Shown: positions 1-64,000 of the stretch, in pieces
How positions within the stretch are numbered: position 1 is the stretch's first letter
How the letters are laid out: every line of letters starts with the position of its first letter
DNA from: Podarcis cretensis
Taxonomy: Eukaryota
Direction: 5' to 3'
Assembly: GCA_951804945.1 (NCBI GenBank)
Contig: OX638159.1
Span: 38,130,001-38,194,000 of the forward strand
Length of the DNA stretch: 64,000 bases
Notes under the pieces: generated by a model
The model's input: only the letters and a program-made list of their open reading frames with translations
Database searches by the model: none
Told to the model about the DNA's origin: nothing
Position numbers and translations under genes: made by a program

Positions 1-445
1 GCTATTAGTATTTTTTAAAAGTATTTAAGGCATGCACTAGGTTCACATTTTCAATATTTCTTTTGTAACTATAACAACTGAAGTGTTCTCTAAGTAAAAC
101 CAAATAGCAGTTTCTTATTTTCAAGAAACTCCAGACAAAGCAACATGAAATTCTGCATTTTAACAGAAAGTTGCCCGATTTCTAAAAGGCTTTATTTTGT
201 ATTTCAGAGCAGATTGAACACCTGAGGTGGTTACAAGGAAGATAAGAAAACTGACAGGGGCAAAGATATTATAATATTCACTGGGTATACTTAAAAGCTT
301 TTCTCTAAGTTTTTCAACAACTATTCTTAAAGCTGCAGTGCCAGAAGACTTATAGGTAATAAAGGTAATGGGTTGCAATGACAAATAAAAAACAACAACT
401 GACCATTTCTAGCAGCTATTTAAATTAATGCACCAGTATATAATT

Positions 446-447
446 AA

Positions 448-486
<39 letters not shown>

Positions 487-488
487 AT
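446..488. repeat. (AAAT)n microsatellite
   Basis: About 10-11 perfect AAAT units. Confidence 0.95.
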
Positions 489-2197
489 TCAGATTAAAAT
501 ATAAATACCAAATGCCACTCATGATACTTGCAAGTCAATTACTTTATAAGGAAAAGAGCGAGAGGAGATATAATCCACATGCAACACTGGTCCTGGTTTT
601 CCTCCATATTTATAACATCTTCCTTCTAACTGAAGAATTTTCATATTGAATTTTTTATCCGATGGAAGCTTCCACAGAGCAGTAACATATATCTCACACC
701 ACACATAAACATTAATTTTTTCTCATTGTTGAGGGTAAGCTTTGTGTTTGTACTCTGTGTTCTTGAGCTAGTACGTAACACCAAACTACAGCTATAGCTT
801 CAAGTAACCTCACCTCAGCCAGGAAAATTATGCATATACTGTATAAGTGTCTTGGCAATTGTCTTTCCTAAATGTTACCTGCTAGGACGCCCTTCTAGAA
901 TCTTAGTTTGGGCGGGGGAGGACAGAGAGACTCCAGAATACACACAGGAGGAAGGATATAAGGGTTTCTGCATATTGTACTGAGGCCAAAATGCCCAAGG
1001 ATGTTAGGCCCCCAAGACACAAAACATGTCCTAGGGGGAACTGTCTGTAATGTAAGGTAGAAGCAGCTATCCTATGGAATATCTAGGATGTACTGTTGTA
1101 GGGTAGATGGGAGCATTTATCATTTGATTTCCATTATCATTCATGAGCTTGTGAAATAGAAATATTTTGCTGTAACAGTTTTAGTAGAAACATGTGCTCA
1201 GTAGGAAAAATCCAACCTGTGCAGTTTAGTCATTGGTATCTAATATCTTACACTGAACATATTGCACCCCAGATACATACACACCACAGTGTAAATTGAT
1301 GCATGCCATGTGTGCATGTTTTTCATGTCATCCCACACAAAGTTGTCCTCATCCAAGTTGCAGCCCACATGTTCCCCCCATTTAATTCAGTTTTTCTCCA
1401 TCCATGGATAATGTGGTAAGAAAAGTATCAAAGATAACACCACATGTTACTCAGCTTTCGACACACTGAAGCATATTGTGTAGGTGGTTTGTTTTTTTTA
1501 ACTTCTGTGGTAATGTTTTCCCATCTATCACCACACCCTCTACTTCCACTGGTGCAGCACACACATTTAAAAATTTATTTTTAATCCACAGTTTTATTCA
1601 AGTCTGTTTTGGGAAAGTCTGGTATTTTGGAAAGTTTGTATCTCTCTCTTTTATGTCCATGTGCACAGGTAAATGAACACACATGTGCATGCCCCAAAAT
1701 GGACCCCAGGTTTCTGGAATTCAGGAAGGTAGGCAGGTACTAACTGAGGGGAGTAAACAACAACACACAGGGGGCTACATTCCATCAATAACTGCCACTA
1801 ATGTGGACTGGAAAAACTGAGACAGAGTTCAATTGAAAGCAGTCATTTTTGGAGAAATATGCACAAAAGCAAAGTGAGAAACAGCCACTAGCTGTTGTGT
1901 GAGACAAAGCAAGGACATAGTATCTTTAGTACTTCCTTGCTTTTGCTTGGCAGCCATGCACAGCCTAGGCAGATAGGATTAAGTCCCCAGTCTTCCTTGC
2001 AGGCGTCCCTGTGCCACCATGCTTCTCTCAGGATTCCCTGCCCTCTAACCCTGGCAAGCTTTTTGGGGAAAGAAATAGCTATCGAGGGCAAGAAATAACA
2101 ATTTGAGACCAGGAACCCTTAAGTTGCCTTTTCTTTTTCCAGCTTCCACAGCACAGCTTTCCTCAACATCCCCACCCACCCACTTTGCTTAGATTTA

Positions 2198-2541
2198 AAA
2201 GGACCCCTGACCATTAGGTCCAGTCGTGACCGACTCTGGGGTTGCGGCGCTCATCTCGCTTTATTGGCTAAGGGAGCCGGCATACAGCTTCCGGGTCATG
2301 TGGCCAGCGTGACTAAGCCGCTTCTGGCGAACCAGAGCAGCGCACGGAAACGCCATTTACCTTCTCGCCAGAGCGGTACCTATTTATCTACTTGCACTTT
2401 GACGTGCTTTCGAACTGCTAGGTTGGCAGGAGCAGGGACTGAGCAACGGGAGCTCACCCCGTTGTGGGGATTCGAACCGCTGACCTTCTGATCGGCAAGT
2501 CCTAGGCTCTGTGGTTTAACCCACAGCGCCACCCACATCCC
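2198..2541 (-). mobile_element. Sauria SINE, near full length
   Basis: The reverse strand reads GGGATGTGGGTGGCGCTGTGG (A box)...GGTTCGAATCC (B box)...GGTCAGGGGTCC tail. 15-bp TSD CTTTGCTTAGATTTA at 2183-2197 and 2542-2556. Confidence 0.92.
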
Positions 2542-3299
2542 CTTTGCTTAGATTTACCCTCCTCTATGATCCTCACTGCCCAAAATCCTCTCTGCCCTCC
2601 TCCCTAGCTCCTCAGTTGCCCTAGATTGGAGATAAGAATGCAACTGCACACTGCAGCCAGTTGCCAGTCTAGGAAATAATCCTGCTGTCCTTCCCCTGGT
2701 CCCTACAGTTTCTTACAGTACTGTATTCTAGAAAAGTCGCTATCTGAATCCTGAATAGGAGTACTCCTGCTAGATGCAATGATGCATAGCAGCATTTTGC
2801 TGCAGGTCTCTTTTGGTGCAGCATGAAAGTTAAAACCCAAGCTTAGGTATTTGCAATTAGGTTAACAGGGGCATGAAATCATCTTCTTACAAAGGGTCAC
2901 CGATTGACCCATGGGGGAAAAACAGTGCATGCACATGTCTTCTATGATGAGTGAAGCCAGAACCAAAAGTGGGCTGAACTTGCAATACTGAAGGGCTGTA
3001 TGCAAGCTCGCTCTGCCGCTCACCCAGTGTTGGTGCTATCCCAACCTTAAGACCATATAAATTACTGCTACTTAGGCTGCATACACACTCCCACAGAAGC
3101 CCCACAGAATCTATTACAGAGCATTATTCAACATACCAGTAACTATTGTCAAACCAGGTACAGGACTGTGAAACAGTTTGCATGCAACTAAGCACCTGTG
3201 TTTCCCAAACTGCAAAGTAAAATGGATTAATGAAGCCCATCTGCAAAGAACTTAGTAGCATTCAGAATCCAATCTGAACAGAGACCAGAACAAACGCAC

Positions 3300-3392
3300 C
3301 TGTGAGGGTGTACTTGTTAATTCCATCTTTTCTTGGGATTTTTCCTTAGCTAGTCGTGCAGCTTCTTTAAATTCCTGAAATTTTTCTGCAAA
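3300..3392 (-). CDS. HOMER1: HOMER1 exon 4 (93 bp): FAEKFQEFKEAARLAKEKSQEKMELTSTPSQ
   Basis: Acceptor gcctttag|TTTGCA, donor CACAG|gtgcgt; phase 0-0; the peptide matches Homer1. Confidence 0.97.
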
Positions 3393-3794
3393 CTAAAGGC
3401 AAAGATTATATAATTATACACTGTATATAGCATAGCTTTGCTAAGCAGAACATACTCTATATAATAAATCAGGATAGAGAAAAACATTTGCACTCCAATA
3501 ATCAACAGGGGTTTATAGAGAATCTGAAGAGACCGTTCTTGAAATATCATGTTCTAGTGGTGGTGGTCACAAAGAATCTGTCTTCTGTTTGTCCTTCTAT
3601 CTGCAAAAATACAATGTGGAACAGCTATTCAGATTGCTAAGCCAGGTTGCTACCTCTCAAAAATGTCCAGAGCCATATCCTTTCAAAAACTGTCATCTAG
3701 CCTGTAGCCAAAAGTCAGTTATGCAATGAAACGTTTGGTATAACAGTTAACCATTTAGAGCCTGCAGTATCAGGGAAGAGGACCTTTAGGTATA

Positions 3795-4093
3795 CAGTGG
3801 TGCCTTGCAAGACGAAATTAATCCGTTCCGCGAGTCTCTTCGTCTTGCGGTTTTTTCGTCTTGCGAAGCACGGCTATTAGCGGCTTAGCGGCTATTAGCG
3901 GCTTAGCGGCTATTAATGGCTTAGCGGCTATTAACGGCTTAGCGGCTTTAAGAAAAAGAACTCGCAAGACGTTTCATCTTGTGAAGCAAGCCCATAGGAA
4001 AATTCGTCTTGCGAAGCACCTCAAAAAAAGGAAAACTCTTTCGTCTAGCGAGTTTTTCATCTTGCGAGGCATTCGTCTTGCGGGGCACCACAG
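3795..4093. mobile_element. Tc1/mariner (Tigger/pogo-like) MITE with internal 18-bp tandem repeat
   Basis: TA|CAGTGGTGCCTTGCAAGACGAA ... TTCGTCTTGCGGGGCACCACAG|TA terminal inverted repeats with TA TSD; four units of CGGCTATTAGCGGCTTAG (two with substitutions) at 3871-3942. Confidence 0.85.
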
Positions 4094-4554
4094 TACTTGA
4101 ATGCTCTTGCTTCTTTACCCACTGACTGGCTGGGTTTCTACTGAAGTAAAGCAAGGACTGCTGAAATTGCCATGGCTGAATATTCCTGCCTAGAGATTGA
4201 TAAGGAAACTGTTGCTGTTCTGATCCTACTATATTTTTCTACAGTACTAGTCACCATTAATTTTCAGAATACAGCTTGCTAGCCTTTTTTTCCCCCAGCA
4301 AGAGGCTCTGTGGGTTTTTTCTAATCCTGTGTAAGTAATCAATTTTAAATGGCATTTTACTTCAGATGATATGAATCATCAGTTCTTTAGGTAGGAGCCA
4401 AAGGCTCCTCTCCTCCCCTGGAGAAAGGCTCTCTCTATCAGTGGATGAGAACCTTTGAATTCAGACATTATGAATAGTAAATCAGAGAAGAATTCTCCTA
4501 GTGTACAGGGTCTGGCATATGTTCCTCTGTTACACTTGCTGATGTCTCTACCTG

Positions 4555-4614
4555 CAGAGTGGCTGGGGAAACCCAGCCAGATGGGCGGGGTATAAATAAT
4601 AAATTATTATTATT
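4555..4614 (+). mobile_element. 3' end of a LINE (L2/CR1 clade-like); related copies at ~42930-42980 (-) and ~53590-53668 (+)
   Basis: Shared CAGAGTGGCTGGGGAAACCCAGCCAGATGGGCGGGGTATAAATAA plus a (TTA/TTG)n-type tail, present three times in the window. Confidence 0.7.
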
Positions 4615-5195
4615 GACATTGGTTCTCATACGTAAGTCACACTCTGAGCTGGGGAGCATATAGGAGGACAGATTCCCAAGGGCCAGTGGAGAAATTTGAG
4701 AGGAAAGATGACAAGCTTTCCCTTATTTTCTTTAATTCCTTGTTGCATATAAACCTCTGGTTTACTTGACCATTTTATCACCAAGAATTGTCCCCACATG
4801 TGTGCAGGCATCTATATTTGAAAAATAATCCTTTTGTAATTTGCCAAGAAGCCATTTTTGTCCCCAATCTAACTGGCTTACACTTGCTTTTACATTTGTT
4901 TAATTTTCACTACTCAAGCACCTGTCTGGTTCCACAGAACTATCTGTTTCAGCAATTCTGACAAGTAGGCAGCACAACCATTTCCAAATTCAATGCTTTC
5001 TTCAGATACCATGCACAAAACCACATGTACCCCACTATATACTTCTCTGTAGAACAGCTGCATGCTGTAACAATTCAAAAGAATGTGCAAGAAGTCAATG
5101 TTCCCTGGGCTACATCTGTTCAAATACTCTGCTCCATATACAGGATACTCTCAAAAACCTACTTTCCCCACACAGAAACTAATAGCTCTATGGAT

Positions 5196-5397
5196 AGATC
5201 ATAGCTTAGTAGGGAACATGCTTTGCATCTAGAAGGTCTTGGATACAATCCCTTGGCATCTTTAGTTGAAATGGTCAGGTAACGGGAGATGAGAAAGGCC
5301 TATGCTTGAGGCCCTGGAAGTCACAGACAGAGCAGACTATATTGAGCTAGATGGCAAACAATATGATCTAGTATAAATGCAGCTCCCTGTATTCCTA
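5196..5397 (+). mobile_element. Degraded Squam3-like tRNA-derived SINE
   Basis: tRNA-like head (ATAGCTTAGT..CATGCTTTGCATCTAGAAGGTC..CAATCCC) and tail ...TGAGCTAGATGG...GCAGCTCCCTGTATTCCT, resembling the recalled squamate Squam3 consensus. Confidence 0.55.
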
Positions 5398-6587
5398 GAG
5401 CTCAAGCTACACTATAGCACTATTGGGGTTAAACCCTGACTTATTAAGTGCCCACTGCCAAATCTCTCTTGCACCAAAGACAGCTCTGTTACCATGGCCA
5501 CTGTAGGTTCTCAGCTGGAAGGGGGAGTGTGAACTGTGGGACTGGGCAAATGTTCACTAGAATAGTCAAGTACGGTTTTAATAGGGTGTCCTCCATTTGA
5601 GATCCCATACCACTTTAAAAGTGAATGTAAACCCTTCTAACAAGATTATATGGAGAGCTGAGGAAGACAATATCAGTGCTCTGACCATGTAGCTCACTAT
5701 TTGCCTCTTCTCCAGCTTGGGTCTTACCATCATAAAATGAAAGCAAGCCAACCAAAGCAGAAATCATGAATTATGGTCCTCAGTGCCGCTGGTTTGGTCA
5801 ATTCAAGGAAACCACTCATTGGCCAATGTAACTTGTACTGACTCCAACCCAACACATAAGGTTCACCTTCTCCATCAGGTTATATAACTGTAAGACTGGA
5901 TGAGAGCAGTCTCAACCCAAAACAGGTAATGCACACGGAGAAGTGCTGCCAAGTCCAATCCTGAACAAAGTTTAAGGACTTTGAATGTTGAGTGGGTTTT
6001 GGTCATTTGGCAAACAACATGATGACACTCACCCCATTCCATGTAAAGAAACTAAGCAGAATGGCAGTTGTATCTTGGTTTGACTCTAGTGATGGGTCAA
6101 GCATCTTCCACTGCCCATGAGGGCAGCAAGCTCATTTATGGGCTTCAGGGCAGGCCCATGCAAATCCAATGTCTTGCTGCTACTTCCTGCACCACCCAGC
6201 ACTTGCTACCTAAGGCAGCTGCCTCACTCTGCCTAACAAGAAGCCCAGGATTAGTTTTGGTATCAAGGGTTCTGCAAATTCATGATTGATGGCTTTAGTA
6301 GTTTTAGTAACTTTTTATAGGCTAAAAAAAATCTATTTCAGCCTTTGGCATAGTAAAATATTAAAAGGGCAAAAGAATAAATTTGAGAATTAATGTTTAT
6401 ATGGCATTATTCTTCCCAAACCTGCAATTATTTTGCTTTTGCTGTTATGAATTGGAGGAATATAGTGGCAACTTATGGTTTCCTTGATGAGTCTTCCTCC
6501 AGGGCAGGGGTAGGGAGGCATCTTTGCAGACACACACTAGCCAACACTTCAAGACCATGTTGAGATATTACCTTGCCTTTTACTTAC

Positions 6588-6719
6588 TTTTGAGAGATGG
6601 TGTTCAGAGGAAAATCCCAAGCCATAAACAGTATTTGCTCTGCTATCTGCCCACTGACCAAACTTCTGTGATGTTTTAGTGAATGTCATGTTGGGAGTGA
6701 TGGTGCTGTTTATTATTGC
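6588..6719 (-). CDS. HOMER1: HOMER1 exon 3 (132 bp): [44 protein letters not shown]
   Basis: Acceptor ttttttgcag|GCAATA, donor TCAAAA|gtaagt; phase 0-0; EVH1 core. Confidence 0.98.
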
Positions 6720-8293
6720 CTGCAAAAAAGAAAAGAAGAAGTTATGAAATAACAAAATAATATACTCATAAAGCTTCCCTTAACGTCATGGGCCAGGAGT
6801 CAGCTTCGCATGTTGAACAGCAACCTGAAGAGGGAGAAGGTGGAATTTTGTTAGTGATTAACATATCAGTGTAGATCCAGCTATGGATTCCAGTTCCTGC
6901 TTGCTCTCAGAGTAATTGTAAAGAGGGCAGAATGGAAGACTCAAAATTTGAGAATGATGCTAGACCCACTTTTGGAAAACTGGAGAGAGCTGTGCTCACC
7001 CTCGGGTTTTTTGCCTTGCATGCTGCGCTTTTTCTGTTGTTATCCTAGCCTTTAATTAAAATTTAATTAAAAAACGGGGACACCTTCATCCACAGCCCTG
7101 CCCACCCCTTTGTTAAATGGGTGTAATAATGACAGAATCTTTCCCCCCATAGGATTAACAGAGATAAAATGTGGGAGGTGAAAAGCTATGCAACCATTCC
7201 CCAGAGGAGTTTTTTCAGAGATAGGCTAACAGCAGCAACTGAAAGAGGCAGAGCAAGCTACCTTTTTTTCTACCCAAACTCCCCTGAACTCGCTATCCTG
7301 GGGATATTCTCTTAGGAACCTTTTCTCATTACAGTTATTTGCTGACAGGTCTCTAGCCTTACTCCAGGTTATTGCTAGTTAGACTTGGAAGCAGCTAGAT
7401 CTGCAGTGGACACATCACTCTATTCCCTTACAAGTCCCTAAATAGCCAGAGACTTTGGAAAAATCAAAGCCTGTACCTCTGAAGCAGGTAAATGTTTATA
7501 TCCAGATGGCATTCAGAAAACTAGAAAATGGAAAATGTTAAAAATTTAGAAAGGCACAATCAAGTGCACTCTTTTTATTTACAATGAAGACTGCAATCAA
7601 TTCCAAGTACAGCTTTTAGAAAGTGCACTAATGAGTAAGCCATTGTGTCACCCTTAAAAATCGTGATTAAGGCTTTTATGTATGGTTGAGACCAATCCTC
7701 TTGAAAGAGTCTTCACTCTCTATTAGCCTGTTGTATGACAGCATCACTACACTAAAAATGTTGGAGATATTGAAGTCATAGAATTACAAACCCATCAGGT
7801 TTGACAGATAGCACCTCCTTAAAATTAGGAAGCTAGCACAGGATTGGCAGAAACACATCTGGTGCAGCACAATCGTGTTCATGTCTACTCAGAAGTAATT
7901 TCCATTAAATTCAACAAGGCTTGCTCCCAGTTAATTGGGCACAAGATTATAGCCTTTAAATAATAAAAAAAACACCTGCTGAGGTGGCAGAAACAGTCAT
8001 CAGATAAGATTCAGAGAGCATGTTATTGCTTAATTCACATGGCGAGGTTTGCTATTAGCAGCCTTCCTGAAAAAGCTTACTGGGATTATCATTGTTTTAA
8101 GAGACTGAACAGGCAATCAGGAATGTTGTGCTTCCCTTCAACAATTGCTGTAACATCAAAGCACCATGTGCAACTGTGTGTAGAAAGGGAGGAGTTTGTA
8201 TTGGAAGGTTTGTTTCTTCTGCTGGTATGCACCAAAAAGGCATTGTTAAGAGGGGCTTTGAAACATGCTGCATTAGTTTTAAAAATGGCTATA

Positions 8294-8519
8294 CAGTGGT
8301 ACCTCAGGTTAAGTACTTAATTCGTTCCGGAGATCCGTTCTTAACCTGAAAGTGTTCTTAACCTGAAGCACCACTTTAGCTAATGGGGCCTCCTGCTGCA
8401 GCCGCGCCGCCACTACACGATTTCTGTTCTCAACCTAAAGCAAAGTTCTTAACCTGAGGTAATATTTCTGGGTTAGCGGAGTCTGTAACCTGAAGCGTAT
8501 GTAACCCGAGGTACCACTG
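8294..8519 (+). mobile_element. Tc1/mariner (Tigger-like) MITE, family A, copy 1
   Basis: TA|CAGTGGTACCTCAGGTTA ... TAACCCGAGGTACCACTG|TA; sister copies at 16032-16246 and 47679-47900. Confidence 0.9.
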
Positions 8520-10307
8520 TATAGAGGAGTGAAACTGTACATTCCACAGAAAATCTGTAATTCAGTTTTCCAAAACACAGTTTTCCTTACAATTTAAAGC
8601 AACCACAGGAAAACTCCAAATTGGATCAAAGCTTGTGGGACTGAGTGAGGGTCACTTAAACTGTCTCATCACATAGCAGCCACTAGCTCCAAAGGAAGAA
8701 AAAGTTGCAGCACCTCCCCCCTCTGCTGGGCTAATAGCAGCTTTGGGTAGTAAGATCAGGATAGAGTTAAATAGTCCCACATCTTCAACTTTGAGCTCTC
8801 CTACAGTTGTTTGAAATGTTGAGTGATTCAATCCACAGATCTTATGCATCACATGAAGTTCTGTAATGTGCTCTTGTATGTGACTCTTTGGATGAAACTG
8901 TTGCGCAAAAGTCAAGAACAAGATAGCAATAATACTCCACATTTAATTTATTTCAGAAGTCTAGGTTAACGAAACCTAGTTAGCAAGTAGGTGCCATAAA
9001 CTCTATTCTGTGTTTTTCAGGTTTTTCAAAAAATATGCTATCTATGCACTTTGTTCTAGTAAACTACTGATCAGAAACTGGAGAAGGTTCATTTTAAAGC
9101 AATAATTAGCTCTGAATTTAGATCAGGGCCATGGGAAGTTTGACACCTGTAGTCAGATCAGTTCCTGAATCCAAAGGTCATCTTCCCTGGGATTAGAAAT
9201 TGAGACTTACCACAGCAGCTTGAAATCTGCCACTCAGCAAAACTGGAGAAAGAAATACTCATTCAAACCTCAGTAACTTTAAATTGCGGCTCATTCCAAG
9301 GAATAGGTTTTCAAAAGATACAAATGACGCTGAAGCCAATGAAATCCTAATTAAAATGCCTAGGTCAAAGGTTCATATTTTTTGCATTGGCGGCAGCTGC
9401 CTTTCATCCAGATGAGGAATTGGTACCATATAGTTGTCGAAAAATGAAGGAATATTTTAGCTTTCTACATTTAAATCATCCAGTTGGTGGTGCTAGATAA
9501 TTGTGCAAACTGAATCCTTACATGAAACACTGCATGTTTATTCTGATGTCTGCAAGAGTCCACTACAGCATGAATGAAACTGAATGGCAGTGGAAATATT
9601 ATCAGAAGTTTACTTTGTGCCTTAACCAACAGGATACAATAGAAAAATTACATGGTCTTTTATTGTTTGAAATAAATCATACAGCATCCATATCTGCTTT
9701 GCATATTGACATCAACTAGTTTGCTTAATGAATTAGCAGACTGATTTACTCCAAGAATACAAACTGCTCATAATACTGGAGGCCAGGCAGCTGGAGTTTC
9801 TAAGTGGCTGATCATGAAATCAGCACATCTTTAGGCACCCCAGCCCCAACAATTATAGGGCAATTAGCAAAATGCCATTTTTTTAAAAGAAAAAAACTTT
9901 TTCCACCACAGAGCAAACAATGCAGATGTTTTAATAGTATTCTATTGTCTCTCCTGCTATCAAAATTTAGATTGTGAACTCCTTTGGGGCAGGGACCTCC
10001 ATTTTTCTTTTGCTTATGTTACACCATGAACTTGGGTGACATAATCTGTATTTTCTGCACAAGTATGCAGGAAGTTGGCCTTTTCCTTGAAGCTTTTTTT
10101 TTTTTAACTCTAGTCAGGAAGGATGAGTTTTGGATAATGTAATCTAAACACATTGATGAACCAATTTACCTAAGATAAAATATATTTGAACCATGTCAGG
10201 ATTTTAAGAAGATTCAGAGGGAGAGAAAATGCCAGTTGGAATAATCAAGCTGTTGATTTCCAAATAGTAATTTAGACTTGAAATCTTCACATTCAATATT
10301 ATCAGCA

Positions 10308-10334
10308 TATCTATCTATCTATCTATCTATCTAC
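10308..10334. repeat. (TATC)n microsatellite
   Basis: Tandem TATC units. Confidence 0.85.
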
Positions 10335-10384
10335 CTACTTATTTAACATATATCCTGCCGTTTCTCCCAATGGAGCCCAGGGTA

Positions 10385-10421
10385 AAAGGTAAAGGTAAAG
10401 GTAAAGGGACCCCTGACCATT
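10385..10421 (-). mobile_element. 5'-truncated Sauria SINE (tail only)
   Basis: (AAAGGT)n AAAGGGACCCCTGACCATT is the reverse complement of the SINE 3' end; 5-bp TSD GGGTA at 10380-10384 and 10422-10426. Confidence 0.85.
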
Positions 10422-10912
10422 GGGTAGCAATCAAATTTTAGTAAATGGATCAACTGTTGAACAGATTGATTAAATGAAACATTAGAACATTCCTCAATAT
10501 GCAGTGTTATGTTTAGTACAGACGTTTTGACATTCTGGCACACAGGGAAAATAAGACTAGATTTTCTGGTGGAAAATGGATTTCTACATTAATATTAATA
10601 AAAAAATAAAACTACTCAACATAATATCTGCCATATTACTTAGGACTAAAGATATATACTCCAAGCAGAATTCCTTTTAGCCTTTTTCCTCCTTTACAGT
10701 GAATTGAGAGACAGAGAAGTCAAGGAAACAAGAAGTCCCCAAACAGGATTCTCGACAAACTTCAAACATTAATAAAGAATTATATTGTATGTTAAGTTCC
10801 AAGAGTGATGTTCTCATTTTGCATCACTTTTCAGTAACGTTAAAAGGGGGGGGGGGAGACACACAGATTAAATGTAGAAGTTTACCTGAGTTTAAACTGT
10901 CAGATAGCTTAC

Positions 10913-11069
10913 CTTTGAGCCATCCAAGCTGATTATCCTATAGACATTTCTTGTGCTGTCATAGAAGTAGGACACAGTAACAGCATGCTTGCTGGTGGGA
11001 ACCCAGTTCTTCTTCGTGTTAGGGTCAATCTGGAAGACATGAGCTCGGGTGCTGTAGATGGGTTGCTCC
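10913..11069 (-). CDS. HOMER1: HOMER1 exon 2 (157 bp): (G)[52 protein letters not shown]
   Basis: Acceptor ctgcccttcag|GGAGCA, donor CAAAG|gtaagc; phase 2-0, which fits the 5-nt exon 1 CDS. Confidence 0.98.
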
Positions 11070-13450
11070 CTGAAGGGCAGAAAGTAAAAGTGATGAATCT
11101 GATTTGGACGCAATATGGTTGTACACAAGTCATTTGGATATTCCATCCATTGGCCCCTATGAACTTCACTTTGCATGAGTAATGTACTTGGCCCCCACAG
11201 GCTTGCGTGCATGGAGTAGGATATATCTGTGAAGCACATGAAAAGTACTCACAGGAAAGGGAAGCACAAGTCCTTTAAAATAAATTGAGTGGCCAGCTGT
11301 ACAGTCAGATAAAGGAGGCATATCTAAATATAGAGGCACTACTGATACACCACCTCCCCCTCCCTCATTCTCCATCTGTCAACCTCTTTAACACTAACTG
11401 TCAATAATAGAAGTGTGATTTTCTTCCATTGAGCGAAACCTAGTGAGAGGACTTTTCTCATCCTTTTCTTAAAATTCTAGAAGCCCTAGATATTATGAGC
11501 TATGACTTACTGAAAAATATTTGTTGCTTTCCTGTCAAATGCTTCACATGGTAGATCACAACTACTGCCTCTTTTAGCCTTTATCTCACAATCTAATATT
11601 ATGGCTGTTGAGGCATGTATAAAATATCTGCTTATGTCTGCCTAAAAAAAAAAGTACAGAATCTTAGCTGTCCATTAACACCAATGAATTCATTAATTCA
11701 ATAATCGTGTCGCTGTGATCAGGAATCTAGCACTCTGTACAAAATGGTTTGCTTCTCTCCAAACAAGTCATGATGCTAAGCTAAGGTTTGTCCTTGGCTT
11801 CCCAAACCTGGCTTGTTTGGACAGAAACAATGCGCTAGTTTGGACATCAAAGTTAGTCAAGGCTAGGGGCTTGCTGCTTGCACTTGAGGAGAATCTGCAC
11901 AACAGGAGCAATTTGAAAGTGATAGCAGAGAATTGTTTATAGTATTGAATAGTTAATCAATGAAATATCAAATAAAGTGCCCTATATGTGATTTAATCCC
12001 TTAGATCAAATCTCTAAGTCACAAAACTCATTGGATAGCCTAAGACAAGGGCAGAATGTCCACCAGCCAACTTCATAGGATTGTGTGTAAATAAATGACT
12101 TATGTAACTTTGTACATTTAAAAGATCTAAACTAGAGTATTAATGCTACCAGTTTTTTCTCTTCCAGGTTCAATCCTTTACATTTCTAAAGTTTAAAAGA
12201 TGGAAATATTTTTTTCCATATGGACTGTCTAGCATTGCTGATGTTATCTAGTAGCTACTCTTCAGTGTTCTACTACTGAACTGCAATTGTAATTAACAAT
12301 CTGAAGACTTTAGCACCATTCTCTAATTACGTAGGGGAGAGATAGGTCTGCAATTTTCTGGATCCTGTCTCATTCTTTTTTAAAAAGCTGGTATTACATT
12401 GGCTATCTTCTTATAGCCTCTTATTTTAGTGATGTGGCATAATTTATTTACTAGTTCAGCTACTTCACATTGTATGTCTTCACAAATTAGAGGTAACTCT
12501 TAGGTAAATGCCATCTGACTCCTGTTATATCATATTTTCACAGTTCACTTCCTTCTACACTTCATAACAAAGTTATTTTAATATTTCGCAACAATATCCT
12601 AACCACTGAGAGCTGCTACAACAGCTGCCACAACAAGGCTTAACATTTACCACCCTGAAACATGCTTGTACACACAAAGCAAAAGTAAAAACCAGGTTTC
12701 TTGGCAGGGGCTTTCTGCATTCTTCAATCACTGTCTCCAAACATTAGCAATACCAGAGGGAACCTTTCTTCCCCTTCATCCTACCCAAGGTATTTTTATT
12801 TAGTTACAAAATGTATATGTACCCTTCACTACTAAGAATAGAAAATACAATTTGCATAAAAATCAAAATTCTAATTAAAAATGGCAGGCTCAAATCTAAC
12901 ATCCTTAACAGGCCTGATAAAATAGAAAGGTTTTTGCCAGAAGGAGCCAGAGTAAAAAAATAGCTGAGTATGTACTAGGTGAGCCTCTCCACAGAACAGT
13001 GGTGTGCATTGAAATTTTTCTTAGGAAAGAGTTAGGGCCAAAGGTGACAGCTTCCAAGGGTGATTTGGGGGGGGGGGGGACACTGTGATGTCATGCCTGT
13101 GAGCACTGCACCTCTTTCCCTAAGGCAGGCTGAAGCTTTCTGGGCTCTGGGAAGGAGACACCAGGGAAACATTTAAGGGACTAGCTTTGTCCCCTTGGTC
13201 CACTGACCACACACCACTGCCATGGAAGGAGTCCCACAAGAGTTGCATGCAAGTTCTGCAGTGTAAATGCCAGCTCCTGGGGGCTGAGGCACTTTGCCTC
13301 CATCCCTTTTTTCCCCTAAGGGGCGGGTCCCATCAAGATTCAGATGCTCCATTAAGCCTCATTTCCCACCCTAGCTACAGCCCCAGTTTCATACCATCTC
13401 ATTTGGATTGACTTTGGAGAGATGAAAAATGAAGTAGTTTTTTTGACCAG

Positions 13451-13529
13451 TGTTGTTGTTGTTTAGTCGTTTAGTCGTGTCAGACTCTTCGTGACCTCAT
13501 GGACCAGAGCACTCCAGGCACTCCAGGCA
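13451..13529 (-). mobile_element. RTE-clade Bov-B LINE 3' terminal fragment
   Basis: (GTT)n TAGTCGTTTAGTCGTGTCAGACTCTTCGTGACCTCATGGACCAGAGCAC is the reverse complement of the recalled Bov-B 3' end with a (CAA)n tail. Confidence 0.75.
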
Positions 13530-13551
13530 TGCCAGTAGTAAGCAGTAAACT

Positions 13552-13907
13552 GGGACACGGGTGGCGCTGTGGGTTAAACCACAGAGCCTAGGGCTTGCCG
13601 ATCAGAAGATCGGTAGTTAGAATCCCCGCAATGGGGTGAGCTCCCGTTGTTCGATCCCAGCTCCTGCCAACCTAGCAGTTCGAAAGCACGTCAAAGTGCA
13701 AGTAGATAAATAGGTACCGCTCCGGCGGGAAGGTAAACAGCGTTTCCATGCGCTGCTCTGGTTCGCCAGAAGTGGCTTAGTCATGCTGGCCACATGACCC
13801 GGAAGCTGTACGCCGGCTCCCTTGGCCAGTAAAGCGAGATGAGCGCCACAACCCCAGAGTCGTCCGCGACTGGACCTAATGGTCAGGGGTCCCTTTACCT
13901 TTACCTT
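13552..13907 (+). mobile_element. Sauria SINE, full length
   Basis: GGGACACGGGTGGCGCTGTGG...(ACCTTT)n tail; 12-bp TSD TAAGCAGTAAAC at 13539-13550 and 13908-13919; B box mutated (AGTTAGAATCC). Confidence 0.93.
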
Positions 13908-14380
13908 TAAGCAGTAAACCATGCCAAAGATCCTTTGAGCCTCCTTGTAGCTTTTTCTGCTTGTGTAGTTTCCATTTTTGAAATACAACTGTGATGTAAC
14001 TGAACAGACATATTTTAAAGAAAAATTATAAAGAAAAAACGCCAACACAACCAGCAGGCACCATCTAGTCTCATCTCCTGTTCTCCTAATAGGATTATCG
14101 CCAACCCAGAGTGGGTGGCTGGTTGGGCTGATTTTTCCCATTTCCATTTGCACTGAAGGAGCCAGAGTGCTATCTAGGGTTATACTAAGAGAAGCCTCAA
14201 ATACTTCCACACTGTTTGGCATTAGTAAAGATAAAGCTGGATTATTGTGTTCACTTTGGGTAACTTCTCCTTAAGATGGATGGTGCTATGTACATTGATG
14301 ACACTATCTATAATTAAGGAGAAACAGGATGGAAAAGGTTTAGGAGACAGAGGAAATAAGGGCACAGAGAAGACTTAAAC

Positions 14381-14643
14381 CAGGGGTCGGCAAGGTTTAC
14401 CTCACCTGGGCCGGTTCAATCCAGTAGAGATCCTTCCGTGGGCTGGATTGCGCATGCCCCCCTGCGATTTCCGGCGTCTGCGCATGCACAGACGCAATTT
14501 CCAGCGCCGTGGAAGCGAGTCCCCGCAACATGCTGTGCCAGTTTAGCGCAGTGCACGGGGACTCGTCGAGTGGGCATCTCAGTTTGGGGGCGACTCATGG
14601 GCCGGTTAAATGACCCCCATGGGCCTCTTGTTGTCTACCCCTG
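14381..14643 (+). mobile_element. hAT (Charlie/Buster-type) MITE
   Basis: TIR CAGGGGTCGGCAA...TTGTCTACCCCTG; 8-bp TSD ACTTAAAC at 14373-14380 and 14644-14651. Confidence 0.9.
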
Positions 14644-15574
14644 ACTTAAACAGTAGTGAGAAGAGCACAGAATTATAGAGTTGAAAGGAACCCCAAGAGT
14701 CATCAAGTAAATTAATTCATTTAATTAATTTTAATTCTAGTAAAGTCACTTTTGGAACTTGGAATCATTTTCTTAAAATGCTCAGCCTTGAACATTAAGG
14801 TAAGAAATAACTCTTTAAAATACTTAAAAGCCTGATACAAAAAAATGGTATTTGAGTGAATTCCTCCCACCATTTAAGGATAGGGTGAGAAGGAATTAGC
14901 AAGCACCACTATCACTGACCTAATAATTCTTTTTTGTTAGTAGATCACTGGCTAATAATCCTTAATGATTGGTTGGTGCTTTTTTATGGGAGTTCATTGT
15001 TTCTTTATATTGAGACCTCTCTTGTTTGGCAAAGGGAAAGTCAGAATTTGGGGGAGGTGACCTATCACACCATCTCCAGGAAAAGGTGTGTGTGACAAGG
15101 CTCAGGTCCCTGGAAGTAATTAGTTCAAACATCTAGTTCACTAACTTCCCTTTAAGACCCTCACAATACCTGCCACCACAACCTATTGAGTTACCATAGA
15201 TAGTACAGAAGAACACTGTATATTTACTGGTATAGCCTAATCTAAAATTACCAATTTTCCTCTTTATGGCTATCCTTACTTTTTACCTCTGCTTTCATAC
15301 ACTTTCTCACAACTCCACTTCAACTGTAATTCTCAGACACCCTCCACCTGTCAGTCACTCTGACTCCACCCAGCATTCCATCACGCTCCATGGCTTTCAG
15401 TCATTTTTCCACTCACTCTTCTGTTACAGTGTATCTGTAGGGGTGGACAGATGTGTCTATATCTGGTTCATGTCACTTCTGTATGTGATCATTCCTCAGT
15501 CTGTGCCATCCTACTTCTGCATTAATCTGATTTTATTCAAAGTCCATGCAGAAATGCATATTTAAATATGCCAT

Positions 15575-15940
15575 TGATTGTTGACATCCACATGTATCAA
15601 GAGACAATGGAGTGTGCCTCTGGGGGTGAAGGCAAACCGCTGGAGAATCACAGCACCTCCTGTGCCTGCAGAGACCGGTAACACGTAACTGCCTCCCATA
15701 GTTTTTGCTATGTTAGCTACACAGAAGTGACCTCTCTGGGCAGCGTGTATGGAGGTCCAGGGTTGCCTAGATGATAACAACCCCTGTTCATTCTGCTGAT
15801 GTGGTCCAAAGGGAAGTAGAGCAATACATTAGGCACCAGCTTGGCTGCAGGAGTTGCCAGAAGGAGGCATACAAGATTCCATCCAACTGTCTTAGGGACT
15901 CCACTCTGGATTTGTGTAGGGTTTACTCCTTAACCCTTTC
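15575..15940 (-). mobile_element. Probable RTE-LINE-derived non-autonomous repeat
   Basis: Contains GGCACCAGCTTGGCTGCAGGAGTTGCC...GGATTTGTGTAGGGTTTACTCCTT, recalled as a common lizard RTE-related repeat; no TSD resolved. Confidence 0.4.
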
Positions 15941-16031
15941 CTAGAGCAACCATACTGGGCAGGGCAGGGGTGTGAGGGAGAATATGGGGATTTTTTTAAA
16001 AGCAGGTCTTGGACCACCTTGTAATACTATA

Positions 16032-16246
16032 CAGAAGTACCTCAGGTTAAGTACTTAATTCATTCTGGAGGTCTGTTCTTAACCTGAAACTGTTCTAAAC
16101 CTAAAGCACCGCTTTAGCTAATGGGGCCTCCTGCTGCCACTGCACAATTTCTGTTCTCATCCTGAAGCAAAGTTCTTAACCCGAGGTAGTATTTCTGGGT
16201 TAGCGGAGTCTGTAACCTGAAGCCTATGTAATCCGAGGTACCACTG
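16032..16246 (+). mobile_element. Tc1/mariner MITE, family A, copy 2
   Basis: Homologous to 8294-8519; TA flanks; TIR CAGAAGTACCTCAGG...CCGAGGTACCACTG. Confidence 0.88.
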
Positions 16247-16263
16247 TAAATATGTATTTAAAC

Positions 16264-16573
16264 CAGGGGTCAGCAACCTAAGGCCCATGGGCCAGAAGCA
16301 CCCCGTGGAAGTCTTTTGACAGGCCCACAAGCTGCCCCCAAACTGAGCTGCCTGCACATGCACTGTGCTAAACCAGCGCGGAGCAGGACTCACTTCCGCA
16401 GACTCCCAAAATCACGTCTGCGCAGACGCAGACACTGAAAATCGCGGGCGCACATGTGCAGACACAGAAAATGCGGGCACACGGGTTCATGCACTCGCAC
16501 ACGTGATCCAGCCCATGGAGGGCTCTATGCAGGACCGATCTGGCCCAGGCAAGATAAACCTTGCTGACCCCTG
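16264..16573 (-). mobile_element. hAT MITE, same family as 14381-14643, opposite orientation
   Basis: TIR CAGGGGTCAGCAA...TTGCTGACCCCTG; 8-bp TSD ATTTAAAC at 16256-16263 and 16574-16581. Confidence 0.9.
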
Positions 16574-19196
16574 ATTTAAACTATCCACTCCCTGATTTTT
16601 AACATGCACACCATGGTAGATGGGTGGAATTTGAACAGAACTCTGCACTGAACACTTTGGGCATCCCTGCTTATGTGCACATGCATGTGTGTGCATAAAG
16701 TGGGGGTGCATATTTGGAGAAATAGCATTTCTAGCAATTTGGAAACAGGTGGAAGCAGAGAAAGCAAGAAAGTAGTGGATGGCACATGTGCCTCAGGATC
16801 TCTTTCTGGGGATTCTGATGTGGGGATGTGATTTGCTGCCTTGCAGGTGTGCCTGTTGCTTATTCTCACACACTATTTGTGTAATTGTAAATTAAGCCAG
16901 CGTTACAGAAACTCCATAAGTTCCCAGTGTTCTTTCCTTTCTCACTGCTCAAAGAAGTGGGGAGGGTGGAAAAGTCTATTCATGAAGCTACACTCTATCC
17001 AAGTCTAGTAGCTGGGTGACAAAGATGGCAATATTGTGGCTTACGTTTATACTGCTCTTCTTTCACAGTGGATAAAATGAGTAGGCTTTTTTTAAAAAAT
17101 GCAATGCATTATAATGCTTCATCAGTAGAGAAGGCACAAAGGGAAAAAACCTAGTGAAAAAGTTAGGGTGAAGAAGACAAGCATAAATATTTAAAGCAGC
17201 TGAACCAACCTGGAAGAGTCCTCACTAGAGTCAATCAAAATGCACCTCTCTTTTAAAGGCCAAGCAGTCCACCTGAAACATGGGAGGAGAAGCAAGACTA
17301 ACTACTGGAATATACTGAATTCACTGATATGTGTAAGCTGTTGTTCTCATTGAGAAACTAGGAAAAAGATGGGCACCCTGCAGCCAAAATACCCACCGAG
17401 GGGTAGCCATTTTTATGTCACACATATTTTCAGCACTGAAAACAAGGAAAGCTGTGCTGTTGCTTCTTTAGCAAGTTCTGCTCCCTACAAAATATTAAGC
17501 CATGGGGTATTTTAGCAAACCGTTTTAAAATGAGTGGGGAAATTGTGTGGCGAACACAGATGGAAGCAGCTGCTACATGTGCTTGGTAGTGTAAACACAT
17601 TGCAAATATGTCACAGCCTACTACACTTCGCCATGCCTATAAAATTTCATCTCAAGCCAAGCAATGTAAAGTAATGCCCACAAAAAAATCCACCTTAGAT
17701 AACAGGCTAAACAAAACAGTAGACAATATGCTTCTCAGTTAAGGTCATTGTGACCCAGGCATCTGTATCATGCACTCGTTTTCTCCTCTTATGGTGTGCG
17801 TGTATAACATGCTATCTTATATGGAATGCACCAAGGACATCTGACATGACAGTTTTAAAAGCAACATTTGATAGTGATATTTAAAGGAAGACTAGCAACA
17901 AATATAAGGTATATTCAATTGGCAAGTCAACCTTAAAGCCAATCAAAAGGCCTAAATTCATTTACAGCTGCACTCTGCTATGCATTTCACACCAATACAG
18001 TACCCACTCAAATTTAAATGGGAAAAACAATTCTGCTACCAGTCCTTAAAGAATTTTAGTTGATTAAAATATATGTTGAGACCTTGCTTAGATTAGCACT
18101 CCAGTCAACAACCCAATCACTAAACATATTCTATTCCTGATTCTGTGAAAAGTGTTTGGCAATCTTGCCAGCTTTAAACTGCCCCTTATGAAGAAAATCA
18201 CTCAATTTTAAAGTGTTTAAAAAACACCACTAGTTGGGAGCCTCATTAAAATTATACAGTTAAGAGATCTGAAACTTAGAAGTTGTTGCTTAACTATTCT
18301 AAAATTCAGTTGGGCACCAAATTCTCACAAAAACAAAAATTGTCACAAGAAGTTGTACAAAGCAGTGGTTATGGGGTAGAAATCAAGGAAAAACAAAAAG
18401 GTACAAGCATTGTGTTGGATACTTTAGCCATGAGGTCAGCTATGCAAAATCCTAGATGTGATACACTAGTCATAATACGTATAGGTTTTGTCCAACTGTG
18501 GATTTTCAAGTTCTTCCTTATGGCCAATATGACAAACCTTTTTTTTTATGTGCCTAGCTATTGTATTTACTTGAAGAATATACTAGTGTCCCTCATACTG
18601 GGAACGTCCAGATGTTTTGGGCTCAAAATATCTGGAGGGCACCAGCATGGCGGAAGCTAGAACTGCCTTCATCTTTTCATAATCTCCAGAGCTTTACTGA
18701 TGCACTAGAACCTAAAAATGCAGAGAATATTGTTTCTTGATAAACTCAGGATCACTTGCCACAGACTTTTTCTAGGAGAGATTGTTGAGTTGGTTCCTGA
18801 TATTAGAATTTGCTATGGATGATTTCACCACTCATGGAGACCAGTTTTTCAGAACTGGCTTGTGACTTGAGTTACCCCTGGAATAGCTATGAATCTATTT
18901 CTTTTGATAACTAGGCCACCACATGGGGCAGGACACAATATGAACCCGGAACAGGGGGAAATGTCCTTTTGGTTCTGAATGTATGGTGGGGAAGACATTT
19001 TCATTGTCAAATCTTTCCATATAAAGGCACAAATCTCCATCCCTTTAGGGGCTGTAGGTAAATTAGCAAGTTTAATGTACACTCAGATTCAGAGCTAACT
19101 AGATTTCAAAAGATATCTGGAGGAGATACATGTTTAGCTTGAGAGCTACCAAGTCTAATTCACATTGGTTCCTTTGGGGTAAAAAGGAGTCTAGAG

Positions 19197-19426
19197 CAAG
19201 GGTAGGCAACGTAAGGCCTGTGGGCCAGATCGCCTTCTCAATCCAGCCCACGGACTGTCTGGGAATCAGCATGTTTTTACATGAGTAGAATGTGTCCTTT
19301 TATTTAAAATGTATCTCTGGGTTATTTGTGGGGCATAGGAATTCATTATTATTTTTCAAAATATAGTCTGGCCCACCACACGGGCTGAGGGACCGGCCCA
19401 TGGCTGAAAAAGGTTGCTGACCCCTG
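19197..19426 (+). mobile_element. hAT MITE (OC1/OposCharlie1-like 3' end)
   Basis: TIR CAAGGGTAGGCAAC...GTTGCTGACCCCTG; 8-bp TSD GTCTAGAG at 19189-19196 and 19427-19434. Confidence 0.85.
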
Positions 19427-21834
19427 GTCTAGAGAGAACTACATACTTTAAATATATAATGATCCCAGAATCCATGGTATTTCCTGTTAAAGCATCTCAT
19501 GCAATAGGACTGGGAAGGACATTAGTCCAAACTCTAGATAATAACTGCCAGGAACACTATAGATATTGTTCAAGTAGACAATGCCCTGACTCAGTATAAA
19601 GCTAGGGTTCCAACATAGTGCCCACAAAGCCTCTAAGCACCACCCCCTGCCATTGCTCCCTTTGTCATAAGTTGGGGAAAGTGGTTACCTTCCACATCCC
19701 CAACCATAAAAAGTACAGAGCTAAAGGAGTAAGAGTAACACTCTTTCCCACAGCCCTCATTCAGCTTTGTGTGCTCATCAAAGCACAGGTTAACACCTGA
19801 GCAGCTGGAGAGATTGTGCAGCAACCAAGGGTAGGAGGAAAAGTGTGGAAAGGGCAGTAATCTGGGAGACTGGGGAGAGGGAGGAAAACAGGAGCCACCA
19901 AGGCAGAGAAAGAGGCATGCCACCGAGAGAAAGAGCACACACACACACACATGAACACACGTACATCTTATTCAGTAAACTGGATCCTCTTGAAATGGCA
20001 TTATTTTTAATGGGTTCTTTACCCTACTCTTCCCATCACTAATCACCTCTCTTAAAAAAACCCACCCAGTGCAGGCATGGGTACTCAATTTTTACAAAGG
20101 ATCTTCTCAAAACTGCCACTATTAAATAGGCCACCACTTTTCCACACAAGTGTTCTCCAATTTGCTGGTGATTCTATTGTCACCCTATGTTTAAAAAATG
20201 TATCATTGAGATACATGCCTTTGATCAACGTTTTTGTGGTGATGACAATAACAAGAAGTACAATTTTACTCTGTAGTCTACCAAGGTAAGCTTTAATTTG
20301 ATGGTGTTTTGAAGTTCATGGTGTAAAATCAGGCAGATTCATGAGAATCAAAAGAATATGTATGTGGACTCTCTTTCTCTCCGACTGTCCCTGTTTTATC
20401 TGTAACACTATGGAAAGTGGGGAGAAAAGCAAAGAAAGGGATGATGCCCACTGTACTCTCTAAAATTCCAGATGTGCCTGCAAGACTACAAAAATTGGTA
20501 ACTTCTGTTATAAATGTAGATTTTAAAAAATCTTATATGTATGTATTCTAACATACAGACAAAAATGAATAAATGCTGGAAAGATTGTCTCAATGAGCCT
20601 GTCACTTGGTGGAATAAAGCTCTTGATGAGCCATTAGGTACTACAGCACCTTTTGCTGAGCCAGTTCCAGATGGTGACTCTGAAAGCTTTTGAGAGCTCA
20701 AGACCACTCTTCTTCGGCTTAAAATAAGGGCATGAACAATGAACTTCACCACCTGCATCTTAAAGCTCATCTACACATTATTTACGAATCAGGTTAATCC
20801 AATAATTTTTCACATTCTCCAGTAGGTTTAATTTGCCATTGTTCAGAGACAGTAGGGAAAAGAGGTCTGCTGCACAAACTTAATTCTAAGGATAGTAGTG
20901 AGTAAAAACCTGTTGCATTATTTATTTTATAGTCTACTTTTAGGAGGGTTCATTGTACTTCTTTCTGTGCACAACTACTTTGCAGAGGGCTGTTACTTAT
21001 TAGCTGAAGTTAACTTAATTGTTCTCCAAAAGTTAAATACACTGATGTTAGCAGTAGCAAGTTTAAAAGTGGAGTTGTTGTCACAGTATTACTTTGAAAT
21101 AACCAGTTGTGTAAACACTATCATTTCAGTAATGTCTGCTCTTCAAAAGCATTAATTGCAATTTCTACCTCAGACACTATCACATTCTTCCATCAATTCA
21201 ATGATATGCCCCAAAACCTTGGATATGGAACTGTTCTCAATGCACATATACAAAGACAAAGAGGGACACTCATCTAGATGATACTAGGTGTACCAAACTG
21301 CAATTGAAATCACCACATTTAAACAAAAACAATTAAGCAATTAAGTCTCAGTGATCCCACTGAGACTTCTGAATTGTACTAAACCTTTATTAAACTCAAT
21401 CACTTTCTTACAGGATAATAAGCTATTTAGCACTATCAAGACTAGAAAACTTTAACAATTGTTTGGAATGTGCTTTCTGCAGGATATAGACAAACATTTA
21501 GAATGTAGAACACCTTTACTATCCAGCCCCAGACAGTCCACTACCCAGAGCTTCCATTGTCTAGCCCTGTTCCCCCAGACACACCACAATTGATGCTACA
21601 CAGAGCATCAATATTTCTACTTCAAACTACAATTATTGTAGCACTTTACCATTTTCTTGTGTAGGAGAGAGAAATTTCTATTAGTTGCCATGAAAGAACT
21701 AGCTATTAAGGTTAGGATAAGATTTTGAAGTTGGAACATGTAGGGGCTTGCCTAGGGACATTGCCTTCTTTTTCTATTGGAGGAATAAAAGGGAATAAAT
21801 AGGAACAGACAGGGCAAAGCATGAAAATCAGATT

Positions 21835-21855
21835 TATATATATATATATATATAT
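21835..21855. repeat. (TA)n microsatellite
   Basis: About 10 TA units. Confidence 0.9.
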
Positions 21856-24800
21856 CCAGTTTGGGATTTTAAAAAGCCAGGCTTCCTCCCCTCTCTTGTG
21901 TGAAGGAAAGGGACACCTGCATGCCCCCATCAAAACACCCATGGGATGCTGCCTTTGGAAGGAGTTCTGCATACTCTGAAACAACAAGGGGGGCCTGCTC
22001 CCACAGAGAAGCAAACCTTGATGCAAACCTCTCTTTGTTTGCTTCCAGCTTTTATGAGCCTCCAGGTGCTGATACTCCAGGCTTGGTATGGAATGGGAGA
22101 AAGAAACTCCAGTGACCACCAAAGATGCTGCCTTTGAGCCAGAGAACCACTGAAACAATCTCCTTCAACAAGCCATTGTCTTCTTTTATGACTGGGATGT
22201 TGATTCTTAATTTAGTATCCAAATCTTAATCTTTTCCACCACTTAGTAGCACAAGTTTTTATCCCCACAGATAATATACTTAGAATAACAAATCAAGTTG
22301 CACTTCTTTTCTAATAAGAACTGAGATTCTGTGCATGTGACAGGTTTTTTAAAAAAAACAATTTTGATTTCAGCAAGCCTTTCTAAACTACAAGAACACC
22401 TACCGAGTCTAGATGCATACAGATTTGATTTTAGCATATTTAGAGTAAAGTAATGTTCAACACAGCTACCCTGACAAAACTATTGTGGCATTAGGTAATC
22501 TTCTGTTCTAGTCCTTTGCAATACTAGTGCCATTTTTAATCAGGAAGTGGAAGACTCCATTTTGAAAACTCGGTATTTTTCCATAATACCTTCTTCATTA
22601 ACTTGAAGGTAGGAGGAGCCCATATTATGTCTTCAGCTTTTAAAAGATACCAGAATTGGCACAGGTAGCTCTGGTTGTATTTTTACTACGTATGCGTTTC
22701 AGTGTCAACCAGCAAGCAGTTGCTGAGAGACAGCTGTGGGTTTTCAGTGTGTTTAAAAGGAAAATGAAAACTATAGTTCTGTTCCTAAACAGAAGGCACA
22801 CACATCTGGTTTAAATGCATTCTTGCTATACCAGAACAAAACAGTGCAAGAGAAATTTCCATAGCTGATAGTGCTTAGCATTAAGGAGCTACCAGGCCTA
22901 CTGCTATAATCAGCTTTAGGAGGCTCCAGTGCTTCTGTTATCTTCACAGCATTTATTTTAGATTTATTTTTCAAGTGCTTATCTGAAGCTCTTTATTTCT
23001 CAAGAACTGGTGCCTAGCATTATAGCTCTTAAAAGGTCAAGTTCAGCATTATTACATGGAAAAAAGACTACTGTATCCATGTAGTTTACAATCTGCTAGC
23101 TTTTCAGTATGAGAGTTTTATTTAAAATTTGTATTTTAAAAGCTTTATATTTTATATTTATAAACATTTTGCTAAAAAACTTAGCTTACTCTGACTAACT
23201 TAAATGGTAAAATTCTACAACTTCAAAAGGCAATATAGAGACAAAACCCCATGTGTACATCCTTGTCTTCGCCAAGAATCAAATCACCTTTCCTTAGTAG
23301 GAATCACGGAAATTCCAGAATCGGATGTATTATTTTAGAGAAGACAACACACCAGATTTAGAATACAACTGAATGAAGTCAAGTTGCATGCGTCACTATG
23401 CAAATGTACATTTGATGTATAATTCTAGTCTGGGTTTTTTATTTTTAAATATATAGTAGATAGTACCAGTAGATCAGGTAGGCAAGCTAAATAAAAAAAA
23501 ATTCTTAAATTTTACAATTAATGTTTGAACTTGTTTACTAATAGAGGCAACAATCCTGAAGTAACCTAGTGAGCTTCTCTATGCTTCAGAGTTTTCTACA
23601 GGTTACTTCCTATAATAAGACAGAGTTGTCAGAGCAAAACTACAAGATACACTTTTTTCTTTTCTTTTTTTCTAACTGAAAAGGAGTCTTGGGACTTGCC
23701 ATGAAAAGCAGAACACCTGCTGCTTAGCAGTGTCCTTTCTGTGGTTTCTATTTTTCTCCCCACAGAGGGATCCAAAAAGACCTATAGACTGGGCTGGCTC
23801 ATTTAACTGAATCACCCTTCATGCAAAAAGAATCCCGTGCACATAGAAAGTTATCATAGGGAAGGTTCTAGGCTAGGCTTTGCCTAAGACAAAGTACATT
23901 CTGGGGGGCCTGGTGTATACTTCCCCTAAAACAAAATACCACAATCACTTATTGCTTTAGGGATGACATCCAGCTGGTCTTGCTCAGGCAATCACTAATC
24001 CTATAGTAATGAGCAGGATCTCCAACTCAATACCCTTAGTACCTCTTTACATTATGCACCTACAATGGAATTAAAAGATAAGCTGGGGTGTCTGTCTGAG
24101 AGTGTTCCTTTGTGAGCATGTGTTGGAAGGGTTTTTCACCCCCTGCCAACTGTTTCCAAGGACCTATGTGTGTGCCTGTATCCATCATTCTAGCCCCTAC
24201 CAAGCATTGCTAATTTTCATGAGTCCCCACTTGCTATATAATATAATCATATATAGTGTTCAGATTTCCACCTATTGACCAAGTGAAGACGCCTGGGCAC
24301 CAGGATAGCACCTGACATCTCCACTATCTGGAGGTGCTTGCTTGGGGATCCTCGGATCTTGACTGTTTTCACAGACTAATGCCTCATCCTGTAGAATTCT
24401 ATCAGTTACATTTTATCTGCACAATCAGGATGAATTTCAGGAACCAAAATGCTTTTTCTATGCAGCCTGAGCAGGAGCACTGGACAATGTTATAGTTAAT
24501 TGTTGTAGCTTCTTTTCACTTACCCCACCCCACTTTCCTGCTCACAGTTGTGAAGAATATTTTTATATTATGAATGGTCTGAATCACCATTAAGAGGTAG
24601 GAATAGGCCATTCTATATGTGGACTGTCCCTGGATCAAGTGACTTTTCTTAAATTCTCGAAGGTTGTTATACAACTAGCTCAAGGTTGTCAGCTGAACTA
24701 GCCAGATGTTTAACTGATAATCAGTCACAGTTAGTCCATCTTTTGAAATATAAGACTTTAAAGCAATCTTGTCCAAAAATAGCAACTAGACATTCTGTTC

Positions 24801-25443
24801 TGGCGAGTGTAAACTTGGTTTAGGGAGCCATTTGGCACCTATACAGTATATCTGAGTTTCTAACACTGCTCTTATAGCATACAAAAAGTGCTTTACTGTT
24901 AGCCTAATAAGTCTGAACAAGATATTTAATATTAGAGAGAAGAGTGGTAAATGATAGCAAGTTATACTCAAGGCTAAAAGAAAGAACTTTAACCCAGGCA
25001 ACTTGCATCCATCATCCCATCTACAACACCACACCAGTAATCTCAATTTAAATTAATGAAATTCACCAGTATGAAAACTGGTGTCAAGCATATTCCATTG
25101 CAGCTTATCCAAAGGATCACTAAAAACATGTGGTTTTGCGTATATTTAGCAATGACCATTACAAATAGTTTGGGAATGCCACAGTGGCTTTAACCAGCAT
25201 TGACAGTAGCAGAGTTATATCCACGTGTTCCAAATGGACAGTTCTGTTATGCCAAAGGACATTATCAGAGCTAAGTCTTGGTCATTCAAGTGAGAAAAGG
25301 GAGGAATTCAATGTCAAACTATGACAGATGATCTGCCATCTTCTCCCACTCATGCGCTGTTCCGGGGCCACAGGGAAATGTGATGGGGCAACCCTGTTAC
25401 ACTAGCTGGACTTGTGCTGGCTCCCATTAGGGTGTCAGGATTC

Positions 25444-25816
25444 TGTCAGCAGCTCCCGGCTGGTTGCCCAGGAAAGTATAAAGACAAGGAAAAGTTTCTT
25501 ACCCTCTGATTTTATTTCAATCTTTACAGAGAGAGGCTATAGAACCCAGCCTCTTGGATAATGGCGTTGTCCCGAGTGAATCGCCACCCCTCCCCGTCTC
25601 TTCCACTTCCACATTCATCATTCTCATCGTCTCCTCTACAGGTGCTGCAACATGCCCTCTGTCTTCGAGCTCTTAGCTCTCCTACTTTTAAGGCTTGCTG
25701 GGTTCTGGGAGATTGAGGGTCTGGAATGCTTTCTGATGACAATGTGTCAGCTGGGTGTTGTATTCTAGACAACAGTCTCCTATCAGTATTCTAGATAACC
25801 TACTACGGCAGGAACA
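25444..25816 (-). mobile_element. Possible solo LTR
   Basis: TG...CA ends, AATAAA on the minus strand near 25510, composition distinct from the flanks; no clean TSD. Confidence 0.3.
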
Positions 25817-28685
25817 TATTAATTGTGCTTCCCCTCCCCCCCCAAAGAAGCTCTACAAGTTTATAGTAACAACTGAGTATAGACATTTCATGTGAAAGAA
25901 TCTTCCACACTGTTTAAAAAGGAAAGAGCAGGTTCCCTACGGCAACCATAATACAGTTTGACTTGGGACCACATGTCAAAACCTGGACACTAAATTAGTT
26001 TGATACAATTTGGTACTTTGCAATAAATTGTGCAACTGTTTTACTGCACATTCAGTACGCAACTCATCATCTATGTTACCATGCAAAAGACATCTTTAAG
26101 TGGTAGGACATGAATAACAATAAGAAATTACAATTTATTCACAACAAGGTGAATTCAAGACATATCAACATGTCAGTTTAATCATGTGAATTGGCTCTGC
26201 ATGACCTTGCTGCCAAGAGCAATTTGTATATATTTCATGTACAGCATGTCTATGCAAAAGGCCTGACAATCTGGCAGTGCCGTATTCTATCAAACAGAAG
26301 ATTCCAGGACATGGTCTGTGTTCAACAACTCCAAGACTATGACTACCTCTTCCATGCTTCTGCTCTCAGGCAGGAGAATAATGCAGGAAGGTTTGTAAGT
26401 ACTCAGTACATCGTAAATCAGGATTGCTGTGACATGAGATAACCTGGCAACTGACACAGCTTCAAGTGCAAAGCAACTGCTCTACGAACTGAATCATGTG
26501 ACTGGGTTGTGCATCAGCAACACAAAGCAACTCTGCGGTGTGCCCAGGAGGAAGCACACAAATATTGCCTCTGCAAGAGAGGTGCACAGCTCCCATGACA
26601 CTGCTAGCAGATGTAGTCTTCATTACTTCAACAGTGTCTTCTTCCATTTTCTATCTGCATAGATCTATTTAGACAGTAACTTTTATGATGCCAGAGTGTG
26701 GCATCTTTAATAGCACATAATGATTAACATCAAACTCACTAAACATCCACTCTAAAATTTCACAGTAGCAATGGTAATGGCATTTCATGCCTCTTCCCAG
26801 GCATGACTCTTCAAGTCAAAAGTGTGTCAGACTTAACCCATATGCTTCTGAAGCATTAGGGAGAGGCAGCGAAGCGAAAGGGTTCCTGAATCGACACAAA
26901 ATCTGTCCCTTTGTTCTACTAGTGGAACCTTAATTCTAATCTTCAACTGGCAGAGTAGCAGCAGGTGTGATGGTGTTCTCTGCGAGAGCACCAATACCAT
27001 GAAGAACATGATGGAACACATTGTCTACACTTAAGGGCCTGCCTCTCCATCACCAGCACAATCTCTTACCAGTTTTAGTAACGTAGAACAGGGGATTTAG
27101 AGGCACTGTTAACAGCAAGTAAAACTGAAGTGAATGGCTGTGTCTCAGCCACCTAGCAGAGGAGGCCACTATATTAAATATCCCACTCTATTCCATGGGC
27201 TCAGGGCAGCTTAGAACACTTTCTCAATGCTAACAGTTCTGCCTCCAAGGAGCTCATAACAGAATAGTTTTCTGACAACATTATATTAAACCAGGGACGG
27301 TTTGTCTTATGTGCAAAGTGGGGCATAGCTCTGCCAAGATTCTGGACCCCTCTCCAAACCTCCAAAGCCATGGTCCAGTCTTTGACCTGTCACTCACAAT
27401 AATATCAATACATTTCCAGTGACTGAGATGATTCTGTCCGTCTTTTCTGCTTAGCCTGTCATAAAAATCATTAGCAGTAGATCCCGCTGTCTCCAAGGGA
27501 AGGAAACAGTTAAAACAGTTAAAAACAGCAACCCAAGCATAGAGAAAGCAAGGGAGGTTTCTCTTTCTCAGAAACCACCCTGGAGGCAAAATTTAAACAA
27601 AATTTAATCTCTCTAAGCCCCTGAAGGTGAAATCCAATGGGGAGGTTTCTGCAATAGACCCAAGTTGTTTGCTTCTTTGAGTGTGCACAGTTTCATTTAT
27701 TGCTTCCCTCCCTCCCTCAATATGCTTGCATGTGAGAAAGAGAGGAAGAAGGATTTTGTCCAGGCACATTGAGTGAGGTGGGGTGTGTGTCTTTTTTGTA
27801 AACCCTTTGCTTTTACTTTAGAAATTCCTGAGAAAATTAATGGAAGAACCCAGATTTCTCTTTTGCTGAAATGGTTGTGAGAAAAGGTGGACATTTGCTT
27901 ATACAGGCACCTGACCCCCTTGTGTGCAATTGGCATGTCCATGATCGCTGATGCACACACCATTTTTGGTGCTGCAAGGGGGCGGGGCAGTTTTCTATTA
28001 TACTGTGATTTATAGAGGTACTGCAAGTGTACAGGTTCAGTGGTAAGACTGCTGGGCTAGGGGCCTGGGAAGCCTGGGTTCAAAACCTCACTTAGCCATG
28101 AAGCTAGGATAATTGCTATGATTTTATTTTGGTGAACAATGTACGCTGCTTGAAATCCTCTATCCACTTACATAAGATTATTGAGCGCTTCTTTTAACCG
28201 AACAGGGAAACAAGCCACAGAGTGGTTGATTTAGCATTACAACAGGTGGGCTGCCCTGCCTACCTGCCAAATTTGGCCTCCCAGGGGTGTGGGAAATAAA
28301 CATCTGGCCATCCAACCAAAAAGTTTCTCCACCCCTGCTTTACACCACACATAATAACAAAATGTGATTATGACCATAAGTTGATGAAGAATTGTTCCAA
28401 CCATAGCTATTGGCCATAATGGCTATGTGGAATCACCTGGCAAGGGCTATTCTCTTCAGGCCATCATTGTAGAGGCATACGATTCGTCACTGTGGGAAGC
28501 AGAATGCTGTACTAAATGAATGACTGGTCCAATCCACATGGGTACTGTACTTGAGATTGCAAATATATTTGTTTGTGTGGTTTAAATGCAACAAATGAAT
28601 ATGACAAAATTCTGCTGAAAGATTTTAAAATCATATAATGAACTCTACAGTGGTTTCCCATGCTTCCATTCCAAGGATAATCATA

Positions 28686-28927
28686 CAGTGGTACCTCGGT
28701 TTTTGAACGTAATCCATTCCAGAAGACTGTTCTGAGTTCTGAAACGTTTGAAAACCAAAAATTCAATAGCCTATAGCGAGGCCTCAGGATCTCACACTCA
28801 GTGGAAGCCATGTGGCATGTTCGACTTCTCAGGTGTGTTCAAAAACTGAAACATTTACTTTCGGGTTTACGGTGTTAAAAACCGAAATGTTCATCAACGG
28901 AGACGTTCAAAAACCAAGGTACCACTG
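28686..28927. mobile_element. Tc1/mariner (Tigger-like) MITE, family B
   Basis: TA|CAGTGGTACCTCGGTTTTTGAACGT ... ACGTTCAAAAACCAAGGTACCACTG|TA. Confidence 0.88.
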
Positions 28928-29029
28928 TAATCTGAAATAATCTAAAACTGATACAATGTAATCTACCCTGCCAGTCTCAACTGCCTTTGTTGTTCTGTTC
29001 TTCTGAACCACCATTTCTTCTCTGTTGTT

Positions 29030-29945
29030 GTTAATAATATTAATATTAATTAATTTATATCCTGTCCTTTCTCCCAAAGGAACCCAGGGAGGCAAACACA
29101 CAAACGATGACACATCTAACGCATCTCCAATACAGATGCAAACTAGGAAAGATCACTACTTAAAAGGTTATTGGAAGAAGGTTTTCAGTATGCGCTGAAA
29201 AGGCAACAGAGATGGTTCCTGTCTAATATTTAACAGGAGGGAATTCCAAAGGGTAGGTGCCACAACACTAAAGGCTAGATGCCTATATTTTACAGAACTG
29301 ATCTCCTGATAAGATGCATCTGTAAGTAGGCCCTCTCCTGCAAAGCACAATAATTGACTGAATATATGAGCAGCGAGACAATCTTTCAGGTATCCTGGTC
29401 CAAGCTGTATAGGGCTCTACATATCAAAACTACCACTTTGAACTTAGTCTGGTAGCTACAGTGCAATTCTTTCAGCAGTGGTGTAATATGGTGGTGATAT
29501 ACCCTACTCTGGGGAAAAGTTGAGCTGCCACATTTAACACTAGCTGCAGCCTCTGAACAAACGTCAAAGGCAGTCCTACATACAGCACAGTTCAGTAATC
29601 CAACCTGGAGCTTATCAGTGTATGGATGACAATGGTTAGGCCATCCAGTTCAAAAATGTCAGCAGCTGTCTAACCAGCTAAAGCTGGTAAAAGGCGCTTT
29701 TAGCCACTGAGGTCAGCTGGACCTCTAGTAACAAAGATGGATCCAGGAACATTCCCTGACTACAAGCCTGCTCTATGAGGGGAGCCCACTCTTTCCAAAG
29801 CAGGCAACTGACTAATTGTCTGGACAGCTGTCATGGTTAAGAGTCAGTTTATTGGCCCTCAACAGCCCACCACAGAGTCCAGGCATCAAACCAGGGCTTT
29901 CATGGCATTTCCTGATTCATATGTTACATTTAGAGCTGGGTATCA
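29030..29945 (-). mobile_element. Degraded L2-clade LINE, 3' portion
   Basis: Minus-strand peptide AFSVVAPTLWNSLLLNIRQEPSLLPFQRILKTFF is typical of the L2 ORF2 C-terminus; AT-rich tail at ~29030-29055; related fragments at ~10340-10380 and ~62890-63080. Confidence 0.75.
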
Positions 29946-31864
29946 TCATCATCATCATTTAATTATTTATTGCTTGCCCTTCACCCTAAGACCCCGATGA
30001 CACCTTACTCCATATTACTGTTTGTCAATACAATCAATACGAAGCGTGTTGTACATACAACTTACACCATTTCCTCCCTCAAAGCAGCCCTGAGAAATAG
30101 AGAACGGGTGACTCAGGATCATGAAGTAGCCTTTATGCCCAAGAAGGAATTTGAACAATCTCTCCACAGTAAACTCTAGAACTAATCATTCTGCAACATT
30201 GCTTCTTGGGTCTGGAATTCCACCCCAGAACACCTATGCCAAATCCCCCTTTAATGAAGCCACTGCTTAGTCCTCAATTTCCATCCCCAACTCCCACCAT
30301 GCATTTGCAAACACCCACCTGCCCCTGCCCTTGCCTCTCTGAGCACTCCTTCCTTCTGTTATTTTCTCTCTACCAGACTTTACACTTTAGATGCATAGGG
30401 AAAGGGGGACTACTTGCCTTTGGGACAGGACAGATATTTCAAATAAGAGGTTCAAGTAAATGGGAGTGCTATTTACAAAGGATTATGCACTCAGAATGCC
30501 ACCTAGATAACTGAAGTTTCAGATAATTTAATACTACGTATGAATGGAACAACAAGAGAGACAAACATCTGATAACAGTTAGAATAATTTCACATGCCAA
30601 ACCATGCTGCTCATGCTTGCTTTTGAAGAAAACAAGTCCTTTTTCTGCACATGTCAGTACTAAATTATAACTATCTAGTCTAGGTCTGCAACTAAGAATT
30701 TTTCAGGAATCTATGAAAAGAAGAGATTTAAAACTGCAATAATTTGCCAGTCTTCAACATCATTCTGTCTCTAAGGCAATAAATAGTTGCATTTTTTTGC
30801 CACTACACCTGTGATTTAAGTACATGTCAATAGAGATACCTCCTAGTAAGTTATGGGTTACATTTAATAAACTATAGGTCAGATTGTCATTTTTCACATG
30901 CTAACTCAATGTGGGCAAAGAGGGAAGCAGTAACAATGTCACAAACATATGCAGGCAAACCATGCGCTTGGCTGCGCATCTTTATCATCACCTTGTAAGA
31001 AGAAAGGGCCATGGTAGTAATGATAGCTCTCCTTGTGTTTAAAAATAATACTCCCACAATCACATAGAAAAGAGGGATGGGTTTTAAGAAGAAAAAGGGG
31101 CCGAAACAGTCCCTAATTCCAAGCACATTTTTGTCCAACTGAGTATTGTCATTTCTGGTACAGACGTCTAGCCAAGGAAAACAGTACTTGAGGAAGAGAT
31201 GCTGCAGGAAGCAAAGTACAGAGCTCAGTGCTCCACACTAATGCACACTTAAGCCACAACCCTATCTCAGGCTCCCCTACCTCAAAAAGTAGCCTATAAA
31301 TACTTAAAAACAACAACAAATATGCAATTGGAGCAGTTCTGGGTTTTAAACTCAAGTAGGAGCCACCATCACATATAGTCTGGCCTTTTTGGTAACATGA
31401 TTTTAGAGCTTTCATTAATATACTCTGTAGAAACATGAAATGTTAGCCAGCAGTGTTATGTCTGTAGCAGCTGGCTATCATATATACCTGAGTCAAAATT
31501 AGAGTAACCCAATGACTGATGGGAATGCAGCCAGGTGCCAAAAAGGCTTAGGAAAAATTCAACACACAACTTGTTGTGGATATCTGCTTCCATTTGTATT
31601 GGGCTTTTTATACATACAGTCTATGGAAGATTCTCTAGATGATCAAGCCTGCTCATTATAGCTTTTGCATAAGAGTAGATAAAAACAACCACCATTCCAT
31701 GACTATGAGTATTATACACTCCAGCAGTTGCTGATCTTTGGCAAGCCATACAGGTTCAACAAAGGTTCTGTTTTGGGTTTTTTAAAAAAACATATTATAC
31801 CAGTCTATACTATTGTTATTTTCAAAGGGTTATGCACTCACAGAATGCCATCAAGATAACAGAA

Positions 31865-33098
31865 GGGTCATTCCATATCAAGTGATCCATCTTTTTTACC
31901 TCATGTCACCTGATTTTCTTAATATTTTGTACACTTGTTGGATGATCAAAACTAAGTTTAAATCTAAAATTTTAATTTTTCCTCTCATCCTGTTTTTGAG
32001 TTATGACGGTTTGAAATTTCAAAAAATTGACAATTTTGGCCTTGCTGACTACACAAAAACCTTTAAAGCTCAGCCCAGGATTGAGATGCATCAAAACTAA
32101 AAACACCAATCTTTTCAGAACTTTGTGGGCTTTAACAGGATATGTCACATGGTGGACTTACTTAAAAATGTAAATTTTAAATTTAAGTTGCAAAATTTAA
32201 AAAGTGATAAAAATATGATTAAAAGTTTCCAAAAAACTGTGTTCATTGTTTAATATTTCTAATAGCTATCTGTAAAATTTTATCTTGGGATCTCAATGGG
32301 ATCTGTCTGCCTTATACATGTCTGCATTATTGGCTTCTATTTAGGATAAATTGGTCTTCTTGGAGGAAATATATAACAAAATAAATAAGACTTCAACTAT
32401 AACATTAGTCGTTGCAGACATTTCTTTAGAAAGTTATCAATTAAAAGGTGTCTGGAAAGCCAGTCAAGGTTTTCTTTTAAAAATGTATTCCAAAGCAGAT
32501 TGATAGCTTGCTGTTGCATGATAGAATTAACACTTGGAAAGAATTCTTGTTAGTACTTCATCTTGTGACCATTACAACAAAATGCATATCAAACAAAATT
32601 ATGGGGAAAATGTGTAAGAACGTCACAGTTGCTTCTTCACTTTTATAGTCCACCAACAGCACATGGGTCAACAACCACGTTAGCTTGTATTCACAGGTCG
32701 CATACCCAGTTATCTCAGCCATATCCAGAGATTTTGTACCTCCTTCAATGTCAAACTTCTCCCTCTCATTGCTAAAGAAGTACCATACACCTTGGTCACA
32801 ATTTCTGTTGGACTGGATGTAGCAATGAAATCCTTGTGTTCCCCCTTGATCACTTTCACTCTTTTTGTCATTTTAGGAGCATTTCTTCTTTTCTGCACTC
32901 CTCATTTGTTGAAAATAAGAACTAGATAGAAAGGATGTTATCTTGGCACCAGTTAAACAGTTCCAGCAGTGTCATAATGTTGTTTGAGATTTATTTTGTT
33001 GCTAAACTTAGTTTTGATCATTCAACAAGTGTACAAAATCCTAAGAAAATTGGATGACATGAGGTAAAAAAGTTGGACCACGTGATATGGAATGATCA
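31865..33098 (-). mobile_element. Internally deleted DNA transposon, Sola2-like
   Basis: 96-bp TIRs (31865-31960 and 33003-33098, ~11 mismatches), GGG 5' terminus, 4-bp TSD AGAA (31861-31864, 33099-33102); minus-strand remnant EITGYATCEYKLTWLLTHVLLVDYKSEEATVTFLH. Confidence 0.7.
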
Positions 33099-34958
33099 AG
33101 AAGTTTCAGTTAATTTATGGATATGTATGGACAGAATGACAAAAGAGGAAAAACATCTGACAAGGATTTGAGATGTCAAAACATACTCCCCAAAACTAGT
33201 CTGGCCCACCTTTCCAGTAAATACTTCCATTATCCCCGACAACTGGCCATGCTATCTTGAGTTATGAGAGAGCTGGAGTTCAACAAAGTCTAAAGTGAAC
33301 CAGGTTGGGGAAGTATTGGCAAATCTACAGAACATGAGGGGAAAACTTTTCACATGGGTGGCTAAGGCAAGTAGCAGACAGAAAACAAATTACCTGAATG
33401 CTACACAGAGGCATTTTGGAATGGGCAGTTTTAACAAAACTTAAGATCAGGGAGCTATATTGCCTGCATGTAGATGCAAATGTTTGCTTCTAGGTGTATC
33501 CAACCAACTAACAACTTCCTAAGGAATATCTGTAAAGCTTCAAGGTCCTTTGGCAAATGGGAATAATTAGATTTTCTGTGCTTTGTTCTTCAGTACAAAA
33601 CATATGCAGTATGTTGTAAATATCCCACTGATTTCACTGGAATCCACATTCTAATAACTGTGCTGGCAGCATTTAAATGTTACACAAAAAAGCATGTAAG
33701 TGAACACTAGAATCTTTTTGTTGTCCCAAGAAGAGCCATGTTACAGAAGCAGTGGGGTCATCAGGCCTTTTTGCATGCAACATAGATTCAGGCCTTTAGA
33801 TTTAGGATGTAATAGATTACCGTAGGTTCTTCAGGGCCAGAAGCAGGTTTTCTAAAATAAAACACAAACCATTCAATGGCAATACTGAAGCTCAGATCCA
33901 AGTAGACCAAAAGCAAGAGAGAAAGCAAGGCCACAAAATCCCATGAAGTGGAAAAGCCATGGAAATCTACAGGCAAGACTGATTGTCCCCAGCAAGCAAA
34001 GAAAACCTAAGCATGCAGTCTCAGGCTTCAGAAAAGACTGAAGATAGAAAGTTGGCATTCTGCTACTTGGTGCAATCAAGGTACACTAAATCTCAAGTTA
34101 TAGATTAAGCAATATTTTATAGTTATTTCTTCTTACTTTTTAAAAAAACAAATGCCTATGTGGGTAGGTAGGTGCTTAGCCCTTGTTACTCTATTCCCTA
34201 TCCTCTCCATCTCTCTCCCATAGATAAAAAGACAGTTTAGGGAGGGAGTTTGTGAACTGAAAACCAGCAGCTTCTTTCTGCATGCCTTGCTTCCATTGAG
34301 ATGCCCCTGGCTGGTTTAAGGAGAACAAGAAAGGAGAGAAACAAGACAACACACAGTAACTCTAAGAGGAAACAGAAAAAAGGTGTTCATCTACTCTACT
34401 AAGGTCTCTGGCTTCCTAGCAATTACGCTCACTGAACATCAGGGATCTACCGAAGAGAACGTTAAATTATGACTAGCTTAGACCTGTACACAAAATATTA
34501 CACATGCAGATGAATCCTTTCGCTGGTTTCAATCAACCAAAGAAAGGTCTAGCATGGCTTGCAAGCTCATTATGTATACTTGACAGTGAGGAACTTGGAC
34601 CACATCTCCCTAGCCCAAGATATTGCCTGGTCTCCCGAGCTGCCAACTTGAAGACAAAAATAGAGGTGCTGCAAGCTGTATTTGCAGCAACAGAACTTGA
34701 ATTCAGGGGACTTTAGGGCATGGGGTTTCAGGTGCTGGCCCCTCCTTTGCCTTCTTGAAGAAACCATCCAGGACAATTAGTTAATGACCGAGCCCTACAG
34801 ACACCGTAAGCCATAGGAGAACAGAAACTATAAACCATAACAGTACTATTTGTTGCTTTTCACTAGTTAACCATGACATGCACTTTACTATGTAAACTAA
34901 CCACACAAGTGTTATCTTGATACATAAGAAGCATCTAGATTACAGTTCATTTCACACA

Positions 34959-35102
34959 TAGAATCATAGAATTGTGGAGTTAGAAGGGACCACAAGGATC
35001 ATCTAGTCCAACCCCTGCAATGCAGGAATCTTTTGCCCAACGTGGGGCTCAAACCAATGACCCTGAGATTAAGAGTCTCATGCTCTACAAGCTGAGCTAT
35101 CA
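34959..35102 (-). mobile_element. tRNA-Lys(CTT)-derived SINE with CR1-like tail
   Basis: Minus strand TAGCTCAGCTTGTAGAGCATGAGACTCTTAATCTCAGGGTCATTGGTTTGAGCCCCACGTTGGGC followed by ...TTGGACTAGATGATCCTT...TTCTATGATTCTA; partial copy at ~56225-56300. Confidence 0.8.
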
Positions 35103-35951
35103 CATGATCCTTATATTCTTTGGGGGAGGAGAGGGGAATGTGTAAAATAAGAATATTATTAACCAAGGATAGAAAGCAGAATATCATCTTTTAAAAAAAA
35201 AAACCCCAAAAAACTCCATGCACATTCCAGCCAATACAGATTCCACAACTGCAAAAATACACATATGTATACTGTATGCGTTAAGTGGCACTTTCAAAAA
35301 CTCTCATAGCTGTACTGGTGGTTGGCACCATTGACGAAAAGGTAGTACAGTAGTGTTCAAACTACTTTGGAATAGCCATTCACCCAACCCACAAGCTGCT
35401 TAAGGAGCCATTTTCCTCACTTTTGAAAGCAACCAGCAGGGCTAAAAAAAATCCCCAGCATTTTAAAATATTTCGACTAAAGAGGATTTTCTCAGAGTGT
35501 TAACTGCTTGCAGGAAATGAGTGTCTGTATATTATTCCTCTTTCCATTATCTTTCTAGTACTTATGGAAAACAGGATCGCTGATTAAGTGTCAGACCTGG
35601 CTGACCAAACAAGAGCAACAAATGTTTCCTGTTTTATGGCTGATGCATTCCAGTAATATTTAACGTTATCCATATTCAAAGCTGAATAAATAAGTCTCTG
35701 GTTTCATTGCCGTTGTGACATTTCTCAGTGCTGCTAACCAAGAAGCAAGATATTTACTTAGCTATTATGGAAGGTAGTCTTGGTTCCGATTTAAATTCCA
35801 ACATAGTTACCTATTACAGTGCCTCTCTTACAGATAATAGTGGAAATGACGTGGCCTACCTTTAAAAGGCAAGCATTCCAGACTTCATGGACATGTTAAA
35901 GACACCCACTTCCCTCCTTTACAACTCCTAGATTCAGTATGAAATCCTTAC

Positions 35952-35956
35952 CCCAT
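35952..35956 (-). CDS. HOMER1: HOMER1 exon 1 coding portion (ATGGG)
   Basis: Minus strand ...GGTCATC ATGGG|gtaagg at the edge of the CpG island; joins exon 2 to give ATG GGG GAG CAA (MGEQ). Confidence 0.93.
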
Positions 35957-37660
35957 GATGACCAATGGAGACGTGCTATGTGAGTCCTTTAAGCAGACCA
36001 ATTCCTAAATGGATTTGCCTTGCACTTTTACAACGCGGCAACTGGACCCAGCTAGTTAGCAGTGCTGACACTCCTCCTCGGTCTGGGTTTCTGCCTTTTT
36101 CTGTAGTAGATCCCAGGTGTTTCCACGAAATCCGCGGGGCCCTATAATCCTTCTCAGCAGAATTTCAAACGCTAGAGTCTACAGGCATGTGGGAGCGTGG
36201 CCGGGGGAAGGGGGAAGAAACCCTTATGTAGAGAAGACCGGGAGTCTTACTAGGGAGTCGGCCCGAGGGGACTCTCCCCCATAGCCTCCCGGAGCCAGTC
36301 TCCTCCGCACCCCCTGCACCACGGGGTCCAGGGGCAGCTCCAGCTCCCTGCCAGGAGGCGGCGGACAGGAGGTAGAAGCAGCAGCACCAAGCCAACTCTC
36401 CTTCTGCAGGGAGGAGGGGGGGGGGTTAGAAACCCCACAGCAGCGCTTACGCCGTCGGCAGTTAATACAAATGCCCTGGAGCGGCGGCGAGAGCCCCGGG
36501 TCGCCGTCCGTCTCAGGTGCACAGCGGGACTGGGGGGCTTGCGGTGTGCGCAGCGCTCCGCGCCGCCCTTCCTTCTAACACCCCCGCCGGCAGCAGCAGC
36601 AGCAGCAGAATGGGGGGTGTCGCTTCATTTTCCCAAGCAGCAGCAGCGGCGGCGACGGCGGCAGCAGCAGCGGGAGGCGGCGGCGGAGGAAGAAGCCGTT
36701 TCGCCGGCGCTGACATCGGGCTCCGGTAAAACGGCGGCTGAGGCAGGGCACCGGCCGCGCATCCCTTGCAAGGGCGGGATGATGAAGACGTGGGGGGGGG
36801 GCTAAAGGGGAGATGTGGCGGGTCCCCCTTCAGGCACGCCTGTTTCTGCAGCGGGAGAGCATCTTCCTCCGGCTCGGAGCTGGCAGATCAATCATTCACA
36901 GCAGCAGCAGCAGCAGCAGCGAGGCGGGAGGAGAAAAAGGAGGAGGAGTGGCGGTGGTGGTAACCGCGTCGATAGCAGCAGAGCCCCCTCGCGCCCCTCT
37001 CTGCAGCAGCGGGGCCACAGCGCGGGCTGCTGCGGCGACAGCGGGAGGAGGAGGAGGAGGAGGAGGGCGCTTGCCCCTACAACACCTCAGGCACCGTTCC
37101 CCCGACGGGCGGGAAGGCAGGCAGGCAGGCAGGCAGTCAAGGCGCGGGGCTCTCCAACCGCAGGGTCAATCCGTGCCCGGCCGCTCAGGCTCTTCCCTGC
37201 CCGCAAAAGCCTCTCCGCGCCGCCCGCTCACATCCTCCCGCCTCACACCTCCTCCTCCTCCTCCTCTCCCCGCCCTCGCACACACCTCCGCCTCAGTCAG
37301 TTGCTCCCTCACTCTCTCCCTCTGCCGGTTTCCCGCGCAGGACAGGCTGGGGGCGTGAGGGGGGAGAGCCGGGAGGGCGGCGCTCAGAGCTGGAGGCGCC
37401 AGAGAAGAGACGGGCGCCCCGCTCTCCCTTCCCTCGGTCCCTCCCACCGGCGCCCGCAGCCTCCCAAACCAAAAAAATGCAATTAAAAAAAGCGGTGGAA
37501 GGGCTGCGGCTGCAGCGGCGTGTAAGCAGCCCGGGCTAGGCGCGGGGTCTGCCCCTCCACTCGGGCCCAGCTCTTTCCCTGCGGGGCTGCGCGGTGCAAT
37601 GTCTTCTCTCGGCTACTCCGCAACCACGAACCCCCCGCGCGGCAGCACCTGCTTATTCTG
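35957..37660 (-). other. HOMER1: HOMER1 exon 1 5'UTR (GC-rich, triplet repeats, several uORFs); TSS and absence of an intron are inferred
   Basis: Continuous CpG-rich sequence between the TATA-like box (37684-37691) and the start codon. Confidence 0.65.
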
Positions 37661-37920
37661 CCTCCATCCTCTACTCGGGGACCTTTAAATAGGGCACGTC
37701 ACCACGCTCCCCTACGCATCGCCGTCACACACTGCTCCCGGCGCTGACGTCACCGGGGTGCGGGGGATGATGTCAGGTTGGTCCACGCCGCCGGAAGCGC
37801 TTCTATAATAGGGAATGGAATAGGGGCGCGCGCGAGTGCAAAGAGAGGAATGGATACGCTGGGCTGCTGCGACCCACCTCCAGGATCTTGGCTTGCCCCT
37901 GGTGCGTCGTCTAACCACCC
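36020..37920. promoter_or_regulatory. CpG island over the HOMER1 promoter and exon 1
   Basis: Abrupt rise in GC and CpG density relative to the AT-rich flanks. Confidence 0.9.
37683..37812 (-). promoter_or_regulatory. HOMER1 proximal promoter: TATA-like box, CRE cluster, ETS + CArG-like (SRE-like) element
   Basis: TATTTAAA (minus, 37684-37691); half-CREs CGTCA at 37697-37701 and 37723-37727; full CRE TGACGTCA at 37745-37752; TGATGTCA at 37768-37775; CCGGAAG at 37791-37797; CTATAATAGG at 37803-37812. Confidence 0.8.
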
Positions 37921-40900
37921 ACCCCCCATAGTTACCCTCAAAAAAATTGCTTATCTAGAAAGAGAAGTTCTGACTCTTCGTTTTCCACCTAAAGACTGAA
38001 AACATGCCGTGAAAGTAGCAAATACGCCCTGAAGCAAGTCAAATCCAGACTCTGATGCTGGGAGTCAGCGTTGCAATTTGAATTGCAAACCAGGCAGGCA
38101 GCTAGCACAATGCTAAAAGGGTCACGTCCTCTTTGATGTTGTTTATATGTTGCTTTGGAGATTTTTAGTCAAAGAGCAACTCATAAATACTTAAAATAAA
38201 TAGAATATTATACTACCCATAGTCTAAGGATGAAGTGGGCAACGACTAGATTGCACTGTAAAATATTTTTAGTAGAATTTTACGCATCTTTGGGTTTTTT
38301 TGGTTTTGTGTTAAATATGACTTCTATGATTGCATATAATAAACATATTTTCAAATAAAAGATGGCTTGTATGATTACAGCTTAAATTAGAAAGCATGAT
38401 GGCAAAAAACATTTAAAAATTAGAAAGAAGCCAATGCTGTGAATTGCTAAAGAGAATCGATCTACCTCTTGGTGGAAACAGGAAGCTGTTTCTAACCAAG
38501 TCATCAACCAACAAATCAGTTCCTCTTGGGCAGAATTGTGAATGCTAACCAGCAGCTGCTTGCCAGGTGTCAGACAGAAATATTTCCCAGTTCCTATCTA
38601 GACACCAGGGGCAGAACCAGGGAACTGAATAGAAAACTACTAGAAACCCACTTTTCATGTATCAACAGACATATAACTTAGTTATCTGTTTGCATTAAAA
38701 GTTTTACTGATTTTATGTGTTTTTGTTAATAATTTTTTTAGCAGTTTGCAGAATTTAGCTGTGTTTTATCAATAATTTTATTATGTACACCACTTAGAGA
38801 CAGGTGGGATATAGCAGCTGTCTCAGGCAGTGGAAGCCCCCAAGGCAGCATTCCTGCAGGAGCCCCACCTGCACTGCCGCCACCTGTGGAGAAGCAAGCA
38901 CCAATTTTCTGCAAGATGTTTGTGAGATCTTGTGAGATCTCAGCAGAACTTGCTGCCACTGTACAACCTAGCTGAGGGATGCTTCAATGGGGGTTGCAGC
39001 ACTTCCCATCTTGCCTCAAGTGTCAAAACAGGACACAGTGACCCTGCCTAGAGAGACCTGTGACTGAGCAGCCTCAAAATCTTAGATATAATTGTTACTG
39101 CTGGGTCTGGAAGAATTTGTAAGCAGAATTAAAATAAGCTGCTAGTACTGTTCCACAAGAGTTCATGTAATACTATATATAGATAGGAAAACATTTCTAT
39201 ATTGGAATCCTGTAATGCTAACTGTTTGCGTACAAATATACGGCCAGGAATTTACACAGATGAATGAAAAGAAATTGAAACATAGTATTCCTTAACATGA
39301 TAGAAGAGTAAAACTGTAATTTTTAGTTAAAGGAAGGAAATAAATGCAATTCAGCTCTTCCTACCTGCATGTCAATGACCTGGAGCTTTTATTTCCTTTC
39401 AGCTTGTCATTCTTTAGCCTTTTTTCTTTTTATTCACTTGCTTGTGGTTCCTTTTTACCTCATTCATTCTTTGCTCATATTGAGACGTCTTTGGTGGTCT
39501 TTACACACATAGCCCAGTCGTTTACTCTTGTGATGTTCTTGTGCTGACTCTTCAAATCTCTCAACGGTCTCAACTGCCGTCCCCATGGAAACCTCTAGAA
39601 CCTTCTAATTCCAGAAGCAGAGTAAAGAAATAATAGTTTACAAAAGCACCTGGTTTCAGACTTGTTTAAGAACAGCACATTCCAAACGAGGCAGAGAATA
39701 TTATACATTTGCCTTGTAAAGGCCCTCAGCCAAAGTGGGAAGAAGTAGATTTCCCCACATCTGATCCATTAGTTAACTCAAATCTACCTCAAGTTCTGAT
39801 TAGCTAATAAAAACCAAAACGTCTCATGGGAAACATACATGCTGCTATTTATAGACTTGCTTTCGCTGCTCCTGTTTAAAGGAGTATAAAGGAAACAACA
39901 AAGAAAATTAAATGGGTAACAAGCTTTCTAATTTGAAAACAGTTTGAATTAACTACATTGTTTAATTGGATGCTTTAATTTCCATGCATCCATTCAAAGT
40001 TTCAACAAGTACATTGGCCTCACGTTGATACCTATCGCCTCAAGCAATAATAGTGAACTTCCCAGAGAGGTAATCTGATACTAGTAACACAAGTGCATGT
40101 AGAAACATGTATTAATTGGTATTTAATGTCAGTTACTTTGAAACTGTGAAGTATGTTGTTATCTCTATGGTTTATTGATATACTGATTTTCAGCTCAAAG
40201 GTGAGGCAGTCTCTGACTTAATACACATTAGGAAGTGTAATTATTGGTACAAAATTCAAATGGGTGAAGATAGGCTCTAGCTTTGGGTAATTTTTTATTT
40301 TAAAATGTTCAAATTTATGACAGGAGTATGGAATTCACTTGGAAATGTAAGGTACAGAAACAAGAGTTGACACAGTTGCCCTTTCTTCTTCAAGTATGGG
40401 TCAGAAAGAGCAAAACATTAACAGCATCAATATGAAAACTGTCATATCCCAAGAAAATGGAATACCAGAAAGCTTTTACCTAACACTATTTAGAGCCCTT
40501 AATAAAAGATATGGACTATTGGAGCATGAAAGAAAAATTAAGCTCTTGTTACAAGCTACTAATCAGTATGTAACTGGAAAGGGCACCTCCTGCAGTATAG
40601 GCCTCAAGCCTCAGGAAAATAAATGTTTGGAATCCATTTCCCAAAACTGTTGTGGAGATTAGTGAGTTTTCAGAATATAAATTCATTTTGACATATATTA
40701 CTATGCTTATTTTATTTTTTAAATGTCAAAGTCTTAATTAAAAAAAAATCTGTTTAATGTATATTTTCTCTGGAGTTTTAAATATATTTTACTTTCATAT
40801 GCACTTTAAATATTTTCTATTTTGTTCTTTTTTTGATATGGTCTATGACCAGTACAACAATATTCTGTTTTATTCTATATAAGTTTAATAAACTACACAG

Positions 40901-42260
40901 ACTTAGTTTATCTCCCATTCAGCCTCTACAGGTTAATCCCCCACCCCAAGTCAGCAAAAACTCCTACTCTTTACTGCTCTATAACTCCAATAGGATCTGT
41001 AGATTTTCCTTCCGGGTTGTCAGAATTTGTTTTTCTCTTTGAACAGGAGACCCTCATTACCACAGAACAGAAACTGCTTTTGAAAGTCCTCCGGTGATGC
41101 TAGGAGCCAAAGTTATGTGGATCTAGATGTCCAGTATTATTTTTTGTTTTAACATTTTTCCCACAAGTGTCTACTTGTTAGGGTTCTAATCTTGTTTTAA
41201 ATGCATTTGTCATATTTGTGTTTTTAATTATTTTATGTGTAAATCAACTTGTGACAGTGGTTTAGAAGGTGATTAATAAAGTGTAATAATATAAAATGTA
41301 CAATTAACATAAAATATCAAAAGCAAATCCTAAACACTCTCTAAAGGAAAAAAGTCAATAAAACTGTAGTACTACATCACCAGCAGGTTCCTCAAAGCCC
41401 TTGAAAGTGTCACAGATATTCAACTTCTCTGCCTTAAAAAGTAAAAGTGATAGACATATATGTACTTTGGTAGGGAGCTCATTTTATAGCTTTGAGGCAA
41501 CCATATCTTATCTTTCCCCATGACTGACTGTACAGTATTGACTCCACCTTGACAGCAAGATGAAGCTGACAGCAAAACCACCTTTTGCTTCCCTTCCTTA
41601 AAGGACACGTCCATATGGGCTATTTATTCACACGAAAATTGGCTGTCCCACACTTTCTACTGCAATTATCCCTTCACAAAGCTAGCTGCTAAAGGTCCCA
41701 TATGAAAAGCAACCGAAAATTGCATTGGAAAACGTAAGATAACCACTAGCTGCCAATGCCATTATCTACATTAAAAAAAAAAACTCCTGAGCACAGTCGT
41801 GGCAGAGGAACGGGGGTACGGAGGGAGCGGACCGCCCCCGGCACCACTGTTCCAGTAGGGTGCCCTTGTGGTGGCCGGGCGCCACGCCCCCCAGGGGCAC
41901 CAGCCACACCCCTGTCTGCTCTCTGCTCCTGGTAGTCCTGGTAGTGGAGCATGCAGCTTCACCACTGTCTGTTAGTAAGGAAGTTGTTAGTCCAAAAGTT
42001 GGGTGGTACATTTATTGTTCCTTATTTATTTATCAAAATGACATATACATATGTGTATAAGTATATTTAATCAGTATAAATATTTAATTAATAGTGTCTC
42101 AGAGACTTTTTATGCTGACAAGTCTATGCAGTTGTTTAAAAATTATATTCAGTAGCCATTTTAATTACTGCTTTGTATTGCTGGGAATGATTTTGTATGT
42201 TTTCATACACCTGTACATTGTCTTGATATTTTATGGTGGTGATATACAATTTATTTATTA

Positions 42261-42262
<2 letters not shown>

Positions 42263-42294
<32 letters not shown>
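42263..42294. repeat. (GT)16 microsatellite
   Basis: Perfect dinucleotide run. Confidence 0.95.
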
Positions 42295-42297
<3 letters not shown>

Positions 42298-43409
42298 TGC
42301 TTGGTTAGTTTATTAGCATCTTTCCATGCTCTTCCCTAAAGTAGCCTTGAAGCAGTTAATATATGTAGAATATGGACATTACATACAAAGGTTTGCCTTG
42401 GTCAAAATTTAGTAAGCATACTACAGGATCTAGTGGGTATTTGACATGATTTATTGGCCAGAACATTTGCCTGGTTCTGGGCATTTAAACAGTAACCCCT
42501 GGTTACTAAAGCATTCCTGATGATGGAACAAAAAATTATACATAGTGCTTGAAATAAAGCGCAGAACTAGAATTTAAACACTAATTTGTAACATAATTTG
42601 TAACCTGAGATGTAGCACAAAAGAACCTGTGGAGGCCTAGCTGCTGTGTTACAGATGTTCCGTTCTCTCTCTCTCTTTAAAGTAACTACCTAGTCCATTA
42701 AGTTCCAGAAATATTAAACAGTAAACCCTCCAGTTCCCAATAATTCAGACAACTGACTGCAACACCCTTTGGATGACTGATAAACACTTAAAAACGTTTT
42801 TTGAAAAGCTTGATTGCATTTTAAAAAATGTTATTCAAGTATACAAAAACCAAAACACCTTTTAAAAAACCTTTGACTATTTTTTTAAAAAAATTAAATT
42901 AAATTAAATTAAGTAAATTAATTATATAAATTTAATTTATATCCCACCCATCTGGCTGGGTTTCCCCAGCCACTCTGGGCTGATTACAACATATAAAACA
43001 CAACAAAACATCAAACACTAAAAAACAAGATATCCTATACAAGCAACAAACCAACCGATACATCAATAAAAACCAATAACAATAATAACAACAATAAACA
43101 ATTTACAGTTATACCCAAATTAACCACCAACCCCAACTAAACATTTAACCAACACCAATCTGACAAAAATGAAATGGAGGATCCAAAATTAGAACAGTTT
43201 AAAACATTTTAGCCAGTTACCCCTACCCAAGAGTTGTTCCAACAACGTCCCTCCAGCCTCCCAGGAGCCTTTTAGCTGATCAGGGTGAATCTGGGCCCCA
43301 CCCCCTAGGCCAGGTGGAAATGGGTCTTCAGCAGGGAGCAGACTTTCTTCCAGCAGCAATCACAGGTTTGTGCTGCTTTGTGTCTTTACATCAAACTATA
43401 CACAACTAT

Positions 43410-43773
43410 GAGGGACGCAGGTGGCGCTGTGGGTTAAAGCCTCAGTGCCTAGGACTTGCCGATCGAAAGGTCGGCGGTTCGAATCCCTGCGGCGGGGTGC
43501 GCTCCCGCTGCTCGGTCCCAGCGCCTGCCAACCTAGCAGTTCGAAAGCACTTCCGGGTGCAAGTAGATAAATAGGGACCGCTTACCAACGGGAAGGTAAA
43601 CGGCGTTTCCGTATGCGGCTCTGGCTCGCCAGAGCAGCAATGTCACGCTGGCCATGTGACCCGGAAGTGTCTCCGGACAGCGCTGGCCCCTGGCCTCTTA
43701 AGTGAGATGGGCGCACAACCCCAGAGTCTGTCAAGACTAGCCCGTACGGGCAGGGGTACCTTTACCTTTACCT
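43410..43773 (+). mobile_element. Sauria SINE, full length, second subfamily
   Basis: GGGACGCAGGTGGCGCTGTGG, intact B box GGTTCGAATCC, (ACCTTT)n tail; 13-bp TSD TATACACAACTAT at 43397-43409 and 43774-43786. Confidence 0.93.
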
Positions 43774-44199
43774 TATACACAACTATTAAAATTATATGAT
43801 AAATCTTTTTTTGCAAAATTTTAATGCCCAATGGTAAAATCCTGTTAGCCAGAATGTAAATGATAAAGAAATTCTTGATCCAATGTGAGGAATAAGGGGA
43901 TGCAGGAACCAAATGCAGGAACCAAAGGGGAAGGAGTTCTTAAAGATGCATAGAGACTACTTATTGCCCAATGAGCTTTGAGTAGTGAAACTTTTATTCA
44001 AAGGTGATTCAGATGCAAGTCTTTCAAAAAGAATCCAGAATTGAATTTCGGATATGACTTTGCAAGCAAACTTTAAAAAATGTATCAGAATGTATGGACT
44101 ACCATAATGACATCCAATCTTAGAGTTACAGACGTTCATTGAAAGCCTTCACATGCATTAATTTATCAGCACAACCATTTCAAAACATAAAAGGCTGGT

Positions 44200-44985
44200 A
44201 TAGAATTGATTTTCTTCACATAATGTTGTGCTCTCGCGTCACTAGGAAACCCATAGATCGAAGCTGGAATGCATGGATGAACTACTTATGTAGGTGATGG
44301 GGTACACTGAAAATCTAAAATTGCCCTTGATATAATTCAAAAACTCTGAAACTCTGGTAGATTGTAGCAGAGGAATGTGGAGAAAATGTTGCTGTTGTTC
44401 ATTATTATCTAGCCATTGCAAAACCTGCATTGCAAATATAACTCACAGAAGCACCAGTTTATGACAATATTTTAATTTGCTTTGGCCCATTTCATATTCA
44501 AATGGCATACTTTAGTTCACTTGGTTATTTTTTAGAGCCTTCAGGAGCTGGGAATATATTGTGTGCATCAGGAGTCTTGGCACCAGGCTCCACTAATGGA
44601 TTCATGTCTGGAAAACACTTCAAGCGCTACAAAAGAATCCACATATTGTTAGCAATAGCCATGCAAATGTTGCATTTTTGAAGTTTTGTACATTGTAATG
44701 GTCTCATTTCAATAGAATTTATGAACCTTCCAAAACTGATTGCTGAGCAGCCTAATCAACACACATTATGTGAAATGTTTATAAAACAACACTCCAGAGT
44801 TCTAATGGATAAGTATTATGTATTCAAGAAATTGCAATCATCATCATGGATCAACTTCAAAATACCAGATGACACATATTGACATGGCTGGACTTTTACC
44901 GATTATTTGATAGATCTTGCCGTACAAACGATGTTGACCTTTTCATCTTTGCTCTTGGCAAAATTCATTCAATATTTGTTGCTCC
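44200..44985 (+). mobile_element. Decayed transposase fragment, Academ-like DNA transposon
   Basis: Frame 44364-44681 reads VAEECGENVAVVHYYLAIAKPALQI*LTEAPVYDNILICFGPFHIQMAYFSSLGYFLEPSGAGNILCASGVLAPGSTNGFMSGKHFKRYKRIHILLAIAMQMLHF*; further on, FDRSCRTNDVDLFIFALGKIHSIF. Motifs recalled from invertebrate Academ-type transposases. Confidence 0.65.
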
Positions 44986-47678
44986 TTACCACCCACATTT
45001 ATTTTGCTGTTTGATTGACTTAACTGTAGAAGACACTGCAAACAAGGTTGCAGCATCACAACAGGGAGGCATTCATGCATTTATTCACATGTGCTGCAAA
45101 GAGGAGGATGGTGATATGCATTTCAGTCAACATGCCTTTTAGTTGCCCATTATAAATGGCAAGGCTATTCAATGTGCCATGGTGCTTGCGAAGAGTAGTG
45201 GTGTGTGAACATCTCCATCATCAGCATCCAGCATGCCTTGAAACCCATTTGGGCAATTTGACCATTTCCTTCGAGTGCTTTTAAAACCACAGTGTTTTGT
45301 TCAAGCATTTTAAAGGAAGATTTGAAATAAATATATGGTGCTTCAGCTCCCTTCCCTGCATGAGTGTCTGCAAGGGAACAGGAGAAACAACTGTTCTGGA
45401 TGAGCCACAATCCTTGGATTTCCAATTAAAGAAGAAAAAAAGAACAAGTCTCAATTTGTTGTAGGCTCCAAGTTTCAAGGGGAAAGATGTAGGTACAATT
45501 CTGCCTATTTATTTTGTAAGAAACTAGTCTACTCCTGCCTTTCAGTGTTTGTAGCTGATGATTCACATTTAGGAATCAGAGCTAGCTAATTAGACAGAAA
45601 TAAAGTTAGAGTGCTACATCTATTGTCTGGAGAAGGAACTTGGTTTATTTTTAAGCCATTTGCTGCTCTTCTGGGTTGGAGAAGTGACTGCTTTCACATA
45701 GTAAACAAGTCAGAAATCTAGCATTTTTGTGATTAGGCAGCAGTGTGTCTACCAGAAAGCAAAAGATAGCAGTAAAGACAAAGAGTTCATGATCTTTCTA
45801 ACTCAGATCTTATTTCATACAAAAAAATGTGACACAGCCCATTTGATTACACTGTAAATGGCAATGGATACAAAGCCTGTCATTATATTGCAAGTGGCAG
45901 AGTTGTGGCTAAAAAAGCATTTGATACACCAGCCCTTTCCTGCTGTAGAAGCAGTAACAAATTCTACGATAATTCATGATTTTAGTAGATTTGATTTTGC
46001 CAGAGTTAAAATAACCTGTGTGAGGCATTTCAGGGCTTTCCCTTTACAGCATGCAGAGAGGAAAGGCAATCTGGCCACGTGAGATCTCCTACTGCATTAC
46101 CAGCTCACTTTGTTTCCTCACTGTGCACTGAGAATGAACAGCTACAGCTGGTGTTGGAGGAAGAGAAACCTGTGCAATCCAGGTTCCTGATGGGGGGGGG
46201 GATTTCAAGGGCACTTGCAAATCACCTGCTTATTGAGCATGCATCCGGATTTGTTTGAGGGGAGGTTAGATGACGTTGTGACAAAGCAAGTGTTATCCCA
46301 CACTTTCCAGTGCATTTTCCATCCCTTTCCTTATCACAAAAGTCCAGTCTTTTGGGGAAGCGAGTTTGTGTCACAAGAATTCCCAATTAACTATAACTGC
46401 ACGTCCTGAATTCGCCAATATGTGATTGACTCCCACTCAAAAATAGCAACAGTAAAAGCTTTAATGCCCAAATATGACTATTCAGGTGTTCAAAGAACAT
46501 AAAGTGCAGAGTAGTTTAGCAGTTAATCTTTCTTCCCAGGGAACTCTGAGAATTTTAGCTCTGTGAGGGGAATAGCAGTCTCCTAACAGCTCTCAACACC
46601 CATAACAACACTTCTCAAGATTCTTTGCAGGAAGCCAAGACTGTTTAAAGTCCTAGGATGCTGCTTTAAATGTACAGTGCAGGTAGGGCTATACATTCTT
46701 AATGTAAGTAATTTAAAACCCTGATTACACAGGGTTTTAAATCCCACAGAAAGCCCATGTGTACAAGGCAAGTTCCCTGCTTCAGACCTTCCAGAACTTA
46801 GTTTCCATCCCCCCCCAAATGAAGCCACTTTGGCAAGCACTTAGCAGCAGTCCTCTTAAACTTTGCAGCTGCTTCCTTCTCCTTTCTAGTTTTAGGCTCT
46901 GTTTGGAATCATCTTCTGTGTTGTGGGTCATGCTGACGTATCATTTGGACTAATAGTGTAAGAAGTTGCAGTGGACTCCACACCACCCCTGCTGCAGCAA
47001 GTGATAAATGTTTCGATGCTTCAAAATTTGTAACAATAATTATTTTATAAAGAAGAGAGATGTAATGGCCTCAGGATCAGACTCTCCAAGTTCAGGAAAT
47101 AGTGCCATGGATTTCTAGATGATGGGGCAGAAGAGGGAACTATGACTCCAACTAAGTCTCCTTTTCCAGAAGCCTGGAGGTTGCACTTTCATTGTCCAAC
47201 AAAGTCTGAGGAACGTGCCTAGGCCATCTCTTAACAATGCCCCTGGTGCAGAGAGCGAATGTCTGATCTAAAAGACTCTCCAGTGTGCCTGATACAAGTT
47301 TAACAATAGGATTGTTATGCACACCCCAATCTCTGAATGGTGTGATTTCAAGGGGGGGGGGTGCACCATGTTCCTGGTTATACATGGTTTTATTTACGCA
47401 TATAAACTGACTGAGCATAATGTGGATGGGTTCACAGCATTAGCACTCCAGCAGATCTTGCTCCCCTACTGGATTTTGGGTGGGAGGTTCCAAAACCATA
47501 GCTCTGGACCAAGGTCATAGTCAAGTGGGGATTTGAACCCTGGTCTCCCAGGTCCTATCCCAACACTCTAACCACTATTCCACACTGAGCATTTTTGTAC
47601 ATTCACCAATTATATCATCTCCAGATGACATCTCCAGATTGTCTCCCACTGCAAGAGTTACCCAATGAGTTTTGACTA

Positions 47679-47900
47679 CAGTGGTAACTCGGATTACATA
47701 CACTTCAGGTTACATACGCTTCAGGTTACAGACTCTGCTAACTTAGAAATTAAGAATTTTGCTTCAGGATGAGAACAAAAATTGTGCGGCGGTGGCAGTG
47801 GGAGGCCCCATTAGCTAAAGTGGTGCTTCAGGTTAAGAACAGTTTCAGGTTAAGAACGGACCTTTGGAACGAATTAAGTACTTAACCTGAGGTACCACTA
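47679..47900 (-). mobile_element. Tc1/mariner MITE, family A, copy 3
   Basis: Reverse complement of 8294-8519; TA flanks. Confidence 0.88.
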
Positions 47901-48493
47901 TATATGTGATTTTGGCTTTAGGCGTGATCCCCAGAATGTAAACCCCTGTGTAAGTTGACTTTTGAGTAGACATACATAGTAGTGCAGTTAGATTTTCTTT
48001 TGCCAAAGGCACAGCTGTACTCTCTAGGTGCACAACATACAAATTGTGATGAAAATAATACAGAATTGGAATGGTGTTTGTAAGAATCTCAGACTGTGGG
48101 TGTATTCCTGTAGTTCAAGAACTATAGCTACGGTAATCTCTGGTCCCAGCTATGCTTTTGTTAACTATGTTTTAAGGGGTGAAAACCTGCCGTAGACTTG
48201 GTGTTTTCTGCTAGGTTCACGGAAGGACATATCTCAGTTTCATTTTTCATTAATTCTAAGCTTTTAGATAGTTCTGTTCCCCAGTGATCTGAAAACCTTA
48301 TTTTAGAAAATAGTAGAATCAAGGAAAAACATTGTATAAGCTGAATTCATTATAATGCACACTTTTTATATAAAGTGGTTTAGTATACTCTTTGTAGGCA
48401 TTTACCTCACGTGAAAGTTTGCATGTTTGTCCAAATATCAAATGATGGTTGTGTTTCAGTTCTTGATTTTTTACAGAAAGTGTAAATTATGTA

Positions 48494-48661
48494 TCGTATT
48501 TTTCCATGTATAAGACTTGGGTTTTTTACCAAAAAAATTGGTTTAAAATTGGGGCTCGTCTTATACAGGGGTAGTGCTAAGGGGTGTTTACTTAATTTGG
48601 AGTCCCCCCAAATAGGGGGGTGTCTTATACATGGCAGCGTCTTATACACGGAAAAATACAG
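48494..48661. mobile_element. Tc2/pogo-like MITE
   Basis: TA|TCGTATTTTTCCATGTATAAGAC ... GTCTTATACACGGAAAAATACAG|TA. Confidence 0.82.
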
Positions 48662-51389
48662 TATGTTCCCTTTAAAATGCAAACTGAATTTAATTTCTCC
48701 TAGGGAATAATGGCAAGTCATGGCTCTGGAGGCACTATGGGAGAACTGAATTATAATGGTAGACACCAACCAAAGCCACTGCTGCTGCAGCACCAAGATA
48801 CATGCTGCACTCAGGTGGCCATAACATACATTATGGGATTGTGACGTATTAGGTGGCGAAGCTTCCTGAAAGCTTCGGCTTTCAGCAACTGCCCATTAAT
48901 ATTACAACTGCCTGACGGTACTGACCCCTGGTTCCAGGCCTGGCTTTAATAAATGGTTGTTACTCTAGGAATAACAGTGGATCTATTACTTTTTATTCTA
49001 CCCATTTCTGATATTCATGCATGGGTGCCAATGTTTATGTAGCCAAAATGGCACCATCTGCACAAAAGAGGGTGGTATCAAGAGGCTCAGTGAAGAGGCT
49101 CAGGATTTTCAGAAATGCCACAAATATTTAGGGGAGAACCCTTCCCTCACACAACCTACAAAGGGTGCTCACGCCACAGAATGCTGAGCAAGTTTTGGGT
49201 GGAAGATGGCATAGAGTATGGCTGTCAGGCACACTAAACAAGAACACTCCACACTGCTACATTTTGTTGCAGCTTCCACTTCTGGCTACTGCTTGCAATA
49301 GCTATAACACCTGCTGTGCTGTCTTAACTAAAGCTTCTAACTCAAGATACAGAGTTTGTGTCCATATAAGGATAAAAATTACAAATCAGTCATTAAAGCT
49401 TTTTGGCATAAGGCAGATTTAAAAAAAAACACAAGACTGGTAATAATGAACAAAGACCTACAGAACCATGTGTCAAGGAAATTTAAATATAATAGTATGA
49501 ACAGCATGTTTGGAGTAATTAAACATTGGTTAATGGAATTAATAATTCAGAGCTCTTATATAAAGCTGATCAATAAAGGGGGTAATTAAACCCATAGCAT
49601 ATTGCATATATTAAGAGTTCCTGTTATGGTTGCCATAGAAACCTTAACTTTGAGTTCTCTTCCATTTGCAGGTTTAAATTTTTAGCCTCAGTGTTGCATT
49701 AACATACCATTTTTTTGCATTGAATAAATTTGCCAATAGAGGATTATTAAGGAGCTTGACGTTTCTAAAGTGTCTAACCCTGTAGTTAATCTGCACATCA
49801 ACATTTTAAATCACAAAAGTATTAATACTCAGCTCACAGAACATTCAAGATGTTCTGCCTTTGATGTGCTTATGCAAAGTTGGTCACCATTTTAAGGCTT
49901 CTGTTGCACCAGCTTCCTGAAAAAGCTTCCCCCTTTCCAACTACATGTGTGTTAGGAAAAGGTGCAAACTTAAAATCACTAGAGCTAAAGGTAGGTGGGG
50001 TGGGTAGGTGAATAAATAATCATTGACTACAAAAAACACACCCTGCAATACAAGAAATCCATGCATATTTTATTAGCCCCATCCTCCAGAGCAGGGTTGC
50101 CAACCTGGTGCCCTCCAGATGTTGTCACACTTCAGCTCCCATCAGCATCAGCCAGCAGGGGAACACATTTGCTATTCCTAATCTAAACGAATATCGTGGA
50201 CCAAAATCCGAGTGTTCTTTATGACTGAGGAATCCTCAGCAATATCAATGGGTTTGGGGAAATAGGATTTTACTGAAAGGAGGAGGACCTTGAAACTAGG
50301 AGTTCCTTGGCCTTGCCATACCTTCTAGCACTGATCCAAGAAGGGCTAAATTGAACCTTAGATAACTGACTCTGCCACTAATGAACCCCTGACAATTATC
50401 AAGGAGGTGGAGCTAGGACCCCTGCTCAGTTCCAGTAGGGATACCATGTCTCTGAGGGTCAGCAGGCGAATCAACCAGATGTGCCTGAGACAGCATGGTA
50501 GAGGCTGTGCAGAGAAGTGCCCAGGCACACTGTCTATTTAAGGAAAACTTTCAGGAGATCCAGTCTGCTGGGTGTAAGGCCAGTCTTTTGCAGAGGTTTC
50601 AGTGTGATCCAGTTCTTTGAAGACTTGCAGCATCAACCTTTAAATGAACGCTTAGGGAAACTGAAGACAACAGTAAAGTAATGCTAGTCTGATCTTTAGT
50701 CTGATCTTATATTGTGTGTGATATGCACAGAAGGATACTGAAAGTCGGATTCCAATTTTCGCCTATTAATTTTTTAGGCTTTAAAATAAAGTTAGGGTGT
50801 CATTTAGAAGCTTTGTTATTTTCTTGTCGGGCTCTGTTATTGCCCTGTTTCTTAAAAGTCCATTTTAGAATTGCGTTTTTGGTACTATTAAAGGCCTATA
50901 TTGCCTTTTCAGAGGGATGTTTTTTCACTGGAAAAGAAAATTTCCTTTACTGCTAGCTAAGCTGATCTTTTGGCTTTCTTCCCAGAATGAACTTCAAAGT
51001 ACTTCATATGGGTATTATATTTTGAAAACTACAATTTTCTCTGTGGAAACTGAACGAAATTAAACCCAATTAATGTAATTTATGTCTGTGCTGCCAGAAT
51101 AGAGTATTCAATACGTTTGGTTTACTAGGTCATATTGGTCCCTCTGATATATCATATAAATTAAATTATATGCAAAAATATCAAAAATGTCTTGTTGCAA
51201 ACTGGCAACAAGAAAGAAGGGTCATGTTCGGGCTATGCACATTTACTTGGGAGTAAGCCCCATCAAAACTTAATGCAGTGCCATTTGAATGTAAGTGCAG
51301 CCCTGCTGGATCAGAACAAAGGTCCATCTCAGCCAGGATTCTCTTACCAACAGCAGCTAGCCAGGTGGTTCCCAGAAGCCAACATTTAG

Positions 51390-52400
51390 GGTATAAAGGT
51401 AATAGCCTTCCTCCATTCCTCACCATGAGCCACTAACATTGAGCTACAGTTACAGTTTCTCTGAACCTGGAGATTCCATTTAGTCATCATGGCTAAGAGT
51501 AGTCAATTGACTGATCCTCCATGAATTTGTCTAATCCCAAAGCCATGTAAGTCAGTGACCCTCACCATATCTTAGGGCACTGAACTACGCATTGTGTGAA
51601 TACCGTATTTTTTGCTCTATAAGACTCACTTTTTCCCTCCTAAAAAGTAAGGGGAAATGTGTGTGCGTCTTATGGAGCGAATGCAGGCTGCGCAGCTATC
51701 CCAGAAGCCAGAACAGCAAGAGGGATTGCTGCTTTCGCTGTGCAGCGATCCCTCTTGCTGTTCTGGCTTCTGAGATTCAGAATATTTTTTTTCTTGTTTT
51801 CCTCCTCCAAAAACCAGGTGCGTCTTGTGGTCTGGTGCGTCTTATAGAGCGAAAAATACGGTAAGTTATTTTCTTTCGTCTGTCCTTAACTGATATCAAG
51901 TCAATTATATGTCCCCAAGTTCTATCACAGAAAAAAACACCTCCATCTACTTCCCCAACACCATGCATAATTTTAAAAAACTGTTATCATATCTCCCCCA
52001 CCTTAATGGTCCCTTTTCTGAGCTAAAGGTGACTACATAAGGTGCTCCAACCCCTTATTTTCATTTCTCACTGCAATATCTCTTTTTGAAATGGAATGAC
52101 TAGAACTGTACACACTATTCCACACCAGTAATGTGATACTGCTTATTTTACTCCATCCCTTTTCTAATAAATACTGTGTGACTACTGCTGTGCACTGAGT
52201 TGACCATTTCATTGAACTGTCCACTGTGATCCCAAGATAGCTTCCTATTTAGTTGACAGCCAGTTCAGATTTTATCACTGTGAAGTTGGGATTCTTTTTT
52301 GCCCCAATATGCATTGCATTGTATTTATTTATGCTGAACACTTGATTTGGCTGCTGTCCCAGAAGGAAGGCTGAATCTTCAACCATTTTGTTGTTGCTTT
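51390..52400 (-). mobile_element. Degraded CR1 LINE 3' region (interrupted by a MITE)
   Basis: CCTCCATGAATTTGTCTAATCC..AAAGCCAT and downstream CR1 ORF2-like remnants; a plus-strand CR1 relic with the same motif lies at ~55780-56150. Boundaries approximate. Confidence 0.6.
51603..51861. mobile_element. Tc2/pogo-like MITE
   Basis: TA|CCGTATTTTTTGCTCTATAAGAC ... GTCTTATAGAGCGAAAAATACGG|TA. Confidence 0.9.
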
Positions 52401-53859
52401 TAGCAGAAAGGATAAAAAGGACCTTGTTATTGCCAGTAGTAGGTAATAAGTAGGTATTGTGTACCATAGTCAACTGGCAACAGCTACGTACTTATTACCT
52501 TTTATATCCTGACTTGGCCAGGCCTTTGTAATAAATATTCAAGGCAGCTAGCAAAACAACTCCCCCCAAAAAACCCCCCTGAAAGCAATACAGAATAAAA
52601 ACAGTGAAGATATTAGTAAAACTACAGAGCAATCTACAACTAAAAGACAATAGCATCATAAAACTCTCTGCAAAGGCATTATTCAAGGAAGAAATATCAG
52701 GAAAAAATCCCTATAGAACAAATATGTGCAGCCAATCATATACAGAAATTAGGGGAATATACCACAATCTCTCACAAGACTGTTAGTCAAAAATGCAAAC
52801 ATAAACTGGAATTTTAAGGAACACATTATAAGTGCTATGGATTTTGCTGTTCTGTGAATTTCTGTGAATAGGACTGTTGCTGTGTTTTTGCTTTATGATA
52901 CTAGATATCTTGGACTTGACAAAGGAGTGTGAATAGCCCAGAACAGGTGATGTATACTCATGGAAAGATGTGTCCCTATGGAAGGAAGCTCAGGTTAGAA
53001 GATAACTTCTTGATACATGACCACTGGGATATTCAGAAAAGGGATTAAGGGGCATACACTTCCCAACTCCATATAAGGATGGTGTAATCTAGTTCTGTGT
53101 CACTGTGCAAAGGCACAAGAGATAGACTGCAGTTTTGGTAGTTAAGAGAGTTTTGGGGGCTTGGCAAGCAAACAGTACCAGGGAGTGAGGGAGGGACACC
53201 CTTTAGAGACTAAAGACTACCTGCTTCTCCTCACCTGTAATTGATGTCTATGCACATTATACGGCCGATTTATTCATCTATCTTATTTCACCGTTACATT
53301 TTAAGTGTCCAAAGCAGTGTACATCATCAGTCGCAATATAAAACGTTTGAAGAAGTCAGAAGCTAGCAAACAAGAAGCATAGCTGGTAAAATACACTTCC
53401 TGAGAAGTTATCGGCTGTTATGGCCCTTTAGTTGAGGAGAAACCCTAATAATTCAGAGGGACTTACTTCGAAGTAAGTATGTATTGGGCTGGCTCAAGGC
53501 AGTCGTGCTCAAAGCAGCCCCCCTGACATTAGTTTTAATTCCATTGCTTTCAGTGGGTCTACTCTACACTTGTATTTTAGTGTTCTGTTGGAAGCCGCCC
53601 AGAGTGGCTGGGGAAACCCAGCCAGATGGGCGGGGTATAAATAAATTGTTGTTGTTGTTATTACTATTACTTGTCTGGATTCGCCTTCGTGTTTCTTAAC
53701 CAAGCTGAGGAATTTTAGCATGCAAAATGGGTGAATCTTCCACGAGGCTAACTCTCCCGTTGCCTTTTAAGGAGAAATCCTCATACACATAACTGCGTAA
53801 CATGTTCTTTTCAATACCATGCCTTGCCATTTAATTCCGAAATAAGGTTTCACTCTCCA

Positions 53860-54800
53860 GGAAGCACCCCGGATCACGTCGAGTTCTCAACCCTCGCCGG
53901 GCGCTAAGCGATACCAAGCCAACTCCAGACGCTTAGTCGCGCTTAAACCGGGCTGCGGCGCATGCGCAGAGTGGGACGGGAGCCACTACTATGGAGAGGA
54001 ACGCCGCGGAGCGGAGAGAGCGACGACGGAAGGGCGCTCGCGACGTCTTCGAACACCTTCTCTCCCCCTCTTCTGGTTCTGGATCCGGGGCGAGAACGAG
54101 GCCTCAGCCATAGAGATGGCCAGGTGCAAGCGGTTCCGGGTTACTTCCGGAAGATCCCGCCTCTCCCTTCCCTTTCTCTCTAGAGAGGAGGAAGCGAAGA
54201 AAACAGAGCCGAGTCCGCTGGCTTCGGAGCGCGCTGGGCCTTGCCCAGTCAGCTGCCTCTCCCGCACCGGAGTAAGTTGAAGGAACGAATATCATTCGGG
54301 GGGCGGAACGGTTTCTACGTGGCCGTTCGCACATTTCCCCCTCAAGATTCTCGCTTGGAAGCGAGCGGGGCGCCAGACCCGGCGGGTGTGTGAGGGAAGG
54401 GAGGGGTCGTTTCTCAGATACTTAGGTGCTTGGGGGGGGGGGAGCGGCTGGGCCTGAGGTACTTATTCATGGGGGGTGGGGGTGTTAGAAACTCTGGGGA
54501 GAGGCAGGGTGGTAGACTTGAGGGAGACTCCCGGCGGTCGCGAGTGCCTGGCGGGGATTCCGGTGGGGCCCGAAGGTACGGATTGCCGATAAGGAACAAC
54601 AGCCCTTGTGACGTCAGTGGTGTTCGGGGGGGGGGTTTGCTGCTTTCTCTGCAGCTTAGCTGCCACCCGAAAGTTGCCTCGCTCGCGCCGGCGTATGCCC
54701 GCGTGGACTGGTGTGTGCTGCCAAATCCTTCGAACGGAGCTGTCTGCAACACAGGCAGAAAGAGCTTTTTCCCAAGGCCGCGCTGGATGGTTGCTCGGTT
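53860..54800. promoter_or_regulatory. CpG-island promoter of TENT2
   Basis: CpG-dense; NRF1 motif GCGCATGCGC at 53958-53967; palindromic ETS/GABP motif CTTCCGGAAG at 54144-54153; CRE TGACGTCA at 54609-54616. Confidence 0.88.
54150..54271 (+). other. TENT2: TENT2 non-coding exon 1 (start approximate)
   Basis: Strong donor CCGGA|GTAAGT at 54271/54272, just downstream of the ETS sites inside the CpG island. Confidence 0.6.
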
Positions 54801-57024
54801 TCATTAAAAAATAAAATAGAATGTGAATGTTTCATTCTGTATCTGGTGGGTCACTTACGACAGGCAAGGTTCTACCCGAGAGCAAGCTCGTTCACGATTA
54901 CTGTGCTGGGGAAATGCTTTATCCGTGGGGCATGGTCTGTGCACAGTGGCGGGGATGTTTTAAGGTCACCAAAGTGGCTGTCAGTAGAATTTGGTAACTG
55001 GCACACAAAAAACAGTGATGACTGTTTAAAGAGAGAGGCTGTTTAAAAAGATTGGCCTTCTTGGAAAAAATGTGTAGCAAGCTATCTTGGAAGGGAACAC
55101 ACAGATGCTTATATGTATGCTGGTACTAGTAGCCTAAAACGAGGACACCGTTAAGGTAGGCATATGGAAATTGGTGAAATCAGTGGGGCATGTTTATTGT
55201 TTAATGTGGTTATGTATGGAAATGACAGAGGATCGTAGAAGAACAGCTTTGCTGGATCAGAACAAACAGGTAGCATCATGTTTCCAACCGCAGTGGTTAG
55301 CCAGATGCATGTAGGAATCCCTGTAGGGCAGAGTCATTTAGGAAATGTAGAAATTTTTCCTTTTCATCATGATCCAAACATGTATTTATCAGTGTGTGTT
55401 AGAGTAATTGAAGTTGCCCATTACTATGCTTTCTTCACCAGATACCTTCTTTACTTCATTCCTTATCTCCAGTTCACTCTTGAGTGCTTTGAACAGGGAG
55501 ATGATAATTTGTGTCCTGTATTAAATTGCTTTTGGGCCCTGATTTAAACATATAGGAGAACAAGCCTTGTTGAAGATGAGTCAAAATGGGAGGTTACCTG
55601 TAGACAGTAACTCCTACACCAGCAGTCTTTTGGGGTTTGAGTAGGGGTGATCTAACCCAGTTCATCTTGAAAGGCTCCTGAATAAATGTAGGAATAAATG
55701 GGAACTTCTCACAGTGGAGGCTAAAAAATCCATACTAGAACTGGTAATGTTGAACTTTTTCATAAGTGATCTGGAGTAATGGATGAGCAGTTGACTAGGT
55801 TTGCAGACAACACCAGGAACACGAGGAAATTGCTAAGAAGTCTAATGAGGTGAATGAGCAACAAAATAGCAAACAACGTTTAGTTATGAATAAATTGGTG
55901 CTTATTAGCGCAAAAAATCTTAACCATGTTCACGCACATACTGACTTTCTCTGAACTGCTAGCAGCTGGTCACCTGGTGAAATTGAGTGGCAGTAGATTG
56001 AGGATGAGCAAAATAACATTTTACTTCCCATCACACATACTTGTATGCGAAAAATTGCCACAAGTTTAGATGGCTTTAAAGGGGGATTAAACAGATTCAT
56101 GAAGGACAACTCTATTAATGGTTCTTAACCATAATGGTGAAATGGGGCCTGCTGTCTTGCGGGCTCTGCTTATGCAAATATAGACAGATTGGCAAGTGGA
56201 AAAGTGGGTCTTAGACTCAGATCTGTAGAGTTAGAAGGGGGCAGCGGGATTGTCTAGTTAAGCCTCCTGCAGTGCAGGAATCTTTTGCCCAATGTGGGGC
56301 ATGTATCCAAGATTTGTGATAGTAACAGTCTCGTGCAACTGGATTCGGCATATTCTTTTATTTATAAAATTTGGAGGCTTCATTGGTTTAATTTTAATTT
56401 TTAAAGTTTTAATTTTTGAAGGGAAAAACCCCACTTGGATTGTTGTTTGACGCATTATTTTATTGGCATATTGTTTTATTAAGTTGGGAGATGTCATTAG
56501 AATCTATAGAAGTTTTAAATTCTGAAGGAAAAAGAATGAATTTACTCTTATAGAACAGTTGGCTCCTACTCCTTGTTCAAAAGTGGGATCTTGTTTATAG
56601 AGGAAAACATATAAATGTTTCTAAAATTATGTTCATGATTGATTAGTCTTTATTTGCTTGTAGAGTAGTTGTGGGTGCTGTTTATGAACATTGGGCATTT
56701 CAAGGTAACGTATCTGGTCTGCTTAGGCCTTAACCCCTACCCCATTTTAAAGATAATGAATTGGAAATATTAAGAGTGCCTATCTTGCTTTCCCAATGCA
56801 TCTGGAAAATAATAAATACTAATTTTGATGTCTCTGTGCTTGTGAATATTTAAGGAAAATTACGTTGTAACAACACGTTATTGCCAAAAAACACTCGGAA
56901 GTTATCAGCTTGTAGTAATGGCTAATATATGTAAACCTTATGACTTACTTTAGTTGCCTGATTTCAGTTTTTTTTTTTAAATAATAGGTAGAAGAATACA
57001 TGTTTACTTTCAGCATAGAAGAGC

Positions 57025-57152
57025 ATGTTCCCAAATTCTTCCAACTTGGGTCATCCACCCTTCCCACTAGAACATCAACAATACAACTTCTTCATTAATC
57101 TTCCAGTGAACATACCTCCTGTTCTCTTTCACCAGCAATTCCAGAATACAAC
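57025..57152 (+). CDS. TENT2: TENT2 first coding exon: MFPNSSNLGHPPFPLEHQQYNFFINLPVNIPPVLFHQQFQNT
   Basis: gagcATGTTCCCAAAT start; donor AC|gtaagt; the exon probably begins at 56988 (ataatag|) or at 57014. Confidence 0.9.
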
Positions 57153-57451
57153 GTAAGTATGGTAGAATTTTAATCTGAAACAAATCTTGGATTTTTAAAA
57201 AGCCTACTTGCATTGTTAACATTATCACATAAACTACCACAGAGAAGCAATTTAATGTCCATTTGAGCTTTAGGTTTGCAGTGAAAATAAAGTTTGAGTA
57301 ATAAACTTGAGTACTGTAGTTTGTATTTCATCACAGTACTGAATGGTAGCATGCATGTTCACTTTATTACTTAAGTAATTACTGTATGAATGTTTAAATT
57401 TAAATGCAAAACACTGGCATGAATAATCATACTGCATTGTAATTTTCCTAG

Positions 57452-57568
57452 AACTCCAGTAAGTGGTAGTCTTCTGACCATCCCACCTGTTTCACCTCCA
57501 CCTTTTGCCTATAGAAATGGCAGCCCAGTGCATACATCAGCTGCACCTGCATCATTCCGAGGCAGAAA
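57452..57568 (+). CDS. TENT2: TENT2 coding exon 2 (117 bp): TPVSGSLLTIPPVSPPPFAYRNGSPVHTSAAPASFRGRK
   Basis: ttttcctag|A ... AGAAA|gtaagt; phase 2-2; ends in the conserved FRGRK. Confidence 0.85.
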
Positions 57569-58565
57569 GTAAGTGCATTCTGTGGTTCTCTTCCATGTTA
57601 TGTTCCCTTAGAATAAAGCACTATAAAATAATAGAAATATAATACTGAAGTGACCCCCTATTAAAGGTGTTACTCTTTGAGACTTTTTATGACACTTTGC
57701 CCACATTTTGTTTATTATGATGCCTATCTTGTTAGATGCTGACACACTCTCAAAATGGGAAGTTTGGAGTCATTTCCCACCCAGCTGTATTTCTCCACTG
57801 TTCTCAAGGGTGCATATTGCTATGTGTTTGTGGCACTGTTCATGCATTTTTTTTCTATATGCAACCACAGAAAAGCTAGGGAGTGACTATTCCCTTCCCA
57901 TGCCCACAAGGGAAAATGGCTGTGAACACATCTGTTGTAGCTTTGGTAACTTTACTGAAAACAATGGAGTCATACCATATGCAGATAAACAGAGGAGACT
58001 CTGGCATTTTTAGGTGTTGGTCCTTGAATCTTTACTTGTATTTTCCAAGTTAATAATATTTTCAAGACCAGAAGCAGTATGCTGGACTGGATAGTTTGGT
58101 CTGGTCCAGAAAGGCTGCTCTTATGAGAATGTGTGAACCAGATTTACTGCTCTACTTATAAGGGTGAAGTGTGTGAGGAATAAGAACTGGTCAGTAGACT
58201 GGATCCTGAGTCATCATCGTCCTCCATGGACTACTTCCTCTTCCTTCTCACTGTAGCACTCTCTTCAGATTCAAAACTGCTCTCTTGAATAGGAAGTATT
58301 TCAGAATGAGAACTGTATTTGCTGTGCATAAGAATGGCTTGGCAATTTGATCTAGCATTGTCTTTCTATAGGACACAAATTGAGCGTTTGCACATACTTT
58401 TGAATTCCCTGTTTTAAGACTTTATTTGCATCATATCAAAGTTGGGCATTCCTCTTTAAAAATAATACACAGTCTTAATTGGTAGCATTGACAGTTCAGT
58501 CTCCCCCCCCCCCCGCATAGTTAAGTACCGAAATTGGAATAGTCAAACCTCTCTTACATTTTTAG

Positions 58566-58815
58566 GAGGCTGAAAGAGCAGGATGTTCCTTATCAAGTGA
58601 AGCGCCAGCGATTTCATTCACCTCATCATGAATCTGCTTCAGCTAACCAAGTAGTGCCTTTACCAGAAGATCACAGGCGGTCATTCCCTGGATCAATTCC
58701 TTCGCCATTATTTCCAGCACATTACATCTCTGATTTGACGGGATGTGTGCCACCCTTACAAGAAGCTTCATTTCCTGACCTTATAGAAACTGCACTCCCT
58801 GTGGCCAAAGATAAG
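58566..58815 (+). CDS. TENT2: TENT2 coding exon 3 (250 bp): RLKEQDVPYQVKRQRFHSPHHE...LPVAKDK
   Basis: cattttttag-type acceptor ending at 58565; donor AAG|gtaaaa; phase 2-0; bipartite NLS-like KR...KRQR. Confidence 0.95.
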
Positions 58816-59632
58816 GTAAAATTGAGAACAGGTGCTCTTTTCCTTTCTATAAAGTTTTCTGTGCAAGACAGTGGCTCCCAAATCCTGGGCTGCAAGAGGA
58901 GCTGAAGGGTATCTCAAACAGAGCCCAATGTGTTGGAAACATTTACACTGAGTCTTAGAGCAAGGATGACTCTTTGAGCAAGTATAGATTTCCACTCCTG
59001 CCTTCAGTCAATATAGAACCAGTAACATCATTCCCAAGGGAGGGGGGGAGAGTGTGTTGGGATTTCTTGCCACAGCCAGTGCTTTTTGTAAGAAAAAAAA
59101 TAATAAATAGTTAAAATATAATTGAAGAATGCTGGGGAATGTGCATCTGAATTGTCACCTTTGCCCCTGACTGCAATGGGAATGGCAGAATGTTGAAGGA
59201 TAATAGTAAATGATTTATCCTGTGGTTGCAAGGAGGATGCCTGCTTCTATTGTGGGAGCAGACTGAAGAAACACATGAAACAGGAACACTGCTTTTAATA
59301 GTAAAACTTCCACAGTTCTGACTGTGTTCAAGCAGCAATATTAATACTATGCAGCCATGTATTATTGCAGCAAGAACAACAATTTTAATTGCCTATGTGC
59401 TGTCCAATAACAGATGTTTGTCTGTAGAATAGCAAAGTTTAGAGTCTCACTAATCAGGCTCCTGCTAAATCATTTATTTACAGTGAATTCTCGTAGGACT
59501 TTGATTGGTGATTTGGGGGAAAAACCTTTTTAAAAGTGTGTGTGTGTACACAAATGTATTTACTATATATGTATAAGAGATCATACTGATAGTTGTATAG
59601 TAAATGCTGGTTTGTTTTTTGCATATGTTAAG

Positions 59633-59747
59633 CTAAGTCAGCAAATACTGGAATTATTTCAAGTGTGTCAACAACAAATCTATGACTTGAACAAAAAAGA
59701 GCTTTGCCGAACACAACTCCAGAGGGAAATTCAACAGATCTTTCCAA
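59633..59747 (+). CDS. TENT2: TENT2 coding exon 4 (115 bp): LSQQILELFQVCQQQIYDLNKKELCRTQLQREIQQIFP
   Basis: gttaag|CTA ... CCAA|gtatgt; phase 0-1. Confidence 0.95.
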
Positions 59748-59850
59748 GTATGTTATCATTCCATATGTTTCTGACACTCAAATAGTCATGTTTTTAATTA
59801 TACCCTTCTTCTAAAGAATAAGATTTTATTGTATGGTTCTTTCCTTGCAG

Positions 59851-59942
59851 ATAGTAGACTCTTTTTGGTTGGATCCTCACTAAATGGATTTGGTACTCGT
59901 AGCAGCGATGGTGACCTGTGCCTGGTGGTTAAAGAGCAGCCA
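59851..59942 (+). CDS. TENT2: TENT2 coding exon 5 (92 bp): NSRLFLVGSSLNGFGTRSSDGDLCLVVKEQP (nucleotidyltransferase active-site motif)
   Basis: ttccttgcag|AT ... CCA|gtaagt; phase 1-0; GS-x-DxD catalytic signature. Confidence 0.98.
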
Positions 59943-61672
59943 GTAAGTACTAGAAGGAAAACCTGCTGTCTGTGAAAATAGCTTTCCAAGATTCTTAGAT
60001 GCCAAGATTCTTCAAGATTTTTTCTGAGAGAGGTTGGAAGGGGAGCTGCAGTGTAGGAAGCGGCTGTGATGCCAGAGATCTTTAACAAATTTAGTTAAAA
60101 GGAAATTAATGAAATTCTAAACCTGAGTCTTTTTCATTTGCATTTTCTGCCCCTGCCTGATGACTTGGGCCCCCAACAAATCATGGTCAAGTGCAAATAT
60201 TTTTATACTTGTAGAACGGTGGTGAAGAATTGGCCTGGTCCTTATCTCCCTTAACCCTTACAGGCCAAATATGATAGGTGGGCAGGGCCACCCACCGTTC
60301 GATCACCTGACATCACAAGGACTTCAGAGTGGCATGCCTGTCTTGCAAAGAACCCTGCACAGTACTTTGAACTACTTCAGATCAGTTAATAATTGTTCTT
60401 TAAAGCACTCTGAGCTCTTTGCAAGTCTCTTCAAGAATTGACTGGCTATGGAGTTCCCAGGTATCCTGCTTTTCTGCTGTGATCAACTGGTTGTGGAGTT
60501 GCCCATGGAGAACTCAATTGTGCAACTGATCCTAGCTGGTTTATTTTCACTGCCAATCAGCTGATTGGTGAGACAGCAAGCTACGTCACATGTGGGACAG
60601 GTGGATGTGGTTTCGAGGAAGCAGCCAAGTTGGAACTGGTTGCCCCCAGGCCAAAGGTTTCTCATCCCTATGGTAGAGCCAGTTCATATTACCTGGCTGT
60701 TCCTTCTGCCTACTGCATAAGGTCACATATAGCCGCCCCATCAAAGGTATACTTGCAGAATTTATGTACTGTATACATTCTTTTCTGTATGTGAAGGCAG
60801 AAAACAAGACAGCTGACACAAGACAGCTTTTTAAGATGAAGGGAGGCACACTTCAGAGGAGCAGAACCTGTAGCAAAAAACCCCAAAATGAATCTGCTTC
60901 TCTGTAGCCGAGAAGAAAAAAGGACAATTAGTGATGGATCATACGCATTTTTTAAAAAAGAGTACCTCTTAATAGAATGGAAACTTCACCAGATAATTTG
61001 AATAAAATAATCACATTTCTGGAACCATACTATCACTTAGATTAACAATGTAACTGCATTACACGCTGCATTAGCTTTAATCGTGCTTTTAAAAAGACCT
61101 ACTTGCATTATTCTCATTCCTCATGAAAGCTGTTAATGATTAGCAATACTCATTATGCAAATACACCTTATTCAAGTAGGGGTTTAAGTTGTATTCCAGG
61201 AAGGGCAACTTAACTCACAGTGTCTCTCTTTAGTTCTGATAATTCTTCTGTTTTCTAATCTTAAGTGAAAAATGGTGTGTGAGCATAACACGTATTTTTT
61301 ATGTAAATAACAGGACAAGATCGCTCCAATTATTTTATTCCCGGTATCTCACACTCCTAGCATTATTATTGTTGTTGTTATATTATTATAATTATTATTT
61401 ATTAAATTTATATGCTGTCCTTCATCTGTAGATCTCAGAGTGGTTCACAAGATAAAAATACAAAATACATAATAAAAACTAGAACAAACCAAGCCAATGA
61501 CCCCTTCCTCTAAGGTACTCTGGCCTGGAGCCATTTAATATTTAATACCTTAAAACTTGCACTATGAACTGAGCGCTCGAAAAGATAACTAATGGAGGTG
61601 CTGTATTATCAGAGTTACATAATATAATTTGGGGGCCTGAGGTGGAAAAACCAGTGTTATATCCAGGGAATG

Positions 61673-61674
<2 letters not shown>

Positions 61675-61718
<44 letters not shown>
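61675..61718. repeat. (AC)22 microsatellite
   Basis: Perfect dinucleotide run. Confidence 0.95.
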
Positions 61719-61719
<1 letters not shown>

Positions 61720-62250
61720 ACTTATCTGTCCTTTAATGATACCTCCAAACTGGACTCTTTACTTTGGATATGTTGTAGGATCTGCCCTGAATGGGACTCC
61801 CAGTGTGTTATTATTCAAGCACTGATCATTTTAACCCTTTTGCTCTTGTTTCATAAATGACACATGAAAGTTATGAATGCATAGGTTGTTGCAATGGTGG
61901 ATGTAGAAATATGTGATCTTTTAATTAGTTTCTATTTAATTTCATGTGTTTTTAACAGATGCCTCCCCTGGTTTGTTTTAATAGATATAAAATATTCAGC
62001 GTTGTATCCAACACTGCCATTCTACTTGCACAACAAAACCTCCCCCTCTTCCCTGCAGCCCCCTGCACACCATCAAAAACTGCTGCAGAAGGTTGGGGGA
62101 CCCTCTGAAGCAGATTGTGTGGGTGCGTGAGAAGAAGCAGGGAAGGGGAAATCCTGTTGTGTGAGTGGAATGCAATTCATGCACTTTTAGATACAACCCT
62201 CACTCATTTCCTGAATGCATCTGAGTATTGATGGACGTAATTTATTTCAG

Positions 62251-62317
62251 ATTAATCAGAAGACTGAAGCAAGACACATACTCAGCTTACTCCAAAAACA
62301 CTTCTGTCGGAAGCTTT
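62251..62317 (+). CDS. TENT2: TENT2 coding exon 6 (67 bp): INQKTEARHILSLLQKHFCRKL
   Basis: tttatttcag|ATT ... CTTT|gtaagt; phase 0-1. Confidence 0.96.
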
Positions 62318-63401
62318 GTAAGTTCTGGACGATGTTATAGTGAAATGATGGTTGGCTAATGCTTTGTGATATGCACTAATGGGCAAGAAACCCTTACATG
62401 AAAAAGTTTACATTTAACTTAATTAAGACTGCATTTATGACTGCCCAAGTGAATGGGTTGGATTTGAGGTTTCCCTCATTCATTATTTAAGGCATATCTA
62501 TGCTGCCATTCATCACTGGTACCAAGGTGTCTCACAACAATACAAACACATTTCTCTTAAAATCAGCTCATTAAAATAGAACACAAATACAAAAGCCACA
62601 GTAAAGCCGCCCAATTGTACTAAATGTTTGGCATAATCATAGTTGGTGCTTACGTTCTTTTGGAAGAGGTCTGACCCGGGGGCGGAGAGAAGGAGGAGAG
62701 TTGGCTGCAGCTTCCCCTCCCCTCTCCACTTTGCAGGGTGAGCTGCAGGGGGCTCCCTCAGCACCCTTTGGGGGGAGGGAATGACCCGTGTGTGTGCCCT
62801 GGGCGGCATTAACATACGCTCTGCCATTGTTCCCTTCTGGTTATCTCAAGATGGATCTCAGTAGACTGGTCACATTCTAAGATGTCTATATAAGGGCATG
62901 GAAGGTGTCCCTACTGTTCTTGAGTTGTCTAAGGCTTTATAAGGAAACAAAAGAACATTAACCTTGGATTGGTAGCAAAGTGGCAGCCAGTGCAGTTATT
63001 TCAGAAGTGGGGCTCATGGTGGGTAGCACAGCTTCCACATTTTGTACTAGCTGCAGCTTCCAAACCAGCTTTAAGGGCATAAAGTGTCTTATTAAGGTCG
63101 CCTGTCAGTGTGCCCAAGGCATTAATCTGCATGCTTGCTTAGTGTTTTTTTAAAAAACATCTGCAGTCGGTCTTGAACTTGGAAATTAATGAGATCTGAT
63201 GGTTGACCAAATACAATTTTATCCATGAACTGAATAAGAATGATTGAAATGTGTGCATGTTTGGTGCAGTACAGCTTAAGAATTGCTGTGTCATAAAACC
63301 CTTTATCTAACTCTTACCTAACCAGGGTAAAACAGTGTAATTGCTTTGCCCATTGCTGTTTAATATATCTGTGAGATGTTCTTTTTCCCCTTCCCTTTCA
63401 G

Positions 63402-63471
63402 CAAACTATATTGAGAGACCTCAGCTGATTCGAGCAAAAGTGCCAATAGTGAAGTTCAGGGACAAAGTCAG
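63402..63471 (+). CDS. TENT2: TENT2 coding exon 7 (70 bp): SNYIERPQLIRAKVPIVKFRDKV
   Basis: ccctttcag|CA ... TCAG|gtaact; phase 1-2. Confidence 0.97.
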
Positions 63472-64000
63472 GTAACTATAATTTCCATTAGTTTTTAGAT
63501 CTTGTTCTTGAAAAAATGTGCTGGGTTCTTTTTTATTGTGTGGCATAGTTCTTAATAAGATAATGGTTACTGTTACCCAACCCACCGTATGCCTCTGTTG
63601 CATAATCAGTGGGAAATGAATCAAAAGTGAGTTGTTCTTTATGGATTTCAGTGGGGCTTAAGGTATGTCCTGGTATTCTGATATGCTTCCCTTTTCTGCT
63701 GTTATATTTTATTTATAGCAGAGTGATTCTCTGTATGACAGCTGATTTAATTTCTCCAATAAATGGCTTCCATAATAAATGGATTGTCTTCCATTCATTA
63801 TTTTAATACAATATAAAGAGGCCCTAATTCACTTTAGAGCTGGAGAGTAGGTTGAAAGGCATACAGTGGGTCTCCTCTTTCTGCTTTGCCATGTCTTTGT
63901 GGGAGGTTGTACTGCATCAGAATCCCAATGTGGCTAAAACACAAGTTTTCATGTCTGTGTTTACATCTGATTTGCATTCTTTATAGAAATAGCCAAGTCT

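Follow-up and report, generated by a model that had tools for sequence, protein, structure and literature searches.

In the lizard Podarcis cretensis, two SINEs of the same family lie in opposite orientation in the two introns that flank exons 2-4 of HOMER1. The question raised by this locus is whether the pair is a special acquired device for making a lizard-specific circHomer1, as the preliminary description proposed, or an ordinary arrangement of a common repeat. The window, meaning the whole stretch of 64,000 nucleotides that was analysed, was used together with neighbouring sequence and control DNA.

HOMER1 exons and the predicted exon 2-4 circle

The gene was identified as HOMER1 by several lines of evidence. 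Pfam WH1 matches fall on exons 2 and 3 (EVH1/WH1), Homer1 structures score above Homer2 and Homer3 for the EVH1/WH1 exons of the window, and snake Homer1 (P0029) matches the locus by tblastn in 8 colinear blocks that are 78-100% identical. Furthermore, the remaining Homer1 coding exons are present in order after the EVH1/WH1 exons, and the two paralogous exons found are both on other contigs. An Rfam search of 84,000 nt gave 0 matches. The exon map is as follows.

35952..35956, minus strand: probable end of the coding part of HOMER1 exon 1, with the start codon and two further bases before a splice donor
10913..11069, minus strand: HOMER1 exon 2, 157 nt, EVH1/WH1; predicted back-splice acceptor at 11069
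6588..6719, minus strand: HOMER1 exon 3, 132 nt, EVH1/WH1; contains the AUG at circle nt 188
3300..3392, minus strand: HOMER1 exon 4, 93 nt; predicted back-splice donor at 3300
1..3299, minus strand: in-window part of HOMER1 intron 4 (whole intron 11.9 kb)
L004:1239-1381, outside the window, left of base 1: HOMER1 exon 5, 143 nt

The likely exon 1, which is the sole motif match upstream of exon 2 in a 204-kb region, adjoins a CpG island at 36-38 kb and would give an intron 1 of 24.9 kb. To the left of window base 1, intron 4 takes in a third SINE (SINE C) and a young LINE before exon 5 is reached. Exons 2-4 add up to 382 nt (157+132+93), and the predicted circle would carry a 79-aa ORF crossing the junction (nt 188-427), with an exon 4>2 junction peptide ending ...[18 protein letters not shown]. 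The gene, exon map, SINE family, circle size, junction and junction peptide given in the preliminary description were all reproduced. A lizard circle of exons 2-5 would measure 525 nt.

The same circle has been described in mammals. According to PMC12249824, a circHOMER1 of exons 2-4 is known in pig (Chr02_64288819_64298085), where it was shown by divergent PCR, Sanger sequencing and RNase R, was verified in mouse and is listed in human (hsa_circ_0073132 / hsa_circHOMER1_003). Its exons have the lizard lengths of 157, 132 and 93 nt, 382 nt in all, and the ORF predicted for the pig circle (nt 188-427, 79 aa, crossing the junction) has the lizard coordinates, so that the term lizard-specific has to be given up. 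What differs is that for pig and mouse the circle is backed by PCR and RNase R experiments, while it is only predicted in the lizard, where the flanks hold Sauria SINEs. Two pig papers number their circle as exons 5-7; no accompanying length was found there, and this numbering was set aside. The better known circHomer1a, made of exons 2-5 (522 nt in human), comes from the same gene and uses the same exon 2 acceptor as the lizard prediction, and it is said to depend on complementary sequences in the flanking introns (PMC7577899, PMC12249824). However, its donor belongs to exon 5 and its flanking introns are 1 and 5, and in the lizard no long inverted match brackets exons 2-5. Because mammals make the same circle, a lizard exon 2-4 circle appears fairly likely.

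Pairing across the exons and within intron 4

The repeats that bear on the prediction are listed below.

13552..13907, plus strand: SINE A, a full-length copy of Sauria/Squam1 that lies within HOMER1 intron 1 and is antisense in the pre-mRNA
2196..2541, minus strand: SINE B, near full-length copy in HOMER1 intron 4, sense in the pre-mRNA
L004:9549-9896 (G000:C11:38129549-38129896), plus strand: SINE C, in intron 4 just outside the window, left of base 1
10390..10425, minus strand: 36-nt 3' fragment of the A/B family, located in intron 2; 97% alike to the tail of A, in the opposite orientation

All three long copies carry motifs resembling the A and B boxes of a tRNA-type internal promoter, at nt 11 and 65. 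Target-site duplications of 12 nt (A, at 13539 and 13908), 13 nt (B, at 2183 and 2542) and 8 nt (C) surround the copies, with T, the usual first letter in this family, in A and C and A in B. The (ACCTTT)n 3' tail, a Sauria/Squam1 feature (PMC13295347), is found in A and C and is absent from B, which is cut at the tail. The Sauria SINE corresponds to Squam1 (PMC10670947, PMC13295347) in its length of ~350 nt, its box-like motifs, its ACCTTT tail and its target-site duplication, the assignment being made by these features, and with B differing by its missing tail. The copy number, ~120,000 here by extrapolation, compares with 65,094-130,894 in four lacertids (PMC10670947, PMC13295347).

Inverted same-family repeats are thus present in both introns flanking exons 2-4. 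The arms 2196-2541 and 13552-13897 (346 nt, 91% complementary) are 11,010 nt apart and align without gaps at 316/346 nt, in agreement with the ~91% identity without indels first estimated by eye; the distances from the exon 2 acceptor to the start of A (2.48 kb) and from the exon 4 donor to the end of B (0.76 kb) were likewise confirmed. The 30 differences are indeed mostly transitions (27, with 3 transversions), but the expectation that many mismatches would pair as G-U needs correcting: on the pre-mRNA strand there are only 13 G-U pairs, against 16 true mismatches, of which 13 are A-C. No inverted match within introns 1-6 is stronger than A:B, which scores 490 bits vs 437 for B:C and has a predicted duplex energy of -680 vs -620 kcal/mol, and by the exon map the loop between A and B shortens from 11 kb to 3.6 kb once introns 2 and 3 are spliced out. 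The best match that brackets exons 2-5 is not comparable, as it spans 76 nt (85.5%) and is distant from the splice sites; exons 2-4 could therefore be favoured over exons 2-5 here. From exon 1 to the last coding exon, no long copy other than SINE B is in the sense orientation.

SINE C is inverted to B in the same intron, 2.3 kb away and 88% alike, with Watson-Crick pairing in 305/346 columns. In the nascent RNA, B has two possible partners, A on the far side of the exons and C in its own intron, and the two pairings would be mutually exclusive: an A:B duplex is predicted to bring the exon 4 donor to the exon 2 acceptor as long as intron 1 has not been spliced, and a B:C duplex to favour linear splicing. 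That inverted intronic SINEs can promote back-splicing, as had been argued, is supported. As set out in PMC6283421, IRAlu-type back-splicing likewise involves inverted same-family SINEs on the flanks and a competing pair inside one flanking intron, and a SINE-driven circRNA locus is one where pairs across the exons minus pairs within an intron is at least 1. HOMER1 exons 2-4, with a squamate SINE and a predicted circle, have only one pair across (A:B) and one within (B:C), and the difference, 1 - 1 = 0, lies below this value. Editing of human Alus, taken as a readout of their pairing, decays over a length scale of ~800 nt, and pairing across gene segments is weaker (PMC4066801). By this rule, the editing signal expected of A:B at 11 kb is near zero, which makes editing a weak test.

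Other repeats and sequencing runs were also considered. The copy at 43412-43774 was rejected as a partner because it is 80% alike to A and B, belongs to a different subfamily and has its place upstream of the likely exon 1, and the elements 8290-8521 and 16028-16248 were rejected as a bracket because they are direct repeats. The tail-to-flank junction of SINE A is also found in runs X18, X20 and X21, and SINE A is probably shared with another organism that is closely related (organisms D and E). None of the runs listed is recorded as RNA, all of them being contigs, and 18 of 23 rows are RNA by guess only (shares 0.02-0.14). The small share of run X1 on the intron 1 stretch was rejected as a sign of expression, since 11 of 30 bins are covered, in effect repeats only, and read depth over this SINE stretch is no measure of copy number. 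Letter differences inside the SINE were rejected as editing; they come from thousands of other copies and are seen in DNA-sized runs as well.

Base rates and divergence of the SINE copies

In 1,000,000 control nt, the family has 80 copies of at least 250 nt and forms 7 inverted pairs at least 91% alike within 11 kb. Such a pair is found in 26 of 85 overlapping control windows of 64 kb, and brackets 300 of 3110 placements of introns of this size (563/3110 at an identity of at least 88%). Hence, an inverted pair is not above chance in a 64-kb window and is weakly above chance across introns of this size. No depletion of inverted pairs was seen in the controls, with 9 of 11 pairs inverted at distances up to 3 kb and 30 of 64 at distances up to 11 kb. 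The closeness of A:B to the splice sites is rare per placement (5/3770, Poisson estimate 0.002), with tightness limits that were chosen after the pair had been seen.

The two copies have diverged as ordinary ones do. A and B differ from the control majority by 5.4% and 4.3% (control median 6.0%), and 18 of their 30 differences are at CpG. Compared with control copies, A and B have 0 rare letters in common; A ranks 20th of 43 among the neighbours of B, and 16 of 41 control copies match B as closely as A does. On these grounds it was rejected that the two had co-evolved or undergone conversion.

Weighing the explanations and their meaning

Taken together, we consider it probable that A and B are two independent insertions of a SINE with ~80 copies/Mb, opposite by chance, whose influence on the 382-nt circle, one already made by mammals, would not go beyond tuning; their separate target-site duplications count for independent insertions. 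The likely outcome would be a minor exon 2-4 circle as a by-product of splicing, to which the SINEs would on balance contribute little. Several observations stand against a small effect, and the same ones suggest that A:B might be an effective cis driver that beats B:C, raises the lizard exon 2-4 circle and shifts the balance away from the exon 2-5 circle, which dominates the mammalian HOMER1 literature, as a convergent by-product. Indeed, A:B is the stronger match and the more stable duplex with a short spliced loop, and A, being transcribed first, could capture B before C exists. Moreover, both arms lie within 3 kb of the splice sites, nothing comparable surrounds exons 2-5, and young TEs of the same family are the usual dimers at circle loci (PMC8516420); the likely presence of A in a second organism also counts against the small-effect reading. 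However, C is nearer to B and in the same intron, Alu pairing falls off over far shorter distances, and mammals make the exon 2-4 circle without Sauria SINEs. On balance, such a driver seems unlikely. Still more doubtful is a three-SINE switch, where a squamate-only pair convergently took over HOMER1 back-splicing, with exons 2-4 and not 2-5 as the main circle and SINE C as a brake.

The preliminary description had also offered skipping of the EVH1 exons. Intronic inverted repeats can alter exon inclusion, but splicing of exon 1 directly to exon 5 would lose the reading frame and lead to a stop after 29 codons, so that no EVH1-less protein would result and the product, a likely decay substrate, would only lower HOMER1; it is very improbable that pairing mainly causes this skipping. 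A selected lizard innovation giving a functional lizard-specific circHomer1 or peptide would fit with a SINE A that is probably common to organisms D and E and with the junction-crossing ORF of the predicted circle. Against it, the circle and ORF coordinates are already described in pig and the circle is listed in human (PMC12249824), and A and B look like ordinary copies. We regard it as scarcely credible. The base rate, the lack of shared rare letters and the nearer competitor C equally speak against the pair as a special acquired device, and we retain the reading of two chance insertions with a small effect.

The arrangement is ordinary, and both the mechanism and the circle are already in print. 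By extrapolation from 7 per Mb, ~10,000 equally good inverted pairs are expected genome-wide. A cross-species study traced circles associated with young TEs to convergent origins as by-products, with no detectable selection on the dimers (PMC8516420); that work likewise describes lineage-restricted SINE dimers around orthologous exons but covers five mammals, whereas the HOMER1 pair would be a reptile case, predicted from its DNA. No circRNA studies of lizards were found in the literature searched. If the pair sets the circle level, the model of convergent TE-driven circRNA origin would extend to reptiles, and the locus would offer a compact natural test of competition between pairing across and within in a synaptic gene. 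If the three-SINE switch were true, the wide differences in Squam1 insertions between lacertids would make relatives without A, B or C natural deletion mutants for testing repeat-driven circles outside mammals.

The HOMER1 gene and its inverted SINE pair

As judged from protein similarity, the gene in the window (G000:C11:38130001-38194000, in a genome of 1.51 Gb) is HOMER1, on the minus strand. Indeed, Pfam WH1 is matched by its exons 2 and 3, Homer1 structures score above Homer2 and Homer3 in the exon 2 comparison, and snake Homer1 (P0029) gives 8 colinear blocks on the gene region. Exon 1 likely ends at 35952, adjoining a CpG island, according to a motif; intron 1 would then measure 24.9 kb, while introns 4 and 5 measure 11.9 kb and ~ 13.3 kb. 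The exons and SINE copies considered are the following, L004 being the sequence that adjoins the window on the left.

11069-10913, minus strand: HOMER1 exon 2
6719-6588, minus strand: HOMER1 exon 3
3392-3300, minus strand: HOMER1 exon 4
L004:1381-1239, minus strand: HOMER1 exon 5, 143 nt, outside the window
13552-13907: SINE A, intron 1
2196-2541: SINE B, intron 4, inverted relative to A
L004:9549-9896: SINE C, intron 4, ~ 100-450 nt left of window base 1

Exon 5 is open into intron 5 for ~ 11 codons before a stop (L004: 1381 to about 1205, minus strand), as expected of the short Homer1a isoform.

The inverted A/B pair of the preliminary description is real: the match covers 346 nt at 91% complementarity, and 27 of the 30 differences are transitions. 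On the pre-mRNA, the 345 columns of the predicted A:B duplex comprise 315 Watson-Crick pairs, 13 G-U pairs and 16 mismatches, 13 of them A-C. Every SINE copy is flanked by a separate target-site duplication and contains box-like promoter motifs; the ACCTTT tail described for Sauria SINEs in PMC13295347 is seen in A and C. Recomputing the exon 2-3-4 circle gave the same length (382 nt), exon 4>2 junction sequence and junction peptide end as in the preliminary description.

Contigs from other samples, X18 and X20 (organism D) and X21 (organism E), were compared with window:12000-15500. They begin within the last 20-21 nt of A, an overlap below the 31-letter threshold for bridging, and continue into unique flank, with 27 differing letters in a 1479-nt flank piece in X21. 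An empty site, however, would be without the SINE tail, and no joint skipping A was found among the 15 listed (511 more lie beyond these). SINE A is thus likely common to organisms D and E, although the assembly may itself have been made from X18. X1, only guessed to be RNA, shows coverage on repeats alone.

Chance expectation and divergence of the copies

Five 200-kb blocks at round coordinates, chosen by us, served as controls and held 94 family matches; the counts use the 80 copies of at least 250 nt, leaving out the 14 shorter ones. Extrapolation gives ~ 120,000 copies genome-wide, inside the range of 65,094-130,894 tabulated for four lacertids (PMC10670947, Table 1). The subfamily of A accounts for 41 of the 80. 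Inverted pairs at least 91% alike and at most 11 kb apart occur 7 times in the blocks, and such a pair is present in 26 of the 85 overlapping windows of 64 kb. When the HOMER1 geometry was slid over the controls, in placements that overlap and hence are not independent, an inverted pair bracketed the exons as follows.

Bracketing inverted pairs in control placements
Whole introns, at least 75% alike: 1317 of 3110
Whole introns, at least 88% alike: 563 of 3110
Whole introns, at least 91% alike: 300 of 3110
3 kb per side, at least 91% alike: 12 of 3730
Limits as tight as A/B: 5 of 3770 (Poisson estimate 0.002)

The tight fit of A and B to the splice sites is uncommon per site, but its limits were defined post hoc. 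Furthermore, a vertebrate genome has on the order of 100,000 internal exons, so that hundreds of similarly tight cases are expected.

The A-B identity is ordinary for the family, given that, of 41 control copies, 16 match B as well as A does, or better, that A ranks 20 of 43 among the neighbours of B, and that the two share no rare letter and only 2 non-majority ones; 18 of the 30 differences fall at CpG. Seen from A, B comes eighth out of 43, and 92% identity to A is attained by just 3 of the 41 controls. This slight closeness is likely due to the low divergence of B, which differs from the control majority at 15/346 positions, compared to 19/354 for A and 33/342 for C.

Competing pairings and neighbouring elements

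Searching 204 kb around HOMER1 with SINE A returned 15 family matches, A itself included. SINE C lies 2.3 kb from B in inverted orientation, the two being 88% alike. In an all-against-all comparison of introns 1-6 for repeat matches, A:B is the only long match joining intron 1 to intron 4 (490 bits) and B:C the only one inside intron 4 (437 bits); B has two weaker matches in intron 6 (78-80%), and introns 1 and 5 share nothing beyond 76 nt at 85.5%. With one pair across and one within, the across-minus-within difference for exons 2-4 is 0, a count that omits three shorter internal matches of other repeats in intron 1. Such competition is described in PMC6283421, where a difference of at least 1 marks circle-flanking introns. 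In human Alus, according to PMC4066801, editing drops off the farther away the nearest inverted copy lies, with a length scale of ~ 800 nt, and there is less of it across gene segments; extrapolated from human, the distance term comes to 0.16% for B:C, 0.03% for A:B with introns 2 and 3 removed (3.6 kb) and ~ 0 for A:B at 11 kb.

Other elements lie around these copies; L005, L006 and L007 are further handles around the gene.

L004: about 3816-8601, minus strand (sense with HOMER1): LINE, intron 4, left of the window
L005: about 5637-5723: near-perfect palindrome, intron 5, 87 nt with a 36-bp stem
31868-31960 and 33003-33095: inverted arms, intron 1, 93 nt, 90% alike, 1042 nt apart
13453-13535, minus strand: short piece with a (CAA)n-type tail, directly adjoining SINE A
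43412-43774: copy of a second SINE subfamily, with three further copies in L006 and L007
8290-8521, 16028-16248, 47702-47904 and 3786-4093: short elements with inverted ends

The LINE makes up ~ 40% of intron 4 and carries two open frames, 347 and 1274 codons long between stops, with endonuclease and reverse transcriptase domains. All 40 scored matches of a 601-nt piece, self included, are 99-100% identical, hence a very young family. The influence of the element on exon 4-5 splicing could exceed that of the SINEs. The palindrome folds at -61 kcal/mol over 101 nt, 5.5 kb past exon 5, possibly in or beyond the Homer1a 3' UTR; it could represent a mobile element's inverted end. The 93-nt arms are likely DNA transposon ends and form a second predicted within-intron duplex. 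The piece at 13453-13535 is likely a Bov-B LINE 3' end, at whose edge SINE A appears to have inserted. Copies of the second SINE subfamily (22 of the 80 control copies) are younger, 92-96% alike and 80% to A; three lie in HOMER1 introns 6 and 7 in a single orientation. The short elements are likely MITEs, the first three forming a single family (82-88% alike).

Known HOMER1 circles and the probable role of the pair

The exon 2-4 circle, previously predicted to be lizard-specific, is known from pig, mouse and human. For pig, PMC12249824 reports a three-exon circHOMER1 (157, 132 and 93 nt, total 382 nt) backed by divergent PCR with Sanger sequencing and by RNase R; the circle was verified in mouse and has a human counterpart, hsa_circ_0073132, of 382 nt. 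The conclusion of that paper gives 352 nt, in conflict with its own results and table. Its predicted ORF (nt 188-427, 79 aa) agrees with the predicted lizard circle in AUG (nt 188), length (79 aa) and end (nt 427). The better studied circHomer1a comprises exons 2-5, as stated in PMC7577899. The human exon 2-5 circle is reported at 522 nt; that of the lizard would be 525 nt (window 11069 to L004:1239), likewise a multiple of three. Its Homer frame lacks a stop, with AUGs at nt 188 and 356, giving an endless reading frame. The mammalian exon 2-4 circle raises the odds of the same circle in the lizard, and also shows that the circle can form without Sauria SINEs. No lizard circRNA study was among the papers that the literature search listed.

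On the pre-mRNA, the order is A, exons 2-4, B, C, and the A:B and B:C duplexes are mutually exclusive on paper. In some transcripts B would pair with A while intron 1 persists, aiding exon 4>2 back-splicing; in others B would pair with C, with no help to back-splicing. The distance and competition argument favours B:C; against it weigh the computed stability of A:B (-680 versus -620 kcal/mol) and the transcription of A before B, with C after B. That A:B is a strong driver of the circle is rather unlikely, the circle itself being formed in mammals without Sauria SINEs. Exon skipping, the other outcome proposed in the preliminary description, is very improbable as the main effect of the pairing, since joining exon 1 to exon 5 would be out of frame, with a stop after 29 codons.

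A pair selected as a lizard innovation is the least credible reading, the identity of the copies being ordinary. In the main text of PMC8516420, Homer is absent; circles at orthologous loci there accompany young lineage-specific TEs as convergent by-products, the TE dimers being without sign of special selection. Long, repeat-rich flanking introns are tied to circle output, circHomer1 included, in PMC6817660. The inverted pair stands as an observation and its interpretation is partly supported, both mechanism and circle being of known type: the output would probably be a minor circle, a by-product of a sort that HOMER1 is already known to make.

Follow-up and report, generated by a model that had tools for sequence, protein, structure and literature searches.

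A likely AcademX-type transposase fossil between HOMER1 and TENT2 in a lizard genome, grouping outside the named insects

What kind of transposase left the broken reading frame that lies between two genes of a lizard, and how did it come to be in the lizard lineage? An earlier note on this DNA had read it as the relic of an Academ invasion, plausibly by horizontal transfer from insect prey or parasites. As described below, the decayed large transposase with an AcademX-like architecture stands, and the insect donor largely falls. The remark that Academ is rarely reported holds for reptiles: a 2016 comparison describes the superfamily as absent from lizards (PMC4746887), and our search of the open-access literature found no report of Academ families in squamates, an amniote-age fossil of human and turtle being the only record. 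As far as that literature shows, an AcademX-type fossil is new for squamates.

The fossil lies on the plus strand at 44088/44208-45128 of the window (the whole 64,000-nucleotide stretch of DNA analysed), in the intergenic region between HOMER1 and TENT2, and 44088-44207 is its weakly aligned edge. The relic extends beyond the span first proposed, 44200..44985 (it covers 44088 or 44208 to 45128), and holds two extra stops; all of the collinear blocks quoted in the earlier note are present on the plus strand at their places. The parts are as follows.

44088..45128, plus strand: decayed ORF fragment of a likely AcademX-type transposase (profile matches 44088-44831, 44891-44995, and 45011-45088)
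44294-44326, plus strand: VMGYTENLKLP, block read in the sequence
44326-44340, plus strand: LDIIQ, block read in the sequence
44343-44357, plus strand: TLK.W, block read in the sequence
44364-44438, plus strand: VAEEC..PALQI, block read in the sequence
44460-44525, plus strand: YDNIL..SSLG, block read in the sequence
44568-44642, plus strand: SGVLA..KRIH, block read in the sequence
44845-44865, plus strand: HGSTSKY, block read in the sequence
44912-44956, plus strand: RSCRTND..FAL, block read in the sequence
44340..44830, plus strand: frameshift-free, least decayed core, with stops at 44358, 44439, and 44679
44406..44408, plus strand: TAT (Tyr) replacing the Asp of YDLAIAK, likely the second catalytic Asp
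45014..45034, plus strand: IDLTVED with an invariant D and E; likely catalytic Glu at 45029-45031

Judged from the alignments, the homology of the fossil to large transposases is not due to chance. A profile built from 28 near-full-length intact relatives and run over the 64-kb window in six frames scores 207, 27, and 9 bits at 44088-45088 and at most 3 bits elsewhere, and a protein database search with the fossil as the query retrieves 1010 representatives at E up to 0.001. The best match bears out the homology that had been proposed: 44361-44840, with X at the stops, is 57% identical to a 1510-aa protein (E 6e-36; 3 matches among 229 candidates), and intact relatives of the P0024 type are ~1500 aa long. 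In a frameshift-aware alignment, 44208-45128 matches P0024 over 304 codons at 46% identity, and the frame is broken, much as the earlier note had read it, by four stops (TAG 44291, TAG 44358, TAA 44439, and TGA 44679), six frameshifts, and a 38-codon deletion near 45001. The intact relatives carry Q and R at 44439 and 44679, so that the suggested single C>T changes fit, and they have D where the fossil has TAT at 44406, again as had been expected.

The fossil spans a part of the DDE domain that starts after the first catalytic Asp and ends just beyond the catalytic Glu. In the intact relative P0021, the residue corresponding to the TAT codon, D216, stands in every or almost every one of 123 aligned rows (1.00, rounded) and closes a strand of the RNase H-like domain in the predicted model; this conservation and fold point to a catalytic role. 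D460, E464, and N468 are invariant columns across 126 aligned relatives. In the window copy D216 has become Tyr and E464 is retained, but neither the N-terminus with the first Asp nor the nuclease is left; in organism E, a related species, a 17-nt deletion at 45028 hits the likely catalytic Glu codon. About a fifth of the ORF is left, without element ends, and the fossil is likely a dead relic, unable to give an active enzyme.

Its superfamily was sought through the intact relatives. Pfam gives 0 families for the fossil at E up to 1 and only a sub-threshold DUF6589 for the relatives, and according to an excerpt of PMC5751038 Pfam is without an Academ model. A PDB sequence search with P0003 gave 0 matches, and the ESM Atlas returned clusters, unlabelled or of DUF6589, in which a handful of labelled members come from Mollusca, Arthropoda, Cnidaria, or Mucoromycota, uninformative as to range or donor. 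A single-sequence fold of P0022 (pLDDT 36) was discarded; P0021, which is 49% identical to the fossil over 214 columns, was folded with a 60-row alignment (pLDDT 87, pTM 0.80). Its residues 17-505 match the Drosophila P transposase (Z 11.0, rmsd 4.9, 303 aligned), with further matches of the N-terminal part to Hermes (Z 7.8), ISCth4 (6.8), and RAG1 (5.6), and its residues 674-1058 match Exo1 (Z 13.4, rmsd 3.9, 260 aligned) as well as XRN1, FEN1, XPG (Z 10.4), and GEN1. On this model Foldseek found the nuclease domain only, and the DDE domain came from a wide structural search; the conserved acidic residues of the relatives are D45/D48, D216 (YDLAIAK), and D460/E464. In other words, the intact relatives are predicted to be fusions of a P-element/hAT-like DDE domain with an XPG/FEN1-like nuclease.

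The nuclease of AcademX is XPG-like, and the fusion of a DDE transposase with a nuclease in the relatives is the AcademX layout. The fossil is thus likely an AcademX-type transposase, a name based on architecture and not on comparison with named Academ references. The DDE test was done on the P0021 model, and the fossil is homologous to the part that holds the second D and the E; the nuclease domain is gone from the window copy, and one sibling copy (C4:85.36 Mb) keeps a weak piece of it (15 bits; 34% over 78 aa). Academ lineages are of nuclease and helicase types (PMC10045372, excerpt). AcademH, with its RecQ-like helicase, was considered and rejected: no helicase motifs (DExH, Walker A) were found in 10/10 full-length relatives checked, and their C-terminal domain folds as a 5' nuclease. 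AcademX, by its original description, carries a C-terminal cysteine-rich zinc finger; by a crude count, at least six Cys occur in the last 140 aa of 6/56 relatives over 1400 aa, most having 1-5, and this region is absent from the fossil.

The ends of the element are missing in all five copies known from this genome. No inverted pair flanks the fossil within 38-52 kb, the sibling copies have no common non-coding ends and share only widespread SINE/LINE repeats, and two contigs of intact relatives stop short of both ends. The target-site duplication of Academ is 3-4 bp (PMC10045372, excerpt). Directly upstream of the fossil lies a young SINE (43411-43773, with as much as 97% identity between it and other copies), and upstream there is also the 3' end of a LINE-like repeat (42915-43356, 80-86%, thousands of candidates); both were rejected as parts of the element, being unrelated high-copy repeats. 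We take the SINE to be of the Sauria type; together with genome size and contig numbers up to C19, it marks the host as a likely lizard, probably a lacertid. An old unclassified repeat at 45426-45936, with 62-75% identity to 29 or more further loci, was rejected as an Academ end, since it is absent beside the four siblings and has no match to the ends of intact relatives. At 48496-48659 and 51601-51863 there are two short MITE-like elements whose terminal inverted repeats, of 21-29 nt, are related.

The two flanking genes were recognised from single exons. On the minus strand, a WH1-domain exon within 10895-11248 matches Homer1 (E 3e-30), and on the plus strand, an exon within 59775-59972 matches the poly(A) polymerase GLD2 (E 1e-12). 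Two CpG islands lie between these exons.

36000..37800, minus strand: CpG island, likely HOMER1 promoter (CpG o/e 0.72-0.78; ~6.3 kb from the fossil)
53800..55000, plus strand: CpG island, likely TENT2/GLD2 promoter (CpG o/e 0.61-0.86; ~8.7 kb from the fossil)

Within 36000-55000 the likely HOMER1 and TENT2 promoters thus stand head to head, ~16 kb apart, and the HOMER1 island has a TGACGTCA (CRE-like) site near 37746.

A DNA search of the 1.51-Gb genome (51 contigs) found four other loci of the family, on C6, C4 (85.36 Mb), C14, and C10, with 70-74% BLAST identity (5/5 candidates scored; the counts are lower bounds); with the C6 sibling as the query, a search crowded by a repeat gave no copies beyond the window one. 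Identity between the window copy and its siblings is flat over codon positions 1/2/3 (e.g., 0.65/0.68/0.71), which indicates that the five copies are one family that diverged neutrally; among intact elements, and among the remaining Academ fossils of the lizard, position 2 is far above position 3 (0.76 vs 0.45). In a star tree of ~240 ungapped columns and three alignments, the branch of the window copy is 0.10-0.11 (5-95% 0.06-0.15) vs 0.24-0.43 for the siblings, and we estimate its decay at 0.10-0.15 substitutions per site; an earlier core-weighted figure was 0.07-0.08 (51/62 kept), and the full-length figure is 65/93 kept. The changes found in the window copy only are spread evenly across the codon positions (18/110, 21/104, and 20/103), its four stops are consistent with a decay of 0.10-0.15 (3.0-3.6 expected), and none of the 32 listed substitutions of organism E (of 38) falls on a stop.

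How old is the family? Excerpts of two papers give a wall-lizard rate of 1.98e-9 per site per year (PMC8760935) and a slower rate of 0.77e-9, applied to another lizard (PMC12961865). At the first rate the window copy is about 50-75 My old and the siblings about 125-175 My; at the second, 130-195 My and 325-455 My. The locus is present in organisms B, C, and D besides the likely source (three DNA studies; share of words 0.61-0.82), and it therefore predates their split. The family wave thus looks old and was probably Mesozoic, with ages that scale with the rate.

The same genome carries other Academ-like fossils. Another AcademX-type fossil, better preserved and from a different family, lies on C4:107166200-107170590, minus strand (L017:6203-10000 and L018:1-590); it holds the C-terminal part of the DDE domain and the whole nuclease domain (354 bits), is split by a 1.9-kb insertion, shows 65-67% identity to the P0031/P0037/P0039 clade over 106 aa, and is a single copy by DNA search. 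It is probably a separate, younger entry. Older Academ-like fragments, at C11 18.55 Mb (L019:4912-5630) and C4 94.02 Mb (L020:4307-5615), fall outside the clade of the window copy on long branches, and small pieces occur on C2 (two) and C5 (L034, L035, and L036). Including the window family, the genome holds at least four Academ-like lineages, and its Academ fossils fall in different subclades, each closer to non-lizard elements than to one another.

Taken together, the account that we find best, and think fairly probable, is of a broken, likely AcademX transposase from a non-insect lineage, now inactive and with at least five decayed copies, that likely came long ago by horizontal transfer out of some host not sampled here. 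For the entry itself we prefer the horizontal reading, with somewhat better than even confidence, because separate subclades occur in one genome, because DNA transposons undergo neutral evolution inside genomes (excerpt of PMC7070016), because the per-copy transfer rate of Academ is the highest among the superfamilies named in the part of PMC12400950 at hand, and because the once-active protein, by back-calculation, was ~57-71% identical to a living relative, as close as many clade members are to each other. The closest relative in the data is 52% identical to the fossil, with no near donor among the sequences compared.

The strongest rival, which we regard as a plausible but distinctly less likely history, is a vertical relic: an Academ family inherited from tetrapod or amniote ancestors that became extinct in stem squamates or earlier. 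Such descent is feasible because an amniote-age Academ fossil, common to human and turtle, has been published (PMC9004415, section 9 and Table 3, in part) and because the clock is loose, the sibling decay of 0.25-0.35 corresponding to 325-455 My at the slow rate. Excerpts also argue for vertical carriage of many TE types by ancient vertebrates (PMC9004415) and place Academ transcripts in a salamander (PMC9998948) and Academ copies in teleosts (PMC4746887); a fish protein falls within the same broad clade as the fossil, and at least three further Academ-like lineages are found in the same genome. Against this, the decay of the window copy is only 0.10-0.15, and it can still be aligned over 304 codons; at 1.98e-9 (PMC8760935, in part) the siblings date to 126-177 My, later than the Teiidae-Lacertidae split at 188 Ma (PMC12961865, in part), and the placement of the lizard's Academ fossils in different subclades nearer non-lizard elements fits repeated entry.

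A separate question, compatible with either origin, is whether selection has kept the 490-nt core, either for a regulatory role or within an antisense lncRNA, near the HOMER1 promoter; non-coding constraint on the core is possible, and we consider such an exaptation doubtful. It would account for the short branch of the window copy (0.10-0.11 vs 0.24-0.43 for the siblings) and for the retention of 36/44 clade-conserved residues in the core vs 77/131 in the four siblings (Fisher p 0.006) and 29/49 in its own flanks (p 0.02). A three-way comparison gives a branch of 0.115 for the core vs 0.25-0.26, a sibling-like value, for its own 3' flank, in a flank test of 110 columns with core borders drawn after data inspection. 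On the other side, an adjacent unrelated old repeat, taken as a control, also has its shortest branch in the window copy (0.15 vs 0.20-0.33), so that much of the core effect is explained by slow evolution of the region or by a bias of the search; the recent divergence from organism E is equal in the core (10/491) and the rest (22/875; 32 of 38 substitutions listed), and the flat codon pattern rules out constraint on a coding sequence. Four sequencing runs compared with 43790-47600 bear on transcription, and the features concerned are these.

43985..45367, minus strand: putative terminal exon of a spliced non-coding RNA (1376-nt contig, run X15)
45368..45390, minus strand: splice-acceptor-like site, pyrimidine tract plus CAG (score 11.0, exactly at the contig end)
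43993..43998, minus strand: AATAAA, polyadenylation-signal-like hexamer, 8 nt before the other end of the contig

Run X15, from organism E and presumably RNA, has one 1376-nt contig that lies wholly on 43985-45367 with 38 substitutions, the unique flanks being empty, and run X17 (organism F) has three short contigs inside the same interval at a depth of 2-2.6. With one end at the acceptor and the other near the polyadenylation hexamer, the X15 contig would suit as the final exon of a spliced transcript running antisense to the transposase; the longest ATG-started ORF on the minus strand is 62 aa. In our own simple model, an acceptor score of 11.0 is reached at 8 of 128,000 window positions, and a HOMER1 exon acceptor scores 10.2; AATAAA occurs about once per 960 nt per strand, including a plus-strand copy at 45326. 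The candidate acceptor is ~40-60 nt from the edge of the old repeat at 45426-45936. One contig of one study, given without strand or end information, suggests that 43985-45367 is the last exon of an antisense lncRNA upstream of HOMER1; more tentatively still, a spliced non-coding RNA may run from the TENT2 side toward the HOMER1 promoter with its final exon antisense over the fossil. Set against exaptation are the raw RNA runs of organism D, with 0 reads on the fossil in 2/2 runs (12% and 6% of the runs read), and Rfam, with 0 families in 38-54 kb; the best 12 of 94 literature matches hold nothing relevant on a divergent lncRNA of HOMER1-PAPD4. A joint reading goes further, and we judge it improbable: lacertids would have been invaded repeatedly by AcademX from aquatic-animal lineages, and one copy would have been co-opted, its 490-nt core evolving at ~40% of the sibling rate as the antisense last exon of a spliced, regulatory lncRNA that starts at the TENT2 promoter and heads for the promoter of the immediate-early gene HOMER1.

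Did the element come from insects? The earlier note had treated a motif series with YDLAIAK, FGxFH, and RTND as an arthropod signature, which the relatives do not support. YDLAIAK occurs in 72/122 of them, including the cnidarian Hydractinia and a Thiodiazotropha clam-symbiont MAG contig, and FGxFH and RTND are found in 27/28 and 20/28, respectively, of the proteins closest to the best match vs 0/14 named insect proteins for each, counts that are partly circular because the 28-protein set was ranked by likeness to the fossil's best match. The superfamily does occur in insects (of 120 matches listed, 23 are named, and 19 of these are insect proteins), and most near relatives of the fossil bear no organism label. 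Over the fossil's 214 profile columns, P0024 is 52% identical, a MAG protein 49.5%, and 19 named insects 33-40%; the top clade reaches 48-52% and 140-155 bits vs 91-114 bits for the named insects, and among the 150 matches listed in a fossil-query search, a lobster protein ranks 13 and the first recognised insect 48. A Coilia fish protein, at 35% over 119 columns common with the fossil, is no better than the insects and joins the clade via P0003.

Four trees, unrooted or midpoint-rooted except for the 126-row FastTree, place the fossil outside the insect clade of Academ as far as the sequences sampled go, and the nearest ~30 proteins are without a taxon label and may include insects or vertebrates. 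In the FastTree of 126 rows, the fossil falls in a 39-row clade (support 96) with the Coilia and MAG proteins, and all 19 insect rows form part of a separate 65-row clade (support 100); in a 301-row tree, its clade has 123 members, including Homarus, and 0 of 20 insect rows. A quick IQ-TREE of 45 hand-picked rows did not reject an insect grouping (AU p 0.055), whereas a careful one (34 hand-picked rows, 214 fossil columns) gave supports of 100/96 and 99/98 and an AU p of 0.0023. For the sampled insect clade, the donor named in the earlier note is therefore largely refuted, and transfer from insect prey or parasites in general seems to us very unlikely.

Among 30 clusters of nearest relatives, three bear a name, one of them just a JGI "hypothetical" label and two an organism (Thiodiazotropha and Coilia/Merluccius), and the "aquatic" character of the fossil's clade rests on four named records. 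Thiodiazotropha is presumably linked to lucinid clams, and the Thiodiazotropha/Sedimenticola MAG contigs appear to derive from a clam or another animal host. Intact or near-intact eukaryote-type Academ-like ORFs also occur on short MAG contigs of Sedimenticola, Thiodiazotropha, and Desulfocapsa (L037 and L038; P0008, P0139-P0148, and P0268); annotated as bacterial, they are likely host-animal DNA binned into MAGs. With P0024 as the query, 0/11 candidates from JGI metagenomes gave related loci, and 2/275 candidates from GTDB genomes did so, both ending before the element ends.

A domesticated protein-coding gene, present or long past, is contradicted and extremely improbable: the 490-nt stretch without a frameshift and P0322, a 163-aa predicted database protein that is 96% identical, speak for it, but that stretch has three stops, the catalytic Asp is lost, the codon-position pattern is flat with no third-position excess, the likely transcript is antisense, and P0322 (predicted from an orthologue of the fossil, likely in vertebrate DNA) has W at both window TGA places, the relatives having R at the first, and hence is most likely a TGA=W gene-call artefact.

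From the predicted domains, the intact element would have moved by cut-and-paste, its nuclease trimming DNA ends. If the preferred reading of an old horizontal entry is right, the family would have entered the lizard lineage from an unsampled host and been active roughly 50-180 million years ago at the wall-lizard rate, and later both ends would have been deleted and point decay would have set in. The fossil gives no support to a prey-to-predator story. A squamate gap is filled by the four or more Academ-like lineages of this one lizard genome; datable by orthology across squamates, they offer a clean test of vertical against horizontal descent for a rare superfamily. The possible antisense lncRNA exon by HOMER1 would be a candidate for transposon exonisation, exonised fossils being common.

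How does the fossil compare with known systems? In its own clade stand P0024, P0209, P0217, P0022, and P0028 (from ENA, Logan, and JGI), with VHYDLAIAKPA, FGxFH, and RTND-type motifs in common, and the named members are Homarus americanus, Coilia grayii, and the Thiodiazotropha/Sedimenticola MAG contigs; the intact elements of the clade are at most 52% identical to the fossil over 214 columns, and none is the donor. AcademX, reportedly a lineage of the Academ superfamily set out by Kapitonov and Jurka in 2010 and by Kojima in 2020, resembles the relatives in its single long ORF of ~1500 aa with a DDE domain and a nuclease (predicted XPG/FEN1 fold) and without helicase motifs, whereas the fossil has only about a fifth of the ORF and no ends, and the finger is seen, by the crude count, in only 6/56 relatives. 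The P element, hAT (Hermes), IS256/MULE, and RAG1/Transib share the DDE core of RNase H-like fold, in which a large helical insertion sits, but at 5-9% sequence identity, and none has a fused XPG-like nuclease. The Academ-1_NV-like fossil on human chr4 near NDST4, found also in turtle, is likewise an Academ protein fossil in an amniote; it measures 152 bp (E 0.0067), dates from the amniote ancestor, and sits at a different locus (PMC9004415, Table 3, in part); in comparison, the window fossil is ~1 kb long, far less decayed, multi-copy, and probably younger.
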